DNA from: Granulicella sp. | GTDB lineage: Bacteria > Acidobacteriota > Terriglobia > Terriglobales > Acidobacteriaceae | Length of the DNA: 64,000 nt | Assembly (NCBI GenBank): GCA_965198515.1 | Contig: CBDAPO010000005.1 | Span: forward strand, 240,896 to 304,895 | Direction: 5' to 3' | In this document: positions 1 through 64,000 of the stretch, piece after piece | How positions within the stretch are numbered: position 1 is the first letter of the stretch | How the letters are laid out: each line of letters opens with the position of its first letter | Program-made: the position numbers and the translations under genes | Notes under the pieces: generated by a model | What the model saw: only the letters and a program-made list of their open reading frames with translations | Told to the model about the DNA's origin: nothing | Databases searched by the model: none

Positions 1-773
1 TTCAACTCCTCGCCAACGAGGGATCGCAGGAGCCCGCCCCCGCCGAAGAACAGCCGGCCCGTGCCGACGAACTCGGCCCCGGGCAGACCTCCGACCTGAA
101 GCGCAAGCGCGCCGAAGCTGCCGTCGAGATGGCGCAGTACTACGAGGACGCGCGCACGCTCGCGCGCATGATGGCGGGCTGGGCCAAAAAGCTTCCCGGG
201 CGGCGCCATCGCTTTGTGGTCACCTCCGGCGGCGGTCCCGGCATCATGGAGGCGGCCAACCGCGGTGCCTGGGAGGCCGGTGCGAAGACCATCGGTCTCA
301 ACATCGTTCTGCCGTTTGAGCAGGTGCCGAACCGCTACATCACCCCAGCGCTGAACTTCAACTTCCACTACTTCTTCATGCGCAAGTACTGGTTCGCGTA
401 TCTCGCCAAAGCGCTCATCGTCTTCCCGGGCGGCTTCGGCACGCTGGACGAGATGTTTGAGCTGCTGACTCTTGACCAGACCGGCAAGCTCGCCAAAAAG
501 ATCACCGTCGTCTTGTACGGCTCAAGCTACTGGAAGGGCGTGCTGAACCTGGATCTTCTCGTGGAAAAGGGAGCAATCTCCGTGGGCGATCGCGACCTGT
601 TCCAGTTCGCCGACACGCCGGAAGACGCATTCCATCTGCTCACCGACGGCCTCACCAAAAATCACCTGTCCGACCGTACCGAGCGTGAGCCGGCGGAAGA
701 GCCGATCCCCAGTGAGCCCGCGCCCAGTGCGCAGGAACAGCTCGGCCCCGACATCGCCAAGACGCGGCCGTAG
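1..773 (+). CDS. LOG family protein (TIGR00730-like nucleotide phosphoribohydrolase), 5' end outside window
   Basis: Frame is open from nt 3 into the 129..773 ORF; motifs SGGGPGIMEAAN and PGGFGTLDE. Confidence 0.9.
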   Translation, partial: QLLANEGSQEPAPAEEQPARADELGPGQTSDLKRKRAEAAVEMAQYYEDARTLARMMAGWAKKLPGRRHRFVVTSGGGPGIMEAANRGAWEAGAKTIGLNIVLPFEQVPNRYITPALNFNFHYFFMRKYWFAYLAKALIVFPGGFGTLDEMFELLTLDQTGKLAKKITVVLYGSSYWKGVLNLDLLVEKGAISVGDRDLFQFADTPEDAFHLLTDGLTKNHLSDRTEREPAEEPIPSEPAPSAQEQLGPDIAKTRP

Positions 774-811
774 TTCGTCCAGTCGTTTGCTTTGTGAGAC
801 GATAAGCGCAA

Positions 812-2143
812 ATGCACCGCTTTGCCCCTGTTTTGACCCTGTTGGCCGCCTCGGCCTTTGCTTCGACTGCTGCCCTTGCGCAGTCCGCCCGGCAAGCCAC
901 ACCCAGCGTTGAGTACATTCGCACCGGCAAGCTCTTCGACAGCCGCTCCGGACACTACGTCGAAGGCCAGACCCTGGTCGTAGAAGGCGAACGCATCCGC
1001 AGCGTGGAGCCCGCCGGCTTCACCGTCCCTGCCGGTGCCAAGGTGATCGATCTGACCGGCAGCTACGTGCTCCCGGGTCTCATCGACTGCCACACGCACC
1101 TGACCGTTCGCGCGGACAAGTACGCCGAAGTAGAAGCCTTCCGCGAGACGCCGTTCACCGCCGCGATCAACGGTGTCGTCAACGCGAAGCGAACGTTGGA
1201 CGCTGGCTTCACCACGGTGCGTGACGTCGGTTCGCCGCCCTTTGCGGCTGTCGACCTGCGTAACAACATCGACTCCGGCTACATCCCCGGCCCGCGCATC
1301 GTCGCCTCGGGCCCGCCCATCTCCATCACCGGCGGCCACGGCGACCTGAACAATTTCTCTCCCGAAGCCCGCGTTACGCTCTACCCCGCCGATCGCGAGT
1401 TCGCCATCGCCAACGGCACGCAGCAGGTGCAGGAAACCGTGCGCGCCCAGGTAAAGTACGGCGTGGACGTGATCAAGATCCTGGCCTCCGGCGGCGTACT
1501 CTCCAAGGGCGACCAGCCCGGCGCACCGCAGTTCACGCTGGAGGAACTGAAGATGGCTGCCGACACGGCACACATGGCCGGCCGCAAGATCGCCGCCCAC
1601 GCTCACGGCGCGCTCAGCATCCGGTGGTCCATCCAGGCCGGCATTGACTCCATCGAGCACGCCTCGCTGGCTGACGACGAAGACATCCGGCTCGCCCGCG
1701 AGCACGGCACCTTCTTCGTCATGGACATCTACGACGACGACTACATCCTGCAGGAAGCGCCCAAGTTCGGCCTCCCCGAGGAACAGATCAACAAGGAGCG
1801 CGGCGTCGGCAAGGCGCAGCGCGAGACCTTCCGCAAGGCCGTCAAAGCCGGCGTCAAGATGGCCTTCGGCACCGATGCCGGTGTCTATCCGCACGGCGAC
1901 AACGCCCGCCAGTTCCACTACATGGTGATGTACGGCATGACGCCCGCGCAGGCCGTGCAGGCCGCCACCTCCAACGCCGCCGAACTCATCGGGCGCGCAG
2001 CGGATGTCGGCGAACTCAGCCCCGGTCACTTTGCCGACCTCATCGCCGTAACCGCCGACCCGATGCAGCACATTGAGGTGCTGGAGCATGTGCCGTTTGT
2101 GATGAAGGGCGGCGCGGTTGACAAGGACGAGCGGAGCCGCTGA
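812..2143 (+). CDS. Secreted metal-dependent amidohydrolase (Xaa-Pro dipeptidase-like)
   Basis: Signal peptide; metal ligands DCHTH, IKI, AAHAHG, SIEH, GTDAG. Confidence 0.9.
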   Translation: MHRFAPVLTLLAASAFASTAALAQSARQATPSVEYIRTGKLFDSRSGHYVEGQTLVVEGERIRSVEPAGFTVPAGAKVIDLTGSYVLPGLIDCHTHLTVRADKYAEVEAFRETPFTAAINGVVNAKRTLDAGFTTVRDVGSPPFAAVDLRNNIDSGYIPGPRIVASGPPISITGGHGDLNNFSPEARVTLYPADREFAIANGTQQVQETVRAQVKYGVDVIKILASGGVLSKGDQPGAPQFTLEELKMAADTAHMAGRKIAAHAHGALSIRWSIQAGIDSIEHASLADDEDIRLAREHGTFFVMDIYDDDYILQEAPKFGLPEEQINKERGVGKAQRETFRKAVKAGVKMAFGTDAGVYPHGDNARQFHYMVMYGMTPAQAVQAATSNAAELIGRAADVGELSPGHFADLIAVTADPMQHIEVLEHVPFVMKGGAVDKDERSR

Positions 2144-2216
2144 CGTGCTCAGCGGTTCAATTTAGCCGTCTGTGAACACGCGCCGCCGCGCCCTGCCGCT
2201 ACCATCAGCATCGGGC

Positions 2217-3377
2217 ATGCCGCGCATCGCGTTTCTCCCGGACAGCTTCCATGAGGTGAACGGCGTGGCCCACACGGCACGCCAGTTTGTCGCCTTTGCC
2301 CAGCGCCGCGGCATCGCGATGCTGTGTGTGCGCGCCGGTGGGCTGGCTGTCGGGATGGACGACAGGCTCATCCAACAGGGCTCCGTCAGCATCCTGCAGC
2401 TCTACCGCGGCCACTGGGCCGTGCCCATGGAGCAGGATCTGTCCTTCGATCCCTTCTTCTTCCGCCACGCGCAAGCGATCGGCAGGGCACTGGACAGCTT
2501 CCGGCCGGACCTCATTCACATCACCGGCCCCAGTGAGCTCGGCCTGTTCGGGGCGTTCTTCGCGTGGCGTCGCGGCATCCCGCTGGCCGCCAGCTGGCAC
2601 ACCAACGTGCATGAGTACGCCGGACGCCGGCTGCTCAACAACGCACAGGCCCTTGGGCAATTCGGCGTCGGAGCTGCAGCAGCGGCAGAGTGGGCCTCCA
2701 TGGCCGTGCTGGCGCGTTTGTATCGCCGTGCGGATGTCATCTACGCCCCCAACCGGCAGCTCTGCGCCTTGCTCCAGGCTCGCATCGGAAGACCGTGCCA
2801 CCTCATGCAGCGCGGCGTCGACACCGTGCTGTTCACCCCCGGGAAGCGTACCCGCCAAGACGCCTCCCCGTTGACGCTCGGCTTCGTGGGGCGCTTGTCG
2901 GTCGAGAAGAACGTGGCTCTTCTTCCGGTGATCCATCGCGATCTGGCATCGCGTGGGCTGGCCCCGCGCTGGGTTATCGTCGGGCACGGGGCAGAGGAGC
3001 GCCACCTGCGCCGGGAGCTCGGCGCGGCCGCCACCTTCACCGGCGTGCTGCGCGGGGAAGAGCTGGCTAGGGTCTACGCCGACATGGACCTGCTCGTCTT
3101 CCCATCGCACACGGACACATTCGGCAATGTGGTGCTTGAGGCGCTCGCCAGCGGCGTTCCCGCGATTGTCACCCCGGACGGCGGCCCGGCTCACATCGTC
3201 CAGGACGGCCTGACCGGGTGCATTGTGCCTGACGAGGCCTTTGCGACCGCGATCTCTACGTTGGCAGCCCATCCGGAACGCATGGCAGCCATGCGCCGGC
3301 AAGCGCGCGACTACGCCTTGACCTGCTCCTGGGACAGCGTCTTCGAGGGCGTATTAGCGGCGTACCCGGTGGCCTGA
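2217..3377 (+). CDS. Glycosyltransferase family 4 (GT-B)
   Basis: EVNGVA, GFVGRLSVEKN, SHTDTFGNVVLEALASGVP; start moved to ATG 2217. Confidence 0.9.
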   Translation: MPRIAFLPDSFHEVNGVAHTARQFVAFAQRRGIAMLCVRAGGLAVGMDDRLIQQGSVSILQLYRGHWAVPMEQDLSFDPFFFRHAQAIGRALDSFRPDLIHITGPSELGLFGAFFAWRRGIPLAASWHTNVHEYAGRRLLNNAQALGQFGVGAAAAAEWASMAVLARLYRRADVIYAPNRQLCALLQARIGRPCHLMQRGVDTVLFTPGKRTRQDASPLTLGFVGRLSVEKNVALLPVIHRDLASRGLAPRWVIVGHGAEERHLRRELGAAATFTGVLRGEELARVYADMDLLVFPSHTDTFGNVVLEALASGVPAIVTPDGGPAHIVQDGLTGCIVPDEAFATAISTLAAHPERMAAMRRQARDYALTCSWDSVFEGVLAAYPVA

Positions 3378-4931
3378 ACGGTGCCGCCCGTGTACCTCGC
3401 GCGCCACCGGCTCAGCGCCGCCATGGTAGATCTCGCCCAGAAACACCGCATGCGGAGGAAGCGCCAGGTGAGTTGTTGTCTGGCCGGTCATAGCCTCCTT
3501 GCCAAAGGCAAACAGCGGCCGCAGTCCCCCGGGGCGCATGCCGGCAGCCTGGAGATCGCTGTCCAGCGTCAACAGCACAGGTTGGTCGGTAAGGTTGGCG
3601 GCAACCACCACGTTGGCCACGGTCCGCGAACCCGCCGGCGCACGCCGAATCCAGACTAGAGCTCCGTCGGCGTCGCGGTTCAGCATCGTCTGCGTGCCAT
3701 TGCGGAGGCTCGCGTTGTCGTGATGCAGCCCGATCAGCTGACGATAGGCGTTCAGCAGCGACCTGGGGTCGCGGTCTTCCGTGATCACATTCAGGACGGG
3801 GCCATTGGTCGGCGCGACGGGCAGCGTCCCCGCCGTGAAGCCGGGCAGTGTGTCGGCGTCGGGCGGAGCTGGCGGAATATTAGCGTCCACAGCGACATGC
3901 GCTGGGGCTGCCATTCCCGCCGTCAGGCTGCGCGGAGGCGGTTGGTACGGGTGGTATGCGCCGTATTCGGTCTCTGAAGCGGGCTTTGGGACTTCGGTAT
4001 GTTCGGTAGGAGCCGGGGTGTGGTTCGAGGGCGTCCACTGCATCACGGGCAGCGCTTTGCCCGCGCTCGCGCTGCTGTCCGCAACGGCCGGGTACAGATC
4101 GAGACCCAACTCATCGCCGAAGTCGAAGATCGCGGCGCCGCGGGAGGCCAGCAGCATGGCCGCATCGGCCGCCGCGTTGGGAGAGGCGCTCGCCGGATCT
4201 GCCGCAAACTGCAGCACTCCATTCGTTTCCGCGTCCGCCCCCGCGCTGGCGGCCGCCAATACGGTCCGCAACTGCACAACACCCGCCCCCGCTACCGGCA
4301 GAGCCGCCGCGGTGACCAACTGGCCCCCGTGCCCTGGGGTCGTCGCGGTTGCGCCACCCCTCTCCCGCCTCCGGAGTGGGGCAGGTGCGCTGATGGCAGC
4401 GCCCGGGATGGGATCACTGAGCAGCACGCGCTCTCCTGGCAGGCTTTGCAGCATCTGCCGCAGCGAGGCGGCCAAGGCCGGGTACCCGCCGTCGGCAGCA
4501 GTTACCCTTCCCGCCGGGGGCAGGGCCACCCCGGCCACGCCCGCACCCAGCCAGCCATGGACTGTATTCAGCAGGGTGTCGTGTGGCCCCTGCAACAGGG
4601 CCGGGTTCAGCGCAATCACTACCCGCAGGTGGTGCCGGCTGGCCTCACGCACCAGGTCTTCCAGGCCGTCCGCGTCGAAGCTGCCCTCCAGTAGCAGCGC
4701 ATCCACACCCACGGATTGCAGGTAGTCCAACCGTTGAACGATGCCCTGGAGATCGCCTTTGCCGTTCCCGCTGCCGTCTTGAAACCGCGCCGGGTCCATG
4801 CGGTAGAACACGGCGCGCCGCCACCAGGCCTCGGGCGCCACGCCCGATCCAGCCCACCCAGGTCGGGCCAGCACCTGGGCTGCGGCCGGGAGAACTCCCG
4901 CCAGGCAAAGGCCGAGAACAATGCGCTTCAC
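3354..4931 (-). CDS. Secreted GH13 alpha-amylase-like protein, probably catalytically inactive
   Basis: WWRRAVFYRMDPARFQDGSGNGKGDLQGIVQRLDYLQSVGVDALLL and C-terminal DPRSLLNAYRQLI are GH13 hallmarks; region II reads GVAGVALP with no nucleophile Asp. Confidence 0.8.
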   Translation of the reverse strand: MKRIVLGLCLAGVLPAAAQVLARPGWAGSGVAPEAWWRRAVFYRMDPARFQDGSGNGKGDLQGIVQRLDYLQSVGVDALLLEGSFDADGLEDLVREASRHHLRVVIALNPALLQGPHDTLLNTVHGWLGAGVAGVALPPAGRVTAADGGYPALAASLRQMLQSLPGERVLLSDPIPGAAISAPAPLRRRERGGATATTPGHGGQLVTAAALPVAGAGVVQLRTVLAAASAGADAETNGVLQFAADPASASPNAAADAAMLLASRGAAIFDFGDELGLDLYPAVADSSASAGKALPVMQWTPSNHTPAPTEHTEVPKPASETEYGAYHPYQPPPRSLTAGMAAPAHVAVDANIPPAPPDADTLPGFTAGTLPVAPTNGPVLNVITEDRDPRSLLNAYRQLIGLHHDNASLRNGTQTMLNRDADGALVWIRRAPAGSRTVANVVVAANLTDQPVLLTLDSDLQAAGMRPGGLRPLFAFGKEAMTGQTTTHLALPPHAVFLGEIYHGGAEPVAREVHGRHRSGHRVRR

Positions 4932-5033
4932 GTGCAGTACCAGGCCCTCGCTCCACTCCGGCGAGCCGATCTCGCCCTGCTCAAGAACGGATGCGCCGCT
5001 GCCGTTGCCGCAGAACAGCGACGCACCCCAAGG

Positions 5034-5726
5034 TCATACCAGGAGAAGATCCGCGTAGACGGCGGTGTCCCGCCGAATCACCTCGCCCACCGATACATCG
5101 ATCCTACGCCGGAACATGGGACCGGCGAAGGTGAAGGTGTGGAACTCGCCTCGCTCCCCACAAGGGTCCACCCCGGGTGGCAGGTCGGCCAGCAGTTGCG
5201 GGGTAAACGCCCGTCCGGCAAACGCCATGTCGAGCCGCTGCGGATCAATGCAGGCCAGATGCGCCTGGAGGCCGCCGGCGATCATCTCGCGCGCGAGCCG
5301 GTCGGTTGGTTCACCCCAAAGTGGAAACAGCGGCTGGAGTCGAAACGGGGCAAGCGCCGCCTCGCGGTAGCGGCGAATGTCCTCCAGAAACAGGTCGCCA
5401 AACGCGATCCCATGGAGCCCTTCGTCCACCGCACGTTGCAGCGCAGGGTTCATGGCTGCCTCATAGTCTGCGTTGGTACATGGCCAGGGCAGGTCCACGG
5501 TCCACAACGGCAGACCAGCGGCTTCGGCCTGTTGTTGCAGCAGTTGCTCGCGAAATCCATGGATGGCGACGCGGCCAAAGTGGCGGTTCACCGTGGTCAA
5601 CAACCCTACGACCTCAAACTCGGCCGAGTTTGCGGAACGCAGCCGATGCAAGGCCCAGGCGCTGTCCTTGCCGCCGGACCAACTCAGCAGGATGCGTCTC
5701 GGGGAAGCTTGCAGTGCCTGGCTCAC
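5034..5726 (-). CDS. N-type ATP pyrophosphatase (MJ0570/Dph6-like)
   Basis: PP-loop SWSGGKDS, IAFGDLFLED, DPCGERGEFHT; overlaps tolC-like stop by 4 nt. Confidence 0.9.
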   Translation of the reverse strand: MSQALQASPRRILLSWSGGKDSAWALHRLRSANSAEFEVVGLLTTVNRHFGRVAIHGFREQLLQQQAEAAGLPLWTVDLPWPCTNADYEAAMNPALQRAVDEGLHGIAFGDLFLEDIRRYREAALAPFRLQPLFPLWGEPTDRLAREMIAGGLQAHLACIDPQRLDMAFAGRAFTPQLLADLPPGVDPCGERGEFHTFTFAGPMFRRRIDVSVGEVIRRDTAVYADLLLV

Positions 5727-7294
5727 ATGCCGAGGAAAGAGCGATACCGCGCTTCAAGCACCCCAGTGCTGCGCGCGAGGTTCACCTTGGCCACATTGAA
5801 CTGGTAGGTCGCACTCACCAGCTGGGCCTGCGACCCGATCACCGCGGCTTCCGCGTCCACCACTTCCAGGTTGTCGGTAACGCCCGCAGTGAATCGTTCC
5901 CGGGCATCGGCGAGCTCCTGTTGCGAAAGATCGGCATTGCTCCGCGCCACGCGCACAAGCTGCGAGGCCGTTTCAACGTCCAGCAAGCTGGTCCGAATCT
6001 GTGCGTCGATTGTTCCGCGCAGGTTCTCTTCCTGGTCCCGCAGTTGTTGCAGTTGCGACTCGGCGGTGTCCTGCTCGCCCCGTTGTGCCGCTTCACGGAA
6101 AACCGGGAACTTGACGCTGCCTTCCGCCGTGAACACGCCGTGGTACAGCCCCGTGGTCTCACCCAGGACGCCATAGAAGCCGTTCACCGCCAACGTCGGC
6201 AGACGCTGATACTTCACGGCCTTCACCTCGTGACTGGCGACAATGATGCTTTGCTGCAACGCCAGGAGGTCATTGCGGTGCGTGTACGCCGTCTGCCTCG
6301 CCTGGTCCAGATCCAGCTCGCCCAATTCGGAATACGGTGCCTCGTCCGTCAGGTCGAGCTCTTGTCCGGCCGGCAAACCCATCACCCGGTTGAGCTGAAT
6401 ACCGTCCTTATCGAGCTGATTGTCTGCCGAAACATGCGCCTGCTGCCGCTGTTGGTATTCCACCTGGGCGCGCAGCACGTCCAGCTTGATGCCTACGCCG
6501 GCCACATCCAGTTGCGTCGCCTGGTCCAGCAGCGCCTTGGCTGCGGTCTCTTCGGCGATGGCGTTGTTCAGATTCGCCTGGTCAGCCAGAACCTTCAGGT
6601 ACGCCGTCGTTACCGCCTGCACGAGTTGCTCGTCCGAATCCGCAACATTCAAGTCAACGGCCTTGAACTCAGGCTTGATGGCCCGGTACAGCTCAAAATC
6701 AGGCAGGTTGAAGAGCTGCTGATCCAGACTGATCTGCGCCGTGGTGGTATTTACCTTCACGATCGTCTGCAGCGTGCTCGGGTTGATTCCAAAGTCTTCA
6801 AGCAGCGGGCCGACCTTGGTCGGGTTGAAGCCGAGTGCGGCCAGGTTCAGCTCCTGCGCGGTTGAAGCTGCGCGGAACTGAAGGTTCGGGAAGAGTGCGT
6901 TGGCGATCTGGCCGCGGTAGCCGCGCACGGCGCGCTGATTGGCGTGCTCATACTTGAGCCGCAGGTTGCGCTGCAAGCCCAGCGAGATCGCGTCGTCAAG
7001 CGACAGCGGCAAGGGGCCTTGCTGGGCCTTTTCCACCGCAAAGCCGCCCGGCCCGGGGGTTGTGCCGGGGGCCGTGAACTTCACTCCGGAGCCCGCGGGC
7101 CGCACAATCCCGGTACCCTGCCCGGCGACCAAGGTGCTGGGCGCTTGCGGAAGTCCGGGAGCAACCTCTGCGGCTGCAACCGGACCCGCCGCTGGAGAGG
7201 CAGGCGATGCCGAAGGGGCCTGCGCGAAAGCGGCCCCGCACGGCGCAAGAAGGGCCGCGGCTGCCGCCGTGAGGAGTTTGGAACAGATCTGCAC
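5723..7294 (-). CDS. TolC family outer-membrane efflux protein
   Basis: Signal peptide, LSLDDAISLGLQRN, two OEP-like halves ending in long helices. Confidence 0.9.
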   Translation of the reverse strand: MQICSKLLTAAAAALLAPCGAAFAQAPSASPASPAAGPVAAAEVAPGLPQAPSTLVAGQGTGIVRPAGSGVKFTAPGTTPGPGGFAVEKAQQGPLPLSLDDAISLGLQRNLRLKYEHANQRAVRGYRGQIANALFPNLQFRAASTAQELNLAALGFNPTKVGPLLEDFGINPSTLQTIVKVNTTTAQISLDQQLFNLPDFELYRAIKPEFKAVDLNVADSDEQLVQAVTTAYLKVLADQANLNNAIAEETAAKALLDQATQLDVAGVGIKLDVLRAQVEYQQRQQAHVSADNQLDKDGIQLNRVMGLPAGQELDLTDEAPYSELGELDLDQARQTAYTHRNDLLALQQSIIVASHEVKAVKYQRLPTLAVNGFYGVLGETTGLYHGVFTAEGSVKFPVFREAAQRGEQDTAESQLQQLRDQEENLRGTIDAQIRTSLLDVETASQLVRVARSNADLSQQELADARERFTAGVTDNLEVVDAEAAVIGSQAQLVSATYQFNVAKVNLARSTGVLEARYRSFLGM

Positions 7295-7372
7295 GCCTAT
7301 TTAGAGTGCCATGCCACGTTCCGGGATGCGAACTTCTGTGGGATGTTCGTCAGGAAAACGAACACCGGGCGA

Positions 7373-8236
7373 CTAACGGGTAAGCTCCCGGAGCGCCGCC
7401 TGCAGGTCCGGGACCTGCGAGATGTGCCATTCCGTCTTTACCTCGTCATCCTGCTGGCCGATGGTCTTGAACAGCAGCGCCCGCCCGCCAATGTGGACAT
7501 GCGTCTCCGTGATCTGCCATCTGCCTGGCGCGAGCTCCCGGCGTTCCACGTTGAAGGTACCGCCTTTATCGATCTTGCCGAACAGCCCAAAGCCGAATTT
7601 CACGTCGTCGGTCAGCGTGCCCCGTAGCGACTGGATGCGGTTACCCTCGCGCGCCACGGTCATCTGTCCGGCCATCACCGCCAGCACGCGTGCCTGCATG
7701 TCCGGGGGAGTGAAATCCGGGTTTGGGTGGAACTTCAGCTGGACCGCCTGCGGTGACTCGCTGACCACGCTCCACACAAAGGCCTCGGGCAGCATCTGGA
7801 GAAACTCCTGCGCCTGTGCGCCGTCGCTTTCCGCAGCCTTGCGGCGCCGCGCCAACTCTTCCGGGCTGTTCACGAAGGTCCTGAGCCGATCTGCCTCCTT
7901 TGCCGCAGCGCTGCCGCTCAGCGGCCGGCCGTTCAGCTCAATCAGTCGCCGCAAGTCGCCCTTGGGCGTCTCGATCACCTGGTACACAGCGTCTTTCCCA
8001 GGCTCAACATCGTGGTCGCGGTATTCCCACGGAGTCTTATCCGTGCGCGCGGCATTGAGTTCGGCGGCAACTGCCTGCTTCACCACCGCCAGCGCTGACG
8101 GCTCCGAGGCCTCGCCGTACATGGGCCGGCAGACCAGGGCCAGCAGGGCAGAACAGGCAAGCCAAAGGATCACGCTTTTCCGTTGCGCGCCCCGAACCCT
8201 CTTTCCAATGCGACACGCGAAACGATCAGCCATCAT
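7373..8236 (-). CDS. Hypothetical exported protein (start uncertain)
   Basis: Hydrophobic signal-like stretch ILWLACSALLAL followed by a beta-rich soluble domain; co-oriented with neighbours. Confidence 0.75.
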   Translation of the reverse strand: MMADRFACRIGKRVRGAQRKSVILWLACSALLALVCRPMYGEASEPSALAVVKQAVAAELNAARTDKTPWEYRDHDVEPGKDAVYQVIETPKGDLRRLIELNGRPLSGSAAAKEADRLRTFVNSPEELARRRKAAESDGAQAQEFLQMLPEAFVWSVVSESPQAVQLKFHPNPDFTPPDMQARVLAVMAGQMTVAREGNRIQSLRGTLTDDVKFGFGLFGKIDKGGTFNVERRELAPGRWQITETHVHIGGRALLFKTIGQQDDEVKTEWHISQVPDLQAALRELTR

Positions 8237-8250
8237 GATCCGTTCTTGAA

Positions 8251-8982
8251 CTACTCCAACAGAATTTTGACAAAGGATCCTTCGGGCAGAGTTTTGCCCC
8301 CAAGCGGGTGCACGACGCCGTCCCGTACAAAGCCACGCAGCATGGTGGGCTGCGCGTCCACTGGCTTAGACGTGGGTTCCATCCGTGCAGGGGCAGGCGG
8401 TGCCGTGGCACGCTGCGGGTACGGGGTTGCCGTAGCGGGCGGCCGGCTTTCGGCTGCGCCCGCGGTCTTGCCCATGCCGCGATCCATGGCCTCGTTCGCC
8501 AGCCGGTCCGCGACCTTGTTTTTGTTGCGAAGCGCGTGATGGAGTTCGAATCCCTTCAGCTGCGCGATCCGGCGCCGCGCTTCTTCGTGCAGGGGCTTCA
8601 GATCAGGCGAGTTCACCTTAAACTTGCCCTGGATCTGCTTCACCATCAGCTCGCTGTCCGAGATCACGCGCAGCTTCGGATGACCATGCTCCAGCGCCCA
8701 GGCCAGTACGGCCAGCAGACCGGAGTACTCGGCGAAGTTGTTGGTACGGAACCCGAGAAACTCGCTAAGCTCGGCGAGCGGCGCCCCGGCACCATCCACC
8801 AGGACGGCGCCAAAGCCCGCCGGGCCCGGATTGCCGCGCGCGCCACCATCACAGTGGGCGAGAATCCATCCCTCCGGCAACGGTGGCAGCTCTGACGGCA
8901 CAGCCTTGGGGCGAGAGGGGTACTTGCGAAAGGGAGGTCGACCCCCCGAAGGGCGACCGTCATCAGGAAACAGCGAAGCCAT
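8251..8982 (-). CDS. rnhA: Ribonuclease HI with C-terminal AF2212/DUF104-like tail
   Basis: CDGGARGNPGPAG, TNNFAEY, SDSEL, NKVADRLAN (all four acidic catalytic residues). Confidence 0.92.
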   Translation of the reverse strand: MASLFPDDGRPSGGRPPFRKYPSRPKAVPSELPPLPEGWILAHCDGGARGNPGPAGFGAVLVDGAGAPLAELSEFLGFRTNNFAEYSGLLAVLAWALEHGHPKLRVISDSELMVKQIQGKFKVNSPDLKPLHEEARRRIAQLKGFELHHALRNKNKVADRLANEAMDRGMGKTAGAAESRPPATATPYPQRATAPPAPARMEPTSKPVDAQPTMLRGFVRDGVVHPLGGKTLPEGSFVKILLE

Positions 8983-9027
8983 CGGTGGTTAGTGTAGCTG
9001 CGATGGTTGCGAAAGACGAACGCCACG

Positions 9028-9140
9028 AACGCAAAGAGCGCCAAGGTACGCAACGGATCCAGAGTCAACACCGGCTTCGGGATTTCAGGACGGCAACGGA
9101 CACCGTCGCGTACCTTGGCGTCCGTCGCGCTCTTTGCGTT
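9028..9140. repeat. Long imperfect inverted repeat made of nonamer-periodic units
   Basis: AACGCAAAGAGCG (9028-9040) pairs with 9128-9140; CCAAGGTACGCAACGG (9041-9056) pairs with 9103-9118 with one mismatch; 9-nt bulge, 46-nt loop. Confidence 0.9.
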
Positions 9141-9155
9141 GGTCTTTATGAGACC

Positions 9156-10256
9156 TCAAGCCGATCCAAGCGGCTTCAGCAGAGTCACCTTGCCGTCCGA
9201 GGTTTTGCGGAAGGCATGCAGCTCCTGCCCATTTACGTCGATGTGGCGCAGGACCACCGCTCCATCCACAATCTCCAGGTCAGAAAAGCCAAGCACCTTG
9301 GACCCGAATGGGCCACGCTTGGCCGGGTCCGTGGTCCAGTTGACTAGTTCCGCCCCACCGCCGCCGGAGATGACAAAGCTGGTCGGATGGCCGGCAAATT
9401 CAATGTGCTGCAGGTCATGGTCGTGCCCGGTAATCCAGAAGTCCACCTTGGCCTGCCGCACCATGGGCTCCCAACGTTTCAGCAGCAACTTGTTGTCCTT
9501 GTGGACACCGTTGGTGTACAGCGGGTGGTGGCAAACCACCGCCACAAACGGCGTTGTGCGCGGCTTGGCCAACTGCGCCTGGAACCACGACTCCTGCTCT
9601 TCCGTGTGCTCGCGGCTCATGGTGAAGCTCCACGGGAACGGATCGTCCTTCGTACCAGGCAGGTTGGAGTCCAGGCAGATAAAGGTAATCACCGGGTTCT
9701 TTTCCGGCCAGGTAAACGTGTACCAGTGGTCCGGCATCGTCCAACGCGTCTTTACGTGCTTCGGATAGGCCAGTTGCAGGTCGGCCTTGCTGTCGATCCG
9801 GTGCTCGTAGTCATGATTCCCAAGCACAGCATAGAAGGGGCAATGGAAGTGCGAGGTCGGGTACATCTGCTCAAAGTCGGTCTGCCAGCGTGGGCAGTCC
9901 AGCCCGCCCAGCATGTTGCCGTACCAGTTGTCGCCGAGCAGGAACACGGCCTGGGGATGCACCTGTTTGCCGTCAACGTAATGCTTCATCTGCTCGGCAA
10001 CCGCTTTCTGCTGCTGCGGATAGTGATCCGCACCCCAGTCGCCAAGCATCAGCATGTGCGGGTTGGCCGGATTGGGGGCAGGGGAGTCCTCGCCCAACGG
10101 CTCGGCAAAGAGTGCCCCGGGGCTCATCGCCGCCAGGGCGGAAAAGGCAACCGTCTGGCGCAGAAATCGACGGCGATTCAGGGTGTCAGGCTGAAACTTG
10201 GGCAACAAGAGTTCTCCGGGAGCAGTGCGGGCGCCGCTCAGCAGGTTGGACGTCAA
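9156..10256 (-). CDS. Tat-exported purple acid phosphatase-like metallophosphoesterase
   Basis: Twin-arginine NRRRFL; all five PAP motifs GDWG, GDNWY, GNHD, VCHH, GHDH. Confidence 0.9.
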   Translation of the reverse strand: MTSNLLSGARTAPGELLLPKFQPDTLNRRRFLRQTVAFSALAAMSPGALFAEPLGEDSPAPNPANPHMLMLGDWGADHYPQQQKAVAEQMKHYVDGKQVHPQAVFLLGDNWYGNMLGGLDCPRWQTDFEQMYPTSHFHCPFYAVLGNHDYEHRIDSKADLQLAYPKHVKTRWTMPDHWYTFTWPEKNPVITFICLDSNLPGTKDDPFPWSFTMSREHTEEQESWFQAQLAKPRTTPFVAVVCHHPLYTNGVHKDNKLLLKRWEPMVRQAKVDFWITGHDHDLQHIEFAGHPTSFVISGGGGAELVNWTTDPAKRGPFGSKVLGFSDLEIVDGAVVLRHIDVNGQELHAFRKTSDGKVTLLKPLGSA

Positions 10257-10352
10257 AACCGGTCCCGATGACGCGCGATGTGCGATGTGGCTAAGCGAGG
10301 CGCCGGTGTTTGCGCATCGTATCGAACATCGCAGGCACGTAGCGGAGAGCCG

Positions 10353-10895
10353 ATGAAAGCAGTTTTCACTGCCCTTGTTCTAAGTGCATTGCCTTGTGGG
10401 GCAGCCGCCGCGCAGGCGCTACCCACAGCCTCACGTGAGCCCATCGAGGTGGGTGCCGCATTCTCGTTCGGGTCGCCGGGCTACCAGCAGACTGTCACCT
10501 ACGTGCAGGGTGTCACCGTCTACGCCAATGCCGGCCTACGTGGGCGGTTGGCTGCGCAGATCGATGTTCATCTGGATAGCCTGATCACGCCAATCGACAT
10601 TGGCGAGGACACCTATCAGATCGGGCCGCGGTTCAATCTGCTGCACGAGGATCGCGTCAACGTGTACGCAAAGGCGCTTGGCGGGCTGGGACGATTCTCG
10701 TACCAGGCGGGAACGTACCCGTTCCCGCGCACCGACACCTACGGCGTGTTCTCGTTTGGGGCAGGCATTGAGTACCGCCTGTCGCGATCGATCGACATCC
10801 GGGCCATCGATCTTGAGTTTCAAAGCTGGCCCGGTTTTCCGGGCGGCTCCCTGCATCCCGTGGTGGCGTCCATGGGGCTGGCGTGGAGGTTGTAG
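10353..10895 (+). CDS. Small outer-membrane beta-barrel protein
   Basis: GGAGA RBS before ATG 10353; signal peptide; alternating strands; C-terminal GLAWRL. Confidence 0.8.
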   Translation: MKAVFTALVLSALPCGAAAAQALPTASREPIEVGAAFSFGSPGYQQTVTYVQGVTVYANAGLRGRLAAQIDVHLDSLITPIDIGEDTYQIGPRFNLLHEDRVNVYAKALGGLGRFSYQAGTYPFPRTDTYGVFSFGAGIEYRLSRSIDIRAIDLEFQSWPGFPGGSLHPVVASMGLAWRL

Positions 10896-10923
10896 CCTCT
10901 CCACGCCAGCGCCTCCGAGCAGG

Positions 10924-12159
10924 TTACCGGGCGGGCACGGAACCGACCGGGGTCGCCGCATCCGTACGCGGCGGCCGCACGATAAACGGCAGAACGGCGG
11001 AGACGAGCAGGACCACCGCCAAAATGTGGAGCCCTGTGGCGTAGTGCCCGGTCGACTGCCGTGTGTGCGCGATCAGCGATGGACCAAAAGCGCTCGCAAA
11101 GCCCCAGGCGGTCAGCATCAGGCCGTAGATCGGACCAACATACTTGGGGCCGAAATAGTCAGCAGCGAAGGCGGGCATGGTGCCGAAACCGCCGCCGTAG
11201 CAAAGCAGGATGATGAACGCCACCACGGTCAGCGTTGCCTGCGTATTGACGTTGGGCAGCATGTAGAACAGCACAGCCTGCAGCAGGAACATGATCAGAA
11301 ACACGAACCGCCGCGGCATCAGATCCGATACCCAGGCCCAGAAGATGCGGCCGGCGCCGTTGCCGAAGCTGGCAATACCGACCATGCCTGCGGCCGCCAG
11401 GGCGGTTACGCCGGCAAGCTCCTGAAACATGGGCGCTTCCTGCGAGATGATCGAGATACCGGCCGAGGTATTGAGGAAGAGCAGCAGCCAGAGCGCCCAC
11501 CACTGCCAGCTCCGCAGGGCTTCGGCCAGGGTGAAGTCGCGGGCCGCTTCCGTCTTCTTGAGCGCGGCGGAGGGCGTCCAGCCTTCAGGCTTGTAGCCTT
11601 CGGGCGGGTTCTGCATGAAGTAGCCGCAAATCACGCCGACGATGAGGAAGGCGATGCCCAGGTAGAGGAAAGTGGTCAGCACACCAACGCTGGCAATCAG
11701 GTGTGTGGCGATGGGTGCGGTGATCAGGGCGCCGGCACCGAATCCGCCCACCGCAATTCCGGTCATCAGACCGCGTTTGTCCGGAAACCATTTGACCAGC
11801 ACGGAGATCGGCACGATGTAGGCGAAACCCAGCCCGATGCCGCCGATAACGCCGTAGGTCAGATAGAGCCACCACAGCCCAAGCTGCGATTGGCTGGCCA
11901 GCGCGACGCCGATCCCGTATAGCAGCGCACCAGTCATGGCGACGACTCGCGGCCCGCTGCGGCCCGCCCACAATCCACCGAAGAACGCGGCGAATCCGAG
12001 CACAAAGATCGCGATGGTGAAGGTTAGAGTGACTTGTTCGATCGACCAGCCGAAGTGCGTGGTCAGCGGTTTACGGAAGACGCTCCAGGCATAGACCGCA
12101 CCCAGTGCAATCTGTAAAAACACGGCAGCAGCAGCAATTCCCCATCGCTTGCTTTGCAT
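10924..12159 (-). CDS. MFS transporter, oxalate/formate antiporter (OFA) family
   Basis: LGAVYAWSVF, KWFPDKRGLMTGIAVGGFG, YGGGFGTMPA; about 12 TM segments; ATG 12159 follows GAGAGG. Confidence 0.9.
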   Translation of the reverse strand: MQSKRWGIAAAAVFLQIALGAVYAWSVFRKPLTTHFGWSIEQVTLTFTIAIFVLGFAAFFGGLWAGRSGPRVVAMTGALLYGIGVALASQSQLGLWWLYLTYGVIGGIGLGFAYIVPISVLVKWFPDKRGLMTGIAVGGFGAGALITAPIATHLIASVGVLTTFLYLGIAFLIVGVICGYFMQNPPEGYKPEGWTPSAALKKTEAARDFTLAEALRSWQWWALWLLLFLNTSAGISIISQEAPMFQELAGVTALAAAGMVGIASFGNGAGRIFWAWVSDLMPRRFVFLIMFLLQAVLFYMLPNVNTQATLTVVAFIILLCYGGGFGTMPAFAADYFGPKYVGPIYGLMLTAWGFASAFGPSLIAHTRQSTGHYATGLHILAVVLLVSAVLPFIVRPPRTDAATPVGSVPAR

Positions 12160-12340
12160 TTCTTTGATCCTCTCGACGCGCACTGTATAGGCACGACGGT
12201 GCGTTCGTCACGGCTTTGTTGTGATGCGCTGGAGAGCAGTGACGATGGGTGGTGCGCAGAGACTTGATGCCGTCGCAGTGTGCCGGCTTGTTTCAGGTCA
12301 CTCCGGTAAGAGCAGCTTTACCCGCGAGTGCAGCGCAACG

Positions 12341-12727
12341 TTACCAAAGGCGGCGAATGCCGAAGACATCCAGCTTGGGATCGGCGCTGATGATGGGGAT
12401 GTCTTCCGCGAGGGCGTGGGCCGCGATGATGCGGTCAAAGGGATCCCGGTGCTCGCCAACGAGGCGGCCCGCTCGCAGAGCGATCTCTGGTGTAATTTCC
12501 TCCAGCACATAACCCGCCGTGGTCATGTGCTCGAGGAAGTCGCGCTCGAACTCCTCTGCCCAGGGTAGCTTCCCGATCCGAACCTTGGTAGCAATCTCCC
12601 AGGCACTTGCTGCCGAAACAACGATCTCGTGGTCCTCGGCAGTAATGGCCGATGCCGCAGCTCTGCTCAACTGCGTGGGGCTCAGTACTGCCCAAAGGAC
12701 GGTATGGGTATCGAGTAGCACCTTCAA
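12341..12727 (-). CDS. vapC: PIN-domain toxin of a type II TA system
   Basis: LLDTHT, SAASAWEI, HRDPFDRIIAA, ISAD; TTG start overlaps antitoxin TGA. Confidence 0.92.
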   Translation of the reverse strand: MKVLLDTHTVLWAVLSPTQLSRAAASAITAEDHEIVVSAASAWEIATKVRIGKLPWAEEFERDFLEHMTTAGYVLEEITPEIALRAGRLVGEHRDPFDRIIAAHALAEDIPIISADPKLDVFGIRRLW

Positions 12728-12996
12728 TGGCTGTCCCTCGGCCGAAGCTCAAGTAGGGGATCGTCGCTATACCCACACTCCTCATCGGAAAGGGGCTCCC
12801 AAAAAGACTCTGGCAGAACGAAGTCGGGACTCAGCATCGCGCCCAGGCGCTTTGGCTTCTTCTTCTCAATCGGCTCCAGCTTCGCTACGGGCGTCCGCTC
12901 GCGGCCCGACGTAATCACTACCGTTTCGCCCGCCTGAACCTTCTTGATCAGCTCGGAAAGGTTTGTTTTTGCTTCGAAGATGGTCGCGCTTACCAC
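12724..12996 (-). CDS. Phd/YefM family antitoxin
   Basis: TIFEAKTNLSELIKKVQAGETVVIT..PVAKL; acidic C-tail; AGGAGG RBS upstream. Confidence 0.9.
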   Translation of the reverse strand: MVSATIFEAKTNLSELIKKVQAGETVVITSGRERTPVAKLEPIEKKKPKRLGAMLSPDFVLPESFWEPLSDEECGYSDDPLLELRPRDSH

Positions 12997-13008
12997 GGGT
13001 TCAACCTC

Positions 13009-13028
13009 CTGCTAACCTAGCTTAGCAG
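13009..13028. promoter_or_regulatory. Palindromic operator candidate for TA autorepression
   Basis: CTGCTAA-C-CTAG-C-TTAGCAG, immediately upstream of the antitoxin RBS. Confidence 0.65.
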
Positions 13029-13112
13029 CTTTCAAGCTCATCACTACACCGGCCCCGAAGCAGTTTGCTCACCACCGTGCCAGGCGTTCGTCCATATCGA
13101 TGTAGCACCTAC

Positions 13113-13128
13113 CTGACTCCGGAGTCAG
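13113..13128. promoter_or_regulatory. Perfect 16-bp palindrome containing the GGAG RBS of the sigma gene
   Basis: CTGACTCCGGAGTCAG, ending 8 nt before ATG 13137. Confidence 0.5.
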
Positions 13129-13136
13129 TACCAAGC

Positions 13137-13934
13137 ATGAGCATCTCCCCCGCCATTGTCCTCCCCGGCGAGACCACCCGTCGGCGCGTCAGCCCCTTTG
13201 CGCTTGGCCTGCAGGAGACCCTGGGGGCAGCCTCAGCCACCCCCGCGGCAGTAGAATCGGCGGCAGAACGCATGCCGAAGGTTGAAGCCAGATCCGCCGG
13301 GCAATCCGGAACTCGTCTCCGCCTCACTCCACAGGAGATGGAGGCGCGGGCCCAGCAGCGCGCCGAAGATGACGAACTGATTCGTGCCGCGCAGAAAGGA
13401 GACCGCTCGGCCTTTGACTCGCTTGTCCGCCGCTATGACCGCAGCGTGCTTCGCCTTGCACTCCACATGCTCGGCAACGAGGAAGACGCGCAGGATGTGC
13501 ATCAGGAGGCCTTCATCAAGGCCTACCGGCACCTGTCGAACTTTCGCTTCGAGTGCTCGTTCTACACGTGGCTGTACCGGATCGTCACCAACCTGTGCCT
13601 CGACCAGCTTCGCCGCCGCAAGAGCCGCCGCGAAGACCCCGGCACCGTGCTCGATTCCTCCGGCGAAGAGATGGACCTCATGGCCAATGTGCAGGACGAC
13701 CGCGCCACGGCCGATCCGGACCGCGAGCTTGTCCGCAAACACCAGCACGCGGCCATCCAGAGCGCGCTCGATGAGCTGACGCCAAGGGAACGAACGGTTT
13801 TTGAACTGAAGCACTACCAGGGGCTCAAGCTGCGCACCATCGGCGAGATGCTCTCAACAACAGAAGAAACAGCCAAAAACACTCTCTTTCGCGCCACCCG
13901 CAAGCTTCGTGCCCGGTTGGCCGAAGTGCGGTAA
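13137..13934 (+). CDS. ECF RNA polymerase sigma factor
   Basis: Region 2 DAQDVHQEAFIKAY..FYTWLYRIVTNLCLDQLRR; region 4 LTPRERTVFELKHYQGLKLRTIG. Confidence 0.93.
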   Translation: MSISPAIVLPGETTRRRVSPFALGLQETLGAASATPAAVESAAERMPKVEARSAGQSGTRLRLTPQEMEARAQQRAEDDELIRAAQKGDRSAFDSLVRRYDRSVLRLALHMLGNEEDAQDVHQEAFIKAYRHLSNFRFECSFYTWLYRIVTNLCLDQLRRRKSRREDPGTVLDSSGEEMDLMANVQDDRATADPDRELVRKHQHAAIQSALDELTPRERTVFELKHYQGLKLRTIGEMLSTTEETAKNTLFRATRKLRARLAEVR

Positions 13935-14049
13935 TCAAACACCGGCAAGCGTAGCAAGTACGACGAACAACCCAGCACCACCAAGCGGGCAATCACAGAA
14001 CGACCCGCACCTGCAGCACCTTTTTGAGAGGCCACACGAGGAACGCACC

Positions 14050-15024
14050 ATGCGATGCCAAGACGCGCAGGAAAGCATTGTTTTAGCCCAATACGGAGAG
14101 CTCTCCGACGAGCTTCTGCTTCCACTCGAACAGCACCTGAACACCTGTGAAGACTGCCGCCGGGAGTGGAACGCGTACCTTGCGCTGAGCGAAACGCTCG
14201 CGCTGGACCCGGTCGTTGACCCTTCCCCCAACCTGCTCGCGGCTTCCCGCATGCGCCTGGACGAGGCTCTGGATGCGCTGCCCCCGCGCTCACTGTCCCA
14301 GCAGATGTTCGCGAACGCTTTCCGCTGGGTAGGCTTCGTCTCGGGCTCACCGGCGCTGGCCACCCTGCTGCTGGGCGTTGGGTTTCTTGGCGGCAACGCG
14401 CTGACCCGCTACCAGGTGCGGCACACGCCGCCCAAGCAGGGCCCCGTGGTCATCTCCCACCCGATGCAGGGCGATATCGCCAGTGTTTCCGGCATCCGCC
14501 AGACCCCGAACTCCGACCGTGTCGAAGTGGAGTACAACCGGCTGGTCCCGGAAAGCATGCAGGGCTCGATGAGCGACCCGGAGATCCGCAACCTGTTGCT
14601 CATGGGCACAAAGCTTGCCGCCAACAGCAAGGCGCATGAGGCAGCGGTGTCCCTGGTGGCCGACGAATGCCGCACGGGTCACGCCTGCGGGTCTACGGAC
14701 GGCTCGGAAAGCGGCTCTGGCGATCTTCGCCTCGCCCTGGTCAACAGTCTTCGCTATGACAAGAGCGCCGCGGTGCGTTTGCATGCGCTCAACGGTTTGG
14801 AGCCGTATGTCGCGGAGGATGTGCATGTGCGCGACGCGGTGCTGGAAGCGCTGATGCACGACAAGAGCGAGGCTGTGCGCACACAGGCGATCTCCATGTT
14901 GTCGCCCGTCGGTGCGGACTCCAGCGTTCGCCAGGCCCTTCGCACGGTGTCTACGGAAGACGCCAACCCTGCAGTACGCAATGCGTCGTTCCAGGTGCTG
15001 CAAAGCGCTTCGGACGTTGAGTAG
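14050..15024 (+). CDS. ZAS anti-sigma factor with TM helix and periplasmic HEAT repeats
   Basis: HLNTCEDC (HxxxCxxC), [19 protein letters not shown] units [33 protein letters not shown]. Confidence 0.88.
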
Positions 15025-15031
15025 GCCGGCC

Positions 15032-16036
15032 ATGCTGCGGTCACCTTCTGCTGTGAGCACGCTCTCGCTGCCTGTTTTTGTCCATCAACGCGGACCGAAG
15101 GTCCTTGGGAGCATGTTGCTCGCCGGCTCTCTGCTCTGTGCTGTGCAGCCGTCGTGGGCGCTGCACCATGTCCCGTCCGGGCACGGGCACACCGGCCTGC
15201 GCGGAACTGCGAACGGCCATGCGCAGGGCTATCTCGGCATCGAGTTCCACGACATACCTGAGGACCAGGTGCAGGCCCTGCACCTCAGCAACAGCCGCGG
15301 TGTCGAGGTTTCCATGGTGGACCACGACGGCCCTGCCGGCCAGGCGGGCTTGCGACCGCACGACATCATCGTCAGTCTGAACGGCCAGGCCATCGCCGGT
15401 GCCGAAACCCTGCGGCGCATGATCCACGACGCCGGCGCCGGCATGCAGATTGCACTCACGGTCATTCGCGGCGGCCATCCCGTGACGCTCACCGCGAAAC
15501 TGGCCAACCGTGACGCGGTGGACCGCGCGGCCATGGCGCACCTGGCGGCCAACGACACTCCGCCTCCATCGGCTGCTTCCGGCACCATGGTGTTTGGTCT
15601 CGTGGAGGCCTCCCCGGCCGCCGAACCCGCGCCAGACCCCGCCGAAGCTCCTGCACCGACCGCCCCGGCGACCCCGCCGCCCGGCTCCGGCTTTATCGGT
15701 CACATCGTGCACGGCAGCATCTACACCGGGGCTGTGCTCGACACCATGGAACCACAACTGGCGGGCTTCTTCGGTGCGCCGCAGGGAACAGGCCTCCTGG
15801 TGCACTCTGTTTCCCCGGGCAGTCCCGCGGCCAACGCCGGTCTACGTGCCGGCGACGTAGTGGTCCGCGCCGACCTGTACACCATGCGCAACACCGCAGA
15901 CTGGACCAAGCGTCTCCACGCCGCCAAAGGCAAACCGATCACGCTTTCCGTGCTGCGCGACAGGCGGGAACTGACCCTGACGCTGCAACAGGACTTCAAG
16001 CACCACTCCATGGTGGAGTGGCCGACGCTGTTCTAG
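15032..16036 (+). CDS. Exported protein with two PDZ domains and no protease domain
   Basis: [21 protein letters not shown] and [14 protein letters not shown] separated by a Pro/Ala linker; no trypsin motifs. Confidence 0.85.
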
Positions 16037-16056
16037 CCTCCGTCAGCCAGAAGCGC

Positions 16057-16485
16057 TTACTTCGCTACCGGCTTGCCCTCCTGCACATAGTTTTTGTTCC
16101 AGTTGGGGATCTCCACCACATACGTTCCGGGTTTCTCGATCACCGCCTGGCAGCCGAGCCTCGAGTTCAGTTGCAGCCCTGGGGCAAGGTCCATGCGGTC
16201 GAGTTCTTTCTCTTCGGCCTCGGTGAGGTTCTTGGAGCCTTCGAGCACGAAGAGGTGGCAGGTAGTGCAGGCGCACACACCGCCGCAGGCGTGGTCCAGG
16301 AAGATGCCGTAATTTTCGGCAACATCCAGAAAGCTCATGGGCTCTCCGTGGCCGTCGTAGGGCAGGGAACCGAAGGGGAACTCGACCGTTTTGTTTTCCG
16401 GTTTAAAGGTCACGCGCACCATGTTGGGCGCGGGCGGCAGGGACAGATCGATCTCGGGCAGCGGTTTGGCTTCGTGTTCAGACAT
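16057..16485 (-). CDS. fdx: ISC-type 2Fe-2S ferredoxin
   Basis: HACGGVCACTTCH..SRLGCQ. Confidence 0.92.
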   Translation of the reverse strand: MSEHEAKPLPEIDLSLPPAPNMVRVTFKPENKTVEFPFGSLPYDGHGEPMSFLDVAENYGIFLDHACGGVCACTTCHLFVLEGSKNLTEAEEKELDRMDLAPGLQLNSRLGCQAVIEKPGTYVVEIPNWNKNYVQEGKPVAK

Positions 16486-16678
16486 GACCCCTCCAGTGTA
16501 GAACCCTTCGCGCCCCCTTTCAGCGGGCCTTCATGATTGATCCCATGGTTGTGTCCCGTACGGCATTTCCGTCCGTCCGGAAGCAACTGTGATCTTCAAG
16601 GTGCAACGGCACCAGCCGCTCCCTGGGGCGCGTCTTACAGACAGCCCTACCATCCGGTTCTCAGGAAGAAGATCCCGC

Positions 16679-19231
16679 GTGCGTTCCTTCAGAGTTTTGG
16701 GTCTGTTCTGTGTTGTTGCGCTTGTTCTTACGCTTGCAGGTTGTAACGGCGGCGCTATCCCTGGGAGCTTCACCCTGGCAGTCTCCCCCGCAAGCGTCAG
16801 CGTGCAGGCCGGCAGCACAGTCCAGTTCAGTGTGAGCGCGGCAGCGACCGGAAACTTCAACAGCACCGTCACGGTCGGCATCGCGGGACTGCCCACCGGT
16901 GTGACCGCCAGCCCCGCCACTCTGACGCTAACGCCCGGCACCCCACAAACCGTGACGCTGACCGCAGCTTCCGCGGCCGCAGCCGGCAACAGCACTGTGA
17001 CGCTCACCGGCACGGGAGGCTCACTCGGTCAGACGGCTACGGTTGCGCTCACCGTCACGCCCCAGCCCACCTTTACGCTCGCGATCACTCCGGCCACCTT
17101 GGCAGTACAGGCGGGCGCCAGCGGACAATTCAGCGTCACGGCGTCGCCCTCCAACGGCTTCACTGCGCGCGTCACCGTAGCCGTCACGGGTTTGCCAGCG
17201 GGCGTGACAGCTTCCCCGGCGTCGCTGACGCTCACCCCGGGCACCCCGGCCACGGTGAGCCTCGCCGCGACCGCCACGGCCGCAGCCGGTGCCACCACGG
17301 TTACGCTCACCGGCACCTCCGGGTCGCTGACGCAGACTGCGACGTTGGCGCTGACCGTATCCGCCTCCCCGACCTATACCGTCAACCTCACGGAGCCATC
17401 GACGACTCTGACCGCCGGGGGCGCGGGTCTGCCGGTCACCTTCCAGGTGGTCCCGAGCGGCGGCTTCAGCGGCACCGTCGCCGTTACCCTATCTGGACTG
17501 CCGGCTGGCGTCACCGCCGCACCTGGCACCACGTTCAACATCAGTCCTGGCACAAACGCCACGGTCACCCTGACCGCCGCGGCTACAGCCACACCCGGCG
17601 CCATCTCCATCCAGGTCGCCTGGGCCACCACGGCCAACGTCACACCCACTGCTTCCAGCACAGTGCTGAAGCTGACGATCGCCCCGCCCACCGGCGCGGA
17701 CGTCACGACCTACCACTACGACAACACGCGGCAGGGCTGGAACTCCAAGGAGGTTTTGCTGACCACGGCCAACGTTAACAGCACCACCTTTGGCCTGCTC
17801 GGCAACTACCCCGTCGACGGCAAGGTGGATGCGCAGCCGTTGTATCTCGGCGGGCTGACCTTCGGCACAGGCACCGCGGCCCACACCGACAACGTCGTGT
17901 TTGTTGCGACCGAGAACGACAGCGTCTACGCCCTGAACGCCGCGACCGGCGCACAGGAGTGGAAGACCTCCGTGCTGGGCAGCGGCGAAACCCCAAGCGA
18001 CAGCCGCAACTGCGGGCAAATCGTGCCGCAGATCGGTATCACGTCAACGCCAGTGATCGACCGCAGCTACGGCACGAACGGGGCGATCTTCGTTATCGGC
18101 ATGAGCAAGGATGCCACCGGCGCCTACCATCAACGCCTCCACGCGCTGGACCTGTTGAGCGGCGCTGAACTGCCTAACAGCCCTACCGAGATCACCGCTT
18201 CCTTCCCTGGCACGGGCGACGCCACGGCCAATGGCGTTGTTCCCTTCAGCCCCGGGCAGTATGTCGCACGCGCGGGTCTGCTGCTGATGAACAGCACGGT
18301 CTACGTTGGCTGGAGCAGCCACTGCGACATTCGCCCGTATACGGGATGGGTGATGGGCTACAGCGAAGGCACCCTGAAGCAAAGCTCCGTCATCAATCTC
18401 ACGCCAAACGGCAGCGACGGCTCCGTCTGGATGAGTGGCTACGGCCTGGCCGCAGACACCTCCAGCAACATCTTCTTTGCGGACGCCAATGGGACGCTGG
18501 ACGCGGGCTTCAACGGCAACGGCTTCCCCAGCCAGGGCGACTTCGGCAACGCCATTGTGAAGCTTTCCACCTCCGGCAACAGCCTGGCCGTTGCGGACTT
18601 CTGGGAGCCCTACAACACGGTTGCGGAGTCCGACGCCGATGTCGACCTGGGCTCAGGCGGGGCCATGCTGCTCCCGGACCTCACCGACAGCAAAGGCGCC
18701 GTGCGCCACCTGGTGGTCGCCGCCGGCAAGGACACGAATATCTACGTTGCCGACCGCGACAACATGGGCAAGTTCTCCGCTGCAGGCAGCAACACCACGC
18801 TGTACCAGGAGCTCCCAGGTGCGTTGCCGCAAGGGGCATGGGCAGGTCCGGCCTACTTCAACAACACCGTTTTCTACGGTGGCGTGAACGACAATTTGCG
18901 GGCATTTTCGATCACGAACGCCCTTCTCAGCAACGCTCCGACCAGTGTTTCCAGCGCAACCTTCGGCTATCCAGGAGCAACGCCGTCGGTCAGCTCCAAC
19001 GGATCGGGGAACGGCATCGTGTGGGCGCTTGAGAGCACCGAGAACGCACCCGCCGTTCTTCACGCCTTCGACGCAAGCAACCTGCAGCACGAGCTCTACA
19101 ACAGCAAGCAGGCGGCGAACAGCCGCGATGCTTTCGGCAATGGCAACAAGTTCCTGACGCCGGTGGTCAGCAACGGCATGGTGTTTGTCGGCACACCGTC
19201 GGGCGTTGCTGTCTTTGGGCTGCTCCACTGA
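16679..19231 (+). CDS. Large lipoprotein: three Ig-like repeats plus PQQ-like beta-propeller
   Basis: Lipobox LAGC; three ~101-aa Thr-rich repeats starting at 16766, 17069, 17372; DVTTYHYDNTRQG..VDGKVDAQPLY domain. Confidence 0.85.
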   Translation: MRSFRVLGLFCVVALVLTLAGCNGGAIPGSFTLAVSPASVSVQAGSTVQFSVSAAATGNFNSTVTVGIAGLPTGVTASPATLTLTPGTPQTVTLTAASAAAAGNSTVTLTGTGGSLGQTATVALTVTPQPTFTLAITPATLAVQAGASGQFSVTASPSNGFTARVTVAVTGLPAGVTASPASLTLTPGTPATVSLAATATAAAGATTVTLTGTSGSLTQTATLALTVSASPTYTVNLTEPSTTLTAGGAGLPVTFQVVPSGGFSGTVAVTLSGLPAGVTAAPGTTFNISPGTNATVTLTAAATATPGAISIQVAWATTANVTPTASSTVLKLTIAPPTGADVTTYHYDNTRQGWNSKEVLLTTANVNSTTFGLLGNYPVDGKVDAQPLYLGGLTFGTGTAAHTDNVVFVATENDSVYALNAATGAQEWKTSVLGSGETPSDSRNCGQIVPQIGITSTPVIDRSYGTNGAIFVIGMSKDATGAYHQRLHALDLLSGAELPNSPTEITASFPGTGDATANGVVPFSPGQYVARAGLLLMNSTVYVGWSSHCDIRPYTGWVMGYSEGTLKQSSVINLTPNGSDGSVWMSGYGLAADTSSNIFFADANGTLDAGFNGNGFPSQGDFGNAIVKLSTSGNSLAVADFWEPYNTVAESDADVDLGSGGAMLLPDLTDSKGAVRHLVVAAGKDTNIYVADRDNMGKFSAAGSNTTLYQELPGALPQGAWAGPAYFNNTVFYGGVNDNLRAFSITNALLSNAPTSVSSATFGYPGATPSVSSNGSGNGIVWALESTENAPAVLHAFDASNLQHELYNSKQAANSRDAFGNGNKFLTPVVSNGMVFVGTPSGVAVFGLLH

Positions 19232-19275
19232 CGATGCGAAACAAGATGTGAGTGAGGCGCGGCGACCAAGCCGCG

Positions 19276-19956
19276 CTATTCCCGTACTTCCGTTCTCCGC
19301 GGCAGTACGCCTGCCGGCACAGATACAGTGTTCTGCCAATCAACCTGGAAGCTGCCGGTGTAGCCGAACAGCTTGCCCCAGCGCCGGTTGCTCACCACGA
19401 CCTCAATGCGAAAGCAGCCGGCATCATCGTCATACCATTCGCATACCTCGGCCACGCCGCTGAACAGCATGGGAAAGCGAAACGCAACTCGCCCTTCATA
19501 GAAGCGCTGCTCCCCGGAACGAAGCCGCATGCCGCCGTTAGGCGCGACGCTCATGTCGATATCCACCGCGAGATGCTGATGCGTTCCCAGGTAGTCCACA
19601 ATCTTGCCGCGCTGTTCGCTGTAGATCATGTAGGCGTCAAAGCGGCGTCGCCGGCCGACCTCAAAGGTGCGGAGCCACGTCACCGTTTCGCGCCCAAGCG
19701 CATCCTTGTAGGCATAGTTCTGGATGGTGAACGGCACCGCATGGCCGCGCTCCGGAAACATGATCGCGCGCCATGTGCCGATCCACAGAAACGGCAACGT
19801 GAACCAGCGACCATGCCACACGCGCTCCATGGTGCCGCGCCCAATCGCACCGATTCCGGCCGTGGAATCAAAGCCGAAACGGCGCTGAATCATGGGGTGC
19901 AGCTTCTGAAACTCATCGTGTCCGAGAACGCGCTCATAGATCGAACGGAAAGCCAT
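19276..19956 (-). CDS. DUF4166 domain protein (YndH-like)
   Basis: FQKLHPMIQRRF, VPFTIQNY, DYLGTH, NRRWGKLFGYTGSF. Confidence 0.8.
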   Translation of the reverse strand: MAFRSIYERVLGHDEFQKLHPMIQRRFGFDSTAGIGAIGRGTMERVWHGRWFTLPFLWIGTWRAIMFPERGHAVPFTIQNYAYKDALGRETVTWLRTFEVGRRRRFDAYMIYSEQRGKIVDYLGTHQHLAVDIDMSVAPNGGMRLRSGEQRFYEGRVAFRFPMLFSGVAEVCEWYDDDAGCFRIEVVVSNRRWGKLFGYTGSFQVDWQNTVSVPAGVLPRRTEVRE

Positions 19957-19968
19957 CAGGGTTGGGCC

Positions 19969-20874
19969 TCAGCCGAGTGGGACAGGTGGTTTGCGCAGGC
20001 AGCGTGTGGCAAACGCGGTGTAGCGCCACGCGAGCCAGCCAATGACGCTCAGGGTAAAGACGCCAAGGTTCAGCGTCACAGGGTTGAAAGCAGCCTGGAG
20101 ATACGCAGGCGAGGAGTGCGCCACCGCCACGGTCGCGAACACCATCGCTGCGGCACTCAGCAGCAGGTACGCCCGCCATCGCCATAGCAGCAGTCCAGCC
20201 AGGCCGATCAGCACCTCGGCCGTGCCCACCACGGGCAGCCATGCATCGGAAAGGCCGGAGTTGTGCAGCATCGTGAGCTCGTCGCCGTTGTGGAACAACA
20301 GCTTGGGGATCAGCCCATGCCACAGCCAGACGAACACGACGGCAAGACGGGCAAGCGTGTAGATGGTGCTGCACGTTCTTACCAACTCAGGCGGCACATC
20401 CTCATCCACCCAGAAGCGCAGCCGGTCGAAGCTCCACGCCGTGGCCCAGCCAATCAGCGGACGAAAGACAAGGTCAGCAGCACGACCAGAGAAGCCAAAG
20501 CGCGTGCGGTAGTCATACCAGGTGAAGAATCGCGTTGTGCCGGTGGCTGAAACGGGGACGTACTTCCAATAACCGCTGCCTTCTTCGATCAGCGACAACT
20601 TCGAAGCTGACCAGAAGCGCAGGGAAGAGGTGCGCACGCTCTGCGGTCCCTCCCGTGTAGCGATCGACTCACCCGTGCCAACGATCGCCCCGCCGAAACC
20701 GATGCGCGTGGCATAGGTAAATCGCTGCGGCTCGCTCTCATGGGCGCGAGGCAGATAGGTAATCTTGGAGAATCGCAGGTCCCAGCGTTGATGAAGAGCC
20801 GGGTCCTGCGTCAATTCCCACAGCCGCTCGAGTGAGCCGCGCATGCCCGCCTCAACGTACAGCCCACTGCCCAT
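19969..20874 (-). CDS. SRPBCC-like plus DoxX-like membrane protein (YndG-like)
   Basis: LWELTQDPALHQRWDLRFS N-domain; VWLWHGLIPKL and FNPVTLN DoxX-like C-domain. Confidence 0.8.
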   Translation of the reverse strand: MGSGLYVEAGMRGSLERLWELTQDPALHQRWDLRFSKITYLPRAHESEPQRFTYATRIGFGGAIVGTGESIATREGPQSVRTSSLRFWSASKLSLIEEGSGYWKYVPVSATGTTRFFTWYDYRTRFGFSGRAADLVFRPLIGWATAWSFDRLRFWVDEDVPPELVRTCSTIYTLARLAVVFVWLWHGLIPKLLFHNGDELTMLHNSGLSDAWLPVVGTAEVLIGLAGLLLWRWRAYLLLSAAAMVFATVAVAHSSPAYLQAAFNPVTLNLGVFTLSVIGWLAWRYTAFATRCLRKPPVPLG

Positions 20875-20928
20875 GGCAGCAGCCTAGCACCTGGGCTGCA
20901 GGGCTCTACCACCGCATTGAAAAGACCC

Positions 20929-22998
20929 TTAGTCCTCCGTTGATTCGCCGGGCGTTTCCGGGTTGGCTTCGGCACTTGTGAGTGCGTCCGCTGAAGTTTC
21001 ACTCTCTGAGATCTGCGCCGGGGCAAAGGGATGCGGCGCCGTGGGACCTTCGCCGAGGCTTTCGCCAGCCGCGGCCATCGTCTTGCCGCCGATCGCGCCG
21101 CTCACCGCGGAGTCCATCATCAGCTCCGCCAGGCGTCGCGTCTTCTTGTCCAGCTGCTCAATCGAGTTGCGAATGATGCGGTAGTCATTACCGGTCAGCG
21201 AAGCTTTCAGGTCCAGCGTCGCAGCCTTGATCTGTTCGTGTTCGATGGAGGTCAACTGCTGCCATACGGGCTGCGCCATAGCCTTTTCTACGGCGTCGTA
21301 GATCGTTTGCCCCTCGTTCTTGGCCTCGATTACCTGCCGTTCATGCAAGTCCTGTTCTGCCATGTCGAAGCTCTCCAGAATCATCGATTCCACTTGCTCG
21401 TCGGTGAGGCCGTAGGTGGGTTTCACCTCCACCTGGGCCTCCTGGCCGCTGCGCTGCTCCCGTGCGCTGACATGAAGGATGCCGTTCGCGTCGATCAGGA
21501 ACTTGACCTCGATACGCGGCAGGCCGGCGACCATGGGCGGAATGCCTTTGAGATCAAACCGGGCAAGCGAGCGGCAATCTTTCGCCAACTCGCGCTCACC
21601 CTGCAGGACGTGGATGGCCACATTGGTCTGCCCATCGACGCCCGTGGTGAAGTGCTCCGTCGCGCTGGCCGGGATGGTGGAGTTGCGCTGGATGATCTTC
21701 GCCACCACGCCGCCCAACGCTTCAATGCCAAGCGATAGTGGAGTCACGTCCAGCAGCAATAGTTCGTCCGTCGCCGCGTTTTCTGTCCCGGAAAGAATCT
21801 GCGCCTGCACCGCCGCACCGAGTGCAACGACCTCATCAGGATTCAACTCCGTATGCAGAGTTTTGCCACGCGCCTCCAAATCGAAGAGCTTGGCCACCAG
21901 CGCGCGCACAGCGGGAATGCGCGTCGAGCCACCGACCATCACGACTTCGTCGATCTGTTCAGGCGTCAGCTGTGCATCCTTCAGCGCCTGCCGTACAGGC
22001 CCTGCGGTGCGCTCGATCACGCTCGCCGCCAGGCCCTCAAATTGCTCCCGTGTAATTTCACGCAGGTACTGCTTGCCCTCGCCCTTTTGCTTGTCATTCC
22101 CGAAGGGAATCTCCGTTTGCGCCGAACCCGCAGGAATCTCAAGCTGAATCCGCGCACTCCCCTGCGACGACAACGCAATCTTTGCCTCGATGACTGCCTT
22201 GCGCAGAGCCTGGATCACCTCGGGCTGGCCGCTCACATCGACGCCCAGGTCACCCTTGATGTCGTCCAGCGCCACAGCCGTCAGCAGGTTGTCGATGTCG
22301 TCGCCGCCAAGGTGCGTATCCCCACCCGTAGCGATGACCTCGAAGATGCCCTCATGCAGCTTCAGGATGGAGATATCGAACGTTCCGCCGCCGAAGTCAT
22401 ACACCGCGATCACGCCGTCTTTGCCGCCATGCAACTTGTCCAGACCATAGGCCAGCGCCGCTGCCGTGGGCTCGTTCACCAGGCGCAATACTTCCAGCCC
22501 GGCAATGCGACCGGCGTCCTTGGTGGCTTGCCGTTGCGCATCGTTGAAGTACGCCGGCACGGTGATGACCGCCTTCGTCACCGGCCCGCCAAAGAAGCGT
22601 TCGGCGTTGCGTTTCAACTGCAGCAGGACATAGGCCGAAACCTCCGGCGGCGTCAGCGTCAGGCCGCCGACGTTGAGCTTCAACACCTCACCCGCCTGCA
22701 GGCCCCTGGCAAGCTTGAACGGGAACAACTTCAGCTCCGGCTCCACGTCAGTGAGGTCGCGGCCCATCAGGCGCTTGACGCTGTACACCGCGTTCTCCGG
22801 CTTGGTCAGCAGCACATCGCGCGCCGCATTGCCCACAGCAAAACCCTGCTCCGTGTCCTGATCGAATGCGACGACGCTGGGCACAATGGGCGAGCCGTCT
22901 TCGCCGGGGATGACCGCCGGCTGGTCGCCCTGCATGAATGCTACGAGCGAGTTGGTGGTACCAAGATCGATGCCGACGACGCGCTGCTGTTCTGCCAC
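20929..22998 (-). CDS. hscA: Fe-S assembly chaperone HscA (Hsp70)
   Basis: [50 protein letters not shown]; near fdx; ~16-aa insert in subdomain IIB. Confidence 0.88.
22087..22112. repeat. REP-like palindrome inside hscA coding sequence
   Basis: TGTC-ATTCCC-GAA-GGGAAT-CT (hairpin 22096-22110); sister copy at 63470-63488 in opposite orientation. Confidence 0.75.
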
Positions 22999-23208
22999 AA
23001 GTTGCTCCTGACGGGCAAACGGATGCCCGCTTCTATTGTCCTACCTCAACCGAATCCTCTGTACAGATGCCCCGGGCGCGCAGGATGATGCTGGCCAAAC
23101 CACAACGATGCGGTCGCGATCCGCTACGCGTCTTAGGATTCGGAGCCAATACAGCCTCTGGACGGCACCGGAGCCAGCAGTGTCGGACGAATCCGCATCC
23201 AATGACGC

Positions 23209-23715
23209 ATGAGCGAAGAGAAAGCCCGCCCATATGTGCATCTGCTGGAAGGCCGCAACCCGGCTGAGGTGCTGCGCGCCACACCGTCACGCCTGATCAA
23301 GGTGCTTACCGCGTTGCCACCCGAAACCATCGAGCACAAACCCGCGCCGCACAAGTGGAGCATCCGCGAAATCCTGTGCCACATGACGGACTGTGAGGTC
23401 GCCTGGGCCTGGCGCCTGCGCGCCGTCTATGGCGCCGACAACCCCACGCTGCAGCCCTTTGAGCAGGACGCCTGGGCACGCGCCTATGACGGCGTGGAGT
23501 ACACCACAGAAGCTGCCCGCTCCACATGGGTGCCCCTGCGCCGCTGGAACGTTGCCTTGATCGACGGGCTGACCGAGGCGGACAAGCTCCGTCCCGCAAC
23601 ACATCCTGAGCTGGGCAACATCACGCTCTGGAACATCGTGGAGATCGCCGCCGGCCACGACCTGCATCACCTGAGCGCGCTCGAAAAACTCGTGCCCAAC
23701 GCTGGGCCGCAGTAG
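23209..23715 (+). CDS. DinB family protein (thiol transferase-like)
   Basis: KWSIREILCHMTDCE, AGHDLHH metal-binding His. Confidence 0.88.
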   Translation: MSEEKARPYVHLLEGRNPAEVLRATPSRLIKVLTALPPETIEHKPAPHKWSIREILCHMTDCEVAWAWRLRAVYGADNPTLQPFEQDAWARAYDGVEYTTEAARSTWVPLRRWNVALIDGLTEADKLRPATHPELGNITLWNIVEIAAGHDLHHLSALEKLVPNAGPQ

Positions 23716-23719
23716 CGGC

Positions 23720-24916
23720 TCAAAGTGCGGGGTCGATGCGCGCCTGCAGGTCAAGCGCAGGGAGCTTCGCATGCTGTTGCGCCCGGCCTTCCCGCAACCG
23801 CAGGAACGGCCGCTCCACACCTACGTACAGCAGCCCTGCCACACCGAGGCACGCGCTGAAGTACACGGGCAACATCCAGTATGTTTGGCTGGGTAGCCTG
23901 GGGAACAGCGTCAACAGCAGGTGCACGGCTTCCTTGTGCGTGAGATACAGGCTGAACGCCAGCGTAGCCAACAGGCGCGTGCCCGGGATGCGGACGCGCG
24001 CCAACAGGCCATTGGCGCTCAGGGCGGAAACCGTCAGCAGCGCAAAGCCGAGAGCCAGCATCGGGTAGCCTACGAGATCCGCTGTGACAGCTCTGGTTGA
24101 GAGCGAGTTAAAGCGGGGCAACATCAGCCATGCGGTCGCGCCCAGCAGCGCAAGGCCGCCGAAGGCCATCAGATGTCCGCGCCGATGCAGGGCTGCCCAC
24201 CAATGCGGGCGAAAGGCACGTACCAGCGCCAGCGACACGCCCGCAAGCAGACCGTCCAGGCGCACATAGGTCGGGTAGTACATGGTCTCGATGTACCGTG
24301 TGCTGAAGTGTTCATCGTCCACACCCAGAGGCCGCAGGACGTGCGACACGACGTGTGCGCGCATGCCTATGCCAAAGACCAGCACCCCGATCAGGACCGC
24401 GTACACCTTCCAGGCGGCAGGGCGCCGCATCAGCAGTACCGTAAGCAACGGCAACAGCAGGTAGAAGTGCTCTTCAACGCACAAAGACCACGCATGCGAG
24501 AACGCCTGGTTCTTGCCGTAATCAATGAGCAGGTTTTCCGTAAAGGTCGCGAACTGCCACCAGCTTTGCAGCCCCGGCGCTTCACGCCAAACCGGCACAA
24601 ACATATACAACAGCAGAACCGTAAAGAAGGCAGGCAGAATGCGGTAAGCCCGCCTGACGTAGAAGTCGCGAATGTCCATTGAGCCGCCCTGCAAATATGG
24701 CCGCAACATCTGCGAGCCGATCAGAAAACCGCTCAGCACGAAGAACAGATCCACGCCCATCCAGCCAAAACGAGCGGGGAAGTGCAATGGTTCCGGGAAG
24801 TAGCTGATCAGGTGGTACGGCATTACCCAAAGAATCGCCAGCGCGCGCAGCGTGTCCAGGCCATGGAGACGTGCGGGCGCGCTCCGTTGCTGCGTGCTAT
24901 CGTTCGGGATCATCAT
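23720..24916 (-). CDS. Acyltransferase family 3 (OafA-like membrane O-acyltransferase)
   Basis: LDTLRALAI, GVDLFFVLSGFLI, FYVRRAYRILP, HAWSLCVEEHFY. Confidence 0.92.
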   Translation of the reverse strand: MMIPNDSTQQRSAPARLHGLDTLRALAILWVMPYHLISYFPEPLHFPARFGWMGVDLFFVLSGFLIGSQMLRPYLQGGSMDIRDFYVRRAYRILPAFFTVLLLYMFVPVWREAPGLQSWWQFATFTENLLIDYGKNQAFSHAWSLCVEEHFYLLLPLLTVLLMRRPAAWKVYAVLIGVLVFGIGMRAHVVSHVLRPLGVDDEHFSTRYIETMYYPTYVRLDGLLAGVSLALVRAFRPHWWAALHRRGHLMAFGGLALLGATAWLMLPRFNSLSTRAVTADLVGYPMLALGFALLTVSALSANGLLARVRIPGTRLLATLAFSLYLTHKEAVHLLLTLFPRLPSQTYWMLPVYFSACLGVAGLLYVGVERPFLRLREGRAQQHAKLPALDLQARIDPAL

Positions 24917-25830
24917 CGCGCCGGTCCCCGTTCCGCTGCTTTCGACTCTTTTAAATACACCTGCTCAAACGCCTGCTGGGCCCGCGCGACGGCTTGCTGG
25001 TATCCATCCGGGTCAATCCAGACGCGATCGCCTTCGGCGGGCATCCGCTTGAGCTTCGCCAACATGTCGAAGAGGCTGCCGTGTGAAGCGAGAAACACAT
25101 CGCAAGGCAACCGGTGCAGGGTCGCAAAGGCCGTGGTGAAGTCGCTCGCAATGCCCGGGTAGGACGCTGGCCTGCCCCCATGCACGCTCAGCAGCCGGTA
25201 CTCGGAAAGCACACTCCAGCTACCCACGATCACTACGTTGCGCAACGTGTTCGCGGGTTCTCCGGGCATGTGAACCTGCATGGTCCAGGTGGTGCACCCG
25301 CGAGTATGGCCCGGTGTTCTGTGGGCGACCAGCGTCACGCCGCCCAGGGTCACAGCCTCGCCATCATGCAGAACATGGTCCACGCGTGCGGGTGGGAACT
25401 GCAGCGCCTTGTTGGGGCCGCCAAAAGCGAAGTCGGTCTTACCCCCGCTTTCCATCACGTCGACGTCGCCATCCATCACTTCGAGCTTTGCGCCCGTTTC
25501 GCGCAGGATCTCCGCCGCGCCGCCCGCGTGGTCCACGTGGGCGTGGCTGATCAGCAAGATTTTTACGTCCTTCCAGCGAAAGCCGAGCTTTTCCACGCTG
25601 CGGCGAATCAGCGGCGGGGAACTGGTGTAGTTGGCATTGACGAGGATGTCGCCCTGCGGCGTCGTGACCAGGTACGCCGCGAGATCGCGGCTGCCCACGT
25701 AGTAGAGGTTGTCTGCAATGCGGAACGGCGCGATGGGGATCGTCCAATCCGCGTTCACCGCCGCGCAGCGGGGCAGAGCTAGCAGGGCCAGCAAAAACAG
25801 GAGCGCAGCATGGATCGCACGGGTCGGCAT
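24913..25830 (-). CDS. bla: Subclass B3 metallo-beta-lactamase
   Basis: Signal peptide; SHAHVDHAGG (HxHxDH), TPGHTRGC, FLASHG; PFRIADNLYYVG N-terminal motif. Confidence 0.85.
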   Translation of the reverse strand: MPTRAIHAALLFLLALLALPRCAAVNADWTIPIAPFRIADNLYYVGSRDLAAYLVTTPQGDILVNANYTSSPPLIRRSVEKLGFRWKDVKILLISHAHVDHAGGAAEILRETGAKLEVMDGDVDVMESGGKTDFAFGGPNKALQFPPARVDHVLHDGEAVTLGGVTLVAHRTPGHTRGCTTWTMQVHMPGEPANTLRNVVIVGSWSVLSEYRLLSVHGGRPASYPGIASDFTTAFATLHRLPCDVFLASHGSLFDMLAKLKRMPAEGDRVWIDPDGYQQAVARAQQAFEQVYLKESKAAERGPAR

Positions 25831-25920
25831 CTATGCACAGCTTTACCAGAGCATCCTCTGCAACCCCTGTGCAGCGAACCGATCTGGTTACGTCGAAGGG
25901 CGTGCCGGCACCCTGCCGGG

Positions 25921-26280
25921 CTACATCAGGCGAAAGCGCTCCCGCATGAGGCGCTGAAATCGTGGCCGCCAGATGAGGTCGTAGGCGAGCTCCTTGCCGG
26001 GGAACATCGACAGCGCGGCTGTGCGGGCGTCCGCCACCATGGCGGCGGCCTCGTCATAGCTGAGCGTGTTGTCCTGCGCGATGACGCCCATGACCATGTT
26101 CATCATCATCTGGAGCCGCCGCAGCAGCTTGGCCTCTTCCCGGGCATCCTCCGCACTTTGCGGTGGGCTGTTGGCATCGGTGAGGTGGTCCGTGAGGCTG
26201 TCTGCGGTCTGGGCTGAGGTGGTGTTGTCAGCCGCTTTCAGGGTCGTTTCTGGATCTTTGCGCACCTCGCTCACCTGCAC
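25921..26280 (-). CDS. Small helical hypothetical protein
   Basis: 119-aa ORF directly downstream of comEC with an amphipathic helical C-half. Confidence 0.75.
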   Translation of the reverse strand: MQVSEVRKDPETTLKAADNTTSAQTADSLTDHLTDANSPPQSAEDAREEAKLLRRLQMMMNMVMGVIAQDNTLSYDEAAAMVADARTAALSMFPGKELAYDLIWRPRFQRLMRERFRLM

Positions 26281-26304
26281 CTCCGTCCCGGGTCTCCGGT
26301 GAAG

Positions 26305-29022
26305 CTAGTTATACGCCCGCTCCGCCGTGACGGTGCCGTCCGGGTGCAGCAGGAGCGTCTCCGCTCCCATCCTGTCCGTGCGATAGGTCTTTACGTGCGC
26401 TGCCTCCAGCCGGTCCAGAACCTCCCACCGTGGATGCCCAAAGGTATTGTGTTGGCCCACGCTGATCAGGGCAGCCTTGGGCGCTACGGCGGCGAGAAAC
26501 TCAGGGTTGGTCGACGTTCGACTCCCATGATGTCCCACCTTCAGCAGCGTCACTGGCTGCAGGCGTCCACTGGCCACCATGGCTGCTTCGCTTGGCGCTT
26601 CGGCGTCGCCTTCCAGCAGCACGCTGGCCCGTTGCCAGTCCAGCCGCATCACCAGGGAGTCGTCGTTGCGCGCCTCGCCGTAGTTCGCATAGCCACGCTG
26701 CGGAGAAAGAACCGTGGCCTGCATGCCTCCCCAATGGAGTTCGTCTCCGGCGGCCAGCCAGCGAACCTGGACCCCCAAGTGGTCCGCTTCGGCCAGCAGA
26801 TCGCGCATGGCTGACGATTTGCCAGGCTCCAGGCTCAGCCAAAGCTCCCGTGGACGCAGGTCACGCAGCACCGCGGGCATGCCGCCGATGTGGTCACTGT
26901 GCCCGTGGGTGACCACAACGGCGTCCAGCCGGCGCAGATGGCGCGACCAGAGAAAGGGAGCCACCACCTGCTCGCCGACGTCCCACTTGGTCGCGATGCG
27001 GCCGACAGGACCGCCGGCGTCCACCAGCATCGTGCGGCCTTCGGGCGAGACGACAAGCACGGAGTCGCCCTGGCCGACGTCAATCGCGGTCACCTCCAGC
27101 ACGCCCGGGTGCACGTAGGCGGGTGCCGGCCACACCGCCGCAACCGGCACACACAGCGCCGCTGCCAGGCCACCCCAGGCCAGTGTCGGCCGCCGCGCGC
27201 GCAGTCCCCAGATGGCGAAGGCCGCCAAAGCCCCGCAAACAAGGACGCAGACTGTTGGCGGCGAAGGCACCCGGAGGTCACCCAGCCTTGCGTGGCCTAA
27301 CGCGCCGACAACAGCACGCACCAGGTGCAGCACGGCCGCGGTCACGATGGCGGGAGCAACGGCCAGCCATGGGCCGAGCAGGCCCAGCACAAAGGTCAGC
27401 ACCGCAGCGCCGGCCAGCAACATCGCAAGCGGCGCAACAAACAGGTTGCCGGGCAGCGCCAGGGGCACCAGGCGATGAAAGTACACCGCCATCGGCAGTG
27501 CCATGCACAGCTCAATGGCCGCCGAGAACAGCAGGGCTTGCGCGACGGTGATTGCCAGTTGGACGCAGAGGCGTGGAAGAGCCGCGGCCCAGCGTTTGCC
27601 GGCAAGGTCGCGGCAAACCGAGCCCCACATGCGCAGTTGCACCCGGCGCGCACCGACCGTTGGGGGCAGGAAGGCATCCAGCTCGACCACGTGCAGGCGC
27701 GCCGCCGCGGAGCGCCATGAGCCGAGCCACCGCTCCCCCAAGGGCACGGCCAAGCCGGCGACGGCGAGGATGACCAGCGAGGTCATCTGGAAGCTGGCTT
27801 CGTACAACGCGCGTGGGTCGGCTACCAGGATCAGCAGCGCGGCCACGCCAAGGGCGTTCAGCCCTGATCCTTGCCGGTCCAGGGCTCGCGCAATCAGGTA
27901 CAGCGAGCTCATTGCCAGGGCGCGCTGGGCGGGCACGCCGAAGCCAGTCAGAAGCGCGTACCCGAGCGCAAGGACGATCGTCACGGCAACCGAAGGGACC
28001 TCCGGCACGCGTGCCCGCCGAAGCAGCCAGAAAAGCGCCCCGGTCAGCATCGCCACGTGAAGCCCGGAGACGACAAAGAGGTGAAAGGTGCCGGTACGTT
28101 CGAAGCCGGCGCGCTGCTCTGCGCCCAGCTGGGTGCGATCGCCAAACAGCATCGCGGCGAGCATGCCGGTGTCCTCTGGCGTAAGCCGGAGCGGCCCGGG
28201 AAGACTGCGAATTGGGGATTGTCCGGGCAGAGCTTCCAGACGCGTCGCAGCCCAGTGCTGCCATTCGCCCAGCCGGCACCGCAGGCCGGGCGCACGCGTT
28301 TCCAGCACACGGACCGTGGTGACTTTGGACGTTCCGGTCGCGCCTACACCTTGCCCCAGAAGCCAGTCCGCGTAGGAGAAGGCTCCAGGATCGCGGTAGA
28401 TCTCCGGTTCGCGAAGGCGCACCGGAGCTTCGATGACGTCGCCGCAATGTAGCGGAACAGCGCCGCCCACCACGGTCAATCGGAGGCCACCCTGCACGGG
28501 GTCCATCACCGAAACATCCGGTGTGACTCGCTCCACCGCATCCAGCACGAGATCGACGCTCTGAATCGCGGCGGCACCGTCGGTTTCCCACCCACCCGGT
28601 TCTACCTGCCACGGTTCCAGCGGCTGCACGGGGGCACCCTGCACAGGTTTGACCTCGCGGAGCGAACGGACCGAGGTGACCCGGCCACGCACCGTTCGGC
28701 TCAGGCCGTCGGCGTAGCCGTGCACCGCGAATTGGCGGTCGATGGGCGTTTGCACCTGCGCACACCAGCAGCCCACGGCCGTCCAGAGTCCAAGAATGAC
28801 CAGCCACGATGCGCGCTTCGCCCACCGCTGGCTCGCGAAAAAAAGCCCCAGCAGGGCAAGAAGGCTCAGCAGCAGGCCCAGGGGCCCATGCCATTGCCGC
28901 GCACACAGGATGCCGCCCGCAAACGCCAGCGCGGCCAGCAGCATCGGCACGCCACGGGTGCGCAGCGGCTCCACGGGCGGACGCCCGCTCATCCAAAATG
29001 TGGCAGCACCAAAGCTCGGCAT
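26305..29022 (-). CDS. comEC: ComEC/Rec2 competence protein
   Basis: GTFHLFVVSGLHV competence domain; C-terminal MBL fold IDVGQGDS, THGHSDHIGG, LKVGHHGS. Confidence 0.93.
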   Translation of the reverse strand: MPSFGAATFWMSGRPPVEPLRTRGVPMLLAALAFAGGILCARQWHGPLGLLLSLLALLGLFFASQRWAKRASWLVILGLWTAVGCWCAQVQTPIDRQFAVHGYADGLSRTVRGRVTSVRSLREVKPVQGAPVQPLEPWQVEPGGWETDGAAAIQSVDLVLDAVERVTPDVSVMDPVQGGLRLTVVGGAVPLHCGDVIEAPVRLREPEIYRDPGAFSYADWLLGQGVGATGTSKVTTVRVLETRAPGLRCRLGEWQHWAATRLEALPGQSPIRSLPGPLRLTPEDTGMLAAMLFGDRTQLGAEQRAGFERTGTFHLFVVSGLHVAMLTGALFWLLRRARVPEVPSVAVTIVLALGYALLTGFGVPAQRALAMSSLYLIARALDRQGSGLNALGVAALLILVADPRALYEASFQMTSLVILAVAGLAVPLGERWLGSWRSAAARLHVVELDAFLPPTVGARRVQLRMWGSVCRDLAGKRWAAALPRLCVQLAITVAQALLFSAAIELCMALPMAVYFHRLVPLALPGNLFVAPLAMLLAGAAVLTFVLGLLGPWLAVAPAIVTAAVLHLVRAVVGALGHARLGDLRVPSPPTVCVLVCGALAAFAIWGLRARRPTLAWGGLAAALCVPVAAVWPAPAYVHPGVLEVTAIDVGQGDSVLVVSPEGRTMLVDAGGPVGRIATKWDVGEQVVAPFLWSRHLRRLDAVVVTHGHSDHIGGMPAVLRDLRPRELWLSLEPGKSSAMRDLLAEADHLGVQVRWLAAGDELHWGGMQATVLSPQRGYANYGEARNDDSLVMRLDWQRASVLLEGDAEAPSEAAMVASGRLQPVTLLKVGHHGSRTSTNPEFLAAVAPKAALISVGQHNTFGHPRWEVLDRLEAAHVKTYRTDRMGAETLLLHPDGTVTAERAYN

Positions 29023-29069
29023 GGGAAGCGCTACCCTCGCCCCCTTGCGGAGGCGAGATCGACTGCTTC

Positions 29070-30401
29070 CTAGCCTGCCACAGCTCTGCGCCGAAGCACC
29101 ATGACCGTTTCGAGGTGGTACGTCTGCGGAAACAGGTCCACCATGTGCAGTTCTGCGACATCGTACTCTGCCGCCAGCACCGTCAGATCGCGCGCCAACG
29201 TCGTTGGGTCACAAGAGACGTACACAATTTCCCTTGGAGCGAGGCGCCGCAACAGCGTGCAGGCCTCTTCGCCTGCCCCTGCCCGTGGGGGATCCAGCAC
29301 AATCAGCTCCGGGCGCTCGCGCTGCAGAACGGCTTTACGCAGAAAGGCCAGCGTCGTCTCCTGCACCGCAGCGTCGCCAGGCCGCAGGCCCCGGCGCAAC
29401 TCTTCCGCGGCAATCGGGCTTGCCTCGACCGCAGTCACCTGGGCGAAGCGCTGCGCCAGCGTGCGCGCAAACAGTCCGACCCCGGCAAACAAGTCCCAGG
29501 CCAGCGCGCCGCTCCGTTGCCCGCAAACCTGCTCTACCATCCGCGGCACCAGGAACCGGTTCACCTGAAAGAAGCTGCCGCGCCTGAGCCAAAAGCTGTG
29601 TTTCCCGACGCGGTACGCCAGGCCATCCGGCCCCCAGCCAGCAAGGGCCTCCAACGCGCGTCCGGACGCAACATGAAGACGCGATGCGCCCACCGACACC
29701 AGCGGCACGCCCGCCGCCACCACGCGCTGGGCCGTTCGCTCCAGGGCACCCTTGCGCTGCGGCACCGGCCCTGGGCAAAGCAGGTGCACCTGCACCTTGC
29801 TCGCGTCCGCATCGCAGAGAATCTCGACTTCGGCGGCGGCGTGCATCCACTCTGCCGCATCCCGGTCTGCCGCGGCTGCTTGCATCAGCGCCTCCGCACA
29901 GTGCCACAGCACAGGGGCAGCGATGGGGCACATCGTCACTGGCAGAAAATCATTGCTGCCCCGAAGGCTGTACCCAAGCTGCACCCCATTGTCCGCCTTG
30001 CGCACCCGTAGCCGAATGCGATTGCGATACCCATACGGCTCGGGCGAACCCCACACGCGGAGCTCCGGCAACACCGTCTCCGAGGCGCGGGCAAGGCTTT
30101 CCCTCAGGATGGCCGCCTTCATGGTGAGCTGCTCCTCATAGCTCGCCATCTGGTACTGGCATCCGCCGCAAACCCCGAAGTGGACGCAACGGGGAGCCAC
30201 ACGGTGGATTGAGGGTTCAAGAATCTGCAGCGCTTCGGTGCCTTGGTCTGAGACGCCCCTATCCGTGACCAGTTCGCCCGGCACGGTGAAAGGCAGGAAG
30301 CGGACTTGCCCAGCAGAGGTGCGGGCCAGACCATCGCCGCCGTACACGGCCTTCTCGATGCGCAACGGCGCCGTTGTTGCGTCGGCATTCTCGTTAGTCA
30401 T
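29070..30401 (-). CDS. rlmD: 23S rRNA m5U methyltransferase (RlmD/RumA family)
   Basis: CVHFGVCGGCQYQ Fe-S motif, DLFAGVG, LDPPRAG, YVSCDP, DLFPQTYHLE. Confidence 0.9.
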   Translation of the reverse strand: MTNENADATTAPLRIEKAVYGGDGLARTSAGQVRFLPFTVPGELVTDRGVSDQGTEALQILEPSIHRVAPRCVHFGVCGGCQYQMASYEEQLTMKAAILRESLARASETVLPELRVWGSPEPYGYRNRIRLRVRKADNGVQLGYSLRGSNDFLPVTMCPIAAPVLWHCAEALMQAAAADRDAAEWMHAAAEVEILCDADASKVQVHLLCPGPVPQRKGALERTAQRVVAAGVPLVSVGASRLHVASGRALEALAGWGPDGLAYRVGKHSFWLRRGSFFQVNRFLVPRMVEQVCGQRSGALAWDLFAGVGLFARTLAQRFAQVTAVEASPIAAEELRRGLRPGDAAVQETTLAFLRKAVLQRERPELIVLDPPRAGAGEEACTLLRRLAPREIVYVSCDPTTLARDLTVLAAEYDVAELHMVDLFPQTYHLETVMVLRRRAVAG

Positions 30402-31167
30402 GCGTCGGCTCCGAACCTGGCTGCGTGTCCTCACCAGCTTCGTCGAGCGGCATGTAAAACAGGCTTAGCCGCGGCAGATGACGAGCTTCAAACAGCCGTT
30501 TGTGGACAAACTGGTCGCGCACCTGACGCAGTTGCACGGCACCCATCCTGGCCCGGTACGGCGCGAGTTCCCGCTCTGCCGCTTCGCGCGCTCCAAGCAA
30601 CTCATCTTCCGGCAGACTCGCAAGCAACGACGCCTGCATACGCTCTTCCAACACGGTAAGCGTTCGGTCAAGTTCATCCAGCGCGGGATGGGCACTCGAG
30701 CGAACTTCGGCGGCGAGTTCGCGCAAGCGTTGAGCGACCTCACCGGACGTCTGCAGCCACAGCGCTGAGCGCTGCTCGCCGGGGTTGGACGTACTCTCCA
30801 GCGCGGCCGCATTGGCCTCCAGAAAGCGGCTCACGCGCTCGGCTTCAAAGCCGCTCTCACGAGGCATCTCGTCTGCCACAGGCCGGCCCCCGACCGAGGC
30901 CTCAGTCATCTCCGTCGCGGCATCCATCACGGCTTGCGCGCACCACGCCAGGCCGTTCACCTTGGCCAACCTTCCTTTGGCACGTGCCTTGCGGGCGTCG
31001 TGTTTGTCGAACGCTGCATCGATGCCCCGCAACACAGCAGCGAGCGGAACACCGGCTTCACGCCATGTCTCGATCAAGGCCCAATCCAGCGTCGACAACA
31101 GCAGGATTGATCCCCTGCGAGCAGTGAAACGCTCCTCGATCTCGCTGAAATATTCGAAGTGATTCAT
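30394..31167 (-). CDS. Hypothetical protein, possible DnaD-like N-terminal domain
   Basis: LSTLDWALIETWREAGVPLAAVLRGIDAAF; overlaps rlmD start by 8 nt. Confidence 0.75.
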   Translation of the reverse strand: MNHFEYFSEIEERFTARRGSILLLSTLDWALIETWREAGVPLAAVLRGIDAAFDKHDARKARAKGRLAKVNGLAWCAQAVMDAATEMTEASVGGRPVADEMPRESGFEAERVSRFLEANAAALESTSNPGEQRSALWLQTSGEVAQRLRELAAEVRSSAHPALDELDRTLTVLEERMQASLLASLPEDELLGAREAAERELAPYRARMGAVQLRQVRDQFVHKRLFEARHLPRLSLFYMPLDEAGEDTQPGSEPTHD

Positions 31168-31212
31168 ACCCACCATGGCGCGCTCACCGGAAAACGGGGA
31201 AAGCCAGCATCG

Positions 31213-32019
31213 CTACTTGCGGTGCACGCTGCGTGTGCGATCGTGGTTTCTTTCCCAAATCAGGCGCAGGCCGTTCAGCGTCAACATTGGCTCTACATTC
31301 TGCACATATTTGCAGTCCGGCGCGATCAGCTTGGCCAGCCCGCCCGTTGCAACGGTCTTGGTCTCCGGCCCAAGCTCCTGGATCATGCGCTCCAGGATGC
31401 CGTCCACCAGGCCGATGTAGCCGTAGTACAGCCCAATCTGGATGTTGTCGGTTGTGTTGGTGCCGATGATCTTGGGCGGCTTCTTAATTTCCACGCGGGT
31501 CAGCCGTGCAGCGCGCGCAAACAGCGCTTCCGCGGAGATCCCGAGCCCGGGCGCGATGGCACCGCCCAGAAACTCGCCGCGACGCGATACCACGTCGAAG
31601 GTCGTGGCCGTACCCAGGTCGACCACGATGGAAGGTCCCCCGAATAGCTCAAACGCGGCCACGCAATTGACAATGCGGTCAGCGCCGGCTTCGTTCGGGT
31701 TGTCCGTCAGCACGGGCACACCGGTCTTGACGCCCGGTTCCACAAATAGGGCACGAACGTTAAAGGTGGTCTCGCAGATGCGGCGCAGCGTCGGATCCAG
31801 CGGCGGTACAACGGAGGAGATTGCAACGCCCGTGACATCACTCGTCTTCAGGCCGCGCATGGCAAACAGTGTCCCGAGCAGAACGCTGACTTCATCTGCG
31901 GTTTGCCGGTAAGGCGTGGTGATGCGCCAATCGGCAACAACCCGGGATTCGCCGCTTTCTGTGCGGTCGAACAGCCCCATCACTGTGTTTGAATTGCCAA
32001 CGTCCAGCGCTAAAAGCAT
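31213..32019 (-). CDS. coaX: Type III pantothenate kinase
   Basis: LDVGNS, GADR, VDLGTATTF, GGAIAPG. Confidence 0.95.
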   Translation of the reverse strand: MLLALDVGNSNTVMGLFDRTESGESRVVADWRITTPYRQTADEVSVLLGTLFAMRGLKTSDVTGVAISSVVPPLDPTLRRICETTFNVRALFVEPGVKTGVPVLTDNPNEAGADRIVNCVAAFELFGGPSIVVDLGTATTFDVVSRRGEFLGGAIAPGLGISAEALFARAARLTRVEIKKPPKIIGTNTTDNIQIGLYYGYIGLVDGILERMIQELGPETKTVATGGLAKLIAPDCKYVQNVEPMLTLNGLRLIWERNHDRTRSVHRK

Positions 32020-32049
32020 CCTGCCTAATCCAATCGCAAAAGTCGGCAG

Positions 32050-32892
32050 CTAGTACTCGCGAACACCGCCGGAGCGTACCGTTCGGCGCACTCCGTCGTC
32101 GCTGTCCACCAGCAAGAATCCACGTGCATCCAACCCGGCCGTGACGCCAGTATAGCCGCCCTCTTCGGGCACCTGGACGCGCTTGCCATGGAGCCATGTG
32201 GAGGCCTCCTGCAGGCGTGACAGCACCGCTGCACCCTGCTGGCGACCGGCGTAGGCCTCTTCCAGTTTTTGCACGTTCAGGCAAAGGTGATCGAGCAGCG
32301 CAATCACAAGCGGCTGCCGGTCAGGCAGCTGCCAGCCTTCCAGAAAAAGCGACGTCGCGAGGTCTCGTAGCTCAGGAGGGAAGTTGCGATGCGCCACGTT
32401 GATTCCTACACCGATGACGGCATAGCGCAGCATCGCCTCGTTCTGCCCTCCGGGTGCAGTCACGGCGGCTTCCACCAGGACGCCGCCCAGCTTGCGGCTG
32501 CCGCGTACATCGCGCGTCACCAGGTCATTGGGCCAGCGGATATCGGCGGTGATCCCGGTTACTTCGCGCACTGCGTCCCACGCGGCAAGGCCCGCGGCCA
32601 GCGACAGGTCGAACGCGGTGGCCGGCAGACGTGGCGAGAACAACGCGCTGACATACAAACCGTCACCGGGAGCCGACAGCCACGTGTGTCCCCCACGGCC
32701 ACGGCCCGCCGTCTGTGCGTCTGCCACCCAAACGCCATGCGTCTGCCCGGACTGTGCTGCCGCCAGGGCGAGATCGTTAGTAGAGTGCGTCTCCGCGAGG
32801 TGATGCACACCGCCGCCCAGGACCGTGTGTTGCAGGGCTGCGCGCAGCTCCGTGGCATCGATCGTATTGCCTTGTCGCACGCTGGTCGGCAT
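32050..32892 (-). CDS. birA: Biotin-protein ligase without HTH
   Basis: STND, QTAGRGRGG, RWPND, KLGGVL, GVGIN; start set at ATG 32892. Confidence 0.93.
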   Translation of the reverse strand: MPTSVRQGNTIDATELRAALQHTVLGGGVHHLAETHSTNDLALAAAQSGQTHGVWVADAQTAGRGRGGHTWLSAPGDGLYVSALFSPRLPATAFDLSLAAGLAAWDAVREVTGITADIRWPNDLVTRDVRGSRKLGGVLVEAAVTAPGGQNEAMLRYAVIGVGINVAHRNFPPELRDLATSLFLEGWQLPDRQPLVIALLDHLCLNVQKLEEAYAGRQQGAAVLSRLQEASTWLHGKRVQVPEEGGYTGVTAGLDARGFLLVDSDDGVRRTVRSGGVREY

Positions 32893-32954
32893 CAACTTCG
32901 ATCCTAACGCGCTCGTCCAGCGTAAATGCGCATCCAATCTCCAACAGCGCTCCT

Positions 32955-33389
32955 TTGTACGCACGCATGCCGACAGAACTGACCAGCCCACTCACGCATC
33001 AGGCCGCCATGTTGATCATCGTTGCGCTTCCGGTTGCCTGCGCGGCCTGGACCGTAACGCACGAAGAAGTCTTTCGCGAGCCCCGGGAGTTCTGCAAAGA
33101 GAAGAGCCAGACCAGCAAGGCATTGCCCAAGCGCAAATTCTTCTACCTGTTCACGTGTGAGTACTGTTTTTCCCATTATGTTTCCGCGCTGGCGTTGATC
33201 CTCTTTCAGTTTCGGTTGCTCTATGACGGTTGGCGTGGATATGTGGTCGCCTGGTTTGCGGTAGTGTGGGTGGCTAACTTCTACATGAGCCTCTACAACC
33301 GCTTACGCCTGGATATCAAACACGAGAACGTCTCGATCGCGGTAGAGCAGACGGCGTTGCCGGACGGCTCACCGCAGGCCTCGAAGTAG
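32955..33389 (+). CDS. Small membrane protein with CxxC (DUF1360-like); start may be ATG 32967
   Basis: Three hydrophobic segments and FTCEYCFSHYV. Confidence 0.75.
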   Translation: MYARMPTELTSPLTHQAAMLIIVALPVACAAWTVTHEEVFREPREFCKEKSQTSKALPKRKFFYLFTCEYCFSHYVSALALILFQFRLLYDGWRGYVVAWFAVVWVANFYMSLYNRLRLDIKHENVSIAVEQTALPDGSPQASK

Positions 33390-33452
33390 GCTGCGGCTTC
33401 CAGCTAACGCGGTCCATGGTCCCGCCATCTGAAGGCAGGAGAGGATGCACGG

Positions 33453-33749
33453 ATGGCAGCAGACGACACAACGCAGCAACCGCCGCAGGAGCCACGCGGC
33501 TTTGGGGAGCGCACCCGCGGTCTCGCGGGCGAGTATGCCCATGAGCAGGGCTGGGGCCTGGATGTGGAAGAGCGCACCAAGCAGCCGGACGCACCGCAGG
33601 ATATCGATGGCGGTACAGATTACGAGTACGGCGCACAGGACTTTGGCGACGTCCCCGTGAACACCTCGATTCCCCTGGAAGAACGCGACCGTACTCAGAA
33701 CACAACAGCGTCGCCGACGAAGGCAGAGGGTGAGGAGCAAAAGGGATGA
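33453..33749 (+). CDS. Small acidic hydrophilic protein
   Basis: AGGAGAGG RBS; 98 aa, D/E/Q-rich. Confidence 0.8.
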   Translation: MAADDTTQQPPQEPRGFGERTRGLAGEYAHEQGWGLDVEERTKQPDAPQDIDGGTDYEYGAQDFGDVPVNTSIPLEERDRTQNTTASPTKAEGEEQKG

Positions 33750-33901
33750 CCGACCTTACCGACAACAAAGCCGTGCGGCAGGACCACGAAGTGAAGCTTC
33801 ATGGGGATGAACTGGCAAGGGCCCTGAAGCCGACCGAGGACACACCTCAGCCGAGCACAGAAACCAACGTCGCAAACAGCGGCACAGCAGCAAAGGAGTA
33901 A
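33746..33901 (+). CDS. 51-aa hydrophilic protein absent from the ORF track
   Basis: ATGA overlap with upstream stop; MTDLTDNKAVRQDHEVKLHGDELARALKPTEDTPQPSTETNVANSGTAAKE; its end supplies the AAGGAG RBS of the next gene. Confidence 0.75.
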   Translation: MTDLTDNKAVRQDHEVKLHGDELARALKPTEDTPQPSTETNVANSGTAAKE

Positions 33902-33903
33902 GC

Positions 33904-34194
33904 ATGTCGAACGAAAGCAATCAGCACGCCAGCAAGGATTCCCTCGCGGCCATGCGCGAGAACGATACCCACACTACCGGCAGCAATGATGCTGTACCCG
34001 GCGCAGGAACTCTGCATGCGCATTCGCCGGCCGCCCACGAGGGTGGAGCACACCCGGATACAAAGCCAGCTGAGGACGACCGCACCCGCATCGTCGACCT
34101 GGAACTCGCGTCGCACCGGCTCAACCGTGGCCAGGACAGCAACCGCGGCGCAGGTCGTGGCTTGCGCGGAGACTCTGGAACTCGCGGCGAGTAA
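33904..34194 (+). CDS. Small hydrophilic His/Asp-rich protein
   Basis: AAGGAG RBS; 96 aa; followed by terminator. Confidence 0.8.
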   Translation: MSNESNQHASKDSLAAMRENDTHTTGSNDAVPGAGTLHAHSPAAHEGGAHPDTKPAEDDRTRIVDLELASHRLNRGQDSNRGAGRGLRGDSGTRGE

Positions 34195-34218
34195 GCCGTG
34201 GCGGAACGATCAGAGCGA

Positions 34219-34252
34219 AGGGCGCTGCGAATGCAGCGCCCTGTTTCTTGTT
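34219..34252 (+). terminator. Intrinsic terminator
   Basis: AGGGCGCTGC-GAAT-GCAGCGCCCT (10-bp stem) followed by GTTTCTTGTTT. Confidence 0.85.
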
Positions 34253-34276
34253 TCATCGGACCATTTTGCTGAAGGC

Positions 34277-34645
34277 CTACGCCTTATGCCCCGTGAGGTT
34301 GACGCCCTGTTGCGCATCGGGGCGGTCTGCGACGACCTTCTCGTTGCGTTCGCTCTCTTCAGTGGCTGAGTGGTTCGTTACACCCTGTAGATCGCTGTGC
34401 GGTGTGCGCGTGTTCACTTTGCCGCTCCCGGCGAAGTCCTGCCCAACGGTGTTGGTCAGGTCGTCATCGCTCGCATTCGCATTGAAGGCCCGTGTGCCTC
34501 CGGTCTGGGCGCCGTCCATGTTCTGGTAAAGCTCTGCATCCTGGTCCTGTCCGCTCTCCTGCGCAGCCTGATTGGGTTCGAGGTCGGCCTGGGTTGCGGG
34601 GGTGTCCTGCTGGGTCTGGGTGTGCGGTGTGGTCTGGATAGCCAT
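34277..34645 (-). CDS. Small acidic Q/D/T-rich protein
   Basis: GAGGAG RBS; 122 aa; no Cys or Trp. Confidence 0.8.
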   Translation of the reverse strand: MAIQTTPHTQTQQDTPATQADLEPNQAAQESGQDQDAELYQNMDGAQTGGTRAFNANASDDDLTNTVGQDFAGSGKVNTRTPHSDLQGVTNHSATEESERNEKVVADRPDAQQGVNLTGHKA

Positions 34646-34715
34646 TGATGATCTCCTCGCTCCGGTAAGACGCCCTTATCGCGAATCAGGGTGTCTTTAC
34701 CGGAGTTTCTGGAGC

Positions 34716-37533
34716 TCAGGACTTGGTCTCGTCCAGCGCGGCGAGCGCCTCCCTCGGCTTTCTCCTTGAGGGCGCGCGTCTCAACGGCCTGCTCCTTCAG
34801 GCCTTCCACGATGTGGGCCGGAGCTTTCGCCAGAAAGCTCTCGCTGCCGAGCTGTTTCTCAGCCGACTGCAGGCCTTTGTCAAGCCTCGCAATCTCCTTG
34901 CTAAGCCGCTCGCGTTCGGCGGCTACATCGATCTGGCGTTCGTAGACAACAGCAACATCGAAAGCAGCCGTCGACCGTGTATTGTTCCCGGTAAGCGGCG
35001 TGCCGATTAACTCCACGCTGCTGACGCGTGCCAACCGCGCGAGCAGATCCTGGTGAGCATCCGCAAGTGCGGCGACACGATTGGAAGCATGCACCTGGAT
35101 CGGCGTTGATTCCTTCTCCGGCACCCCAAGTTCTTTGCGCAGCCCACGTACCGTGACGACCATCTCCTGCAATGTCTCCATTGCTCCCACGCTCGCGTCG
35201 TCCGCGGGGAAGTCTCCGGGCTGCGGATAGCGGGTGAGCGCAATCGACTTCGCCGGCACCTGCAGGTTCAGCTGAAGATGCAGCGCGTGCCAAAGCTCCT
35301 CGGTGAGGAACGGCATGAACGGGGAAAGAAGGCGCAACGCCGCCTCAAACACACTGACCAGCGCGCCGAGCGTAAAGGCCGTGCCGAAGTTGTTTTCGGC
35401 GGTGAAGTCGAGTCGCAACTTCACGAGCTCCACGTACCAATCGCAGAACTCACCCCAGAAGAACTGGTACACGGCGCTGGCGGCTTCGTCGAAGCGGTAA
35501 TCCGTGAGCGAGCGCCCCACGCTGGCCGTGACCGCATGCAGGCGCGCAAAGATCCACCGCGTCTCCAGGGGCGTATCCGGCAGCAACACCATGCGGCTTA
35601 CCTGGGCCTCCGCGAGCGGCGAACGCAACGTCACACGGTAGCCTGCGTCGCGTCCACGTTCAACCTGCATGGCGAGGAACCGTGCCGCATTCCAGATCTT
35701 GTTTGCAAACGCGCGGTAGCCTTCCGTGCGCCCTTCGCTGAAGGCGATGTCGGTACCCGGCGAGGCCTGCGACGCCAGCGTGAAGCGCACCGCGTCGGTG
35801 CCGTACTGGCTGATGATCGCAATCGGATCGATGACATTGCCCTTGGTCTTCGACATCTTTTCGCGGTTGGCATCACGGATCAGCCCGTGGATGTACACAT
35901 CGCGGAAGGGAACCGTATCGGCCAGCGCGCGCTTTGTTCCGTCGGGCAAAGGAACATCGGTCATCAGGTGACAGCCCAGCATGATCATCCGAGCCACCCA
36001 GAAGAACAGGATGTCGAAGCCGGTGACCAGCAGGTCGGTTGGATAGAACGCAGCGAGGTCCGGCGTCAACGCATCCGTTCCGTCCCAGCCGAACACGGTG
36101 AAGGGCAGCAGCCCTGAGCTGAACCAGGTGTCCAGCACATCGGTCTCCTGCTTGATGTCGGTGATGCCGCATCCGTGGCAATTGCCCGGGGGCTCGACTG
36201 AGACCGTCGTCTTGCCGCACGCGCCGCAGTGCCATGCCGGGATGCGATGCCCCCACCACAACTGCCGCGACAGGCACCAGTCATGCAGGTTGTTCATCCA
36301 CTCGAAGTACGTTTTGGCGTAGTTGTCGGGCGTGAATTTCACGTGGCCGTCACGCACGGCAGCAATGGCCTTGGCCGCGATGCTTTCGCCGTCGGGCTGG
36401 CCGTCGACAAGGGGCTGCTTGTTCACCGCAAGGAACCACTGCATGGAGAGGCGCGGCTCGATCGTTGCGCCCGTGCGCTGACTTGTCGCCACGGCCATCG
36501 CATGGTCCTTCACGGCCACCAACGAGTCCTGTTCTTCGAGGTCTGCAACGATGCGTTCGCGCGCTTCGTAGCGATCCATGCCGTCATAGGGCGAGCCCGG
36601 CAGCTTGATGCGTGCCTGTTCGTCCATGATGTTCAGCTGCGGCAAGTTGTGCCGCTGCCCCACGGCAAAGTCATTGGGATCATGCGCGGGCGTGATCTTC
36701 ACCGCACCGGTACCAAACTCCGGGCTCGCCCAGTCATCGGCGATCACGGGGATTTCGCGGTGCACCAGCGGCAGCATCAGCATCTTGCCGATAAAGCCCT
36801 TGTAGCGTTCATCCTCAGGGTTGACCGCAACGGCCACGTCGCCCAGCATCGTTTCCGGCCGCGTGGTCGCAATGGTGATGGACCCGGAGCCGTCTGCCAG
36901 CGGATAGCGAATCTCATACAGCTTGCCCTGGCGCTCTTCGTGCACCACTTCAAGATCACTGACCGCGCTTTGCAGTTGCGGATCCCAGTTGACGATATAG
37001 GCGCCGCGGTAGATGAGCCCCTGATCCCACAAGCGCACAAAGGCCTCGCGCACGGCCAGGCTCAGTCGGTCGTCCATGGTGAAGTACTCACGCGTCCAAT
37101 CGACGCTCGCGCCCAGGCGCCGCATCTGCTCGGTGATCGCGCCGCCGTACTCCTTCTTCCAGCACCACACACGCTCTGTGAAGGCTTCGCGGCCAAGCTC
37201 CTGCCGTGTCGGGCCGCCTTCGGCCTTCAGCTGGCGCTCCACCATCATCTGCGTGGCGATGCCTGCGTGATCGGTGCCCGGCACCCACACGCTCCGCTCG
37301 CCCAGCATGCGGTGCCAGCGGGCCAGGATGTCCATCTCCGTCTGGTTGAGCATGTGGCCCATGTGCAGACGGCCGGTGACGTTGGGCGGTGGCAGCAGTT
37401 GCACAAAGGCCTTCGCTGCGGCGGCAGCTTCCGCACCGGTTTCTACTGCAAACAACTTCTCTTCAATCCAGTAACGCGCCCATTTTTCTTCAATCGCCGC
37501 GGGATCGTACGCCTTGGGTAGCTCAGAACTCAT
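34716..37533 (-). CDS. valS: Valine-tRNA ligase with a +1 frameshift near its C-terminus (as-read ORF runs to 34456)
   Basis: PPPNVTGRLHMGH (HIGH), KMSKTKGN, DVLDTWFSS; removing one G at 34751-34753 gives KAEEALAALDETKS-stop at 34716. Confidence 0.95.
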
Positions 37534-37543
37534 AACCCTTCAA

Positions 37544-37590
37544 GCCTAGCAGGGCGCACGAACCATGGAGTACCGCGCGCCCTGCTAGGC
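37544..37590. other. Perfect 14-bp hairpin between TBDR stop and valS start
   Basis: GCCTAGCAGGGCGC (37544-37557) / GCGCCCTGCTAGGC (37577-37590), 19-nt loop. Confidence 0.8.
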
Positions 37591-37617
37591 CGAAAGAGTT
37601 CCCAAATCCGCCAGCGG

Positions 37618-40374
37618 CTAGAAGCTGTAGCGCAGCCCGGCTTCCACGCGCCGGCCGTTATCCGCGGCATAGCCGACACCAAACAGGGGCGAGCCCAGCA
37701 CGTTGCCCACGGAGGTGATGTTGGTGTGGTTCAGCAAATTCGACGAGCGCAGGTTGATGGTGAATGTCTGCTGGTGCTCAGCCTTGGCGTTGCGCGTCAC
37801 CACAAACGCACGCTGAAGGTTGGTGTCCAGGTGCACCGTCCAGGGCATAATGCCCGCATTGCGTTGCAGCGGGGCAACGCCGCCCGTTGCGGTCAGCAGG
37901 CCGTAGGGCGTTTGCACAGCGCCGGCGGTGCCAGGCAGCGCGACGTTCGGCCGATCGTTGAAGTTGCCATCACCGTTATTGTCGAAGCCGGTGAGGATGT
38001 TGAAGTGCTGATCGCCGGAAACCTGCAGATCACCACTGAGCGTGATCTTTTTCGGCAGGGTAAACGTGCCGTTGCCGAAGATCTGCCAAACACCCTGATT
38101 GGACCGGCGCGCAAACTCGCCCGCATTGCTGGTGCTGCTTTGCGGCGAGTTCAGCTCGTTATCGTCCGTGTCATCAATCAGGTCCACATGCACGGCCCCC
38201 ACAAACATTTGCACGTTCTTGATGGTGTGCTGCTCAAGGCCCAGGAACTCAACATTCAGGTGCCCCTGGCCGCTGTTGTCCATGCGCAAGACGTTGAGGT
38301 TGCTGATGCCCAGTTGCCGTGGTCCGGTAGGCACACCGTCCAGCGGCGAGTTCACATTGGGCGAACGTAGCGCGTTCCAAAAACGCCCGTAGACCAGGTC
38401 CATGGAGACGTTGAAGCCAAAGGGCAGCTGGCGTGAGCCGCCAAGGTCTTCCGCGCTCCAGCTTTCCTGCGTGATGTGATCGGAGAACTCGCGCATCGTG
38501 TGGATCGGAACGGCGTTGGCTGAAAACGGTGCACCGTACACCGGGTTGTAGATCGTGTTCGTGATGCGGTGCACACCATCTTCACGCATGACCTCGGCAT
38601 AATCATTGCTGCTGATACGGCTCGCGAACATGCCGGCATGCGCGTACAGCGTCCACTTTGGCTTGGCGCCCGGCGCCCACAGAATCGAAGCTCGCGGCGT
38701 GGCGGAGTTCAGGGTTGTCGGGTCGTTCTGGAAGGCATACCGCATGCCGCCCGAAATCTTCACGCCGTGGCCAAGGGTCCAGTCCTCCTGAAAAAAGAAG
38801 GCCACCCGCGTCTGCGTGAACCTCAGGTTCGGGTCTCCTGTGACATTGGTAAAGGCCGTAGGTGTACCGCCCGGCAAGCCCAGCAGCGCGCGCCGGTATT
38901 GCTCATAGCCGCTGATGGTCTCTGTCTGCCCGGCAATAGGCTGATTGTTGGCGTCCAGCACCGGCGCAATGCCGCCGCCAAAGCCGTATGTGCCGTTGAA
39001 GTTTTGCGTTGACCGGTTGTGCAGGTCGTAGGTGTTCAACTGCACGCCGAACTTCAGGTTCTGCTTCTTCAACGTCACAATGGCATCGTCATCAAACTCG
39101 GTACGGAAGCCCCACAACCGCTGCTGACCGTTGATGGATCCACCCGCGCTGAACGACCCGGCAACCTGCACCTGCGGCGCCAGCGAGTTTGGTGCATCGT
39201 CTTCCACGTCCCAGCGCAGGGACGCGCGCGCCTCCTGCACCAGCTTCGGAGACAGCGCGGTGAAGTTCGTGAAGCGCAGCACATGTTGTGCTTGCTCACT
39301 GCTGTAGCTTGTCTCCGCAAGGCTGGTGCCACCGACGCCGACGTTGTCCAGGTGATTCACATTGGCGCTGTAGGTTGCGGTGAACGTGTTTTTGGCGCCC
39401 AGCTGCCAGTCCATCCGGGCCTGCCCAATCCACAGGCGCTGCGGGCTGGCGACGGTGTTTTGCACGTTGATGGGCTGCGCATTGCTGTCCAGCGACACCG
39501 CGTTCACCACGCTGACGTTGTCGATCGCACGCCTTTCCAGGTCGAGCGAAAAATCAGAGCCCTGCTTGCGGATGGGGCCGGTGAACTCAAACCCGTAACG
39601 CTGTTTCCCGATCGCGCCCTTGCTGGTCGAAAAGGGATCACGAGCGTTCTCCCACGAACTGCCATTGGTGGTGAACAAAGCACCGTGAAAGGCGCTCCTG
39701 CCGGCCTTGGTGTACACATTCACGCGGCCGCCGCCGCCGAAAGGGGGCTCGCGGTACTCGGCCGAGAATAGATCAGGGTTCACCTCAATGTATGCAATGG
39801 AGCTTTTGGGTGGCAGACTGCTGGACTCCTGGAAGCCATCCACCGAGATCGTCACATTGGCCGGATTGCCGCCCGTCGCTGCGGCAAGCTGCTGCAATTC
39901 CCGCAGCAAATCGTCGGGGTCGTCGGCCAGTGACTGCAACTGCTTGCCGTCTATCTTTTGCGACACACCGGTTGTCTGCGCATCGGGCAGGGGTGTGTCT
40001 TCCGCGCTCACGTTCACGTCGATGGCGACGTTATCCGGCTTCAACACGAACTCAACTTCGCCTCCGTAGGGCAGCTTGATCTCTTTCGTATCCGCGGCAA
40101 ATCCTTCTGCCTGGATCACCAGCTTGTGCGCGCCTGGCGCCACGCACGGGAAGCGAAACCGCCCATCCTGCCCACTGGTCAACGTGGTCGTTCCATCCAG
40201 CGTGAGCGACGCCCCGGGAACAAGCGCCATCGTGCTGTCGCGCACGGTGCCGGCCAGCGCAGCAGCCTGCGTGCTGCGGCAGGCGCTGCCGGTAGCTGGC
40301 TGCGTTTCGGCTTCCGCAAAGGCATGGGGGATCGCAAGCGTCGCAAACGCGATCGCCGGTACAAGGCGTTTCAT
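37618..40374 (-). CDS. TonB-dependent receptor with carboxypeptidase-regulatory-like N-domain
   Basis: Signal peptide, LAGTVRDSTMALVPGA, DPFSTSKGAIGKQRYG, C-terminal GLRYSF. Confidence 0.88.
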   Translation of the reverse strand: MKRLVPAIAFATLAIPHAFAEAETQPATGSACRSTQAAALAGTVRDSTMALVPGASLTLDGTTTLTSGQDGRFRFPCVAPGAHKLVIQAEGFAADTKEIKLPYGGEVEFVLKPDNVAIDVNVSAEDTPLPDAQTTGVSQKIDGKQLQSLADDPDDLLRELQQLAAATGGNPANVTISVDGFQESSSLPPKSSIAYIEVNPDLFSAEYREPPFGGGGRVNVYTKAGRSAFHGALFTTNGSSWENARDPFSTSKGAIGKQRYGFEFTGPIRKQGSDFSLDLERRAIDNVSVVNAVSLDSNAQPINVQNTVASPQRLWIGQARMDWQLGAKNTFTATYSANVNHLDNVGVGGTSLAETSYSSEQAQHVLRFTNFTALSPKLVQEARASLRWDVEDDAPNSLAPQVQVAGSFSAGGSINGQQRLWGFRTEFDDDAIVTLKKQNLKFGVQLNTYDLHNRSTQNFNGTYGFGGGIAPVLDANNQPIAGQTETISGYEQYRRALLGLPGGTPTAFTNVTGDPNLRFTQTRVAFFFQEDWTLGHGVKISGGMRYAFQNDPTTLNSATPRASILWAPGAKPKWTLYAHAGMFASRISSNDYAEVMREDGVHRITNTIYNPVYGAPFSANAVPIHTMREFSDHITQESWSAEDLGGSRQLPFGFNVSMDLVYGRFWNALRSPNVNSPLDGVPTGPRQLGISNLNVLRMDNSGQGHLNVEFLGLEQHTIKNVQMFVGAVHVDLIDDTDDNELNSPQSSTSNAGEFARRSNQGVWQIFGNGTFTLPKKITLSGDLQVSGDQHFNILTGFDNNGDGNFNDRPNVALPGTAGAVQTPYGLLTATGGVAPLQRNAGIMPWTVHLDTNLQRAFVVTRNAKAEHQQTFTINLRSSNLLNHTNITSVGNVLGSPLFGVGYAADNGRRVEAGLRYSF

Positions 40375-40596
40375 TGCTACGTCCTTAGCTGGTGGTGCAG
40401 TGTGCGGTGTGACGTTTGGTGAGACAGACCATCACGGGCCGAAAACTCTCGGCGCGAGTGTCTGCTCGTTCCTACGCTCACCATAGCGCTCCGGTTCCCG
40501 GGAACGGATGCAAAAACCTGATGAAACTACCGTGCGCTAACCATCTTGGTGCGCCCGCCCGGACGCTGCATACGACCTGCTCAGGCCCGCACACAA

Positions 40597-40632
40597 AGCA
40601 AAGGCGACGCTCCGGAGAACGCCGCCTTTGCT
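40597..40632 (-). terminator. Terminator candidate downstream of bamD
   Basis: AGCAAAGGCG / CGCCTTTGCT stem, followed by TTGTGTG on the minus strand. Confidence 0.7.
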
Positions 40633-40649
40633 GCTGTGTGTTGTGAAAG

Positions 40650-42569
40650 CTACAGCGGGTTGATCTTGTCGATGCCCTTCTTCTTCTTGTGCTTGCTGGA
40701 GCTTTCGTCGTTCTTGTCGTAGGCCGGCTTGGGGTTCTTCTTTTGGCCTTCAGCCTTGGTTTGTGCTGCCGGCTGCGGATGGCCCTGCACCTCGTTGACA
40801 GCATCAGGTGCTGGTGCTGCGGACTCTGCGGCGGGCAGGGGCGTGTTGTCCGGCGGCTTGGGAGCGGCGATGCCGAAGTTTGCATCCGGCGCGCCTGTTG
40901 CCGCTGGCCGGTCGCTGGCACGATCGGTCACCGGTGCCCCGGTCATGGCTCCCGGGCTCAGCACGTCCACGCCCAGCGAGGCACCGCTGCCACCGACACG
41001 GGCTCCACCGCCGCCAGTCGATGGGCTGGCCGGGGTCATGGTTCCGGTGGAACGCTCGCCTTCAGTGGTGTTGCCCACGTCAGACAGAGTCAGGGCGCCG
41101 CTGGCACCGGCGGGTGCCGGCGTGGGTTGGGCTGGAGCAGGCGTATTGTTTGCCGCCGCAGCTGCCGCTTCCTTGGCGGGCTCTGCTGTAGCCGGGTTGA
41201 ATGCAAACTTGTAATCGGCCTCGATCTGGTGAACGATCGCCGGGGCCACCGTGGGCTTGGCATCCTCCAGCGGAGGTGCGCCCAGCTGGGCGGCAGTAAC
41301 CGTGTCCGGCTTGCGGACCATGAGCAGTTCCAGCCGCTTGCGCATGGTGTACTGCGCACGGCTGCCTTCCAGCGCATCACTCGCGGCCACCTGCTCGGCC
41401 GTCGGCTGCGGAATCGGGAGGTTCATCGTGCCAAGCCGATCCTTGGCGTCTTCCACGTGCGGTGCGGCAGCATGTTGCAGGATCACTTCGCGGTACGCCG
41501 CGGCTGCTTTGCCGTCGTACTCCTGCTCCAGCTTGGCCTTGGGACCTTCCGGCATGTTGACCTGCGAGCGCACGACACGGGCTTCTGCCTCGTACGCGTC
41601 GCCAATTCCGATCAGCGTGTCGTCCATGTGGCTGAACAGCGGGTAGGTGTCGACCACCGTCTGATAGCGCGCGATTGCCGCCGGAAAATTATTGTGGCTG
41701 GCGTAGAACTGGCCCAGGCTGAATTCGCGCTCGGCCAGCACTTCCTGCACATCGCGCAGCTTCTGGGTCGCCTCGGTCAACACCGTTTTGGGTGCGTCCG
41801 GATAGGTCTTCAGCATCGTCCGGTACTGGTCTTCGGCCTTGATCGCCTTGGAATAGTCGCGGTCGGGCACGTCCATCTGCTTCATGTAGATGTCGCCCAT
41901 GCGCATCTGCGCTTCGGCGGCTTCGGGTGAATTCGGGAAGAAGGTGATGAAGTCGCCGTATTCCTGCTCGGCCTGCGCCATGGCGGCGCTGCCACCCTCC
42001 TTGAACCAGCAGTCCGCGACCGCCAGCTTGGCGCGCATCAGGTACTGCGAATCCGGATAGGTGTTTAGCAGGGTCTGCAGGTCCAGGCGGGCCACGTCGT
42101 AATGCCCCCTCTTCTCCTGGTCCAGCGCCTTGTCATAGAGCTGCTTGTCCGGCAGGTTCGCGTCCTTGCCTACCAGCGGGTTGTACTTCTGCTCGCGGCG
42201 CAGTTCGGCCTTGGTGTCCTTGGTCTGGACGGTCTTGTCTTCCTTGGCGATCTTTTCCTTTGACTTGGCCGTGGTTCCCTTTGCCGGCGCCTTCACCGTC
42301 TTCGGCGCGGGGGCAGGCTTGCTGCTGGAATTCGCCGGCTCGTCCTTCTGAATCCACTTGTGCTTCTTCGGGGCGGGTGCCTCGTCCGCCTGCGCCTGGG
42401 GCGCGGCGGAGGTGCTCTGGGAGGAGCTATCCTGTGCGGCCGGTGCGGGCGTTTGTTGCGCAAAAGCGAACGGCCCGGAGATCAACAGCGAAAATGCAGC
42501 CCCGGCAGCCCATGCTGCCCGGCTGTGAGGGAAAAAGTTCGGCTTACCTGCCCGCATCCACAACTCCAA
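40650..42569 (-). CDS. bamD: Outer-membrane assembly factor BamD with long disordered extensions
   Basis: TPR core LYDKAL..TYPDSQY, FFPNSPEAAEAQ, AAIARYQTVVDTYP; start uncertain. Confidence 0.88.
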   Translation of the reverse strand: MELWMRAGKPNFFPHSRAAWAAGAAFSLLISGPFAFAQQTPAPAAQDSSSQSTSAAPQAQADEAPAPKKHKWIQKDEPANSSSKPAPAPKTVKAPAKGTTAKSKEKIAKEDKTVQTKDTKAELRREQKYNPLVGKDANLPDKQLYDKALDQEKRGHYDVARLDLQTLLNTYPDSQYLMRAKLAVADCWFKEGGSAAMAQAEQEYGDFITFFPNSPEAAEAQMRMGDIYMKQMDVPDRDYSKAIKAEDQYRTMLKTYPDAPKTVLTEATQKLRDVQEVLAEREFSLGQFYASHNNFPAAIARYQTVVDTYPLFSHMDDTLIGIGDAYEAEARVVRSQVNMPEGPKAKLEQEYDGKAAAAYREVILQHAAAPHVEDAKDRLGTMNLPIPQPTAEQVAASDALEGSRAQYTMRKRLELLMVRKPDTVTAAQLGAPPLEDAKPTVAPAIVHQIEADYKFAFNPATAEPAKEAAAAAANNTPAPAQPTPAPAGASGALTLSDVGNTTEGERSTGTMTPASPSTGGGGARVGGSGASLGVDVLSPGAMTGAPVTDRASDRPAATGAPDANFGIAAPKPPDNTPLPAAESAAPAPDAVNEVQGHPQPAAQTKAEGQKKNPKPAYDKNDESSSKHKKKKGIDKINPL

Positions 42570-42656
42570 ACCGCCGGCCCACGAAAGGGAACCGGCACTC
42601 CCAGTATTCTAGGCGTCCCGAGCGCATCAGGCCACCAACGTCGGCAGAATGCCGGG

Positions 42657-43337
42657 CTAAACCCGAACTTCTGCCGCGGAACGCGCCGTCTGCAGAAGGG
42701 ACCGAGCGTTTTCCTCGGTCTTGCCCGGCTGAAACACCGCCGACCCGGCCACCAGCATGTCCGCTCCAGCTTGGACGACCGCGCCCACGGTGTCGTGAGC
42801 GATGCCACCGTCCACCTCGATGCGGAAGTTCAGTCCCATCTCCCGCCGCAGGCGCGCCAGGTGCGCAATCCGCTCCACGCTCCGCGGCAAAAACTTCTGC
42901 CCACCAAACCCCGGGTTCACGCTCATCACCAGCACGTGGTGCACGATGGGCAGCACTTCGACGATGTGTTCCACCGGCGTGTGCGGATTGATGACGACCG
43001 CCGGCTGCATGCCGTGGTCTGCAATCAACTGCAGCGTCCGGTTCAGGTGCCGGCATACTTCCCAGTGCACGCCGATCATGTCGGCGCCGGCTTCCGCGAA
43101 GTCCGGGATGAACTTATCGGGATCCTCGATCATCAGGTGGCAGTCGAGCGGCAGCTCGGTCACGCGTCGGATCGCCTTCACCACCGGCGGGCCAAAGGTG
43201 ATGTTCGGCACAAAATGACCGTCCATCACGTCCACATGGACGATGGTTCCGCCGCCGCGTTCGGCCGTGGCAATCTCGTCCGCCAGGTGGGCGAAGTCAG
43301 CTGCCAAAATCGAAAAACAAAGCTCAATCAACGCCAC
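42657..43337 (-). CDS. rpe: Ribulose-phosphate 3-epimerase
   Basis: SILAADF, HVDVMDGHFVPNITFG, DCHLM, MSVNPGFGGQ, EVDGG. Confidence 0.96.
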   Translation of the reverse strand: MALIELCFSILAADFAHLADEIATAERGGGTIVHVDVMDGHFVPNITFGPPVVKAIRRVTELPLDCHLMIEDPDKFIPDFAEAGADMIGVHWEVCRHLNRTLQLIADHGMQPAVVINPHTPVEHIVEVLPIVHHVLVMSVNPGFGGQKFLPRSVERIAHLARLRREMGLNFRIEVDGGIAHDTVGAVVQAGADMLVAGSAVFQPGKTEENARSLLQTARSAAEVRV

Positions 43338-43460
43338 ATCTCCTACGCGCTCAGGCTCTTCGCAGAATAGCAGCGCCCCAGCTCCCCCCGCCCGGCCCGC
43401 CGCCTGATGCCACGGCCATTGACGGTCATCGTCAGGCGCTCTTGCACCGGCGTAGCGGCC

Positions 43461-44744
43461 TTACTGGTACGTCAACTGAAGCCGACGATTCACCAAGGTC
43501 GCTGTTGGCCAGCTAGGCCACCCGGTGGCAGAGATGTAGAACAGCCAAGGGTTGCCGTTTCCGGTCGTGGGGTCACTGCCTTCGCCGACCAGGGTAGGGT
43601 ACAGAATGGTGTTTGTCCCGTCCGTGATTGCGCCCGAGGCAATCGGACCGGACCACGACAGAAGAGTGGATCCGTGTTGCATCGCGATCGCGTTGTTGCC
43701 GGTCGTGTACACAATGACGTACTGCTGGGTGCTCGCGTCATACAGCACCGAAGGGAAGCTCCCTGGCGCTGCGATCACCGCCGTGTAGTGTCCGGAGTTG
43801 GTGGCCGCATTGGGGTCACCGCTGGTGCCTGGTTCTGTGAACGCGCCGTTGTAGAACTTCTTGAAGAGCGTTGGGAAGGCCGCCGTATTGCCCGCGAATG
43901 CGTCGGCCACCACAGTGGCCAGCGGAGCGCGCGCCACCGCCAGGCAGGGCGTCTGGTTGCACGCCGTGGCCGTAGCCGCCGACGGATCGCGATCGCTATA
44001 AAACACGTAGAGATAGGTGTTGGCAGGATCTGCCGTGGCGAGATTGGCAATGTGCTGCCCGTTGCCATCTGCGACCACCAGCGTTCCTCCGCCCACATCC
44101 AGGCCCTGGTTGGCCCCGAGCACCGCGTTGCGCGTCAGATACGGCTGCACGATCTCGCCGAGCTTGGAAAAGGTCGCTCCGCCATCTTTGGAAAAAGCCA
44201 TGCCCAACGAAGCGTAGGTGCAATGTCCCGTTGCCGCACAGGTACCACCGTGCGCTTCGCCGTGGTACACGTGCAGAATGCCGGCTGCCCCTGTCGCGCT
44301 GGTCACGGCAAGGACGGGGCCGCCACCCGCGTAATCCTGATCAAACGTGTAGCCGTTCGGGTCACCGTTCGTGCTCGGTGTGATCTCCGCAGAACACCCG
44401 TAAGGCTCCGTCATGGCCGTCAAGGATCCACCTAAACGGTACGTGCCCTGTGTTGACGGTGTGCCTGCGCATGCGGTGGAGCTACGGGCCGGCACATAAA
44501 AGGTATAGCTGCTTCCGCTGAGCAGCACGCCAATGCTGCCGTCCGGAGGCCCGTACTGAAACCCCAGAGCGGTCCGCTGTGGGGACGTGAGGACGCTCGT
44601 CTCCGCACCCGCCTGGATGGTGAAAACCGTTGGGGTCGTAACCGGCGGCGTACTCGGCGGAGCTGTGGAGTTCGATGTGCCACTGCTACAGGACACAAAC
44701 CCGCAACACAAGCTCGAGATCAGCAAAGCACTCAGCAGTCGCAT
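43461..44744 (-). CDS. Lipoprotein, possible beta-propeller glycoside-hydrolase-like fold
   Basis: AGGAG RBS; lipobox-like FVSC; Asp-box-like SKDGGATF; YHGE, YPTL motifs. Confidence 0.75.
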   Translation of the reverse strand: MRLLSALLISSLCCGFVSCSSGTSNSTAPPSTPPVTTPTVFTIQAGAETSVLTSPQRTALGFQYGPPDGSIGVLLSGSSYTFYVPARSSTACAGTPSTQGTYRLGGSLTAMTEPYGCSAEITPSTNGDPNGYTFDQDYAGGGPVLAVTSATGAAGILHVYHGEAHGGTCAATGHCTYASLGMAFSKDGGATFSKLGEIVQPYLTRNAVLGANQGLDVGGGTLVVADGNGQHIANLATADPANTYLYVFYSDRDPSAATATACNQTPCLAVARAPLATVVADAFAGNTAAFPTLFKKFYNGAFTEPGTSGDPNAATNSGHYTAVIAAPGSFPSVLYDASTQQYVIVYTTGNNAIAMQHGSTLLSWSGPIASGAITDGTNTILYPTLVGEGSDPTTGNGNPWLFYISATGWPSWPTATLVNRRLQLTYQ

Positions 44745-44836
44745 ACATCTCCTACCCGTTTGGACCCGCCGACGGGCTCTTGCACCCACGCTACACGACG
44801 CCCTCCGCAGCGGTCGTGCTCACATAAGAACTTTCA

Positions 44837-44850
44837 GTAAAGCGCTTGCC
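44837..44850. promoter_or_regulatory. LacI-type operator candidate upstream of the lipoprotein
   Basis: GTAAAGCGCTTGCC with AAGCGCTT core. Confidence 0.35.
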
Positions 44851-45002
44851 CTGAGGCGCCTGTCCACGTCGCTGGGGTGGCCTCCTGCCCTTTGTCAGGG
44901 AGCGTCGCTCTGAGCATGATCCCCTGCGGAAAAGAAAGCTAATTCGCCATTCTCCGCATACGGACACACGATTCGGGAAGAGATCAGGCGCCCCCGAGCC
45001 TT

Positions 45003-46541
45003 CTACGGCACAACCTCACTCGGCAACAGCGTCTTGCCTCGGCGGCTTTTGCGTCTTGGCAACACCGGCACAACCCGTTCCACCCCCTCACGCCCCGGAT
45101 GCAGAACTCGGGTCTTGCTTCCCTTATCGGCAGCTTCGGACAAAACTTTAGCGGCTTCGCGATCTACCGGGGTCACCTCGGCGGGCGGCCCCAGCACAAC
45201 GCGTGCCGCAGCGTTCAGCAGGCGGCGAACCGGCCAGCTGCCATCCGCGTTGGGCAGCAGTACCTCCCCGGCCCGCTGCTTTTCCGGGCGGTAGTACCAG
45301 CGCTTGAAGAGCGCCAGCGCATCGCCACGCAAGGTCGGCTCCGGCTCACCTTCGGCGCTGGTCTCTGCCTCAAGCCTTTCGATGACTGCACGCGCCCGAT
45401 CCTCGGGCGAAAGTGCGCCTGGGGCTTGTCCCGCAGCCTGCCCTGGGCCGGCTGCCTGCGCATGCTCCTGCGATCCGGGTTCCCCTGCGTCCGCCCCGGT
45501 GCGCGCTTCCGGCACAGCACTCAACATCAGTGGCTGCGCAAAGAGCGAAGACCCCACCGCAGTTTGCTCCCGCACGGCGCGCACACCCAGCGTGGAGAGC
45601 CGCTCCGGCCCGACCAGCCGCCCGCCGTCCAGCAGAAACACCGCCGCATCCGGCATCGCGTCTCCACCGTCAGCAGCCTCCGGCCGCGCTGCGGCCTGCA
45701 CGATCAGCGCGCGTACCTCGTGCGCCGCCCGCACCAACGGGTCGGCACCCTGGGCGATGCCTTTCACCTTTTCCCATTGCCGGTGCAGCGTGGCCGCGCC
45801 CTCGAAGTCCATGTCTTCGCTGGCGGCTTCACGCTTGGCGGCAATCTCTGTCATCAGGCTTTCGCCGCGTGTGCGCAGGTAGGCAAATACCCGCTCGGCT
45901 TCGGTCCGGTAGGTGTCTCCGGTTACAGCCACCTTGCACGGTGCGAGGCAGCGGCCCATCTCGCCGTAGACGCAGCCGGGGTGCTCGGGATGGACCTCCA
46001 GGTCTTCGTGGCAGCGTCGCACCTTGAACAACTCACCCACAGCCTCGGCCACGCGCTCGGCCGCGGCGCGTGAGGCAAAGGGACCAAAGCTTTCGTGCAG
46101 CGCCCTCCGGCTCATTTTGTTGCTGACGTACACGCGCGGATGGTCATGGCTCATGGTGACGCGCAGGAAATACGGGCAGTGCAGTCGCAGTCGCTTGCGC
46201 GCTTCCGCTTCGCCGAAAAGGGCGTGCGTGGCCCGGTACTGCAGCAGGACGCCTTCAAAGTCCGATCCGGTCTCGGTCCACTCAATCGAGCGCACCCGAT
46301 CGCGCAGATTCAACCTCTTGCTCAGCACCGGGTTGCCGTCCGCATCCACTGTTTCCGGCGGCAGCAGCAGGCGTCGGAGGCGGCGGCGCAGATCGGCCGC
46401 GCGCATCAGGTAGGGCTGGTCGGTGTCGCGTTCACCACGCAGGGCGAAGACGCCAGGGCGTGCCGGCACACCACGCAAAGTCGCCTCAGCCTCTTCAGGC
46501 GTGAAAGGGACGCGGTGCGCAAAGGCAAACGGCTCGGCCAT
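45003..46541 (-). CDS. UvrC/Cho-like protein with degenerate GIY-YIG domain, Cys cluster and UVR domain
   Basis: PGVF..YLMRAADLRRRL, SFGPF, RRC..GCVYGEMGRCLAPC, MDFEGAA; no RNase H-like or HhH C-terminal domains. Confidence 0.85.
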   Translation of the reverse strand: MAEPFAFAHRVPFTPEEAEATLRGVPARPGVFALRGERDTDQPYLMRAADLRRRLRRLLLPPETVDADGNPVLSKRLNLRDRVRSIEWTETGSDFEGVLLQYRATHALFGEAEARKRLRLHCPYFLRVTMSHDHPRVYVSNKMSRRALHESFGPFASRAAAERVAEAVGELFKVRRCHEDLEVHPEHPGCVYGEMGRCLAPCKVAVTGDTYRTEAERVFAYLRTRGESLMTEIAAKREAASEDMDFEGAATLHRQWEKVKGIAQGADPLVRAAHEVRALIVQAAARPEAADGGDAMPDAAVFLLDGGRLVGPERLSTLGVRAVREQTAVGSSLFAQPLMLSAVPEARTGADAGEPGSQEHAQAAGPGQAAGQAPGALSPEDRARAVIERLEAETSAEGEPEPTLRGDALALFKRWYYRPEKQRAGEVLLPNADGSWPVRRLLNAAARVVLGPPAEVTPVDREAAKVLSEAADKGSKTRVLHPGREGVERVVPVLPRRKSRRGKTLLPSEVVP

Positions 46542-46722
46542 GGGTCAGATTTTAGCTTTCCCGGGGCTTCGGCCGCCTGCCCCGATCGTGGAACTCACCC
46601 CCTGGCTCCGGGCGTACTTCGTATCAAAACGAGACATTTGGCCGCGGCGCCCACTTTTTGCAACCGAAGTACCCGTCACGTGCGTATGGTCCTTTCGAAG
46701 CCGCTTTTTCTGGAGACAACGT

Positions 46723-47598
46723 ATGCGCCTGCATCTTCTCGGTTGTATCGCCGCCCTTTTTGCCTGCACCCTCGGGCACGCACAGAACTTTGCCACCTCA
46801 CCTTGCCCAAACAGCGGTGACGGCGGCTCGGGTTGGTTCGGGCACCAGGAGCGTGCCTGCGAACTGCGCCGCACTACTCTTGCGCTTACCGGCGGCCATC
46901 TCGGCGTTGCAGGGAGCAATGGAAGCATCGAGGTTGTCGGTGAAGACCGCTCTGACATTGCGCTGGAAGTGAAAGTGACCGCGCAGGCCGGCTCCCGTTC
47001 TGAGGCCGAAGCCCTGCTGCATGAGGTCCGTATCGTCACCAATGGCAGCGACATTCGCGCGGAAGGCCCCCACGGGGACTCCGGCCTTTTCTCCCACCGT
47101 AACTGGAATGCAAGCTTTCGGCTGCGCGTTCCACGCCGTGTAGCCCATGCCGATCTGAACACCTCAAACGGCGGTATCCAGGTGGAAAGCCTGGAAGGGC
47201 AGCTCTCTGCCAAAACCACCAACGGTGGCATTGAAGCAGCCCATGTACGCGGGGATCTCCGTGCTTCGACAACCAATGGCGGCCTGCGGCTTGCAGACCT
47301 TGGCGGCTCCGTTCACGCTGAAACCACCAATGGCGGTGTGCAAATTTCGCTTGCCGGCGACCGGTGGCACGGTGATGGACTCTTCGCGAGATCCACCAAC
47401 GGCCCCATCACCGTGAAGGCGCCGGAGCACTTTGCCGCCCACCTGGTCGCGGACACCACGAACGGCGGAATTTCGATAGACTTCCCCATCACCGTGCAAG
47501 GGAAGATCGGCCATCACATCGATACCGATGTCAACGGCGGTGGTCCCGCGGTCCATCTCGAGACAACCAATGGCGGAGTGACGATCGACCGGCTCTAG
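46723..47598 (+). CDS. Exported DUF4097-type beta-strand repeat protein
   Basis: GGAGA RBS; signal peptide; seven T(T/S)NG(G/P) repeats. Confidence 0.88.
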   Translation: MRLHLLGCIAALFACTLGHAQNFATSPCPNSGDGGSGWFGHQERACELRRTTLALTGGHLGVAGSNGSIEVVGEDRSDIALEVKVTAQAGSRSEAEALLHEVRIVTNGSDIRAEGPHGDSGLFSHRNWNASFRLRVPRRVAHADLNTSNGGIQVESLEGQLSAKTTNGGIEAAHVRGDLRASTTNGGLRLADLGGSVHAETTNGGVQISLAGDRWHGDGLFARSTNGPITVKAPEHFAAHLVADTTNGGISIDFPITVQGKIGHHIDTDVNGGGPAVHLETTNGGVTIDRL

Positions 47599-47630
47599 GC
47601 CATCGCGCTTCGCTAAAGCTCGGGGGCGTT

Positions 47631-49064
47631 TCAGCTGCCCGCGACCGTCATGCCTTCCACGCGCACGGTCGGCACCGCCCCGGATCCACGCCATTCCAGG
47701 TCGTTGCCGATCGCGCTGACGTTGCGGTACATGTCTTTCAGGTTGCCGGCAATCGTGATCTCCTCCACGGGGAACGCGATCTCGCCATCCTCAATCCACA
47801 ATCCGCTTGCACCCTGCGAGTAGTCGCCAGTGACCAGGTTGACGCCGAAGCCCATGGTGCTCAGCACCAGCAACCCGCGCTGCACGCCGCGCACGATCTC
47901 CTCATGACTTTGTGTGCCGGGCTCTAGAAAGAAGTTGCCGCCGCCGATGCCCGGCGCGCCTGACATGCCGCGCGAAGCCTTTGCATTCGACTGCATGCCG
48001 AGCTTGCGCGCCGTGTAGGTGTTCAGCATCAGCTCTTTCAACACGCCGCGCTCTACCACCACGGTGCGCCGGGTGGGCAGGCCGTCTCCGTCGAACGGCG
48101 AGGTGCCAAAGCCGCCTACCTGCAGCGTTGAGCCATCCGGCAGTGTGTGCGAAAAGACCATTGTTCCGTCGTCGACGATGGTGATGTTTTCCCCTGCGAC
48201 CTGCTCGCCCAGCTTGCCGGCGAACATGCTCGCGTTGCGGTAGATTGCGTCGCCGTTCGCTGCACTCAGGAGGCTGCCCATCAGGCCGCGGGCGGCTTCC
48301 GGCGGAAAGATGACCGGAACCTGCTGGGTGGGCACGCGCCGTGCACCCAACAAGCGGAGGGAGCGCCTGGCGGCCTCGCGGCCCACGGCCTCGGGATCTT
48401 CCAGCAGGCGAGCTGTGCGCGCACTGGAGTACCAGTAGCCGCCCTGCATGCCACTTTCATCCTGTGCGATGGGCGCAGCGGAAAAGCCCACGTACGAGCG
48501 CCGGTACTCGCCGGTAAAGCCGCGGGAATTCATCATCACGCGGTGCGCCCAGGAGCAGTCAAAGCTGGCACCTTTGGAGTTCTGGATGCGCGTGTCAAAG
48601 CCCATCGCTGCGGCCTCGCAACGCCGGGCAATCTCGATGCGCTCGGGGGCGGGGATCGCGTTGGCATCCTCGAAGTAGAGCGCTTGCGTGGCGGGGTCGT
48701 GCTGCCCGAAGGCGTCGCTCTCCGGCAGACCCGCGAAGGGGTCGACGCCAGTAACTCTGGCGAGTTCCACGGCGCTTGAAACCAGCCGGGCGATGCCGGC
48801 CTCGCTCAGGTCGGAGGACGTGGTCGACGCGGTACGCTGGCCGCCCTCAGCTGCGCAGAAGACGCGTAGCCCGATGGCCCGGGAGCCGGCCTCGGTCAGT
48901 TGCTCCACCTCACCGAGGCGGACGTGTACGTTGAACTCTTCGCCTTCATAGATGACGACTTCGGCGTCCGATGCGCCCGCCCGCAAGGCGCGATGGAGAG
49001 CCTGCTCCGCGAGGGTGCGCAAGGCAGGCCCGGCATGTTGTGCTGTGTCGTTACGATCCGCCAT
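47631..49064 (-). CDS. pmbA: TldE/PmbA metalloprotease subunit
   Basis: IGLRVF, SPFDGDGLP, GVNLVTGDYSQGASG, EEITIAGNLKD; no HExxH. Confidence 0.92.
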   Translation of the reverse strand: MADRNDTAQHAGPALRTLAEQALHRALRAGASDAEVVIYEGEEFNVHVRLGEVEQLTEAGSRAIGLRVFCAAEGGQRTASTTSSDLSEAGIARLVSSAVELARVTGVDPFAGLPESDAFGQHDPATQALYFEDANAIPAPERIEIARRCEAAAMGFDTRIQNSKGASFDCSWAHRVMMNSRGFTGEYRRSYVGFSAAPIAQDESGMQGGYWYSSARTARLLEDPEAVGREAARRSLRLLGARRVPTQQVPVIFPPEAARGLMGSLLSAANGDAIYRNASMFAGKLGEQVAGENITIVDDGTMVFSHTLPDGSTLQVGGFGTSPFDGDGLPTRRTVVVERGVLKELMLNTYTARKLGMQSNAKASRGMSGAPGIGGGNFFLEPGTQSHEEIVRGVQRGLLVLSTMGFGVNLVTGDYSQGASGLWIEDGEIAFPVEEITIAGNLKDMYRNVSAIGNDLEWRGSGAVPTVRVEGMTVAGS

Positions 49065-49103
49065 ACACCGCTATTGTCGCAGGCGCGTGACTTGCTGCGT
49101 TGC

Positions 49104-49673
49104 CTAGTCCCGGATGAACATGGCGGTTTCCGGACTGCCGCCCTTGCTCGCGATCACGCGCACGTTGTCGCCCTTGGACGGGGAAAACTTGTCCGCTGGT
49201 ACGGCGCCGTTCATGCTGTCGGCCATGGCCTTGGGGTCAATCTGAAAGGTTTGCTCCTTGCCGGTGCTGTCCTTTACTGAGATCTGGTGGCTGTGCTTGT
49301 TGAACTTGGTCACCGTTCCTTCCACCGTGTCGAATGGACCGGCCCCGAGGTCCTGGATGGCAACCGCCGTGCGCACGCTGTTGTTGCCATAGAAGTACAC
49401 GACCACCTGCTCGCCCGTTTTGCTGAAGCTGGAAACTGGCGTGGTGCGGTCCTTGACGTCCCGGTCGAAGCTGACCTCGGTGGCGCCCTGCTTGGCGGGG
49501 TAGCTGAACGTCCCCTCCGAGCCGTCGTTGGTGGTCACCTGGATCGTTCTGGCCGCTGGGTCCACCTTGGTTACGGTGCCGCTCAGGGCGTGCACGATCT
49601 CCTGGGCTGCCGCCGTCCCGGCGCACAGCAGCGCCGCTGACAACGCAATGACTGCTCCGCTTGCATACCGCAT
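49104..49673 (-). CDS. Exported protein with two OB-fold-like beta repeats
   Basis: GGAGG RBS; signal peptide; SGTVTKVDPAARTIQV and EGTVTKFNKHSHQISV repeats. Confidence 0.8.
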   Translation of the reverse strand: MRYASGAVIALSAALLCAGTAAAQEIVHALSGTVTKVDPAARTIQVTTNDGSEGTFSYPAKQGATEVSFDRDVKDRTTPVSSFSKTGEQVVVYFYGNNSVRTAVAIQDLGAGPFDTVEGTVTKFNKHSHQISVKDSTGKEQTFQIDPKAMADSMNGAVPADKFSPSKGDNVRVIASKGGSPETAMFIRD

Positions 49674-49684
49674 GTCAATCCTCC

Positions 49685-49798
49685 GCCTGCGTCTTGACCT
49701 TTGATCGCAGATCAGACAGGCATTTTGTAACGAGAGGAATATACATCTTGACACGATACATCTGCAAGGAAAACTTCGCGCCCCGCAAAGACGCAGGC
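49685..49798. promoter_or_regulatory. AT-rich promoter segment bounded by 11-bp inverted repeats
   Basis: GCCTGCGTCTT (49685-49695) / AAGACGCAGGC (49788-49798); minus-strand TTGCAG-18-TATATT; plus-strand TTGACA-17-AAACTT; ATACATCT direct repeat at 49741 and 49756. Confidence 0.6.
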
Positions 49799-49837
49799 AA
49801 AGGGCGGTCCCTCGCGGGTCCGCTGCCTCGTTTTGCC

Positions 49838-50152
49838 TTATTGGACGGGGTTTAGCGACAGCCTCGGCTCGCGTCCGTCCTTGGCTTGCTGGAAATACAG
49901 GCCGGAAGGGCAGTACTCGGAGTCTGCACGATGGAGGTGCTCGGCATGCGAGGCTGCGCCGTGCGCCACCTTGCGCTTGTGCAGCTTTACAGAGCCATTG
50001 CAGTCCTTGCAGCGAAACTCGGTATCGTTGTCGTCCAGTGCGTCCTGCACGGACTTTACTTTCCAGAAGCTTTCATACCCCGTTGCTCCTGTACGCCGGC
50101 GCCGTCTGCGAACTTCGCACTCGTAGATGACTTCTTTCTTCGTTCCCGTCAC
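49838..50152 (-). CDS. Small zinc-finger protein (CoiA N-terminal-like pattern)
   Basis: AAGGAG RBS 12 nt after tldD stop; FRCKDC..SHAEH..YC; poly-Arg stretch. Confidence 0.8.
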   Translation of the reverse strand: MTGTKKEVIYECEVRRRRRRTGATGYESFWKVKSVQDALDDNDTEFRCKDCNGSVKLHKRKVAHGAASHAEHLHRADSEYCPSGLYFQQAKDGREPRLSLNPVQ

Positions 50153-50164
50153 ATAGCTCCTTGC

Positions 50165-51631
50165 TTACTGTCCAGTTCCGCCCACGGTCATGCGGTCTAA
50201 CTTGATGGTGGGCATACCTACGCCCACCGGTACGCTCTGCCCGGCTTTGCCACAGGTGCCGATACCTTCGTCGAGCGCAAGATCATTGCCCACCATCGAC
50301 ACATGCTTGAGCGACTCGGGCCCATTGCCGACCAGGGTTGCCCCCTTCACCGGGGCGGTCACTTTGCCGTCCTCGATCAGGTAGGCCTCGCTCGCGGTGA
50401 AGACGAATTTGCCTGTTGTGATATCTACCTGGCCACCGCCGAAGTTGACGGCATAAAGGCCGCGTTTGACGCTGCGCAGGATGTCGGCCGGATCGTCCTC
50501 GCCGTTGAGCATGTAGGTGTTGGTCATGCGCGGCATGGGGATCGCCTGGTAGCTTTCACGGCGCCCGCTGCCGGTGTTGGGCATGCCCATCAGCCGCGAA
50601 CTGAGTTTGTCGCTGAGGTAGCCGCGCAGAATGCCGTTTTCGATCAGTACGGTTTCCTGGGTCGGATTGCCCTCGTCGTCCACGTTCAGCGATCCGCGCC
50701 GGCCCGGCATGGTGCCGTTATCGACGACCGTGACCTTGCTGGACGCGACCTGGCGCCCGATGAGGCCGGCAAAGGCGGATGTCTTCTTGCGGTTGAAGTC
50801 GGCTTCAAGCCCATGGCCTACGGCTTCATGGAGCAGCACGCCGGGCCAGCCAGGGCCCAGGACGACTTCCATCTCGCCGGCCGGTGCCGCCTTGGCCCCG
50901 AGCTGCAGCAGCGCCGTGCGTGCGGCCTCCTCGGCAAAGTGCTCCGGGCTTTTGTCGCCGGTGAAAAAGTCGAGCGTAACGCGACCACCGCCGCCAGAGG
51001 TGCCGCGGGCTACTTCGCCGCTTGCGTCCTTGGCGATCACGAAGACGTTGAAGCGTGCGAGCGGCTGTGTGTCGCTGGCAAAGGTGCCGTCGCTGGCGGC
51101 GATCAGGATGCGGCGAAGCTCGTCATTGAGCCCGGCGCGGACCTGGACGATGCGCGGATCGAACGCCCGGGCCGCGCGATCTGCGCGTGCGATGAGGTCG
51201 AGCTTGGTGGCGATCTCGGCGTCCACGGTGGCGCCAGCCACCGGGTACAACTGCGGTGCCGGCCGCTCCGTAAAGCCCTGCACGCGCTCCGTTTGCGGGC
51301 CGCTGGCAATGAGCGCTGCCGTGCGTGCAGCCTTCAAGAGGCGCTCGGGCGACAGGTCATCGGTGTAGGCGAAGCCGGTGCGCTCACCGGAAAGCACGCG
51401 TACGCCGCAACCCACGCTGATACCCTCGGCCGCGGTCTTCACGATGCCTTCGTCCACGCCCAGCGAGGTGGACGTAACGGACTCGAAGTACAGGTCCGCA
51501 AACTCGCCGCCGGCACTCAGGGCTTCGCCAAGGCAACGTTCCAGCAGCCGCTCGCTCAGCCCGAGCGTGTCGAAAAAGTAGCGCTTGTGATCATATGCAG
51601 GCTGCAAAAGAGAGGAGGGAAGAGCCGCCAT
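50165..51631 (-). CDS. tldD: TldD metalloprotease subunit
   Basis: LLHEAVGHGLEADFNRK, VDDEGNP, PMPRMTNT, GTCGKAGQSVPVG. Confidence 0.95.
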   Translation of the reverse strand: MAALPSSLLQPAYDHKRYFFDTLGLSERLLERCLGEALSAGGEFADLYFESVTSTSLGVDEGIVKTAAEGISVGCGVRVLSGERTGFAYTDDLSPERLLKAARTAALIASGPQTERVQGFTERPAPQLYPVAGATVDAEIATKLDLIARADRAARAFDPRIVQVRAGLNDELRRILIAASDGTFASDTQPLARFNVFVIAKDASGEVARGTSGGGGRVTLDFFTGDKSPEHFAEEAARTALLQLGAKAAPAGEMEVVLGPGWPGVLLHEAVGHGLEADFNRKKTSAFAGLIGRQVASSKVTVVDNGTMPGRRGSLNVDDEGNPTQETVLIENGILRGYLSDKLSSRLMGMPNTGSGRRESYQAIPMPRMTNTYMLNGEDDPADILRSVKRGLYAVNFGGGQVDITTGKFVFTASEAYLIEDGKVTAPVKGATLVGNGPESLKHVSMVGNDLALDEGIGTCGKAGQSVPVGVGMPTIKLDRMTVGGTGQ

Positions 51632-51673
51632 CCCTTTATTGTACGGCCCTGCGCAGGTTACCTATGGGTAAGG

Positions 51674-52597
51674 TCAGCGTCCGTGCGAGGGATCGGCACT
51701 CGCGGCGACGTCCATATCGAGAAACATCTGCGGGTATCCAGGCGCATAACAATTGCCATCGGCAGCGTACGTTTTGCCGCAGCTTTGCGTGATCTCCGGT
51801 CGCCGCGGTGACTGGGCGTATTGCCAGGCGATGATGCCTGCATCGGGTGCAGCGCTCAGCGGTTTAGGCTGCAAGGTGCAACCTGGCGCCGGCGGGCACT
51901 GGTCCAGCGCGTCGAGGATGGCGACCTCATGCAGCTTGCCGGCCTTTACTTGGGCGCGAATGTCCTGGATGGTGTCGATGGTCGCGCCGGGGGAGTCCTG
52001 CACGGCCTGGCCGCTCGCATACGCGCCCGGTTGAAAGCCGCTGCCGGCAACGGCCTCGGTCCAGCCCAGCAGATAAGCGGCCTGCTCGGGAAGCAGACGT
52101 CCACCTTCTTCCTGGTCGAGAAAGATCACCGTATGCGCGGGAAAGCCTTCGCGATGGGCGCTGGCGACGGCGATGGCGGCGTCCTGCCGGCCAAGGTCTC
52201 CGGGCCTCGTGCCGGCCTTCTGCGCGTTCAGGATCTCGGCATCGAGACGGCCGTTGGCGAGCACAAGAAAGCCCCATCCCTGTTGAACCAAGAGTGCCCG
52301 CTTGCCAACCCAGGTGTTGGCGTTTTCGCCGGGCGGGTTGGTCAGCCAGTATCCGGTAAAGGCGAAAGGATCTGGCGCTTTGCGCAGGCTTGCCATCACG
52401 TCGTCGCCGGGGTAGTCATTGCGATCGAAGCCGCGATATTGGCCCGTGTTCGTGCGGCCGCTCGCGACGTCTGCAGCCGGTTGTGCTGCCGAGGTCTGCT
52501 GCCCTTGAAGGGCGGCGGGAGTTGACGGCGAGACCGCGCGTGAGCAGCCTGAAAGCACAAGGACCAAACCACCCAGAACGGCACAGCAGGAACGCAT
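51674..52597 (-). CDS. DUF1906 (GH25-like) lipoprotein
   Basis: Lipobox LSGC; GFDRNDYPG, IFLDQEEGG, AWQYAQSP. Confidence 0.8.
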   Translation of the reverse strand: MRSCCAVLGGLVLVLSGCSRAVSPSTPAALQGQQTSAAQPAADVASGRTNTGQYRGFDRNDYPGDDVMASLRKAPDPFAFTGYWLTNPPGENANTWVGKRALLVQQGWGFLVLANGRLDAEILNAQKAGTRPGDLGRQDAAIAVASAHREGFPAHTVIFLDQEEGGRLLPEQAAYLLGWTEAVAGSGFQPGAYASGQAVQDSPGATIDTIQDIRAQVKAGKLHEVAILDALDQCPPAPGCTLQPKPLSAAPDAGIIAWQYAQSPRRPEITQSCGKTYAADGNCYAPGYPQMFLDMDVAASADPSHGR

Positions 52598-52675
52598 CGC
52601 AAACTCCTCGGGTTAGACTACAGCCCAAGCCCGGGCTTCCACCCGAGGGCAGAACACCCTTCAGGGACACAATCG

Positions 52676-53218
52676 ATGTCGACCATGTCTGTACCCGCGC
52701 AAGACCCTCGCTATCCCATTGGCCGCTTCACGCCGCCGAGGCCCATCACGCAGGAGGATCGTCGTTATGCGGTGCTTGCCATTGCGGAGTTGCCGGAGCA
52801 GATGCGCGAGGCGGTGCGGTCGCTCGATGATGAACAGCTGAACACGCCGTACCGCGAGGGTGGATGGACGGTGCGCCAATTGGTGCACCACGTTGCCGAC
52901 TCGCACATGATTGCGTTCTACCGTCTGCGCCGTGCGCTCACCGAAGACTGGCCTGAGATCCAGGGCTACAACGAGAAGGGCTTTGCCGTGCTGCCTGACG
53001 TGACCGCGCCCGTGGAGTGGTCGCTGGAGATCATCGAAAGCGTGCACGCGCGTTGGGTTATGGTGCTGCAGAGCCTTGTGGAAGAGCAGTGGACGCGCGG
53101 TTTCAAGCACAATGAGCGAGGCCCGATGCAGCTCGATCTCGTAACGATGCTCTACGCGTGGCACTCAAGGCACCATGTGGCACACATCACGCACCTGCGC
53201 ACCTTGAACAACTGGTAA
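52676..53218 (+). CDS. YfiT-family thiol transferase (DinB superfamily)
   Basis: RYPIGRF, TPYREGGWTVRQLVHHVADSH, YAWHSRHHVAHI. Confidence 0.9.
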   Translation: MSTMSVPAQDPRYPIGRFTPPRPITQEDRRYAVLAIAELPEQMREAVRSLDDEQLNTPYREGGWTVRQLVHHVADSHMIAFYRLRRALTEDWPEIQGYNEKGFAVLPDVTAPVEWSLEIIESVHARWVMVLQSLVEEQWTRGFKHNERGPMQLDLVTMLYAWHSRHHVAHITHLRTLNNW

Positions 53219-53284
53219 CGGGGCTGCGGCTCCTGCCACTTGCGTGTGAGTTGACCGAGGCGGCGGTGATGATAGCGTGGCGAC

Positions 53285-55228
53285 ATGCCGCCGCCCGGAG
53301 CTGTACCCGCGGACATCGCCGACGTACCCACGCAATCTGCCGAACAGATCGGCCACAGGCTGCAGTTGTTCCTCGAGGAGCACAAGGAAGCTGCCGTGCT
53401 GGAAGACGGCAAGGTCGTCTTCGAACTGCCGGAGGCAAAGCATCGCATCGTCGTCGAGAATGGCCGCTGTGCGCTGCAACTCTGGAGCGGCGAGCGCAAC
53501 CTTGTGCGCACGATTGTTGCGGCTGCTGAACGCAACGGCTCGCTGCGGCTAAGCACAAAGCGTTTCGGGCATACGCAAACCAAGACCCTCGTCCTTACTG
53601 CGCAGGTGCAGCGGCGTGAACCGGCCCGCCGCGAACCGGCACGGCAGGCATACCTGCGATTGCTGCAGCGGGTGCTTGTGCGTGAGTTCCCGGACTGGCA
53701 GCTGGATGGCTTCCGCGCGGCAATGGACCTGGAGCGCTCGTTCGGTCCGGCCTATGCGCGTGGCTCCATGGTGCGTGGGGGCGAGGCCTGGGCCGTGATC
53801 GGCATCGGCGCAATGGAATCGCAGGCCATCGTTGACGGCGTGCTCACGCTTGGCATTCTGTGGCTGCACCACTGCCGCGAGCGCAGCAACGGCAGCCCAC
53901 TTTACAAGGGCCTGCGTGTCGTTGTGCCGCGCGGGCTAGCGATGGTGACGCTGGCGCGGCTGGCCTGGATGAACAGCACGGCGGCGCAGTGGGCCTTGTA
54001 TGAGCTGGACGAGCGCGCGGAAGATTTGCTGGAGCGCGACGTCGCTGACCAGGGCAATGTACAGACCCGGCTGGTCCACCATCCCGACGAAGCTGCGGCG
54101 CGAGAACGGTTTGCTCCGGCGCTGGAGCAGCTTGCGGCGCTGCTGCCGGCGGGCGAAGAGCACCGTGTAGAGCAACGTCTCCGCAGCACCGCCGAGTTGG
54201 CCTTTTTGCTCCACGGGCTCGAGTTTGCGCGCGCAAGGATTTCCCTTGCCCCGGGCAGCTTTACGCATGTGTTGGAGCTTTCGGTCGGCGTGGGCGCAGA
54301 AGAAACGGCGCTCCAATCCGGAAACCGTGAAGAGATCAAGAAGCATCTGGCTGAACTGTTTCGCCGCCGCCAAGCGCATGCTGGCAGTCACGGCAGGACG
54401 CTTCGTCCGCACACACCGGGGCGGGGCATCGGCATGTTCACGGGCCGGCCGGCGCATACACGTGCAGTGGGTGTCGCTGCCGCCGTTGCCAGCTCCGGTG
54501 GTCTTTCGCGGTTGGAGGCCAGGGAGCGTGCGCTCGCCGCGCAGCAGGACCCGCTCTTCCGGGCCGCACCGGAGCGCTGGCTGGAATCAGTGCTGCGTGA
54601 GAACCTTGCGCCCTTAACGCGCTCGCTTGGGCCAGCTCCTGCCGCGGTACGAACGTCCGAGATGCGCACCGCTGAGGACGTCGATCCCGACACCCTGGGC
54701 AACCGTGCGACGCGCCCGCAAAGTGGATGGGGCTGGGGACCAGGACGCAGCCCGCGCGCAAGCGAGCGACTGATCCCGCGCTTCGACCCACGTTATGTGT
54801 ATACGCAGGTGCCGGCCATCGCAGGCGCGGGCGACCGCGGCATGTTGGACCTGCTCGGCGTCACCGAAGATGGCCGCCTTGCCGTCATCGAAGTCAAGGC
54901 GTCAGACGATCTGCAGCTTGCGCTACAGGGGCTGGATTACTGGATTCGCGTGCGCCATCACCATGCATCCACGCTCGACCCGGCGACAGGCACGCCCTCG
55001 GGTGTGAACGATCTGCAGCGTCATGGCTATTTTCGTGAGGTGGAGCTTTCGCCGTTGCCGCCGAGGCTGTTTCTTGTGGCGCCGGCGTTGCATATTCACC
55101 CGGCTACCGAGACGATCCTGCGTTACGTGTCGCCACGTGTGGAGTGGACGTTGCTGGCGCTGGATGAGCGCTGGCGGCAAGAGGTCCGCGTGGTCTGGCG
55201 CAAGAGTGGCGGCACAGGCACCAAGTAG
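53285..55228 (+). CDS. Large hypothetical protein with C-terminal PD-(D/E)xK nuclease domain
   Basis: LDLLGVTEDGRLAVIEVKAS..QGLDYW (D..ExK plus QxxxY). Confidence 0.8.
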   Translation: MPPPGAVPADIADVPTQSAEQIGHRLQLFLEEHKEAAVLEDGKVVFELPEAKHRIVVENGRCALQLWSGERNLVRTIVAAAERNGSLRLSTKRFGHTQTKTLVLTAQVQRREPARREPARQAYLRLLQRVLVREFPDWQLDGFRAAMDLERSFGPAYARGSMVRGGEAWAVIGIGAMESQAIVDGVLTLGILWLHHCRERSNGSPLYKGLRVVVPRGLAMVTLARLAWMNSTAAQWALYELDERAEDLLERDVADQGNVQTRLVHHPDEAAARERFAPALEQLAALLPAGEEHRVEQRLRSTAELAFLLHGLEFARARISLAPGSFTHVLELSVGVGAEETALQSGNREEIKKHLAELFRRRQAHAGSHGRTLRPHTPGRGIGMFTGRPAHTRAVGVAAAVASSGGLSRLEARERALAAQQDPLFRAAPERWLESVLRENLAPLTRSLGPAPAAVRTSEMRTAEDVDPDTLGNRATRPQSGWGWGPGRSPRASERLIPRFDPRYVYTQVPAIAGAGDRGMLDLLGVTEDGRLAVIEVKASDDLQLALQGLDYWIRVRHHHASTLDPATGTPSGVNDLQRHGYFREVELSPLPPRLFLVAPALHIHPATETILRYVSPRVEWTLLALDERWRQEVRVVWRKSGGTGTK

Positions 55229-55236
55229 CGCGGCAG

Positions 55237-56205
55237 CTACGGTTGCAGCACCCGGATCACCTGGGCCGCGCCGTGCGTACGTATCGTGTGCGCGCCGCTA
55301 TTGGCGGGCAGAACAAGAGCTGCGCCTCGCGGCACCTCCAGGGGCTCGCCCTTGTCTGTCTCCAGGGAGGCACTTCCTGACAGACCGATGAGGATCTGCA
55401 GCTTGTCGGCATGGCCAAGTTGGGCACCCGTATTCGAGGGGAGATCAAAGCGATCGACGGCGAAGTACTCGCAGGACGCAAGCCGCGTGAAGCCGTCCAT
55501 CGCCACCGGTGCGACCAGTCCAGCCTGGGTGTCCGTCCGGGTCACGGCTGTTCCTGCGTCGACGTGCAGCTCGCGCGGGCGACCGTAGTCCCAAAGCCGA
55601 TAGGTGGTATCGCTGTACTGTTGCGTTTCCAGCACCACCATACCCGGCCCGATAGCGTGCACGGTTCCTGCATCGACAAACACCATGTCGCCGGCGTTCA
55701 CCGGAATCATGCGCAGTTTTTCTTCCAGCGTGCCATCCTGAATGGCTGATCGCACGTCCGCCGGCGTGAGCGCTTCCTTGAAGCCGGCGGCCACCTGCGC
55801 TCCCGGCTCCGCAGACAGCACATACCAGCACTCTGTCTTGCCGCGGGGCATCCCAAGCGCACGTGCCTGCGCGTCGTCGGGGTGCACCTGCACAGAAAGC
55901 TTTTCTCGCGGGAACAGGAGCTTGATCAACAGAGGGAAGCCCTCGTGCTGCGCATCGCCGAACGGCTCCGGGGCAGCAGATGTGACCTGCGCCAGCGACC
56001 TGCCCGCCAAGGGTCCTTTCGATACCTTGCAGTCTTCCGCCGTCAGCCAGATCTCACCAACAGGCGCGCCTTGCACCACGGCGCTATGCCATGGCGACAG
56101 GTCCTGAACACCCCAGATGCGCTCCACAAGCACGGGTTCCAGCAACACAGGTGACAGGGTGGAAGGGGCATCGGTGGGTGAGGATGTCTGGTCAGAGATG
56201 GGCAT
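55237..56205 (-). CDS. manA: Type I phosphomannose isomerase
   Basis: ERIWG, GEIW, PLLIKLL, LSVQVHPDD, GKTECW, AGTVHAIG, ETQQYSDTTYRLWDY. Confidence 0.93.
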   Translation of the reverse strand: MPISDQTSSPTDAPSTLSPVLLEPVLVERIWGVQDLSPWHSAVVQGAPVGEIWLTAEDCKVSKGPLAGRSLAQVTSAAPEPFGDAQHEGFPLLIKLLFPREKLSVQVHPDDAQARALGMPRGKTECWYVLSAEPGAQVAAGFKEALTPADVRSAIQDGTLEEKLRMIPVNAGDMVFVDAGTVHAIGPGMVVLETQQYSDTTYRLWDYGRPRELHVDAGTAVTRTDTQAGLVAPVAMDGFTRLASCEYFAVDRFDLPSNTGAQLGHADKLQILIGLSGSASLETDKGEPLEVPRGAALVLPANSGAHTIRTHGAAQVIRVLQP

Positions 56206-56247
56206 AGCGCAATGCGTTCAGTGTAACCGCGGGACGAGCCCATCCAT

Positions 56248-56261
56248 GTTGAAGCGTTTCA
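56248..56261. promoter_or_regulatory. LacI-family operator candidate in the manA/ROK divergent region
   Basis: GTTGAAGCGTTTCA; 12/14 identical to 59058-59071. Confidence 0.65.
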
Positions 56262-56478
56262 CTTCCGCCCTTCGTCAAACGTTCAACCTGGAGCGATGAC
56301 GCAGGTTCAGAGCGCATGATATCGTTCACAGCAATCGCCGCCCCATGTGCCCCATCTGTAGGAGAGTCGATGTGAAAAAGCCGCTAGCCCTTACCCCGTA
56401 CCGTGCGATCTGGGTTCGCCTCCGCACAGCAAGCAGTCAGCGGGGTTCCTCGATTGGTTTGTTCGGGAGAGCGTACCC

Positions 56479-57537
56479 ATGCCGGTAGCAACGCCCGTAA
56501 CCGTTGGGATCGATCTCGGCGGTACCAGCATTCGTGTCGGTTTGTATGACCTTGAGATGCAGTTGTTGGCTCAGCACTCGATGCCGACCCGGGTCGCGGC
56601 AGGTCCACAGGCAGCCGTGAACGAAATGGCCTCTGCGATCAATGCCTTGTGCGCTGGTGTCGGCCTGAAGGCAAAGAGCAACCTCATCGGTATCGGCATT
56701 GGCAGCCCGGGCCCTATCAACCTGCGCACCGGTGTGCTCGGCCTTTTGCCGAATCTGCACGGATGGGAGAACTTTCCGTTGCGCGATGCCCTTGCGGAAG
56801 CCAGCGGCCTGCCGGTGATTCTTGAATCTGACGCAAACGCCGCGGCTCTCGCGGAATGGAAGCTGGGTGCCGGCCGTTCAAGCGGGTTGGACACCATGGT
56901 GATGATCACGCTGGGCACAGGCGTGGGCAGTGGCCTGATTCTGGGTGGCAAGCTCTGGCATGGCATGTTCGGCATGGGTGGCGAGCTTGGCCACAGCATT
57001 GTGGAACCGGGTGGCGCGCGGTGTGGCTGCGGCAGCCGTGGATGCCTTGAGGTGTACGCCTCTGCCAATGGCTTGATCCGTCTTGCGAAAGGCGCCGGCA
57101 GCGCGGAAGATGCTTCGCCCGCGATGCGTGCGCTCACGGCACAAGCCTTCATGCCGCTCGATGTGGCGCTGCTGGCCGAGACAGGGGACCGCTCGGCGCA
57201 ACGTGCGTTCGAGGAGTTGGGACGGTACCTGGGGCTCGGCCTGGCGAACCTGGTCAGCACGCTGGATCCGCCGATGATCGTTGTTGGTGGTGGTGTGGCG
57301 AGTGCATGGCCGTTGTTTGCGCCATCGATGTTCGCCGCCATGCGCGAGCACAGCGTTGTGTATCGCCTGGTTGAACCATCGCAGCACAAGTTTATGGAGC
57401 GCGACCGCACCTTCGTGCGCCCGGCAATGCTGGGCCCTGTGGCCGGGCTGCTGGGCGCCGGTCTTCTGCCCCATCTGGTTGCGCTTACCGCAGAGCCACC
57501 CAGCTTTGAACGCTTCACACAGGAGATCAGCCGTTGA
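56479..57537 (+). CDS. ROK family sugar kinase
   Basis: GIDLGGT, ESDANAAALAE, TLGTGVGSG, GELGH, CGCGSRGCLE. Confidence 0.92.
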   Translation: MPVATPVTVGIDLGGTSIRVGLYDLEMQLLAQHSMPTRVAAGPQAAVNEMASAINALCAGVGLKAKSNLIGIGIGSPGPINLRTGVLGLLPNLHGWENFPLRDALAEASGLPVILESDANAAALAEWKLGAGRSSGLDTMVMITLGTGVGSGLILGGKLWHGMFGMGGELGHSIVEPGGARCGCGSRGCLEVYASANGLIRLAKGAGSAEDASPAMRALTAQAFMPLDVALLAETGDRSAQRAFEELGRYLGLGLANLVSTLDPPMIVVGGGVASAWPLFAPSMFAAMREHSVVYRLVEPSQHKFMERDRTFVRPAMLGPVAGLLGAGLLPHLVALTAEPPSFERFTQEISR

Positions 57538-59054
57538 AGTTCCTTGCCGCCCTGCTTGCCCTGGCTTTGCCCTTTGCCGCCGCTGCTGAAATTCGCTTGC
57601 CCCACCTGTTGTCTGACCATGCAGTGCTTCAACGTGAGCGTCCCATCCATGTGTGGGGCTGGGCCACGCCGGGGGCGCACGTGTCTGCACGCTTCCATAA
57701 GCAGACGGTGGCTGCCGTGACTGACCAGTTTGGCCGATGGAGTTTGTGGTTGGCGCCAGAGACCGCGGGCGGTCCCTACACTTTGACCGTCAACGGCGAT
57801 GGCCCGGAGGTGACGCTCTCTGATCTGCTCGTCGGCGATGTGTGGTTTGCTTCCGGACAAAGCAACATGGAGATACCGCTGGATGGCTTCCGTGATGCGC
57901 AAGGCAAACCTACGGCGCCGATCAAGAACGGCGAAAGGGAGATTGCGGCCGCAACCAACAACAAGCTGCGGCTGCTGCGTGTGGAGCATAAGAGCTCCGA
58001 CTTTCCGCTGGATGACATCACGACGGGCTGGACGCAGTGCACCCCGGAAACAGCGCGGCAGTTTTCCGCTGTGGCGTACTTCTTCGGTCGTGAAATTTCT
58101 GCCAAGGAGAACGTGCCTGTGGGACTGATTGATTCCACGTGGGGTGGTACACCGGCGGACTCCTGGGTTTCGATGAATACGATGGGCACGCATGCTGACC
58201 TTTTGCCTGCCTTTGCGAGCCGGGCCCACTTCGCCACGCACCTCGCAGAAACGGACGCGATGATCGCTGCCGAGAAGCGCGAAGATGATGCGGCCAGGGC
58301 AGCCGGTAAACCGGTACCGTCGCACATGTGGCACCCGTACCAAAGTTCATGGGAGCCTGCGGAGTTGTTCAACGGCATGATCGCGCCGTTTACACCGATG
58401 TCGCTGAAGGGCTTTCTCTGGTACCAGGGCGAAACGAACTCCGGGCATGATCGCGCGCCGTATTACTACACGCTGTTCTCCTCGTTGATCGGCGACTGGC
58501 GCATGCAGTTCGCGCAAGGCGATCTGCCGTTCTTCTTCGTGCAGATTTCGTCGTTCAACTCCCCTGGTGAAGACTGGGGCCGTGTGCGCGATGCACAGCG
58601 TCGCACTCTGGCGGTGGCGAATACAGCGATGGCAGTCACGCTGGATATTGGCCTGGCGGACAACGTGCATCCGCCGGATAAGCAGACCGTGGCGGAGCGT
58701 CTTGCACTGCCTGCTCGTGCGATGGTGTATGGCGAGCGCATTCCGTATGCGTCGCCGCTGTTTCGGCAGGCCACCCGCGAGTTGCAACCCGACGGCACAA
58801 CGGCCATGCGAGTCTGGTTCGACCATGCTGAAGGTTTGAGCTACCGCGGCGGCAGTGCGACCGGCTTTGAACTGGCAGGGCCCGATGGTAGATTCATGCC
58901 GGCAGAGGCAAGGGTCGAAGGCGAGACCGTGGTTGTGAGTTCGCCGAATGTGTCTGCGCCCGAAAATGTTCGTTATGGCTGGATGGGCGTGATCGCGAAC
59001 AATCTGTACAACGCTCAGGGTCTACCGGCCTCGACGTTCACGTCCGAGCCTTAG
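57534..59054 (+). CDS. Sialate O-acetylesterase family (SASA) esterase
   Basis: SGQSNME, WYQGETN, DNVHP; signal peptide; overlaps ROK stop. Confidence 0.9.
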   Translation: MKFLAALLALALPFAAAAEIRLPHLLSDHAVLQRERPIHVWGWATPGAHVSARFHKQTVAAVTDQFGRWSLWLAPETAGGPYTLTVNGDGPEVTLSDLLVGDVWFASGQSNMEIPLDGFRDAQGKPTAPIKNGEREIAAATNNKLRLLRVEHKSSDFPLDDITTGWTQCTPETARQFSAVAYFFGREISAKENVPVGLIDSTWGGTPADSWVSMNTMGTHADLLPAFASRAHFATHLAETDAMIAAEKREDDAARAAGKPVPSHMWHPYQSSWEPAELFNGMIAPFTPMSLKGFLWYQGETNSGHDRAPYYYTLFSSLIGDWRMQFAQGDLPFFFVQISSFNSPGEDWGRVRDAQRRTLAVANTAMAVTLDIGLADNVHPPDKQTVAERLALPARAMVYGERIPYASPLFRQATRELQPDGTTAMRVWFDHAEGLSYRGGSATGFELAGPDGRFMPAEARVEGETVVVSSPNVSAPENVRYGWMGVIANNLYNAQGLPASTFTSEP

Positions 59055-59057
59055 CTC

Positions 59058-59071
59058 GTTGAAGCGCTTAA
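59058..59071. promoter_or_regulatory. LacI-family operator candidate upstream of lacI-like gene
   Basis: GTTGAAGCGCTTAA. Confidence 0.6.
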
Positions 59072-59183
59072 GCGTTGCCACCCTCTGAAGCACATCTGGC
59101 TTCGACCGCAGTTTGGTTCCTGAGAGATGTAGGCTGGTGTTGCATTCGTATGAGAACTTACTTCTGCGACGGAGGACACCGGC

Positions 59184-60203
59184 TTGAATCAACCCGTTCG
59201 CATGAGTGACGTGGCAAAGCTGGCCGGCGTTAGCACGATGACGGTCTCCCGGGTCCTGAACGAGAATGCCAACGTTCTGGAGGAAACGCGGCAGCGTGTC
59301 TTTGCAGCAGTCGAAAAGCTGGGATATCAGCGCAACGAATTGGCCCGTTCTTTGCGGGAGCGCCGGTCTCGCCAGATCGGGATTCTGGTGCCCAACCTGT
59401 GCGACCCGTTTTTTGCGATCTCAGCGCAGGCAATCAACCGCGTGGCGCGGGATAACGATTACTCGGTCAGCATCGCTACAACGGAAGAGGACGCTGAACT
59501 CGAGTTTGAAGAAGCGAGCCGTATGGTGCGTCGCAGCGTGGAAGGGCTTGTTGTGATTCCTGTGGATGTGAAGGGAAACTCGCGACTCCTTTCGCCCGAA
59601 ATCCAGGCTCTGCCGGTGGTCACCATCGATCGCCCTGCGAGTGGTGCCGGCCGCAATGTCGATACGTTCCTGGTGGAAAACAAACAGGGCGCGATGGATG
59701 GAACCAACCACCTCCTCTCGCTCGGGCACAAACGCGTGGCGTGCATCGCGTTGAGTCGCCGGCTTTACACCATGCGCCAACGCATCAGCGGCTATGAGGC
59801 TGCCGTGGAAGCGGCGGGCCTGAAGCCGAAGGTGATCATCGTGCCGGAAACGGCGGAAGGCACCCTTGAAGAACTTCGAGCCGTGATGTCCGAGCGGTAC
59901 GCCCCGACGGCGCTCTTTTGCGCCAACAACCTGACCACGCGGCAAACACTGCACGCTCTACAGGCGCTGGATCTTCACTCGCCAAGCCCGGTGGCGCTGG
60001 TGGGCTTTGATGATTTCGAGACGGCTGATCTGCTGCGTCCCGGTGTCACTGTGGTCAGCCAGCCTTTCGAATCCATGGCACGCCAGGCCGCAGAAACACT
60101 GTTTGCGCGCCTGGCAGAAACAGATCAACAGCCGAAAGGCAAGCGTGTTGTTCTGCCTGTGGAACTCATTATCCGGGGATCGTGTGGAGCGCAGCAACCT
60201 TGA
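59184..60203 (+). CDS. LacI family transcriptional regulator
   Basis: MSDVAKLAGVSTMTVSRVLN HTH; VALVGFDD; LIIRGSC. Confidence 0.95.
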   Translation: MNQPVRMSDVAKLAGVSTMTVSRVLNENANVLEETRQRVFAAVEKLGYQRNELARSLRERRSRQIGILVPNLCDPFFAISAQAINRVARDNDYSVSIATTEEDAELEFEEASRMVRRSVEGLVVIPVDVKGNSRLLSPEIQALPVVTIDRPASGAGRNVDTFLVENKQGAMDGTNHLLSLGHKRVACIALSRRLYTMRQRISGYEAAVEAAGLKPKVIIVPETAEGTLEELRAVMSERYAPTALFCANNLTTRQTLHALQALDLHSPSPVALVGFDDFETADLLRPGVTVVSQPFESMARQAAETLFARLAETDQQPKGKRVVLPVELIIRGSCGAQQP

Positions 60204-60246
60204 TCACCGGATCGCATTTCATCTACCTGCAAGGAGCAAAACTTCT

Positions 60247-61446
60247 GTGTTTCGACCTCGTGTAGCTGCCCTTCTTCTTGCTGTTTGCGGCTCTTTGGCC
60301 CCGCAGGCTTTTTCCCAGACGCAGACGGCCGCTGCAGTCGACAAAGAGCTTGCGTTGACGCCGCCCATGGGCTGGAACAGCTGGAATCACTTCGGCTGCA
60401 ATGTGAGTGAACAGCTGATTCGTGACACTGCGGACGCCCTTGCCACAAGCGGCTTGCGTGACGCGGGCTACAAGTTTCTGGTCATCGATGATTGCTGGCA
60501 CGGCGAGCGCGATGGGCACGGCGACATCCAGGCCGATGCCAAGCGGTTTCCTTCAGGCATCAAGGCGCTCGCGGATTATGTGCACAGCAAGGGTTTGAAG
60601 TTTGGAATTTACTCCGATGCCGGGATGAAGACGTGTGCCGGCCGGCCCGGGTCGCGCGGGTATGAGTTCCAGGATGCGGCGCAGTATGCGAAGTGGGGTG
60701 TGGACTACCTGAAGTATGACTGGTGCAGCACCTCGACGCAGAACGCGCAGGCTTCGTATGCGGTGATGCGTGAGGCGTTGAACCACACGGGCCGGCCAAT
60801 CGTGTTCAGCATGTGTGAGTGGGGCACAGCGAAGCCGTGGATGTGGGCAGGTGAGGGCACGGGCAACCTGTGGCGCACCACGGGCGATATCACGGACAAG
60901 TGGGACGGCAAGCACGGCTACTCGCTGGGCATGATGACGATTGTCGACCTGAACGAGCCCTTGTACAGCTATGCGGGGCCAGGGCACTGGAACGATCCAG
61001 ACATGCTGGAGGTTGGCAATGGTGGCATGACGGCGGACGAGTATCGCGCTCACTTCAGCCTGTGGGCGATGATGGCGGCGCCGCTGATTGCCGGCAACGA
61101 TGTGGCGCACATGAGCGCGGATACGCGGTCCATCCTGATGAACAAGGACGTGATTGCGGTGGACCAGGATGCGATGGGCCATGCGGGTCGTCGCGTGCGC
61201 AAGCAGGGCGATGTCGAAGTGTGGTCGCGGGAACTGTCGAATGGTGACCGCGCGGTGCTGCTGCTGAATCGTGGCGCGGCCGCGGCGCCGGTGCGATTCT
61301 CGCTGGCGGAGGTCGGGTTGCCTGAGTCATTGACGATGCATGCTCACGACCTTTGGAGCGGCAAGGACGTCAGTACAGTGCAGGGCAGCTATACGGCGGC
61401 AGCGGTGCCCTCGCACGGCGTGGTGATGCTGCGCCTGCATCCCTGA
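60247..61446 (+). CDS. GH27 alpha-galactosidase
   Basis: AAGGAG RBS before GTG 60247; TPPMGWNSWN, IDDCW, DYLKYDWC, WRTTGDI, NDPDMLEVG. Confidence 0.93.
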   Translation: MFRPRVAALLLAVCGSLAPQAFSQTQTAAAVDKELALTPPMGWNSWNHFGCNVSEQLIRDTADALATSGLRDAGYKFLVIDDCWHGERDGHGDIQADAKRFPSGIKALADYVHSKGLKFGIYSDAGMKTCAGRPGSRGYEFQDAAQYAKWGVDYLKYDWCSTSTQNAQASYAVMREALNHTGRPIVFSMCEWGTAKPWMWAGEGTGNLWRTTGDITDKWDGKHGYSLGMMTIVDLNEPLYSYAGPGHWNDPDMLEVGNGGMTADEYRAHFSLWAMMAAPLIAGNDVAHMSADTRSILMNKDVIAVDQDAMGHAGRRVRKQGDVEVWSRELSNGDRAVLLLNRGAAAAPVRFSLAEVGLPESLTMHAHDLWSGKDVSTVQGSYTAAAVPSHGVVMLRLHP

Positions 61447-61567
61447 TGCAAGGCGGCTCCGTTCGTTCACAGGAGAGGAACATGCGAGAGACGCGGCTTG
61501 CCCCCGGCAAGAACGGGTGAACTGTTTGGGCGGTTGACGTCATCCAACGGCTTGAGGAGATTTGCTT

Positions 61568-62428
61568 ATGCCGAACGCGACTGCCGTCAGTGCCACCTTC
61601 AAGTTGGGTGGAGAGCTTGAGATTCACCGCCTGGGATTCGGTGCGATGCGCCTTACGGGTGAAGGCATCTGGGGTGAGCCCAAAGATCGTGAGAAGGCCA
61701 AGCAGGTGTTGCGCCGGGCTGTGGAGCTGGGCGTGGACTTCATCGATACGGCGGACTCGTATGGACCGGATGTGAGCGAGATTCTGATTGGTGAGGCGTT
61801 AGCGCCGTTCAAGCAAGGTCTGGTTGTGGCGACCAAAGGTGGGCTGACGAGGCAGGGGCCGAACAAGTGGCTGCCTGTGGGACGTCCTGAGTACCTGGAG
61901 CAGCAGGTAGAGATGAGTCTGCGGCACCTGAAGACGGATAAGATCGACCTTTGGCAGCTGCACCGGATTGACCCGAAGGTGCCTTTCGCGGACTCTTTGG
62001 CGCCGATCAAGCGGTTGCAGCGCCAGGGCAAGATCCGGTTCGTGGGCTTGAGCGAGGTGAGTGTTGCCGAGATTGAGCAGGTACGCAAGTTCATCGACGT
62101 TGTGAGCGTGCAGAACGAATACAACATCACCACGCGCAAGAGCGAAGAGGTGTTGGAGTACTGCGAAAAGGAGAACATCGGGTTTATCCCGTGGTATCCG
62201 GTCGCTGCGGGCAAGCTGGCGCAGCCTGGTGGCAAGCTGGATCAGTTTGCGAAGAAGCACGACGCGACCGTGGCGCAGATCTCGCTGGCGTGGCTGCTGC
62301 ACCGTTCGCCGGTGATGCTGCCGATTCCGGGCACGAGCTCGGTGGAGCACCTTGAGGAGAACCTGAAGGCTGCTGAGCTGCAGTTGTCGGAGAGCGACTT
62401 CGCGGAGCTCGAGGCGGCGACGAAGTAG
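61568..62428 (+). CDS. Aldo/keto reductase
   Basis: GFGAMRL, DTADSYG, ATKGG, DLWQLH, GLSE, PIPGT. Confidence 0.93.
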
Positions 62429-62438
62429 TTTTGTTGGC

Positions 62439-62462
62439 GGGGAGGGGGGATCCCCCCTCCCC
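62439..62462. repeat. Perfect 24-bp purine/pyrimidine palindrome
   Basis: GGGGAGGGGGGA|TCCCCCCTCCCC. Confidence 0.9.
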
Positions 62463-62527
62463 CTATCTCCATCGGATCCTGGCGGTAAAATCTCTGTTTT
62501 GTTGCACTTGCAGGTAGCTTGGGGCTG

Positions 62528-62586
62528 CAGAATATTGCAAACAGGGAACTTACGGCCAAAATATTGCAAGCATTGAGGTTAGCGGC
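62528..62586 (+). repeat. Two tandem ~30-nt AT-rich imperfect repeats
   Basis: CAGAATATTGCAAACAGGGAACTTACGGC and CAAAATATTGCAAGCATTGAGGTTAGCGGC; weaker third unit at 62486-62514. Confidence 0.75.
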
Positions 62587-62593
62587 GGATTTG

Positions 62594-62733
62594 GGGGCCG
62601 CTGGCCTCGCCCGGCGGCTAAAGCCGGTTTGCTGGCTGTTGTTTATGGCCCGGCTGAAGCCGGGCCATGACGAGGCGAAGCAGTGCTGAGGGTGAATCGC
62701 TGCCCAAAGCGAAGCGGCCCCTGACGAGGCGAA
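62594..62733. repeat. REP/REPIN-like nested hairpin cluster
   Basis: CGGCT-AA-AGCCG (62615-62626) and ATGGCCCGGCT-GA-AGCCGGGCCAT (62645-62668), enclosed by GGGGCCGCT/AGCGGCCCC; TGACGAGGCGAA occurs twice. Confidence 0.75.
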
Positions 62734-62828
62734 ACAGCCGGTTTTGATGGCACACGGCCCTGTACTTCAACCGTAGCAAACCGGGGTGGAATTGTACGCA
62801 ACGGGAAAGAACGATTTCGAAGGGATTT

Positions 62829-63401
62829 ATGAGCCTGACGTTGAATGCGAATGAGACGGCGCTGGTGTTGATTGATCTGCAGCGGGGGATTGTGGCGCGT
62901 GATTTGAAGCCGCATACGAGCAAGGATGTGGTGGAGCGGTGTGCGCGGCTGGCCCAGGCGATGCGTGCGGCGGGCGGAACCGTGGTCTATGTGCATGTGC
63001 TGATGAACGAGATTGCACGGCCGGCCGGGGATCGACCCATGATGCCGCCCAACGCGCCGCCACCGCCGCCCGAGGCCTCCGAGCTTGTGCCGGAAGCCGG
63101 GTATCAGCCCGGAACAGATGTGTTGATTGCGAAGCGGCAGTGGGGTGCGTTTACGGCGACGAACCTGGACCAGGCACTGCGGCGGCGTGGCGTGAAGACG
63201 ATTGTGATGGGTGGGATCGCGACGAACATTGGCGTGGAATCTACGGCTCGGTCAGCCATTGAATACGGGTACCAGCTGGTGTTTGCCGAGGATGCCATGT
63301 CGACGATGAGTGCGGAGATGCAGGCGTTTGCGGTGGGGACGATCTTTCCGATGATGGGCTTTGTGCGGTCTACGGAAGAGGTATTGGCGGCGTTGGGGTA
63401 A
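62829..63401 (+). CDS. Isochorismatase-family hydrolase (YecD-like)
   Basis: LIDLQ, IAKRQWGAF, GIATNIGVESTAR. Confidence 0.9.
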   Translation: MSLTLNANETALVLIDLQRGIVARDLKPHTSKDVVERCARLAQAMRAAGGTVVYVHVLMNEIARPAGDRPMMPPNAPPPPPEASELVPEAGYQPGTDVLIAKRQWGAFTATNLDQALRRRGVKTIVMGGIATNIGVESTARSAIEYGYQLVFAEDAMSTMSAEMQAFAVGTIFPMMGFVRSTEEVLAALG

Positions 63402-63469
63402 GGCGCTCACGCGGAGGGCGCGAAGGTTTCGCTGAGGGCGGGGAGGGTTCGTCGCCGGGGTAACAGCGG

Positions 63470-63488
63470 GTTCCCTGCGGGAACGACA
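63470..63488 (+). repeat. Intergenic REP-like hairpin, sister of the hscA insert
   Basis: GTTCCC-TGC-GGGAAC-GACA. Confidence 0.7.
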
Positions 63489-63494
63489 GCAAGA

Positions 63495-63542
63495 AATGCA
63501 AATGCAAATGCAAGTGCAAGTGCAAGTGCAAGTGCAACTGCG
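63495..63542 (+). repeat. Hexamer tandem repeat
   Basis: (AATGCA)3(AGTGCA)4 ACTGCG. Confidence 0.95.
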
Positions 63543-63580
63543 AACGCAACGGGCGCTAAGAACGCCAAGGTACGCGACGA
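63543..63580 (+). repeat. Nonamer-periodic dispersed repeat copy
   Basis: 32/38 identical to the reverse complement of 9103-9140. Confidence 0.85.
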
Positions 63581-63586
63581 AAAGCG

Positions 63587-63617
63587 AAGGCCTTCACCCG
63601 GTGGGGGTGAAGGCCTT
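63587..63617. terminator. Bidirectional terminator candidate between convergent genes
   Basis: AAGGCCTTCACCC-GGTGG-GGGTGAAGGCCTT (13-bp perfect stem). Confidence 0.85.
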
Positions 63618-63626
63618 TCTGCTGTT

Positions 63627-63700
63627 GCTACTTCCTACTTCCTGTTTGCTGTTTGCTACTTCCTGTTTGCTGTTTGCTACTTCCTGTTTCCTGTTTCTGT
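63627..63700 (+). repeat. Heptamer tandem repeat with 21-nt higher-order period
   Basis: Ten units of (G/C)CT(A/G)(C/T)TT; (CCTGTTT GCTGTTT GCTACTT) occurs twice. Confidence 0.92.
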
Positions 63701-64000
63701 TTAGAAGATGATTTTCGCGCCGAACTGGGTGTTGAAGGGTTCGCCGGCGCCGATGCCGGGGGCCCCGTTGTAGTCACCGATGGTGTCGTAGAGGGTGGGG
63801 TTGCCGCCTGCGGTGGCGGAGGGTGGCGCGTAGTTGATGCGGTTGAAGACGTTGAACATTTCGGCGCGCAGCTGGACAGTGACGCGCTCGGCGATGTGGG
63901 TGTTCTTGAAGACCGATAGGTCGACGTCAGAGTAGCCGGGGCCGTAGAGGGAGTAGCGGCGCGAGGTGCCGAAGCTGCCCGGGGCGGGGTTGGTGAAGGC
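63701..64000 (-). CDS. C-terminus of a TonB-dependent receptor (5' part outside window)
   Basis: FGTSRRYSLYGPGYSDVDLSVFKNTHI..VQLRAEMFNVFNRINY..FNTQFGAKIIF-stop, translated by hand. Confidence 0.9.
   Translation of the reverse strand, partial: AFTNPAPGSFGTSRRYSLYGPGYSDVDLSVFKNTHIAERVTVQLRAEMFNVFNRINYAPPSATAGGNPTLYDTIGDYNGAPGIGAGEPFNTQFGAKIIF

Follow-up and report, generated by a model that had tools for sequence, protein, structure and literature searches.

Within the 64,000-nt window of Granulicella sp. DNA analysed here (contig C5, positions 240896-304895, of a 4.32 Mb genome in six contigs with 62.5% G+C), a 136-nt imperfect palindrome at 9012-9147 separates the stop codon of a metallophosphoesterase gene from the start of an RNase H-like gene. 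The palindrome is a solo, decaying copy of a repeat family that is young and mobile-like and that is tied, both physically and statistically, to cassettes carrying a GxxExxY gene. Taken as a whole, the reading preferred here is of a gene-less copy of a genus-restricted repeat, gained at this site and since decayed, with the nuclease of the cassettes as the presumed means of spread, and it is held with moderate confidence.

Both flanking genes are on the minus strand. The upstream gene (9156-10256), for a calcineurin-like metallophosphoesterase (PF00149), has the element in its 3' flank, and the downstream gene (8251-8982), identified as an open reading frame with a domain match, encodes an RNase H-like protein (PF13456/PF00075; rnhA-like). 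The two arms, at 9012-9056 and 9103-9147, each span 45 nt, are 80% complementary, and enclose a 46-nt loop; both contain four NNCGCNAAG units. The proximal arm (9103-9147, minus strand), which comes first in the sense of the flanking genes, starts 8 nt past the phosphoesterase stop codon and reads AAAGACC AACGCAAAG AGCGCGACG GACGCCAAG GTACGCGACGG (53.4 bits with the arm model R1). The distal arm (9012-9056, minus strand) is the reverse complement of AAAGACG AACGCCACG AACGCAAAG AGCGCCAAG GTACGCAACGG (45.7 bits) and ends 29 nt before the rnhA-like ATG. The original prediction had described an inverted repeat of 113 nt between these genes, with a 46-nt loop between pairing arms and a 9-nt period. 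The repeat is present and is longer than that, the loop was measured at 46 nt, and the period is seen in 19 aligned arms as CGC cores that are invariant or nearly so at columns 11-13, 20-22, 29-31, and 39-41. The RNA fold of the minus (gene-sense) strand has an energy of -74.1 kcal/mol (z = -6.5), with 0 of 200 shuffled sequences as good, and that of the plus strand -66.9 kcal/mol (z = -5.5). There were no Rfam matches at gathering thresholds in the whole window.

The 46-nt loop (9057-9102, minus strand), from direct reading of the sequence and comparison with the nearest relative, can be read as the usual apex of the family plus a unique 36-nt insert. The apex would consist of GCAACGG at 9093-9099 and ACA at 9100-9102, pairing with CCGTCGC at 9103-9109, and the insert (9057-9092) is bordered by a second GCAACGG at 9050-9056. 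A genome-wide similarity search with the loop found no similar sequence elsewhere in the genome and no gene or repeat remnant. The suggestion that the palindrome might be the empty form of a repeat-flanked cassette is not upheld, as the loop carries no trace of a gene.

Arms of this kind are dispersed in the genome. An arm profile, built by iterated nhmmer searches of the genome, has 34 matches, and the genome-wide search for further copies that had been proposed thus finds 23 arms at approximately 20 loci at the cut-off of E<1e-5. The consensus of these A-type arms is C-AAAGACC-AACGCAAAG-GGCGCGAAG-AACGCCAAG-GTACGCCACGG, and the order of the four distinct nonamers and the termini AAAGACC/GGTCTTT are common to the dispersed copies. 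A typical full copy is a hairpin of 90-100 nt with a loop of 4-5 nt (C5:14676, C6:728258, C6:1254258, C6:1730261, and C6:562050), the loop length across copies ranging from 4 to 90 nt; the remaining copies are single arms joined to hexamer or heptamer microsatellites. One such half copy lies in the window (63536-63580, plus strand; 51.2 bits), where a single A-type arm is fused to a (TGCAAR)n hexamer array, and the 32/38 identity reported between the reverse complement of the right palindrome arm and 63543-63580 is exact. The looser copy noted at ~63.4 kb is a genuine arm of a second, B subfamily (63402-63440, plus strand; AAGGCGCTCACGCGGAGGGCGCGAAGGTTTCGC), with 92.7% identity over 41 nt to C5:145303-145343, and is of the same type as the repeat that follows the genome's own GxxExxY gene. 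The B subfamily (AAAGCGCTCACGCAAAGGTCGCCAAGGTTTCGC...) occupies at least five loci in the genome. A chance origin of the window palindrome is excluded because its fold beats those of shuffled sequences, the 13-mer CGCCAAGGTACGC is confined to arms, with exactly four occurrences in the genome, and the profile finds the 23 arms.

The copies favour particular places. Using crude GC3-based gene calls, 10 of the 15 classifiable A-type loci are between convergent genes, against a baseline of 19% of intergenic gaps (binomial p = 8e-5), and none of the 15 is between divergent genes. Most A-type copies begin 0-40 nt past a stop codon.

The region at 63400-63700 of the window is a 300-nt convergent intergenic region filled by a stack of repeats. 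In order, these are the B-type arm, a small REP-like hairpin (gggttccctgcgggaac), the (TGCAAR)n array, the A-type arm, a 13-bp terminator hairpin, and a (CTRYTTS)n heptamer array.

The arm was also searched for with a sequence-only covariance model (R1) in 61 genomes of the GTDB genus and in 120 others of the phylum, seven of these being from other genera of the same family. Matches were found in 38 of the 61 genus genomes, with 0 to 43 arms in each, and outside the genus there was a single marginal match (E = 9e-5). This patchy presence within the genus, with essentially nothing in the 120 other genomes, indicates that the sequence family is young and restricted to the genus.

The interval between the phosphoesterase gene and rnhA differs among relatives. 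The element is present at the orthologous interval of the nearest relative (L027), whose rnhA is 92% identical, and it is missing from those of the next six (L028, L029, L033, L035, L042, and G023). It was therefore gained at this interval, and the presence/absence variation that had been proposed as a check is found, with one filled relative and six empty ones. In L028 the interval is a 45-nt spacer, in the other five it consists of other short sequences, and the window interval minus the element is ~40 nt, in keeping with the L028 spacer. No target-site duplication can be seen in the single clean filled/empty comparison, that of this genome and L027 with L028. Read by eye from the alignment, the flanks of the L027 and window copies are ~80% alike and the loops ~40%; the arms of the L027 copy are ~85-90% conserved, one having five nonamers instead of four. 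The copy would have been inserted into a phosphoesterase-RNase H spacer of ~40 nt in the last ancestor that this genome shares with L027, after which the arms would have drifted independently, one nonamer would have been gained or lost, and the loop would have been replaced.

In a separate lineage (L030, L031, and L013, the last from genome G011), the phosphoesterase-rnhA interval holds hairpins with tandem-heptamer arms (GTAGGGA / TCCCTAT), and the G011 contig stops within this heptamer repeat. In the relatives L032, L034, and L036 the phosphoesterase gene and the adjoining small open reading frame are gone and an MFS transporter gene is directly before rnhA; the phosphoesterase gene itself is therefore variable.

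The convergent intergenic site of the C5:14676 copy has orthologues in four genomes (L125 of G018, L127 of G075, L124 of G011, and L126 of G055), each with a different tandem-unit hairpin, made of (GGAAGTA)n, (GCAAACA)n, or AGTGAGTAG units. Tandem-unit hairpins, as far as these comparisons indicate, turn over quickly at fixed sites.

An explanation in which the palindrome is a functional RNA of the host, kept for a role as terminator, mRNA 3' stabiliser, or rnhA regulator and only secondarily similar to other copies, is considered unlikely. The location of the element 8 nt past a stop codon and of most copies between convergent genes, its very stable fold, and its AAAG...CTTT termini, which mimic a bidirectional terminator, are all in keeping with such a role. 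Like Rho-independent bidirectional terminators, the copies follow stop codons and have a GC-rich stem with A- and T-rich ends. Unlike terminators, their stem is 3-5 times longer, their sequence is common to many loci, their loops vary between 4 and 90 nt, and the T run is of 3 nt; no U-tract of at least 5 in 8 follows the stem, the sequence there being UCUUUCGC. A consensus scan of 8900-9250 for promoters and terminators returned no promoter, nor any gene-strand terminator.

The two tests that distinguish a selected RNA from a DNA repeat are also against it. In six complete A-type hairpins, the mean arm identity within one element is 0.71, compared with 0.75 ± 0.06 between elements, and thus no compensatory evolution was found by this comparison. 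Since arms are no more alike within than between elements, they drift independently around the family consensus. Of the 13 hairpins that can be oriented by a linked GxxExxY gene, six fold better as the sense strand, with a mean difference of 0.7 kcal/mol over the set, hence there is no strand bias of the kind that G-U pairing in a selected RNA would leave. Decaying copies of a palindromic DNA master fit these results better than RNA under selection. Moreover, four different nonamers in a common order with common termini cannot arise in place.

Immediately upstream of rnhA, 8-15 nt before the rnhA-like ATG, is a CTACACTA box (8990-8997, minus strand), the CTACACT core of which is invariant in six aligned sequences whether the element is present or not. 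It may be the -10 element of a promoter belonging to rnhA itself, with a short leader or none. Apart from this genome, the nearest relative alone has the element at this site, and the relatives without it keep the box. The absence of both strand bias and covariation between the arms weakens the idea that the hairpin tunes rnhA expression. An effect on rnhA expression is at most a possibility, and the element may have incidental terminator or stabiliser activity. Several orthologous intergenic sites in relatives have another hairpin instead, and often a plain, classical terminator; a host-level need for a 3' hairpin at these sites is possible because relatives hold other hairpins at several of the same sites. 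At the phosphoesterase-rnhA locus the element is unlikely to serve the host in any dedicated role. At most, it provides a stable 3' stem-loop for the phosphoesterase transcript and has displaced the sequence upstream of the rnhA promoter box.

The repeat family is associated with GxxExxY genes. The domain search found only one such gene in this genome (PF13366/TIGR04256; C5:2181-2585, minus strand), the stop codon of which directly adjoins a B-type hairpin of 100 nt. GxxExxY genes were found in 12 of the 41 genus genomes examined, giving 13 loci, of which 12 have an intact gene and one a gene whose start is missing. In 13/13 loci a complete hairpin of short tandem units of ~9 nt is located 0-50 nt past the GxxExxY stop, and in none of the 13 is there an arm 5' of the gene, both arms being 3' of it. 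The idea that nonamer repeats flank GxxExxY genes is therefore right within the genus as to the link and wrong as to the flanking, the hairpin being on the 3' side only. The GxxExxY start is within ~35 nt, and mostly within 3-12 nt, of the stop codon of a host gene. From the C-terminal sequence alone, on which these names rest, this host gene is probably gcvPB in most loci (product ending ...TAAKEW) and otherwise is taken to be thyX-like (product ending ...VDLLQR or similar). The hairpin unit differs even at orthologous sites, with CGCAAAG, CGCCAAG, CGCAGAT, CGCAGCG, and CACGGAG all represented. In genome G043 (L111), the hairpin linked to the GxxExxY gene is A-type, like the window element, and the stop codon TAA overlaps the hairpin terminus.

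At the putative gcvPB site the hairpin is present in 8/8 genomes with a GxxExxY gene and in 0/7 with the same synteny and no GxxExxY gene, which have a short spacer or a classical terminator instead. The gene and the hairpin are therefore one unit of insertion or deletion, of ~0.5 kb.

In the present genome, two B-type hairpins (C5:2075-2178 and C5:4236-4362) bracket a 2.1-kb segment containing the GxxExxY gene and the putative gcvPB. The second of these is in a divergent intergenic region and includes a (CTCTGCGAC)n run. A different class of locus, encoding four-helix-bundle proteins (PF05635), had no arm-model match in this genome at E values up to 1.

Solo copies are also associated with the gene. 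The 12 gene-bearing genomes carry a median of 16.5 arms and the 29 that lack the gene a median of 1.0 (Mann-Whitney p = 3e-4), kinship being ignored in this comparison and many of the genomes being incomplete MAGs. Ten genomes were searched with all of the gene-linked hairpins, and in five of these (G056, G017, G015, G043, and the present genome, G000, for its B-type copies) solo copies match the genome's own gene-linked hairpin. For example, G056 has over 20 solo copies that match its own linked hairpin over the full length, loop included. The CGCAGAT type of the hairpin linked to the G017 gene recurs in that genome in at least 8 copies and was seen in none of the other nine genomes compared, and at least 15 solo copies in G015 match one of its two linked hairpins. 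The A-type is common to G043 and the present genome, which also has at least five solo B-type copies. The match is not universal. The present genome has a B-type hairpin at its own GxxExxY gene, yet the window element and most of its solo copies are A-type. Three genomes with a GxxExxY gene (G014, G054, and G018) have 0-1 matching solo copies, and four (G010, G012, G024, and G044), some of them incomplete MAGs, have 15-22 arms with no GxxExxY gene detected.

The GxxExxY protein is ~130 aa (15 kDa) and belongs to a large family, PF13366/TIGR04256, that is listed with its function 'unknown' in a survey of PD-(D/E)XK proteins (PMC3424549). A PDB sequence search with it returned noise alone. A confident AlphaFold model based on 12 sequences from the genus has a pLDDT of 92.5 and a pTM of 0.86, and its best, though weak, fold matches in the PDB are to LHK-Exo, lambda exonuclease, and the Cas4 protein SSO0001 (E ~1e-3, TM ~0.45). 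D...E-x-K residues are conserved in the GxxExxY alignment. As modelled, the protein is a minimal PD-(D/E)XK core, which agrees with its classification in Pfam.

In its gene-bearing form the family consists of a ~0.5-kb cassette in which a GxxExxY gene (PF13366) of PD-(D/E)XK fold is followed directly by one hairpin. Most likely, the nuclease would recognise and nick the hairpin, or a cruciform, of its own nonamer type, and repair or recombination would then copy the hairpin into permissive 3' intergenic sites. Alternatively, the hairpin next to the gene could simply be the source of copies that spread by other means, which would also yield co-occurrence and type matching. The more general proposal, made from sequence comparison, is that GxxExxY proteins may be dedicated enzyme partners of tandem-unit hairpins, each recognising its own unit and creating, maintaining, or policing the copies. 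This is put forward tentatively, as a possibility that falls somewhat short of an even chance. In the literature on GxxExxY and PF13366, no paper was found that treats repeats or a pairing with hairpins, and no description of these nonamer hairpin repeats was found in that on REP and MITE of Acidobacteria.

There are published precedents for pairs of an enzyme and a repeat, both in REP/RAYT (PMC3733652) and in NTS/Ssn (PMC11893778). The nicking and copying proposed here would resemble these in logic, with a different enzyme. As with NTS/SRM and SsnA, a single-strand nuclease of the GIY-YIG kind, a multi-copy hairpin repeat goes together with the gene for a small nuclease, and the specificity varies between homologues and cognate sequences (PMC11893778). 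The differences are that the nuclease here is PD-(D/E)XK rather than GIY-YIG, that the repeat architecture is not the same, and that the partnership here is a proposal from sequence comparison. As in REP/RAYT, the family goes with one single-copy enzyme gene that has a copy of the repeat beside it, and is patchy among relatives; unlike REP/RAYT, the enzyme is a ~130-aa PD-(D/E)XK protein and not a Y1/HUH transposase, and the hairpin is 3' of the gene only.

Should the partnership be real, it would be a third one between a repeat and an enzyme, beside REP/RAYT and NTS/Ssn, and one based on a minimal PD-(D/E)XK nuclease. The genus provides a tight natural experiment in which gene and hairpin are gained and lost together at one chromosomal site, the number of solo copies tracks the presence of the gene, and the type of the solo copies matches the linked hairpin in several genomes. 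The hypothesis that nonamer hairpins have a nuclease specific for their sequence or structure is now testable. The family also explains contig breaks and odd short open reading frames in acidobacterial assemblies, and for annotators the nonamer hairpins should be seen as repeats rather than as regulatory RNAs.

A classical MITE, a deletion derivative of an IS whose terminal inverted repeats let a DDE transposase bind and move it in trans, is a quite improbable origin for the family. The size of ~95-136 nt, the inverted termini, the intergenic position, and the presence/absence polymorphism would all fit. However, the one clean comparison described above shows no target-site duplication, and no longer element or transposase gene in the genome has the same (AAAGACCAACGC-type) ends, every BLAST and nhmmer match there being a short hairpin or a half arm. 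In addition, the entire element, and not its ends alone, is palindromic and composed of tandem units. ERIC/IRU and the Correia elements of Neisseria are long palindromes of MITE-like type in bacteria and are transcribed with neighbouring genes. The present family is like these in being made of imperfect palindromes of ~100-150 nt that form long hairpins and are variably present between strains, and unlike them in that Correia elements have defined terminal inverted repeats and a TA duplication and ERIC are enterobacterial. To our knowledge, none of these elements is composed of tandem nonamers and none is tied to a nuclease gene. ERIC/IRU and Correia elements are both listed in PMC3733652.

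A REP or REPIN element mobilised by a RAYT (Y1/HUH) transposase is highly improbable. Short extragenic palindromes in tens of dispersed copies, mostly downstream of genes, are shared with REP and REPIN sequences. REP/BIME-REPIN elements with RAYT transposases were reportedly described by Nunvar in 2010 and by Bertels and Rainey in 2011. The genome contains five Y1_Tnp-like matches, and Acidobacteria are known to carry tyrosine transposases flanked by terminal inverted repeats (PMC3733652). These Y1 genes are, however, bordered by other, unrelated repeats, with no arm next to any of them. By definition, a REP is a palindrome of 20-40 nt, one end of which carries GTAG or CGTC as a tag (PMC3733652), whereas the tandem-nonamer arms here are 45 nt with termini AAAGACC/GGTCTTT and no such tag. 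The original prediction of a dispersed, non-autonomous element of MITE or REPIN kind thus holds for its being dispersed, non-coding, palindromic, and polymorphic, and fails for membership of either family, there being no related IS and no association with a RAYT. The probability that the element is an attC-like recombination site of an integron, there to mark a gene cassette, is negligible: the layout of a gene followed by a 60-140-nt imperfect palindrome is that of an integron cassette, and by direct reading the A-type ends GACCAAC/GTTGGTC match 6/7 positions of the attC core-site consensus RYYYAAC/GTTRRRY, but the best integron integrase score is 61 bits against a cut-off of 265 (TIGR02249), the copies occur singly, for the most part where genes converge, rather than in arrays, and the core sites are missing from the other hairpin types.

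Two of the Y1 transposase-like genes (L008 and L009; G000 C6:1872785 and C6:2784873) are flanked by their own 33-36-nt inverted repeats, such as GGGTGCCCCACATCTCGCTTCTGAGATGTGGGT. 'ggggcaccc' motifs similar to these Y1-flanking repeats are found in intergenic regions of the relatives L037 and L038.

At another location in the present genome (C6:2804770-2804890), a 121-nt B-type hairpin is in frame and without stops inside an open frame of 1322 aa, and GC3 falls to 0.60 at this hairpin. Either the repeat was inserted in frame within a gene, or two genes have been joined through it. L130 (G068:C199:2843-4240) has an inserted toxin-antitoxin pair, with a PIN-domain toxin and a Phd/YefM-like antitoxin, beside a nonamer arm, at a site that is a plain hairpin copy in the present genome.

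Follow-up and report, generated by a model that had tools for sequence, protein, structure and literature searches.

A copy of a hairpin repeat abundant in Acidobacteriaceae lies in frame in the Hsp70 gene hscA of a Granulicella species

Background

Palindromic repeats with a CGTC head, or its variants TGTC and CCTC, and a stem that opens with two A-T pairs form a superfamily of REP elements that takes in dRS3 of Neisseria and RPE-4 and RPE-6 of Rickettsia; some copies are intragenic and in frame, and no transposase partner is reported for the superfamily (PMC3733652). Acidobacteria are not listed for CGTC repeats in that study. The NTS repeats of Neisseria belong with the nuclease SsnA: the GTC is reported to matter for cleavage, and the C that follows the palindrome for SsnA binding (PMC11893778). 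Ssn nucleases form the CDD family cd10448 and cut single-stranded DNA beside the hairpin.

Here, we analysed a stretch of 64,000 nucleotides from a Granulicella species (the window). The original prediction for this DNA was a mobile REP-like palindrome that has donated a peptide to the chaperone HscA, with a RAYT transposase as a partner to look for, homology-guided insertion and a functionally sensitive site at which the peptide would tune nucleotide release. The core of this interpretation stood; the RAYT, the homology-guided insertion and the tuning did not.

Results

The host of the insert is hscA (20929-22998, minus strand; open reading frame and NCBIfam), which encodes an Fe-S cluster assembly Hsp70 of 689 amino acids. 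The NCBIfam HscA subfamily model NF003520 scores 709.5 bits (cut-off 620), while the equivalog model TIGR01991 gives 698.7, slightly below its cut-off of 708.55. Orthologues in relatives have hscB-like, iscA/IscA, iscU/NifU_N and fdx/Fer2 genes as neighbours, and the subfamily score together with these isc/fdx genes identifies the protein as HscA.

Codon alignment with the insert-less orthologues L002 and L125 reveals 17 extra residues, S292-G308, encoded by a 51-nt element copy (22075-22125, minus strand) that is also supported by a profile match, by word depth and by pLDDT. Its hairpin core, ATTCCC-TTC-GGGAAT (22096-22110, minus strand), has a 6-bp stem and a 3-nt loop and is present in both the minimum free energy and the centroid fold. 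On the coding strand, ATT CCC TTC GGG AAT (22110-22096) is followed by GAC AAG CAA AAG, confirming the in-frame palindrome with its GACA flank; the plus strand reads TGTC-ATTCCC-GAA-GGGAAT-CTCC (22092-22114). The insert makes up the loop at the tip of the beta-hairpin in subdomain IIB and aligns to a gap beside A290-H295 of DnaK, the GrpE-signature motif that is absent from HscAs (PMC8215388). Residues 293-306 have AlphaFold pLDDT values below 50 and lie between two strands (281-288 and 309-316): the insert is predicted to be a disordered surface loop.

ATT, GGG and AAT are among the rarer codons of the gene, which has a GC3 of 0.77, and under hscA codon usage the probability of spelling IPFGN as ATT-CCC-TTC-GGG-AAT is about 0.004. 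The identical spelling is found in orthologues that have only about 57% of synonymous codons in common with the window hscA. Conservation is at the level of the DNA palindrome, rare codons included.

An assembly artefact was ruled out: the insert keeps the reading frame, and independent assemblies, among them complete chromosomes, have it too. Word depth in metagenomes is about 1000 over the element, against 4-5 for the host contigs (about 200-fold), and host contigs end there. No insert-less variant of the window hscA was found in the contigs of four runs; contigs lose rare variants.

A family profile, built from copies in genomes other than the window's, matched the hscA insert at 22073-22120 (minus strand, E=5.4e-12). 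The core of the original interpretation, a dispersed palindromic repeat lying in frame in the IIB loop of HscA, holds. At least 115 stretches in public genomes contain the exact 18-mer core TTCCCTTCGGGAATGACA (chance expectation by our own estimate: about 17 matches in 596 Gb), and the hosts among the matches listed are nearly all Granulicella, Edaphobacter, Bryocella and other Acidobacteriaceae. These loci were picked on the core, and the invariance of the core among them is circular; outside the search pattern, G-C-A-G is conserved at 93-97% and A before the stem at 89%, followed at the other end by an A-rich, T-poor tail. All hairpin-bearing hscA orthologues, which were picked by no pattern, have CAG before the core and GAT GAC A after it. 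The consensus is AAAMGCAG-ATTCCC-TKC-GGGAAT-GACA, then the A-rich, T-poor tail, on one strand and TGTC-ATTCCC-GMA-GGGAAT-CTGC on the other. A strict superfamily pattern found 12 matches in 176 kb of DNA that was not picked for the element, versus 0.02 in shuffles, and longer hairpin classes of the same superfamily occur in relatives. Copies are mainly intergenic (149 of 220, about 68%, with intergenic DNA making up only about 18%; gene calls by a crude GC3 heuristic), and 56 of 70 neighbouring pairs (80%) are head-to-tail.

The fold of the hairpin is weak, at about -6 kcal/mol, and the folding energy of the insert is not better than that of shuffles (z = 0.55, -0.16 and 1.48); the only case that exceeds them is a triple array in the orthologue L001 (z = -2.6). 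The element is defined by its sequence and not by stability. Given the at least 115 stretches with the 18-mer, the conserved flanks and the E-value of the profile match, the hscA segment is not a chance product: it belongs to a family of short hairpin repeats with many copies in Acidobacteriaceae.

A second copy (63459-63507, plus strand; profile E=1.1e-3, gene calls) lies between convergent genes. Its core, GTTCCC-TGC-GGGAAC (63470-63484), is part of G-TTCCC-TGC-GGGAA-C-GACAGCAAGAAA (63470-63496), and the change from A:T to G:C at the stem base that had been described was verified (63470-63488): the head reads TGTC-GT where the hscA copy has TGTC-AT. The A-rich, T-poor tail typical of the family is here an array of nine hexamers (AAATGC/AAGTGC; 63494-63549, plus strand), and copies elsewhere are followed by similar tails such as (GGCAAN)n in other genomes. 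The window has two occurrences of TTCCCNNNGGGAA, with 0.05 expected (0 of 100 shuffles reach two), and these two are the only copies in the 64 kb. No Rfam family reached its gathering score anywhere in the window.

The repeats have a companion gene, which they flank in L005, L010 and L097. Its product has 107-112 amino acids and a single domain, GIY-YIG (PF01541 in Pfam, E about 1e-14), which is the only confident one; NCBIfam has no match, and the only relative with a solved structure is UPF0213 protein BH0048, at an E-value of 0.055. In 80 metagenome loci that were chosen by the GIY-YIG gene alone, with the element sought within 400 nt, it was found upstream in 67 of 71, downstream in 64 of 73 and on both sides in 59 of 80. 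Elements are 18 times denser close to the gene than at a distance from it (4.4 versus 0.24 per kb), upstream copies are oriented 113:10, and the hairpin class tracks the identity class or clade of the nuclease. Judged by domain content and gene neighbourhood, the partner of the family is a small single-domain GIY-YIG protein with putative nuclease activity, its gene flanked by repeats, much as in the NTS-SsnA system (PMC11893778), and not the RAYT/TnpA(REP) transposase that had been proposed. A motif search found no GIY-YIG nuclease gene in the 64-kb window, and the best 120 homologues of the nuclease included none on a contig as long as that of the window.

A long insert is found in only 29 of 120 close hscA orthologues, at scattered places in the tree, and 84 have none, the syntenic P0009 included; this fits the expectation that close relatives would lack the peptide. 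The number of extra residues varies from about 6 to about 50, and this one site has different hairpin classes by lineage, which encode different peptides. The L001 orthologue has three tandem 45-nt units, one of them with a compensated stem (ATCCCC/GGGGAT).

The codons GAG ATT CCT GCG GGT (E-I-P-A-G; 22126-22140, minus strand; codon alignment), 27 nt upstream of the hairpin, resemble the element, and this spacing is retained across clades. They had been taken for native sequence that guided the insertion. However, the residue before the proline is Ile in 28 and Val in one of the orthologues with insert, and Leu in 81 and Val in three of those without, with Ile in 0 of 84. Homology-guided insertion into native codons was dropped, because GAGATTCCTGCGGG is found only in insert-bearing alleles. 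The E-I-P-A-G stretch may be a decayed half-copy of the element.

There are two possible histories of the site. One ancient insertion could have made the module of E-I-P-A-G and hairpin, with allele exchange and gene conversion afterwards, a history to which we give about an even chance; alternatively, elements inserted independently at a hot spot. The first is favoured by the Ile (in one case Val) before the proline and the 27-nt spacing common to all hairpin-bearing alleles, and by the 40 residues upstream of the insert, which are closer among insert-bearing alleles (identity 0.79 versus 0.72, about 8 points), a closeness that does not extend to the remainder of the protein. Sliding identity of ten hscA orthologues gives a mosaic, also in line with exchange, and no clear imported tract at the insert; against exchange, the orthologues are 15-25% apart in DNA, which makes homologous exchange hard. 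Independent insertion would agree with the distribution of insert-bearing sequences over at least ten separate clades (in a single neighbour-joining tree without support values) and with the hairpin class of the L120 hscA, which recurs 1.8 kb off on the same contig, but independent events should not rebuild the same upstream module every time. Since every insert-bearing allele has the Ile-Pro-Ala-Gly module at a fixed spacing of 27 nt, sequence comparison points to a single origin with later exchange among lineages more than to recurrent insertion.

Five further proteins, drawn from 0.97 Mb of fetched loci, have a copy in the same frame (QIPFGND): RpoN, a double aldehyde dehydrogenase, an ABC ATPase, PurF and TrpA. 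With HscA, in-frame copies were counted in six different proteins. The repeat family also supplies peptide to proteins other than HscA, as the original prediction had suggested. When a synthetic peptide of three IPFGNDKQK units was used as database query, no candidates were returned.

Discussion

The hscA insert is probably a copy of a repeat family with a nuclease partner, inserted in frame, translated and tolerated as a loop. The copy would have landed at the tip of the subdomain IIB beta-hairpin, and its translation as a disordered surface loop would be tolerated because the forward frame is free of stops and the peptide is polar. The peptide would be neutral or nearly so, and what maintains the palindrome may be a process acting on DNA, either gene conversion from other copies or turnover linked to the nuclease, and not selection on the peptide. 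By analogy with SsnA, the nuclease could recognise the single-stranded hairpin (TGTCATTCCCGAAGGGAATCTGC). The hscA site is likely a hot spot of recombination or turnover, which would explain the different hairpin classes at one codon position. A bolder version, which we consider doubtful, is that an Ssn-like nuclease encoded in the same genome still acts on the hscA hairpin, with single-strand cuts and repair from other copies rewriting the loop, so that the nuclease of each lineage would put its own hairpin class at this codon position. If true, peptide loops in core proteins would be written and rewritten in a homing-like, nuclease-driven manner, and the hscA segment flanking the hairpin would be a recombination hot spot.

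The peptide could also be adaptive, a DnaK-like IIB loop that alters nucleotide exchange or partner binding of HscA; this is compatible with a repeat origin and, in our view, unlikely. The insert does sit where DnaK has the GrpE-signature loop, which is missing from HscAs (PMC8215388), its frame is constant in many lineages, with expansions up to three units, and the 40 upstream residues are closer among insert-bearing alleles (0.79 versus 0.72). An adaptive loop is, however, hard to reconcile with its lack in 84 of 120 close orthologues, including the syntenic P0009, with free variation in sequence and length, the peptide differing by hairpin class, and with the same peptide in five unrelated proteins; moreover, it is the DNA palindrome that is conserved, with rare codons, and the loop is predicted to be disordered. 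The idea of a functionally sensitive site that tunes nucleotide release is likewise weak: the loop is predicted to be disordered, many orthologues do without it, it lies at a GrpE-signature position that is absent from HscAs, and the fast ADP release of HscA has been ascribed to missing salt bridges (PMC8215388).

Still less probable is a classical REP mobilised by a RAYT, an IS200/IS605-type Y1 transposase. The element is a short, high-copy and mostly extragenic palindrome, as such a REP would be, and Acidobacteria have Y1 transposases with TIRs, for example in G. mallensis and T. saanensis (PMC3733652; class 3 TnpA-Y1 in PMC6006769). But the element has no GTAG head, its conserved ends being GCAG and GACA (TGTC on the other strand), the gene adjoining the elements is the GIY-YIG nuclease, and CGTC/TGTC-type repeats are reported to lack an association with transposase genes (PMC3733652). 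That the palindrome is a chance product of codons in a native, lineage-specific HscA loop, with a coincidental intergenic match, can practically be discarded: hairpins with 6-bp stems and 3-nt loops arise often by chance (by our own estimate, about 16 in 64 kb), and the fold is not unusually stable, but the core occurs twice versus 0.05 expected, about 48 nt including flanks match a profile from other genomes (E=5e-12), hundreds of copies exist elsewhere, the codon-usage probability of the spelling is about 0.004 and metagenome depth spikes over the element.

The recently described pairing of a hairpin repeat with a tiny GIY-YIG single-strand nuclease would extend to soil Acidobacteriaceae, in a form too short for the published string that describes such repeats, and would be tied to an old puzzle, the translation of palindromic repeats within proteins that are conserved. 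Nature has in effect run an experiment at the hscA site, with nothing, one unit, three units or another hairpin class by lineage, and this makes several things testable: nuclease recognition of a hairpin in an expressed gene, exchange hot spots, and the tolerance of the Hsp70 IIB tip loop. In practice, the repeat breaks short-read assemblies and gives rise to spurious open reading frames and extended N-termini.

The closest described system is NTS/dRS3-SsnA of Neisseria (PMC11893778). The arms ATTCCC...GGGAAT and the flanking GTC (5') and C (3') are the same, so that the Acidobacteriaceae element and the NTS CGTCATTCCCGCGMAVGCGGGAATCYRG have GTC-ATTCCC...GGGAAT-C in common; in both, the non-palindromic flanks set the orientation, a small GIY-YIG gene is flanked on both sides, and nuclease and hairpin co-vary. 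As in the SRM/NTS repeats, there is an oriented xGTC head with a C after the palindrome, and the repeats flank a small single-domain GIY-YIG gene. NTS differs in its 8-nt loop, CGTC head and CYRG tail (here a 3-nt loop, a 6-bp stem, TGTC and CTGC), and SsnA has 94 amino acids, whereas the putative nuclease here has 107-112. The host phylum, too, is different, Acidobacteriota, and the copies here form head-to-tail arrays with hexamer tails. The published SRM string HGTCWYN(0-2)YYVSBRHN(0-5)WNVSBRGN(0-2)RNCYNB has no match in the window and six across 267 kb of loci with the nuclease gene; it matches the Neisseria NTS control and one of four long classes tested, and misses the short form because the element is too short.

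The original prediction had likened the palindrome to the GTCATTCCC..GGGAATC elements (Neisseria dRS3, Rickettsia RPE-4/6), which is apt in that Di Nocera et al. 2013 place these in the CGTC/TGTC-tagged REP superfamily (PMC3733652). Shared features are the TGTC head variant and the A-T start of the stem, both found in the hscA copy and the family (TGTC, then a stem starting with AT), the unpaired tail, the high copy number, the mainly intergenic position and G:T pairs in the stem. In contrast, superfamily members have stems of 8-9 bp, loops of 4-5 nt and a CCA tail (here 6 bp, 3 nt and CTGC), and they are mostly head-to-head dimers with 'negligible' head-to-tail ones, whereas 80% are head-to-tail here.

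With the Rickettsia RPEs, the element has in common that a palindromic repeat is translated in a stop-free frame as a surface segment of conserved proteins and is patchy among orthologues. With roughly 100-150 bp, RPE-1 greatly exceeds the unit of about 45-51 nt, and RPEs are not known to have a nuclease partner. The RPE host is an obligate intracellular alphaproteobacterium, whereas the host here belongs to the Acidobacteriaceae, and here the hairpin class at one site differs by lineage. REP/BIME repeats with their RAYT (REPtrons) are likewise short, high-copy palindromes whose partner gene is flanked by repeats in an IS-like layout, but the REPtron has an HUH-Y1 partner and a GTAG head, and the present family has GIY-YIG and GTAG at neither end. 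Broadly similar repeats have been described in frame in other organisms; the hscA element is a real feature of the wider class of CGTC/TGTC-tagged repeats that resembles the Ssn-related repeats and lies in frame like the RPEs of Rickettsia.

A hairpin repeat is translated as part of HscA

The window encodes a 689-aa Hsp70 (20929-22998, minus strand) that is identified as HscA by NF003520 (709 bits, cut-off 620). An extra 51 nucleotides (22075-22125, minus strand), encoding S292-G308, contain the hairpin core ATT CCC TTC GGG AAT (22110-22096, minus strand), with a perfect 6-bp stem and a 3-nt loop, directly followed at the 3' side by the codons GAC AAG CAA AAG; on the plus strand the element reads TGTC-ATTCCC-GAA-GGGAAT-CTCC. 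The original prediction had described this palindrome in hscA and a second copy in the window, and both are present: TTCCCNNNGGGAA occurs twice in the window versus 0.05 expected occurrences. An element profile built from 162 distinct copies matches the hscA insert at 22073-22120 with E=5.4e-12. In a metagenome that holds this genome, the summed word depth is about 1000 over 22078-22131 versus 4-5 for the host contigs, and host contigs break off and resume within the hscA element, as is expected of a repeat. The insert is in frame and its central interpretation as a selfish-looking hairpin repeat, read as a translated loop in HscA, is a real finding.

The window hscA lies outside any isc operon. 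It is flanked upstream by a divergent DinB_2 gene (23209-23715) and downstream by genes for DoxX_3 (19969-20874) and DUF4166 (19276-19956); the surroundings (16589-23715) further include an 880-aa protein (16589-19231) with a repeated N-terminal region (LTLTPGTP...TLTA/TLTG recurring) and a weak PQQ_2/BamB-like match. In relatives, a ferredoxin gene immediately follows hscA.

When HscA is aligned to E. coli DnaK, the extra residues correspond to a gap beside A290-H295, the area of the 'GrpE-signature motif' of DnaK that is missing from HscAs (PMC8215388). In an AlphaFold model made from 58 close homologues and of moderate overall quality at best (mean pLDDT 64), strands 281-288 and 309-316 lie on either side of the insert and residues 293-306 have a pLDDT below 50. 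There is little basis for calling the site functionally sensitive, as was initially proposed, because the fast ADP release of HscA has been attributed to missing salt bridges and not to the subdomain IIB insert loop (PMC8215388). There is no evidence for an effect of the insert loop on HscA.

The element is a dispersed family of Acidobacteriaceae

In a scan of species-representative genomes, TTCCCTTCGGGAATGACA was found in at least 115 stretches, with about 17 matches expected by chance according to our own estimate; the family extends beyond the two copies on which the original prediction was built. About nine tenths of the listed matches are from Granulicella, Edaphobacter, Bryocella or other Acidobacteriaceae, with a few from Verrucomicrobia or Bacteroidota MAGs. 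At positions left unspecified in the search, the 162 distinct copies have G-C-A-G immediately 5' of the stem (93-97%), A at the stem start (89%) and an A-rich 3' tail nearly without T. A strict pattern (GCRG, five-pair arms, GACR) has 12 matches in 176 kb not selected for the element, versus 0.02 in shuffles. The element is a real dispersed family; no Rfam family was matched by it, the hairpin is weak, and its region has an unremarkable folding energy.

Placed with a simple GC3-based gene call that reproduces the genes of the window, 149 of 220 copies are intergenic, versus about 18% of the DNA, and of the copies between genes, 36 are in convergent, 21 in divergent and 69 in co-directional intervals. 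Neighbouring copies are mostly head-to-tail (56 of 70 pairs) and spaced from 29 nt upwards, mostly by 35-90 nt, and hexamer runs such as (GGCAAN)n often follow them; these arrays and tails point to local slippage or unequal exchange as the way in which arrays grow. Stem variants include the compensated ATCCCC/GGGGAT (five times, versus two half-changed), GTTCCC/GGGAAT with a G:T pair (16 times) and GTTCCC/GGGAAC (twice).

The second copy in the window, GTTCCC-TGC-GGGAAC-GACAGCAAGAAA (63470-63496; profile E=1.1e-3), is preceded by an isochorismatase gene (62829-63401, plus strand) and followed by the 3' end of a gene for an outer-membrane barrel protein (63701-64000, minus strand). This convergent intergenic region (63402-63700) consists of repeats almost throughout: a 20-nt repeat present twice (63410-63451), the hexamer array (AAATGC/AAGTGC)x9 after the element copy (63494-63549), a GC-rich, terminator-like hairpin of 13 pairs (63587-63617) and three copies of the 21-nt repeat CTACTTCCTGTTTGCTGTTTG (63635-63696), which on the minus strand is similar to the A-rich element tails. 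A second dispersed repeat, GATGGGGCACCCGG..., adjoins many element copies.

Outside Acidobacteriota, the exact 18-mer core is present in MAGs of Saprospiraceae (L012, L042, L066), Verrucomicrobia (L027, L028, L036, L051) and Bacteroidota (L029, L069). The Saprospiraceae copies have flanks of their own and are arranged in inverted pairs, and those of Verrucomicrobia resemble the acidobacterial family and could come from mis-binning or transfer.

The insert varies among HscA orthologues

The best 120 homologues share 80-100% identity and are all Acidobacteriaceae-like; a long insert is found in 29 and a short one in 7, and the remaining 84 are insert-less, so that most close orthologues lack the segment, as had been expected. 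P0004, P0005 and P0009 are among the insert-less proteins despite about 90% identity to the window HscA, and P0009 shares the DoxX_3 neighbour. In L001, a Granulicella chromosome, this site is occupied by three 45-nt units in tandem, with the cores GTTCCC/GGGAAT, ATCCCC/GGGGAT (both sides changed) and ATTCCC/GGGAAT, and two intergenic copies lie within the same 22 kb. At the DNA level, eight orthologues have differing palindromic cores at the same site between like flanks (..ACG CAG | core | GAT GAC A..), the classes including ATCCCC-TCC-GGGGAT, GTCCTTCGCTCCGCTCAGGAT, GTCTCTCCACTACGGCCGTCGGCCTCCGGTCGAGAT and ATCCCCTCCCATTCGGCTACGCTTAGGGCGGAT; the long classes also occur in intergenic regions nearby. 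The spelling ATT-CCC-TTC-GGG-AAT of IPFGN has a probability of about 0.4% under hscA codon usage, and this or a compensated spelling recurs in orthologues in which just 57-64% of synonymous codons agree with the window hscA; judging from these spellings, the palindrome is maintained as DNA sequence.

On a single neighbour-joining tree constructed with the insert region masked and without support values, insert-bearing HscAs appear in at least 10 places, and independent, repeated insertions at a hot spot in hscA may have contributed to this distribution. We favour a single origin of the insert module, which would have been followed by exchange between lineages and by the acquisition of replacement cores from other copies, because of three features. 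Every hairpin-bearing allele has Ile (Val in one) before Pro, 27 nt from the hairpin (24 in one), versus Leu or Val in all 84 insert-less ones; the upstream GAGATTCCTGCGGG, originally regarded as a native target, therefore belongs to the insert-bearing allele. The 40 residues upstream of the insert have a similarity of 0.79 among insert-bearing alleles versus 0.72 between classes, with no such excess in the rest of HscA (0.857 versus 0.850). Finally, hscA DNA identity to orthologues (L001, L002, L118-L125) fluctuates along the gene between about 0.66 and 0.93; for L122 it falls from 0.93 in the first 40 codons to 0.66-0.75 mid-gene. This suggests a mosaic history.

In-frame copies are present in further proteins

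The suggestion that the element adds peptides to other proteins was borne out by five further hosts in the fetched loci, identified by Pfam: sigma-54 (inside the core-binding domain), a double aldehyde dehydrogenase (linker), an ABC ATPase (inside the ABC_tran domain), PurF (N-terminus) and TrpA (C-terminal extension). The element is always on the coding strand, reading (E/T)(K/T)QIPFGND(K/R)Q. One of the six element frames has a stop (GAA TGA). That all six host proteins read the element in one and the same polar frame suggests that selection acted as a filter on the reading frame. Translation is unlikely for copies at ORF edges that are read in other frames (FPSGMT, SFPKGIC). In L059 (~3920-3958), GATGGGGCACCCGG is translated as well: it encodes DGAPRVVALR in the dehydrogenase linker, directly ahead of the element.

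A GIY-YIG nuclease gene accompanies the element

CGTC/TGTC-tagged REPs, defined by Di Nocera et al., include Neisseria dRS3 and Rickettsia RPE-4/6; they have no transposase partner and some copies are intragenic (PMC3733652). In Neisseria, the 94-aa single-domain GIY-YIG nuclease SsnA, whose gene has repeats on both sides, binds and cuts the NTS CGTCATTCCCGCGMAVGCGGGAATCYRG as single-stranded DNA, with cleavage depending on the GTC before the palindrome and binding on the C after it (PMC11893778). Since the arms, GTC and C of the hscA element (plus strand) are identical to those of the NTS, we screened the fetched loci for small ORFs of the GIY-YIG type, of which they contain four (PF01541, E ~1e-14, 107-112 aa). 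In L005 (G. rosea; 5415-5744, minus strand) and L097 (2434-2772, plus strand), an element lies just upstream of the gene in opposite orientation, and a 3' element provides the last residues and the stop through the third frame (GAT TCC CTT CGG GAA TGA), giving the C-terminus ...DSLRE* in both; the gene of L010 has six copies before and nine after it.

For an element-unbiased test, 80 metagenome loci were fetched by the GIY-YIG protein alone. The element is present within 400 nt upstream of the gene in 67 of the 71 loci with enough sequence, downstream in 64 of 73 and on both sides in 59; near the gene there are 4.4 elements per kb, versus 0.24 per kb beyond 700 nt, and upstream copies favour one orientation by 113:10. 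The hairpin class tracks how similar the nuclease is to that of G. rosea: above about 60% identity, homologues mostly have the short ATTCCC-TKC-GGGAAT, some at 63%-69% have ATTCC-TCCGCTGCGCTRC-GGAAT instead, and more distant ones have ATTTC-..-GAAAT, ATCC-..-AGGAT, ATCCC-..-GGGAT or GTCC-..-AGGAT. Close homologues are mostly on very short contigs (0.5-3 kb), which fits genes bounded by assembly-breaking repeats; the gene was not found in the 64-kb window. From this neighbourhood, the partner of the element is a predicted GIY-YIG nuclease gene rather than the RAYT that had been anticipated.

Neisseria SsnA acts on incoming single-stranded DNA, and as the window encodes the competence channel ComEC (26305-29022, minus strand; Competence, Lactamase_B and DUF4131 domains), uptake of single-stranded DNA is plausible in this organism, as a lead.

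The short form of the element does not match the published search string for Ssn-related motifs (PMC11893778) and deviates in stem, loop, tail and dimer arrangement from the rules for CGTC REPs; it is thus classed as a variant rather than a member. In-frame palindromic repeats have already been described, as have nuclease-paired hairpin repeats; new are the short acidobacterial hairpin variant with its link to a GIY-YIG nuclease gene, and the hairpin-class turnover at a single codon position of the core chaperone HscA.

Follow-up and report, generated by a model that had tools for sequence, protein, structure and literature searches.

Why would a genome that already has a complete excision nuclease keep a second, shorter gene resembling it, and what could the product of that gene do? 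To our knowledge, bacterial excision repair has been seen as a closed UvrA-UvrB-UvrC system (with or without Cho) in which every UvrC homolog is a nuclease. The gene at 45003-46541 of the window (the whole 64,000-nt stretch of DNA that was analyzed) encodes a UvrC paralog that does not fit easily into this scheme, and no description of its family was found in the literature.

The gene and its kinship to UvrC

The reading frame occupies exactly these coordinates on the minus strand, starting with ATG and encoding 512 aa; Met stands at residue 1 in 63 of the 82 members of the main family alignment (a wider alignment has 100). The resemblance to UvrC is far beyond chance. When the family is compared with canonical UvrC by hhalign, residues 19-317 correspond to UvrC 4-283 with a probability of 99.5 (E 5e-23), and BLASTP against the UvrC of the same genome gives 26% identity over 243 aa (E 7e-18). 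(A single-sequence phmmer search of the PDB returned no UvrC match; the family profile did reach T. maritima UvrC, 1ycz/1yd5.) The protein is not a full-length UvrC: TIGR00194 (excinuclease ABC subunit C) matches it with 83.8 bits, over profile positions 4-230 only, against a curated cut-off of 285 bits and a required full-length match, while the genome's canonical UvrC scores 299.9 + 252.9 bits.

What is missing is the C-terminal part of the enzyme. The UvrC RNase H families PF22920 and PF08459 and the HhH family PF14520 are annotated on canonical UvrC and not on the paralog, and none of the three appeared in a local Pfam scan of the paralog or in the precomputed Pfam annotations of 120 listed relatives. 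The earlier note had described the RNase H-like and HhH domains as missing. The catalytic half is indeed absent, but a domain of about 190 aa follows the hairpin, and the protein is no simple truncation. In extent it matches about the first two-thirds of UvrC; the half with the catalytic RNase H and (HhH)2 domains was either lost or never there. According to the AlphaFold2 (AF2) model (pLDDT 87.8, pTM 0.83), hhalign and the UVR match, the domains follow one another as a GIY-YIG fold, a small beta motif, a four-helix bundle with four cysteines, a UVR hairpin and a C-terminal alpha/beta domain (Table 1). A canonical uvrC elsewhere in the genome, which the earlier note had wished to see confirmed, was found complete, as was uvrB, the C-terminal UVR domain of which is normal. 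The uvrC gene lies about 140 kb from the paralog on the same contig. Canonical uvrB and uvrC, a set that is complete and independent of uvrA, are therefore present next to the paralog in one genome.

Table 1. Features of the paralog gene, in window coordinates
Feature	Residues	Position	Strand	Basis
Whole gene, 512-aa UvrC-N (Cho-like) paralog		45003..46541	-	Stop codon 45003-45005; ORF list and translation
GIY-YIG-fold domain without catalytic residues	20-120	46182..46484	-	Foldseek, family profile, hhalign, column counts
Small beta-sheet linker motif, conserved YPR (P135, R136)	121-150	46092..46181	-	AF2, alignments
Four-helix bundle, first half, with Cys-rich (presumed Fe-S) motif	151-225	45867..46091	-	Conserved columns, per-domain identity
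Cys motif C177-X12-C190-X3-E194-X3-C198-X3-C202	177-202	45936..46013	-	Column conservation, alignment with own UvrC
UVR (UvrB/UvrC-type) helical hairpin	226-262	45756..45866	-	Pfam UVR, Foldseek, by-eye comparison
C-terminal alpha/beta domain, W415 invariant	265-455	45177..45749	-	AF2, hhalign
Disordered Ala/Gly/Pro/Gln-rich insert	330-377	45411..45554	-	pLDDT 50-59, column occupancy 0.33
Basic C-terminal tail, pI 10.9	456-512	45006..45176	-	Occupancy 0.32, close relatives only

The GIY-YIG-like domain

The N-terminal domain, which is strongly basic (pI 10.9), has the alpha/beta fold of the PF01541 superfamily. Foldseek matches it to the UvrC GIY-YIG structures 1yd6, 1ycz and 1yd0-5 (target TM 0.66-0.70, probability 0.98-1.00), and the family profile aligns to residues 12-88 of T. 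maritima UvrC (1ycz/1yd5). The Pfam GIY-YIG model recognizes only two of the 82 members at E<=0.01. Are the residues needed for cutting still there? The six catalytic positions of T. maritima UvrC were placed by BLASTP against the genome's own UvrC, by MAFFT, by the family profile against 1ycz/1yd5 and by hhalign, and the four methods agree on all of them: Y19 becomes F32, Y29 is kept as Y44 and R39 as R54, Y43 becomes L58, E76 becomes Q101, and N88 has no counterpart. Of the catalytic set of PF01541 (the Tyr of GIY, the Tyr of YIG, Arg, Glu and Asn), the paralog therefore has only a part: F32, Y44, R54, Q101 and no Asn. These placements bear out the earlier note, which had listed by eye the changed motifs PGVF (29-32), YLM (44-46), RLL (57-59) and GVLLQ (97-101), all of them present, along with the absence of PRYN (no P-x-[YF]-N motif occurs in the protein), and had counted four of the six residues as lost, the metal-binding Glu among them.

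The substitutions are shared by the homologs, a point that the note had left to a multiple alignment. In the column of the metal-binding E76, the 82 members have Leu (56), His (9) or Gln (7) among other residues, and never Asp or Glu; the N88 column has Tyr or Ala and never Asn. Leu occupies the Y43 column in 71 members, and the Y19 column has Phe in 55 and Tyr in 16. The equivalent of Y29 is kept in 58 of 82, and that of R39 is Arg in 79. Within four positions of the E76 column, the only conserved acidic residue among the 82 members is E96. This corresponds to T. maritima E71, and since active UvrC has that residue too, E96 should not be able to take the place of E76. The one-metal GIY-YIG site would be unable to form: its metal-binding Glu has given way to Gln in this protein and mostly to Leu in its relatives, there is no Asn, and just one of the three Tyr remains. 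In T. maritima UvrC, the loss of any one of the six residues reportedly abolishes 3' incision. Judged from the aligned columns, the site is disabled across the whole family and not in this sequence alone, and the paralog is almost certainly unable to incise.

The linker, cysteine bundle, hairpin and C-terminal domain

The beta linker, whose strands (125-128, 136-140 and 151-153) are modeled with pLDDT above 95, is aligned by both BLASTP against the own UvrC and hhalign with 'YPYLKLTLADRHPKVFVT' of UvrC, and is the counterpart of the beta-sheet motif described by Seck et al. 2023 (PMC10085695). In the adjoining bundle, G153, P154, F155, R175, R176, C177, G189, C190, Y192, E194, C198, P201, C202, Y211 and E214 are invariant or nearly so. 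The four cysteines, which the earlier note had reported as kept, line up with those of the genome's own UvrC and are retained in 81-82 of the 82 members, and in 97-98 of the 100 sequences that make up the wider alignment. Their spacing follows the UvrC consensus CX6-14CX3(H/Q)X3CX3C (PMC10085695), with Glu instead of His or Gln as the middle residue. From these cysteines we infer that the paralog may bind an Fe-S cluster. PF27096, the only precomputed Pfam annotation on the family, was considered as a dedicated model for it and rejected, since canonical UvrC carries PF27096 too; no mention of PF27096 was found in the literature.

The UVR helix pair is likewise present, as the note had stated. 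[quoted passage not shown] R237, F246, E247, A249 and H253 are invariant in the 82-member alignment. The hairpin was also compared by eye with UvrC and with the C-terminus of UvrB from the same genome. The key interface residues of UvrB are F652 and R659 (Seck et al. 2023, PMC10085695). The Phe has an invariant equivalent in F246; the Arg (R220 in DrUvrC) is replaced by H253, which is His in 82 of 82 aligned members. (In loci outside this alignment, the position is Arg in a divergent subgroup, f72, and Gln in one other family.) With this replacement, the hairpin may dock on UvrB in a changed manner or may serve to bind a different partner. The claim that the Fe-S and UvrB-binding modules are intact can therefore be upheld for the four cysteines and the Phe but not for the interface Arg: the UvrB-binding module, as read from these residues, is recognizable and not fully intact.

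The C-terminal domain is conserved and confidently folded in the AF2 model, with pLDDT above 90 outside the insert. Its first strands align by hhalign to UvrC 250-283, and the rest is only collinear with the central region of UvrC (hhalign E 0.006, probability 6%). It is probably a reduced derivative of the central inactive "RNase H1" domain of UvrC, a derivation that stays inferential given the weak domain-only hhalign result and the lack of any fold match, RNase H-like or other, when a domain-only AF2 model (pLDDT 80) was compared with the PDB. No conserved acidic cluster was found in the domain, the invariant residues being W, R and G. The disordered insert occurs in only about a third of the family, and confidence declines along the tail (block means of pLDDT 83, 84, 71, 83 and 62, falling below 50 from about residue 499).

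The family, its possible function and known relatives

More than 3000 relatives of the paralog were found. It is carried by 100 of 151 sampled Terriglobia genomes, in a single copy with an intact reading frame, and was not found in the other sampled classes of Acidobacteriota. All 17 genomes sampled from the same family and one sister family have it (455-499 bits), each with a separate match to canonical UvrC. In a tree, all the paralogs fall into a single clade (support 100/99) arranged by taxonomic family, and the long branch that leads to it lies outside every Acidobacteriota UvrC sampled; having no outgroups from other phyla, this tree cannot tell whether the clade arose by an old duplication or by transfer. 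Inheritance has been single-copy and vertical across most of the Terriglobia. Divergence was only slightly faster than that of UvrC, with identities of 72 vs 79%, 66 vs 77% and 74 vs 80% for paralogs and UvrCs on contigs that have equal recorded lengths and were therefore assigned to the same genomes. Mean pairwise identity within the family is highest in the Cys bundle (51%), followed by the UVR hairpin (44%), the GIY-like domain (37%) and the C-terminal domain (25-29%), and twelve residues, including C190, C198, C202, F246, E247, A249 and H253, are invariant despite overall identities of 25-87%. Purifying selection is thus centered on the Cys bundle and the hairpin. Members are labeled "excinuclease ABC subunit C" or "hypothetical protein" in the databases; the former label is misleading, since the protein is almost certainly unable to incise.

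The surroundings of the gene say little. The order tldD-pmbA-X-rpe-bamD (X being the paralog) is kept only within the Acidobacteriaceae, with different neighbors in other families, where an aldo/keto reductase gene is adjacent in 5 of 10 loci, in either order. As a clue to function, the operon was rejected because its order is lost outside the Acidobacteriaceae and the recurrence of the aldo/keto reductase is too weak. No link to repair was found in the neighborhoods of either the Acidobacteriaceae or the other-family loci. As to SOS control, a first palindrome upstream of lexA was dropped, as it had no regulon. A motif common to lexA and recA was then found in the genome as a candidate SOS box; it is absent across the whole window, a negative that is only tentative because the motif is unvalidated.

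What, then, does the protein do? Since the residues for cutting are lost yet the Fe-S cysteines and a UvrB-type docking hairpin are kept, its role is probably one of binding or regulation without any cutting, as far as its residues can tell. More specifically, we consider it fairly likely to be a nuclease-dead UvrC-N (Cho-like, class III) pseudo-enzyme that docks on UvrB or DNA without cutting. Its four-cysteine bundle would hold an Fe-S cluster, as the motif does in UvrC, and its very basic GIY-YIG-like domain would bind DNA. The protein could then occupy or stabilize UvrB-DNA pre-incision complexes without cutting them, and the access of UvrC to these complexes would thereby be gated or modulated. 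A bolder version, which we offer as a tentative possibility, is that the Terriglobia have an additional layer of control over nucleotide excision repair, in which this dead Fe-S mimic of UvrC sits on UvrB-DNA by way of its Arg-to-His hairpin and holds the complexes uncut until the redox, pH or growth state lets UvrC in. If true, incision in these slow-growing soil bacteria would be subject to a previously undescribed checkpoint formed by a pseudo-enzyme.

Might the protein instead have left excision repair? An Fe-S DNA-binding protein independent of UvrB, serving as a redox or DNA-charge-transport sensor or as a scaffold elsewhere, with a hairpin that mediates self-association or binds another UVR-type partner, is a doubtful candidate. 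It would suit the Cys bundle being the best-conserved part of the family, the exchange of the key interface Arg for His in all 82 aligned members, and the lack of any repair tie in the neighborhood or candidate SOS box; UVR motifs also occur in ClpC/ClpE-type proteins, which the family profile weakly matches. On the other hand, the whole UvrC-N architecture has been kept in order, including the UVR signature R..EAA....FE.AA, and this is most easily explained if the ancestral partner was retained. The partner could also be canonical UvrC, the paralog pairing with its UVR hairpin or central domain and shifting its auto-inhibited state. UvrB and UvrC have homologous UVR hairpins that are able to pair with one another (PMC10085695), and the paralog is always found alongside full UvrC. 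Nothing speaks specifically for such an arrangement, however, and the genes are not co-localized; we regard it as improbable.

That the protein is still a nuclease with a rebuilt site, made of Tyr44 and Arg54 plus another acidic or His residue, or located in the C-terminal domain, is very improbable. Leu predominates where the metal ligand should be, the one acidic residue conserved nearby is shared with canonical enzymes, the C-terminal domain offers no acidic cluster, and a single loss is said to suffice to stop 3' incision. These points outweigh the frequent retention of the Y29 and R39 equivalents, the His found at the E76 column in nine of 82 members and in the f72 subgroup, and the finding that D. 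radiodurans UvrC-N alone incises DNA (PMC10085695). Lost catalytic residues and a low-complexity insert might finally suggest that the gene was left over from a uvrC duplication and is decaying without a function, but this is scarcely credible and is refuted by the conservation data: an intact single-copy frame in 100 of 151 genomes, twelve invariant residues, a fold that AF2 models with confidence, and a tree in step with taxonomy.

Under the preferred reading, a dead UvrC-N paralog found throughout a class, with an Fe-S module and a UvrB-type hairpin, suggests that repair has an accessory factor or regulator without enzymatic activity; alternatively, it would represent a new use for the UvrC Fe-S module. 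Either way, the paralog is a natural separation-of-function variant that could help to show the roles of the debated Fe-S cluster and central domain of UvrC without incision.

How does it compare with known systems? E. coli Cho (class II Cho) is an active 3' incision nuclease under LexA control, with its own C-terminal domain and without a UVR hairpin. The paralog is likewise a short UvrC homolog that exists beside UvrC and combines a GIY-YIG fold with a Cys-rich motif. Unlike Cho, it has the hairpin, its active site is dead, and the candidate SOS box was not found nearby. NF007833, the model for E. coli-type Cho, gives 28.2 bits against a cut-off of 367 (13 of 82 members match at E<=1e-5), in line with the distinction from active Cho drawn in the note. 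The best NCBIfam match, NF005906/PRK07883 (Cho-like+Exo), reaches 115 bits of the required 495, over profile positions 206-477. The paralog shares this UvrC-N-like part with the fusions and, unlike them, has no N-terminal DEDD/ExoIII exonuclease domain. A special kinship to these fusions was rejected, as canonical UvrCs match the model better (205-259 bits).

By architecture, the paralog belongs with the "Cho-like" subfamily, which has C4-UvrBb and no EndoV-HhH (Dunin-Horkawicz et al. 2006, PMC1564403), and with the "class III Cho" of Goosen & Moolenaar 2008, as cited in PMC10085695. Like them, judging by hhalign, the AF2 layout and the UVR motif, it is a stand-alone GIY-YIG protein beside UvrC, with Cys4, a UvrB-binding motif, a C-terminal domain and no EndoV-HhH. 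Such proteins are described as nucleases expected to take a direct part in excision repair (PMC1564403, PMC10085695), while the metal-binding Glu is found in none of the 82 members of the present family. UvrC-N itself comprises an NEndo GIY-YIG domain, a beta-sheet motif, a Cys-rich four-helix bundle with UvrB-binding helices and the inactive central RNase H1 domain (PMC10085695). The paralog departs from it in being encoded by a gene of its own that lacks the RNase H2 and (HhH)2 half, in its changed residues (Y19F, Y43L, E76Q/L, no N88, His for the interface Arg) and in its reduced central domain without a fold match; it agrees with UvrC-N in its domain order, its four cysteines, its UVR hairpin and the start of its central domain, with homology extending over residues 19-317.

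The catalytic site of the paralogue

The UvrC-like gene is a true paralogue, distinct from the organism's own UvrC, since the same genome (Granulicella sp. GCA_965198515.1) also carries a complete canonical uvrC and a normal uvrB, whose product has a standard UVR domain at its C-terminus. The canonical uvrC, which the earlier note proposed to look for elsewhere, was found on the same contig at a distance of about 140 kb and encodes 722 amino acids with every catalytic residue present. NCBIfam matches of the paralogue are all partial, far under cut-off and confined to the UvrC N-terminal half: 84 bits (cut-off 285) over positions 4-230 of TIGR00194, 115 bits (cut-off 495) over positions 206-477 of NF005906, the UvrC-N-like part of DEDD-exonuclease fusions, and barely 28 bits (cut-off 367) to the E. 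coli Cho model. The UVR motif (residues 228-255) is the sole local Pfam match, and it is sub-threshold (E 0.019).

Four methods give an identical register for the catalytic positions: BLASTP to the UvrC of the same genome (26% identity across 243 aa, E 7e-18), MAFFT family alignments, a search of the paralogue-family profile against the PDB, which aligned to T. maritima UvrC residues 12-88 (own numbering), and profile-profile alignment to canonical UvrCs with hhalign (probability 99.5, E 5e-23, paralogue 19-317 to UvrC 4-283). In this register, four of the six T. maritima catalytic residues are lost, as the earlier note had read by eye. Y19 corresponds to F32, Y43 to L58 and E76 to Q101, and N88 has no counterpart, 'G-E-A-E-A-R' standing in place of 'P-x-[YF]-N'; Y29 and R39 are kept as Y44 and R54.

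Nor is a glutamate restored at the metal site: the E76 column of 82 diverse relatives contains L in 56, H in 9, Q in 7 and D or E in none, as judged from sequence and profile alignment and a Foldseek domain match. Within four positions on either side of that column, the only conserved acid in these relatives is E96, the counterpart of T. maritima E71, a residue that active enzymes have too. Pfam recognises GIY-YIG in only 2 of the 82 members and UVR in 52. The paralogue is a real and well supported pseudo-nuclease. A divergent form of about 380 aa (about 190 bits), found in one Terriglobia family (f72), has His at the Glu position as well as Y19F and Y29L; since this form lacks the Glu too, the loss of catalysis is old.

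Domain layout and the UvrB interface

The 82-sequence alignment yielded a confident AlphaFold2 model (pLDDT 87.8, pTM 0.83) with a UvrC-N fold. [quoted passage not shown] The order of domains agrees with UvrC-N as described by Seck et al. 2023 (PMC10085695). The RNase H-like and HhH domains are missing, in line with the earlier note: PF22920, PF08459 and PF14520 are annotated on the canonical UvrC and not on the paralogue. In the last domain, the opening strands align to the start of the UvrC central domain and the remainder is only collinear; this domain alone had no match in the PDB. It would be a reduced remnant of the central, inactive 'RNase H1' domain. Its disordered insert lies at the place equivalent to a low-complexity insert in the canonical UvrC, and the basic tail that follows the domain is confined to close relatives. 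The GIY-like domain is also basic (pI 10.9).

Features of the paralogue, its neighbours and related loci (L numbers are locus handles)
Feature	Location	Strand	Remarks
Paralogue ORF	window 45003-46541	-	512 aa; intact, ATG start
GIY-YIG domain	residues 20-120
Small beta motif	residues 121-150
Four-helix bundle	residues 151-262		Cys motif and UVR hairpin
Cys motif	C177-X12-C190-X7-C198-X3-C202
Glu194 codon	window 45960-45962		between second and third Cys
Further alpha/beta domain	residues 265-455
Disordered insert	residues 330-377; window 45411-45554		45 aa; breaks alpha/beta domain
Canonical UvrC	L001:208-2373	-	~100-aa acidic, Pro-/Ala-rich low-complexity insert in central domain, residues ~287-385
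tldD-pmbA-[paralogue]-rpe-bamD	window 37618-52597; L004-L083		co-directional
442-aa ORF	window 43461-44789	-	apparent signal/lipoprotein-like N-terminus
DUF4097 (toastrack) ORF	window 46423-47598	+	listed GTG start would overlap paralogue 5' end by 119 nt
Aldo/keto reductase genes	L091:4000-4998, L092:3715-4830, L095:3655-4863, L100:3730-4959, L101:6104-7132		adjoin paralogue, same strand
17-nt motif	G000:C6:2601977		upstream of lexA; outside the window
17-nt motif	G000:C6:2251697		upstream of recA; outside the window

The earlier note had described both the Fe-S and the UvrB-binding modules as intact. The Cys4 motif is indeed conserved, and so is the UVR signature, but the UvrB-binding module is only partly intact. 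UvrB F652 and R659 (DrUvrC F213 and R220) are key interface residues (Seck et al., PMC10085695). The interface Phe is invariant in the family (F246), as are R237, E247 and A249 of the 'R.EAA....FE.AA' signature, which the family has in common with this genome's UvrB and UvrC. The interface Arg, seven residues past the Phe, is replaced by an invariant His (H253) throughout the 82-member alignment; further loci from outside it carry Arg at this position in f72 and Gln in one other family. That a surface residue is invariant speaks for a conserved contact with a protein, possibly a different one from that of the canonical UvrB-UvrC pair. Glu194 is present in 80 of the 82 members, where the published UvrC consensus has His or Gln, and might tune the presumed cluster.

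Distribution and gene neighbourhood

The paralogue has more than 3000 relatives; clustered at 50%, 136 representatives lie below 1e-30. Among sampled genomes of the Acidobacteriaceae and a sister family, 17 of 17 have it (455-499 bits) and, besides it, a separate match to canonical UvrC. Within Terriglobia, one copy is found in 100 of 151 genomes, some families being without it, and sampled genomes of other classes of Acidobacteriota have none, their top matches (at most about 151 bits) being canonical UvrC. Named records come from Acidobacteriaceae and Terriglobales, including Granulicella, Edaphobacter, Terracidiphilus, Acidicapsa and Bryocella. In a maximum-likelihood tree, all paralogues, f72 included, form one clade (support 100/99) that follows taxonomic families on a long branch apart from Acidobacteriota UvrCs. 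Identities to the query pair are 72 vs 79%, 66 vs 77% and 74 vs 80% for paralogue and UvrC, compared on contigs with equal recorded lengths that were taken as the same genomes; the paralogue diverges only a little faster. The Cys bundle leads in mean pairwise identity (51%), followed by the UVR hairpin (44%), the GIY-like domain (37%) and the C-domain (25-29%). The family is real and constrained, under long-term purifying selection.

The tldD-pmbA-X-rpe-bamD run, where X is the paralogue, is kept across Acidobacteriaceae to about 40% identity, with pmbA often ending right at the paralogue start. In the window the run is broken by the divergent DUF4097 gene and the 442-aa ORF; the latter has no Pfam match and lies between the paralogue and rpe in this lineage only. 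The DUF4097 gene more likely starts at a later ATG near 46723, just ahead of a segment resembling a signal peptide; the divergent intergenic region is then about 180 bp long. In other Terriglobia families the neighbours differ and this order is not kept; synteny is therefore uninformative on function. Three of these families have an aldo/keto reductase gene directly upstream or downstream of the paralogue, overlapping by 4-13 nt at some loci, which may be coincidence or may reflect a weak functional link.

Is the paralogue under SOS control? A 17-nt motif, GTTCGCCTTTCyTTyGC, is common to lexA and recA (0 and 2 mismatches), with a weaker copy at uvrB. It is similar to the direct-repeat LexA boxes of Alphaproteobacteria (GTTC-N7-GTTC) and is a candidate SOS box of this acidobacterium. 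The whole 64-kb window has no copy with up to 4 mismatches; this speaks only weakly against SOS control, the motif being an unvalidated candidate.

Possible roles and known classes

What might a UvrC-N without catalysis do? The paralogue presumably binds an Fe-S cluster and DNA, and would dock on the UvrB C-terminal domain or on the UvrC hairpin, so that pre-incision complexes might be occupied or modulated without incision. The weightiest alternative is a role as an Fe-S, DNA-binding protein independent of UvrB; the Cys bundle is the best conserved part, and the interface Arg is replaced by His in all 82 aligned members. Next in weight is a regulator directed at UvrC. A rebuilt nuclease site ranks third. 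A dead relic is ruled out by the conservation data.

Members of the family are named 'excinuclease ABC subunit C' or 'hypothetical protein' at source, and neither Pfam nor NCBIfam has a model specific to them. A literature search that covered papers other than the 2008 review defining the classes brought up no account of a UvrC-N or Cho-like family that is catalytically dead. The architecture itself is already catalogued: Dunin-Horkawicz et al. 2006 (PMC1564403) list it as 'Cho-like' (C4-UvrBb without EndoV-HhH), and Seck et al. (PMC10085695) cite it as 'class III Cho'. Those classes, however, are treated as nucleases, whereas the GIY-YIG site of the present family is dead.
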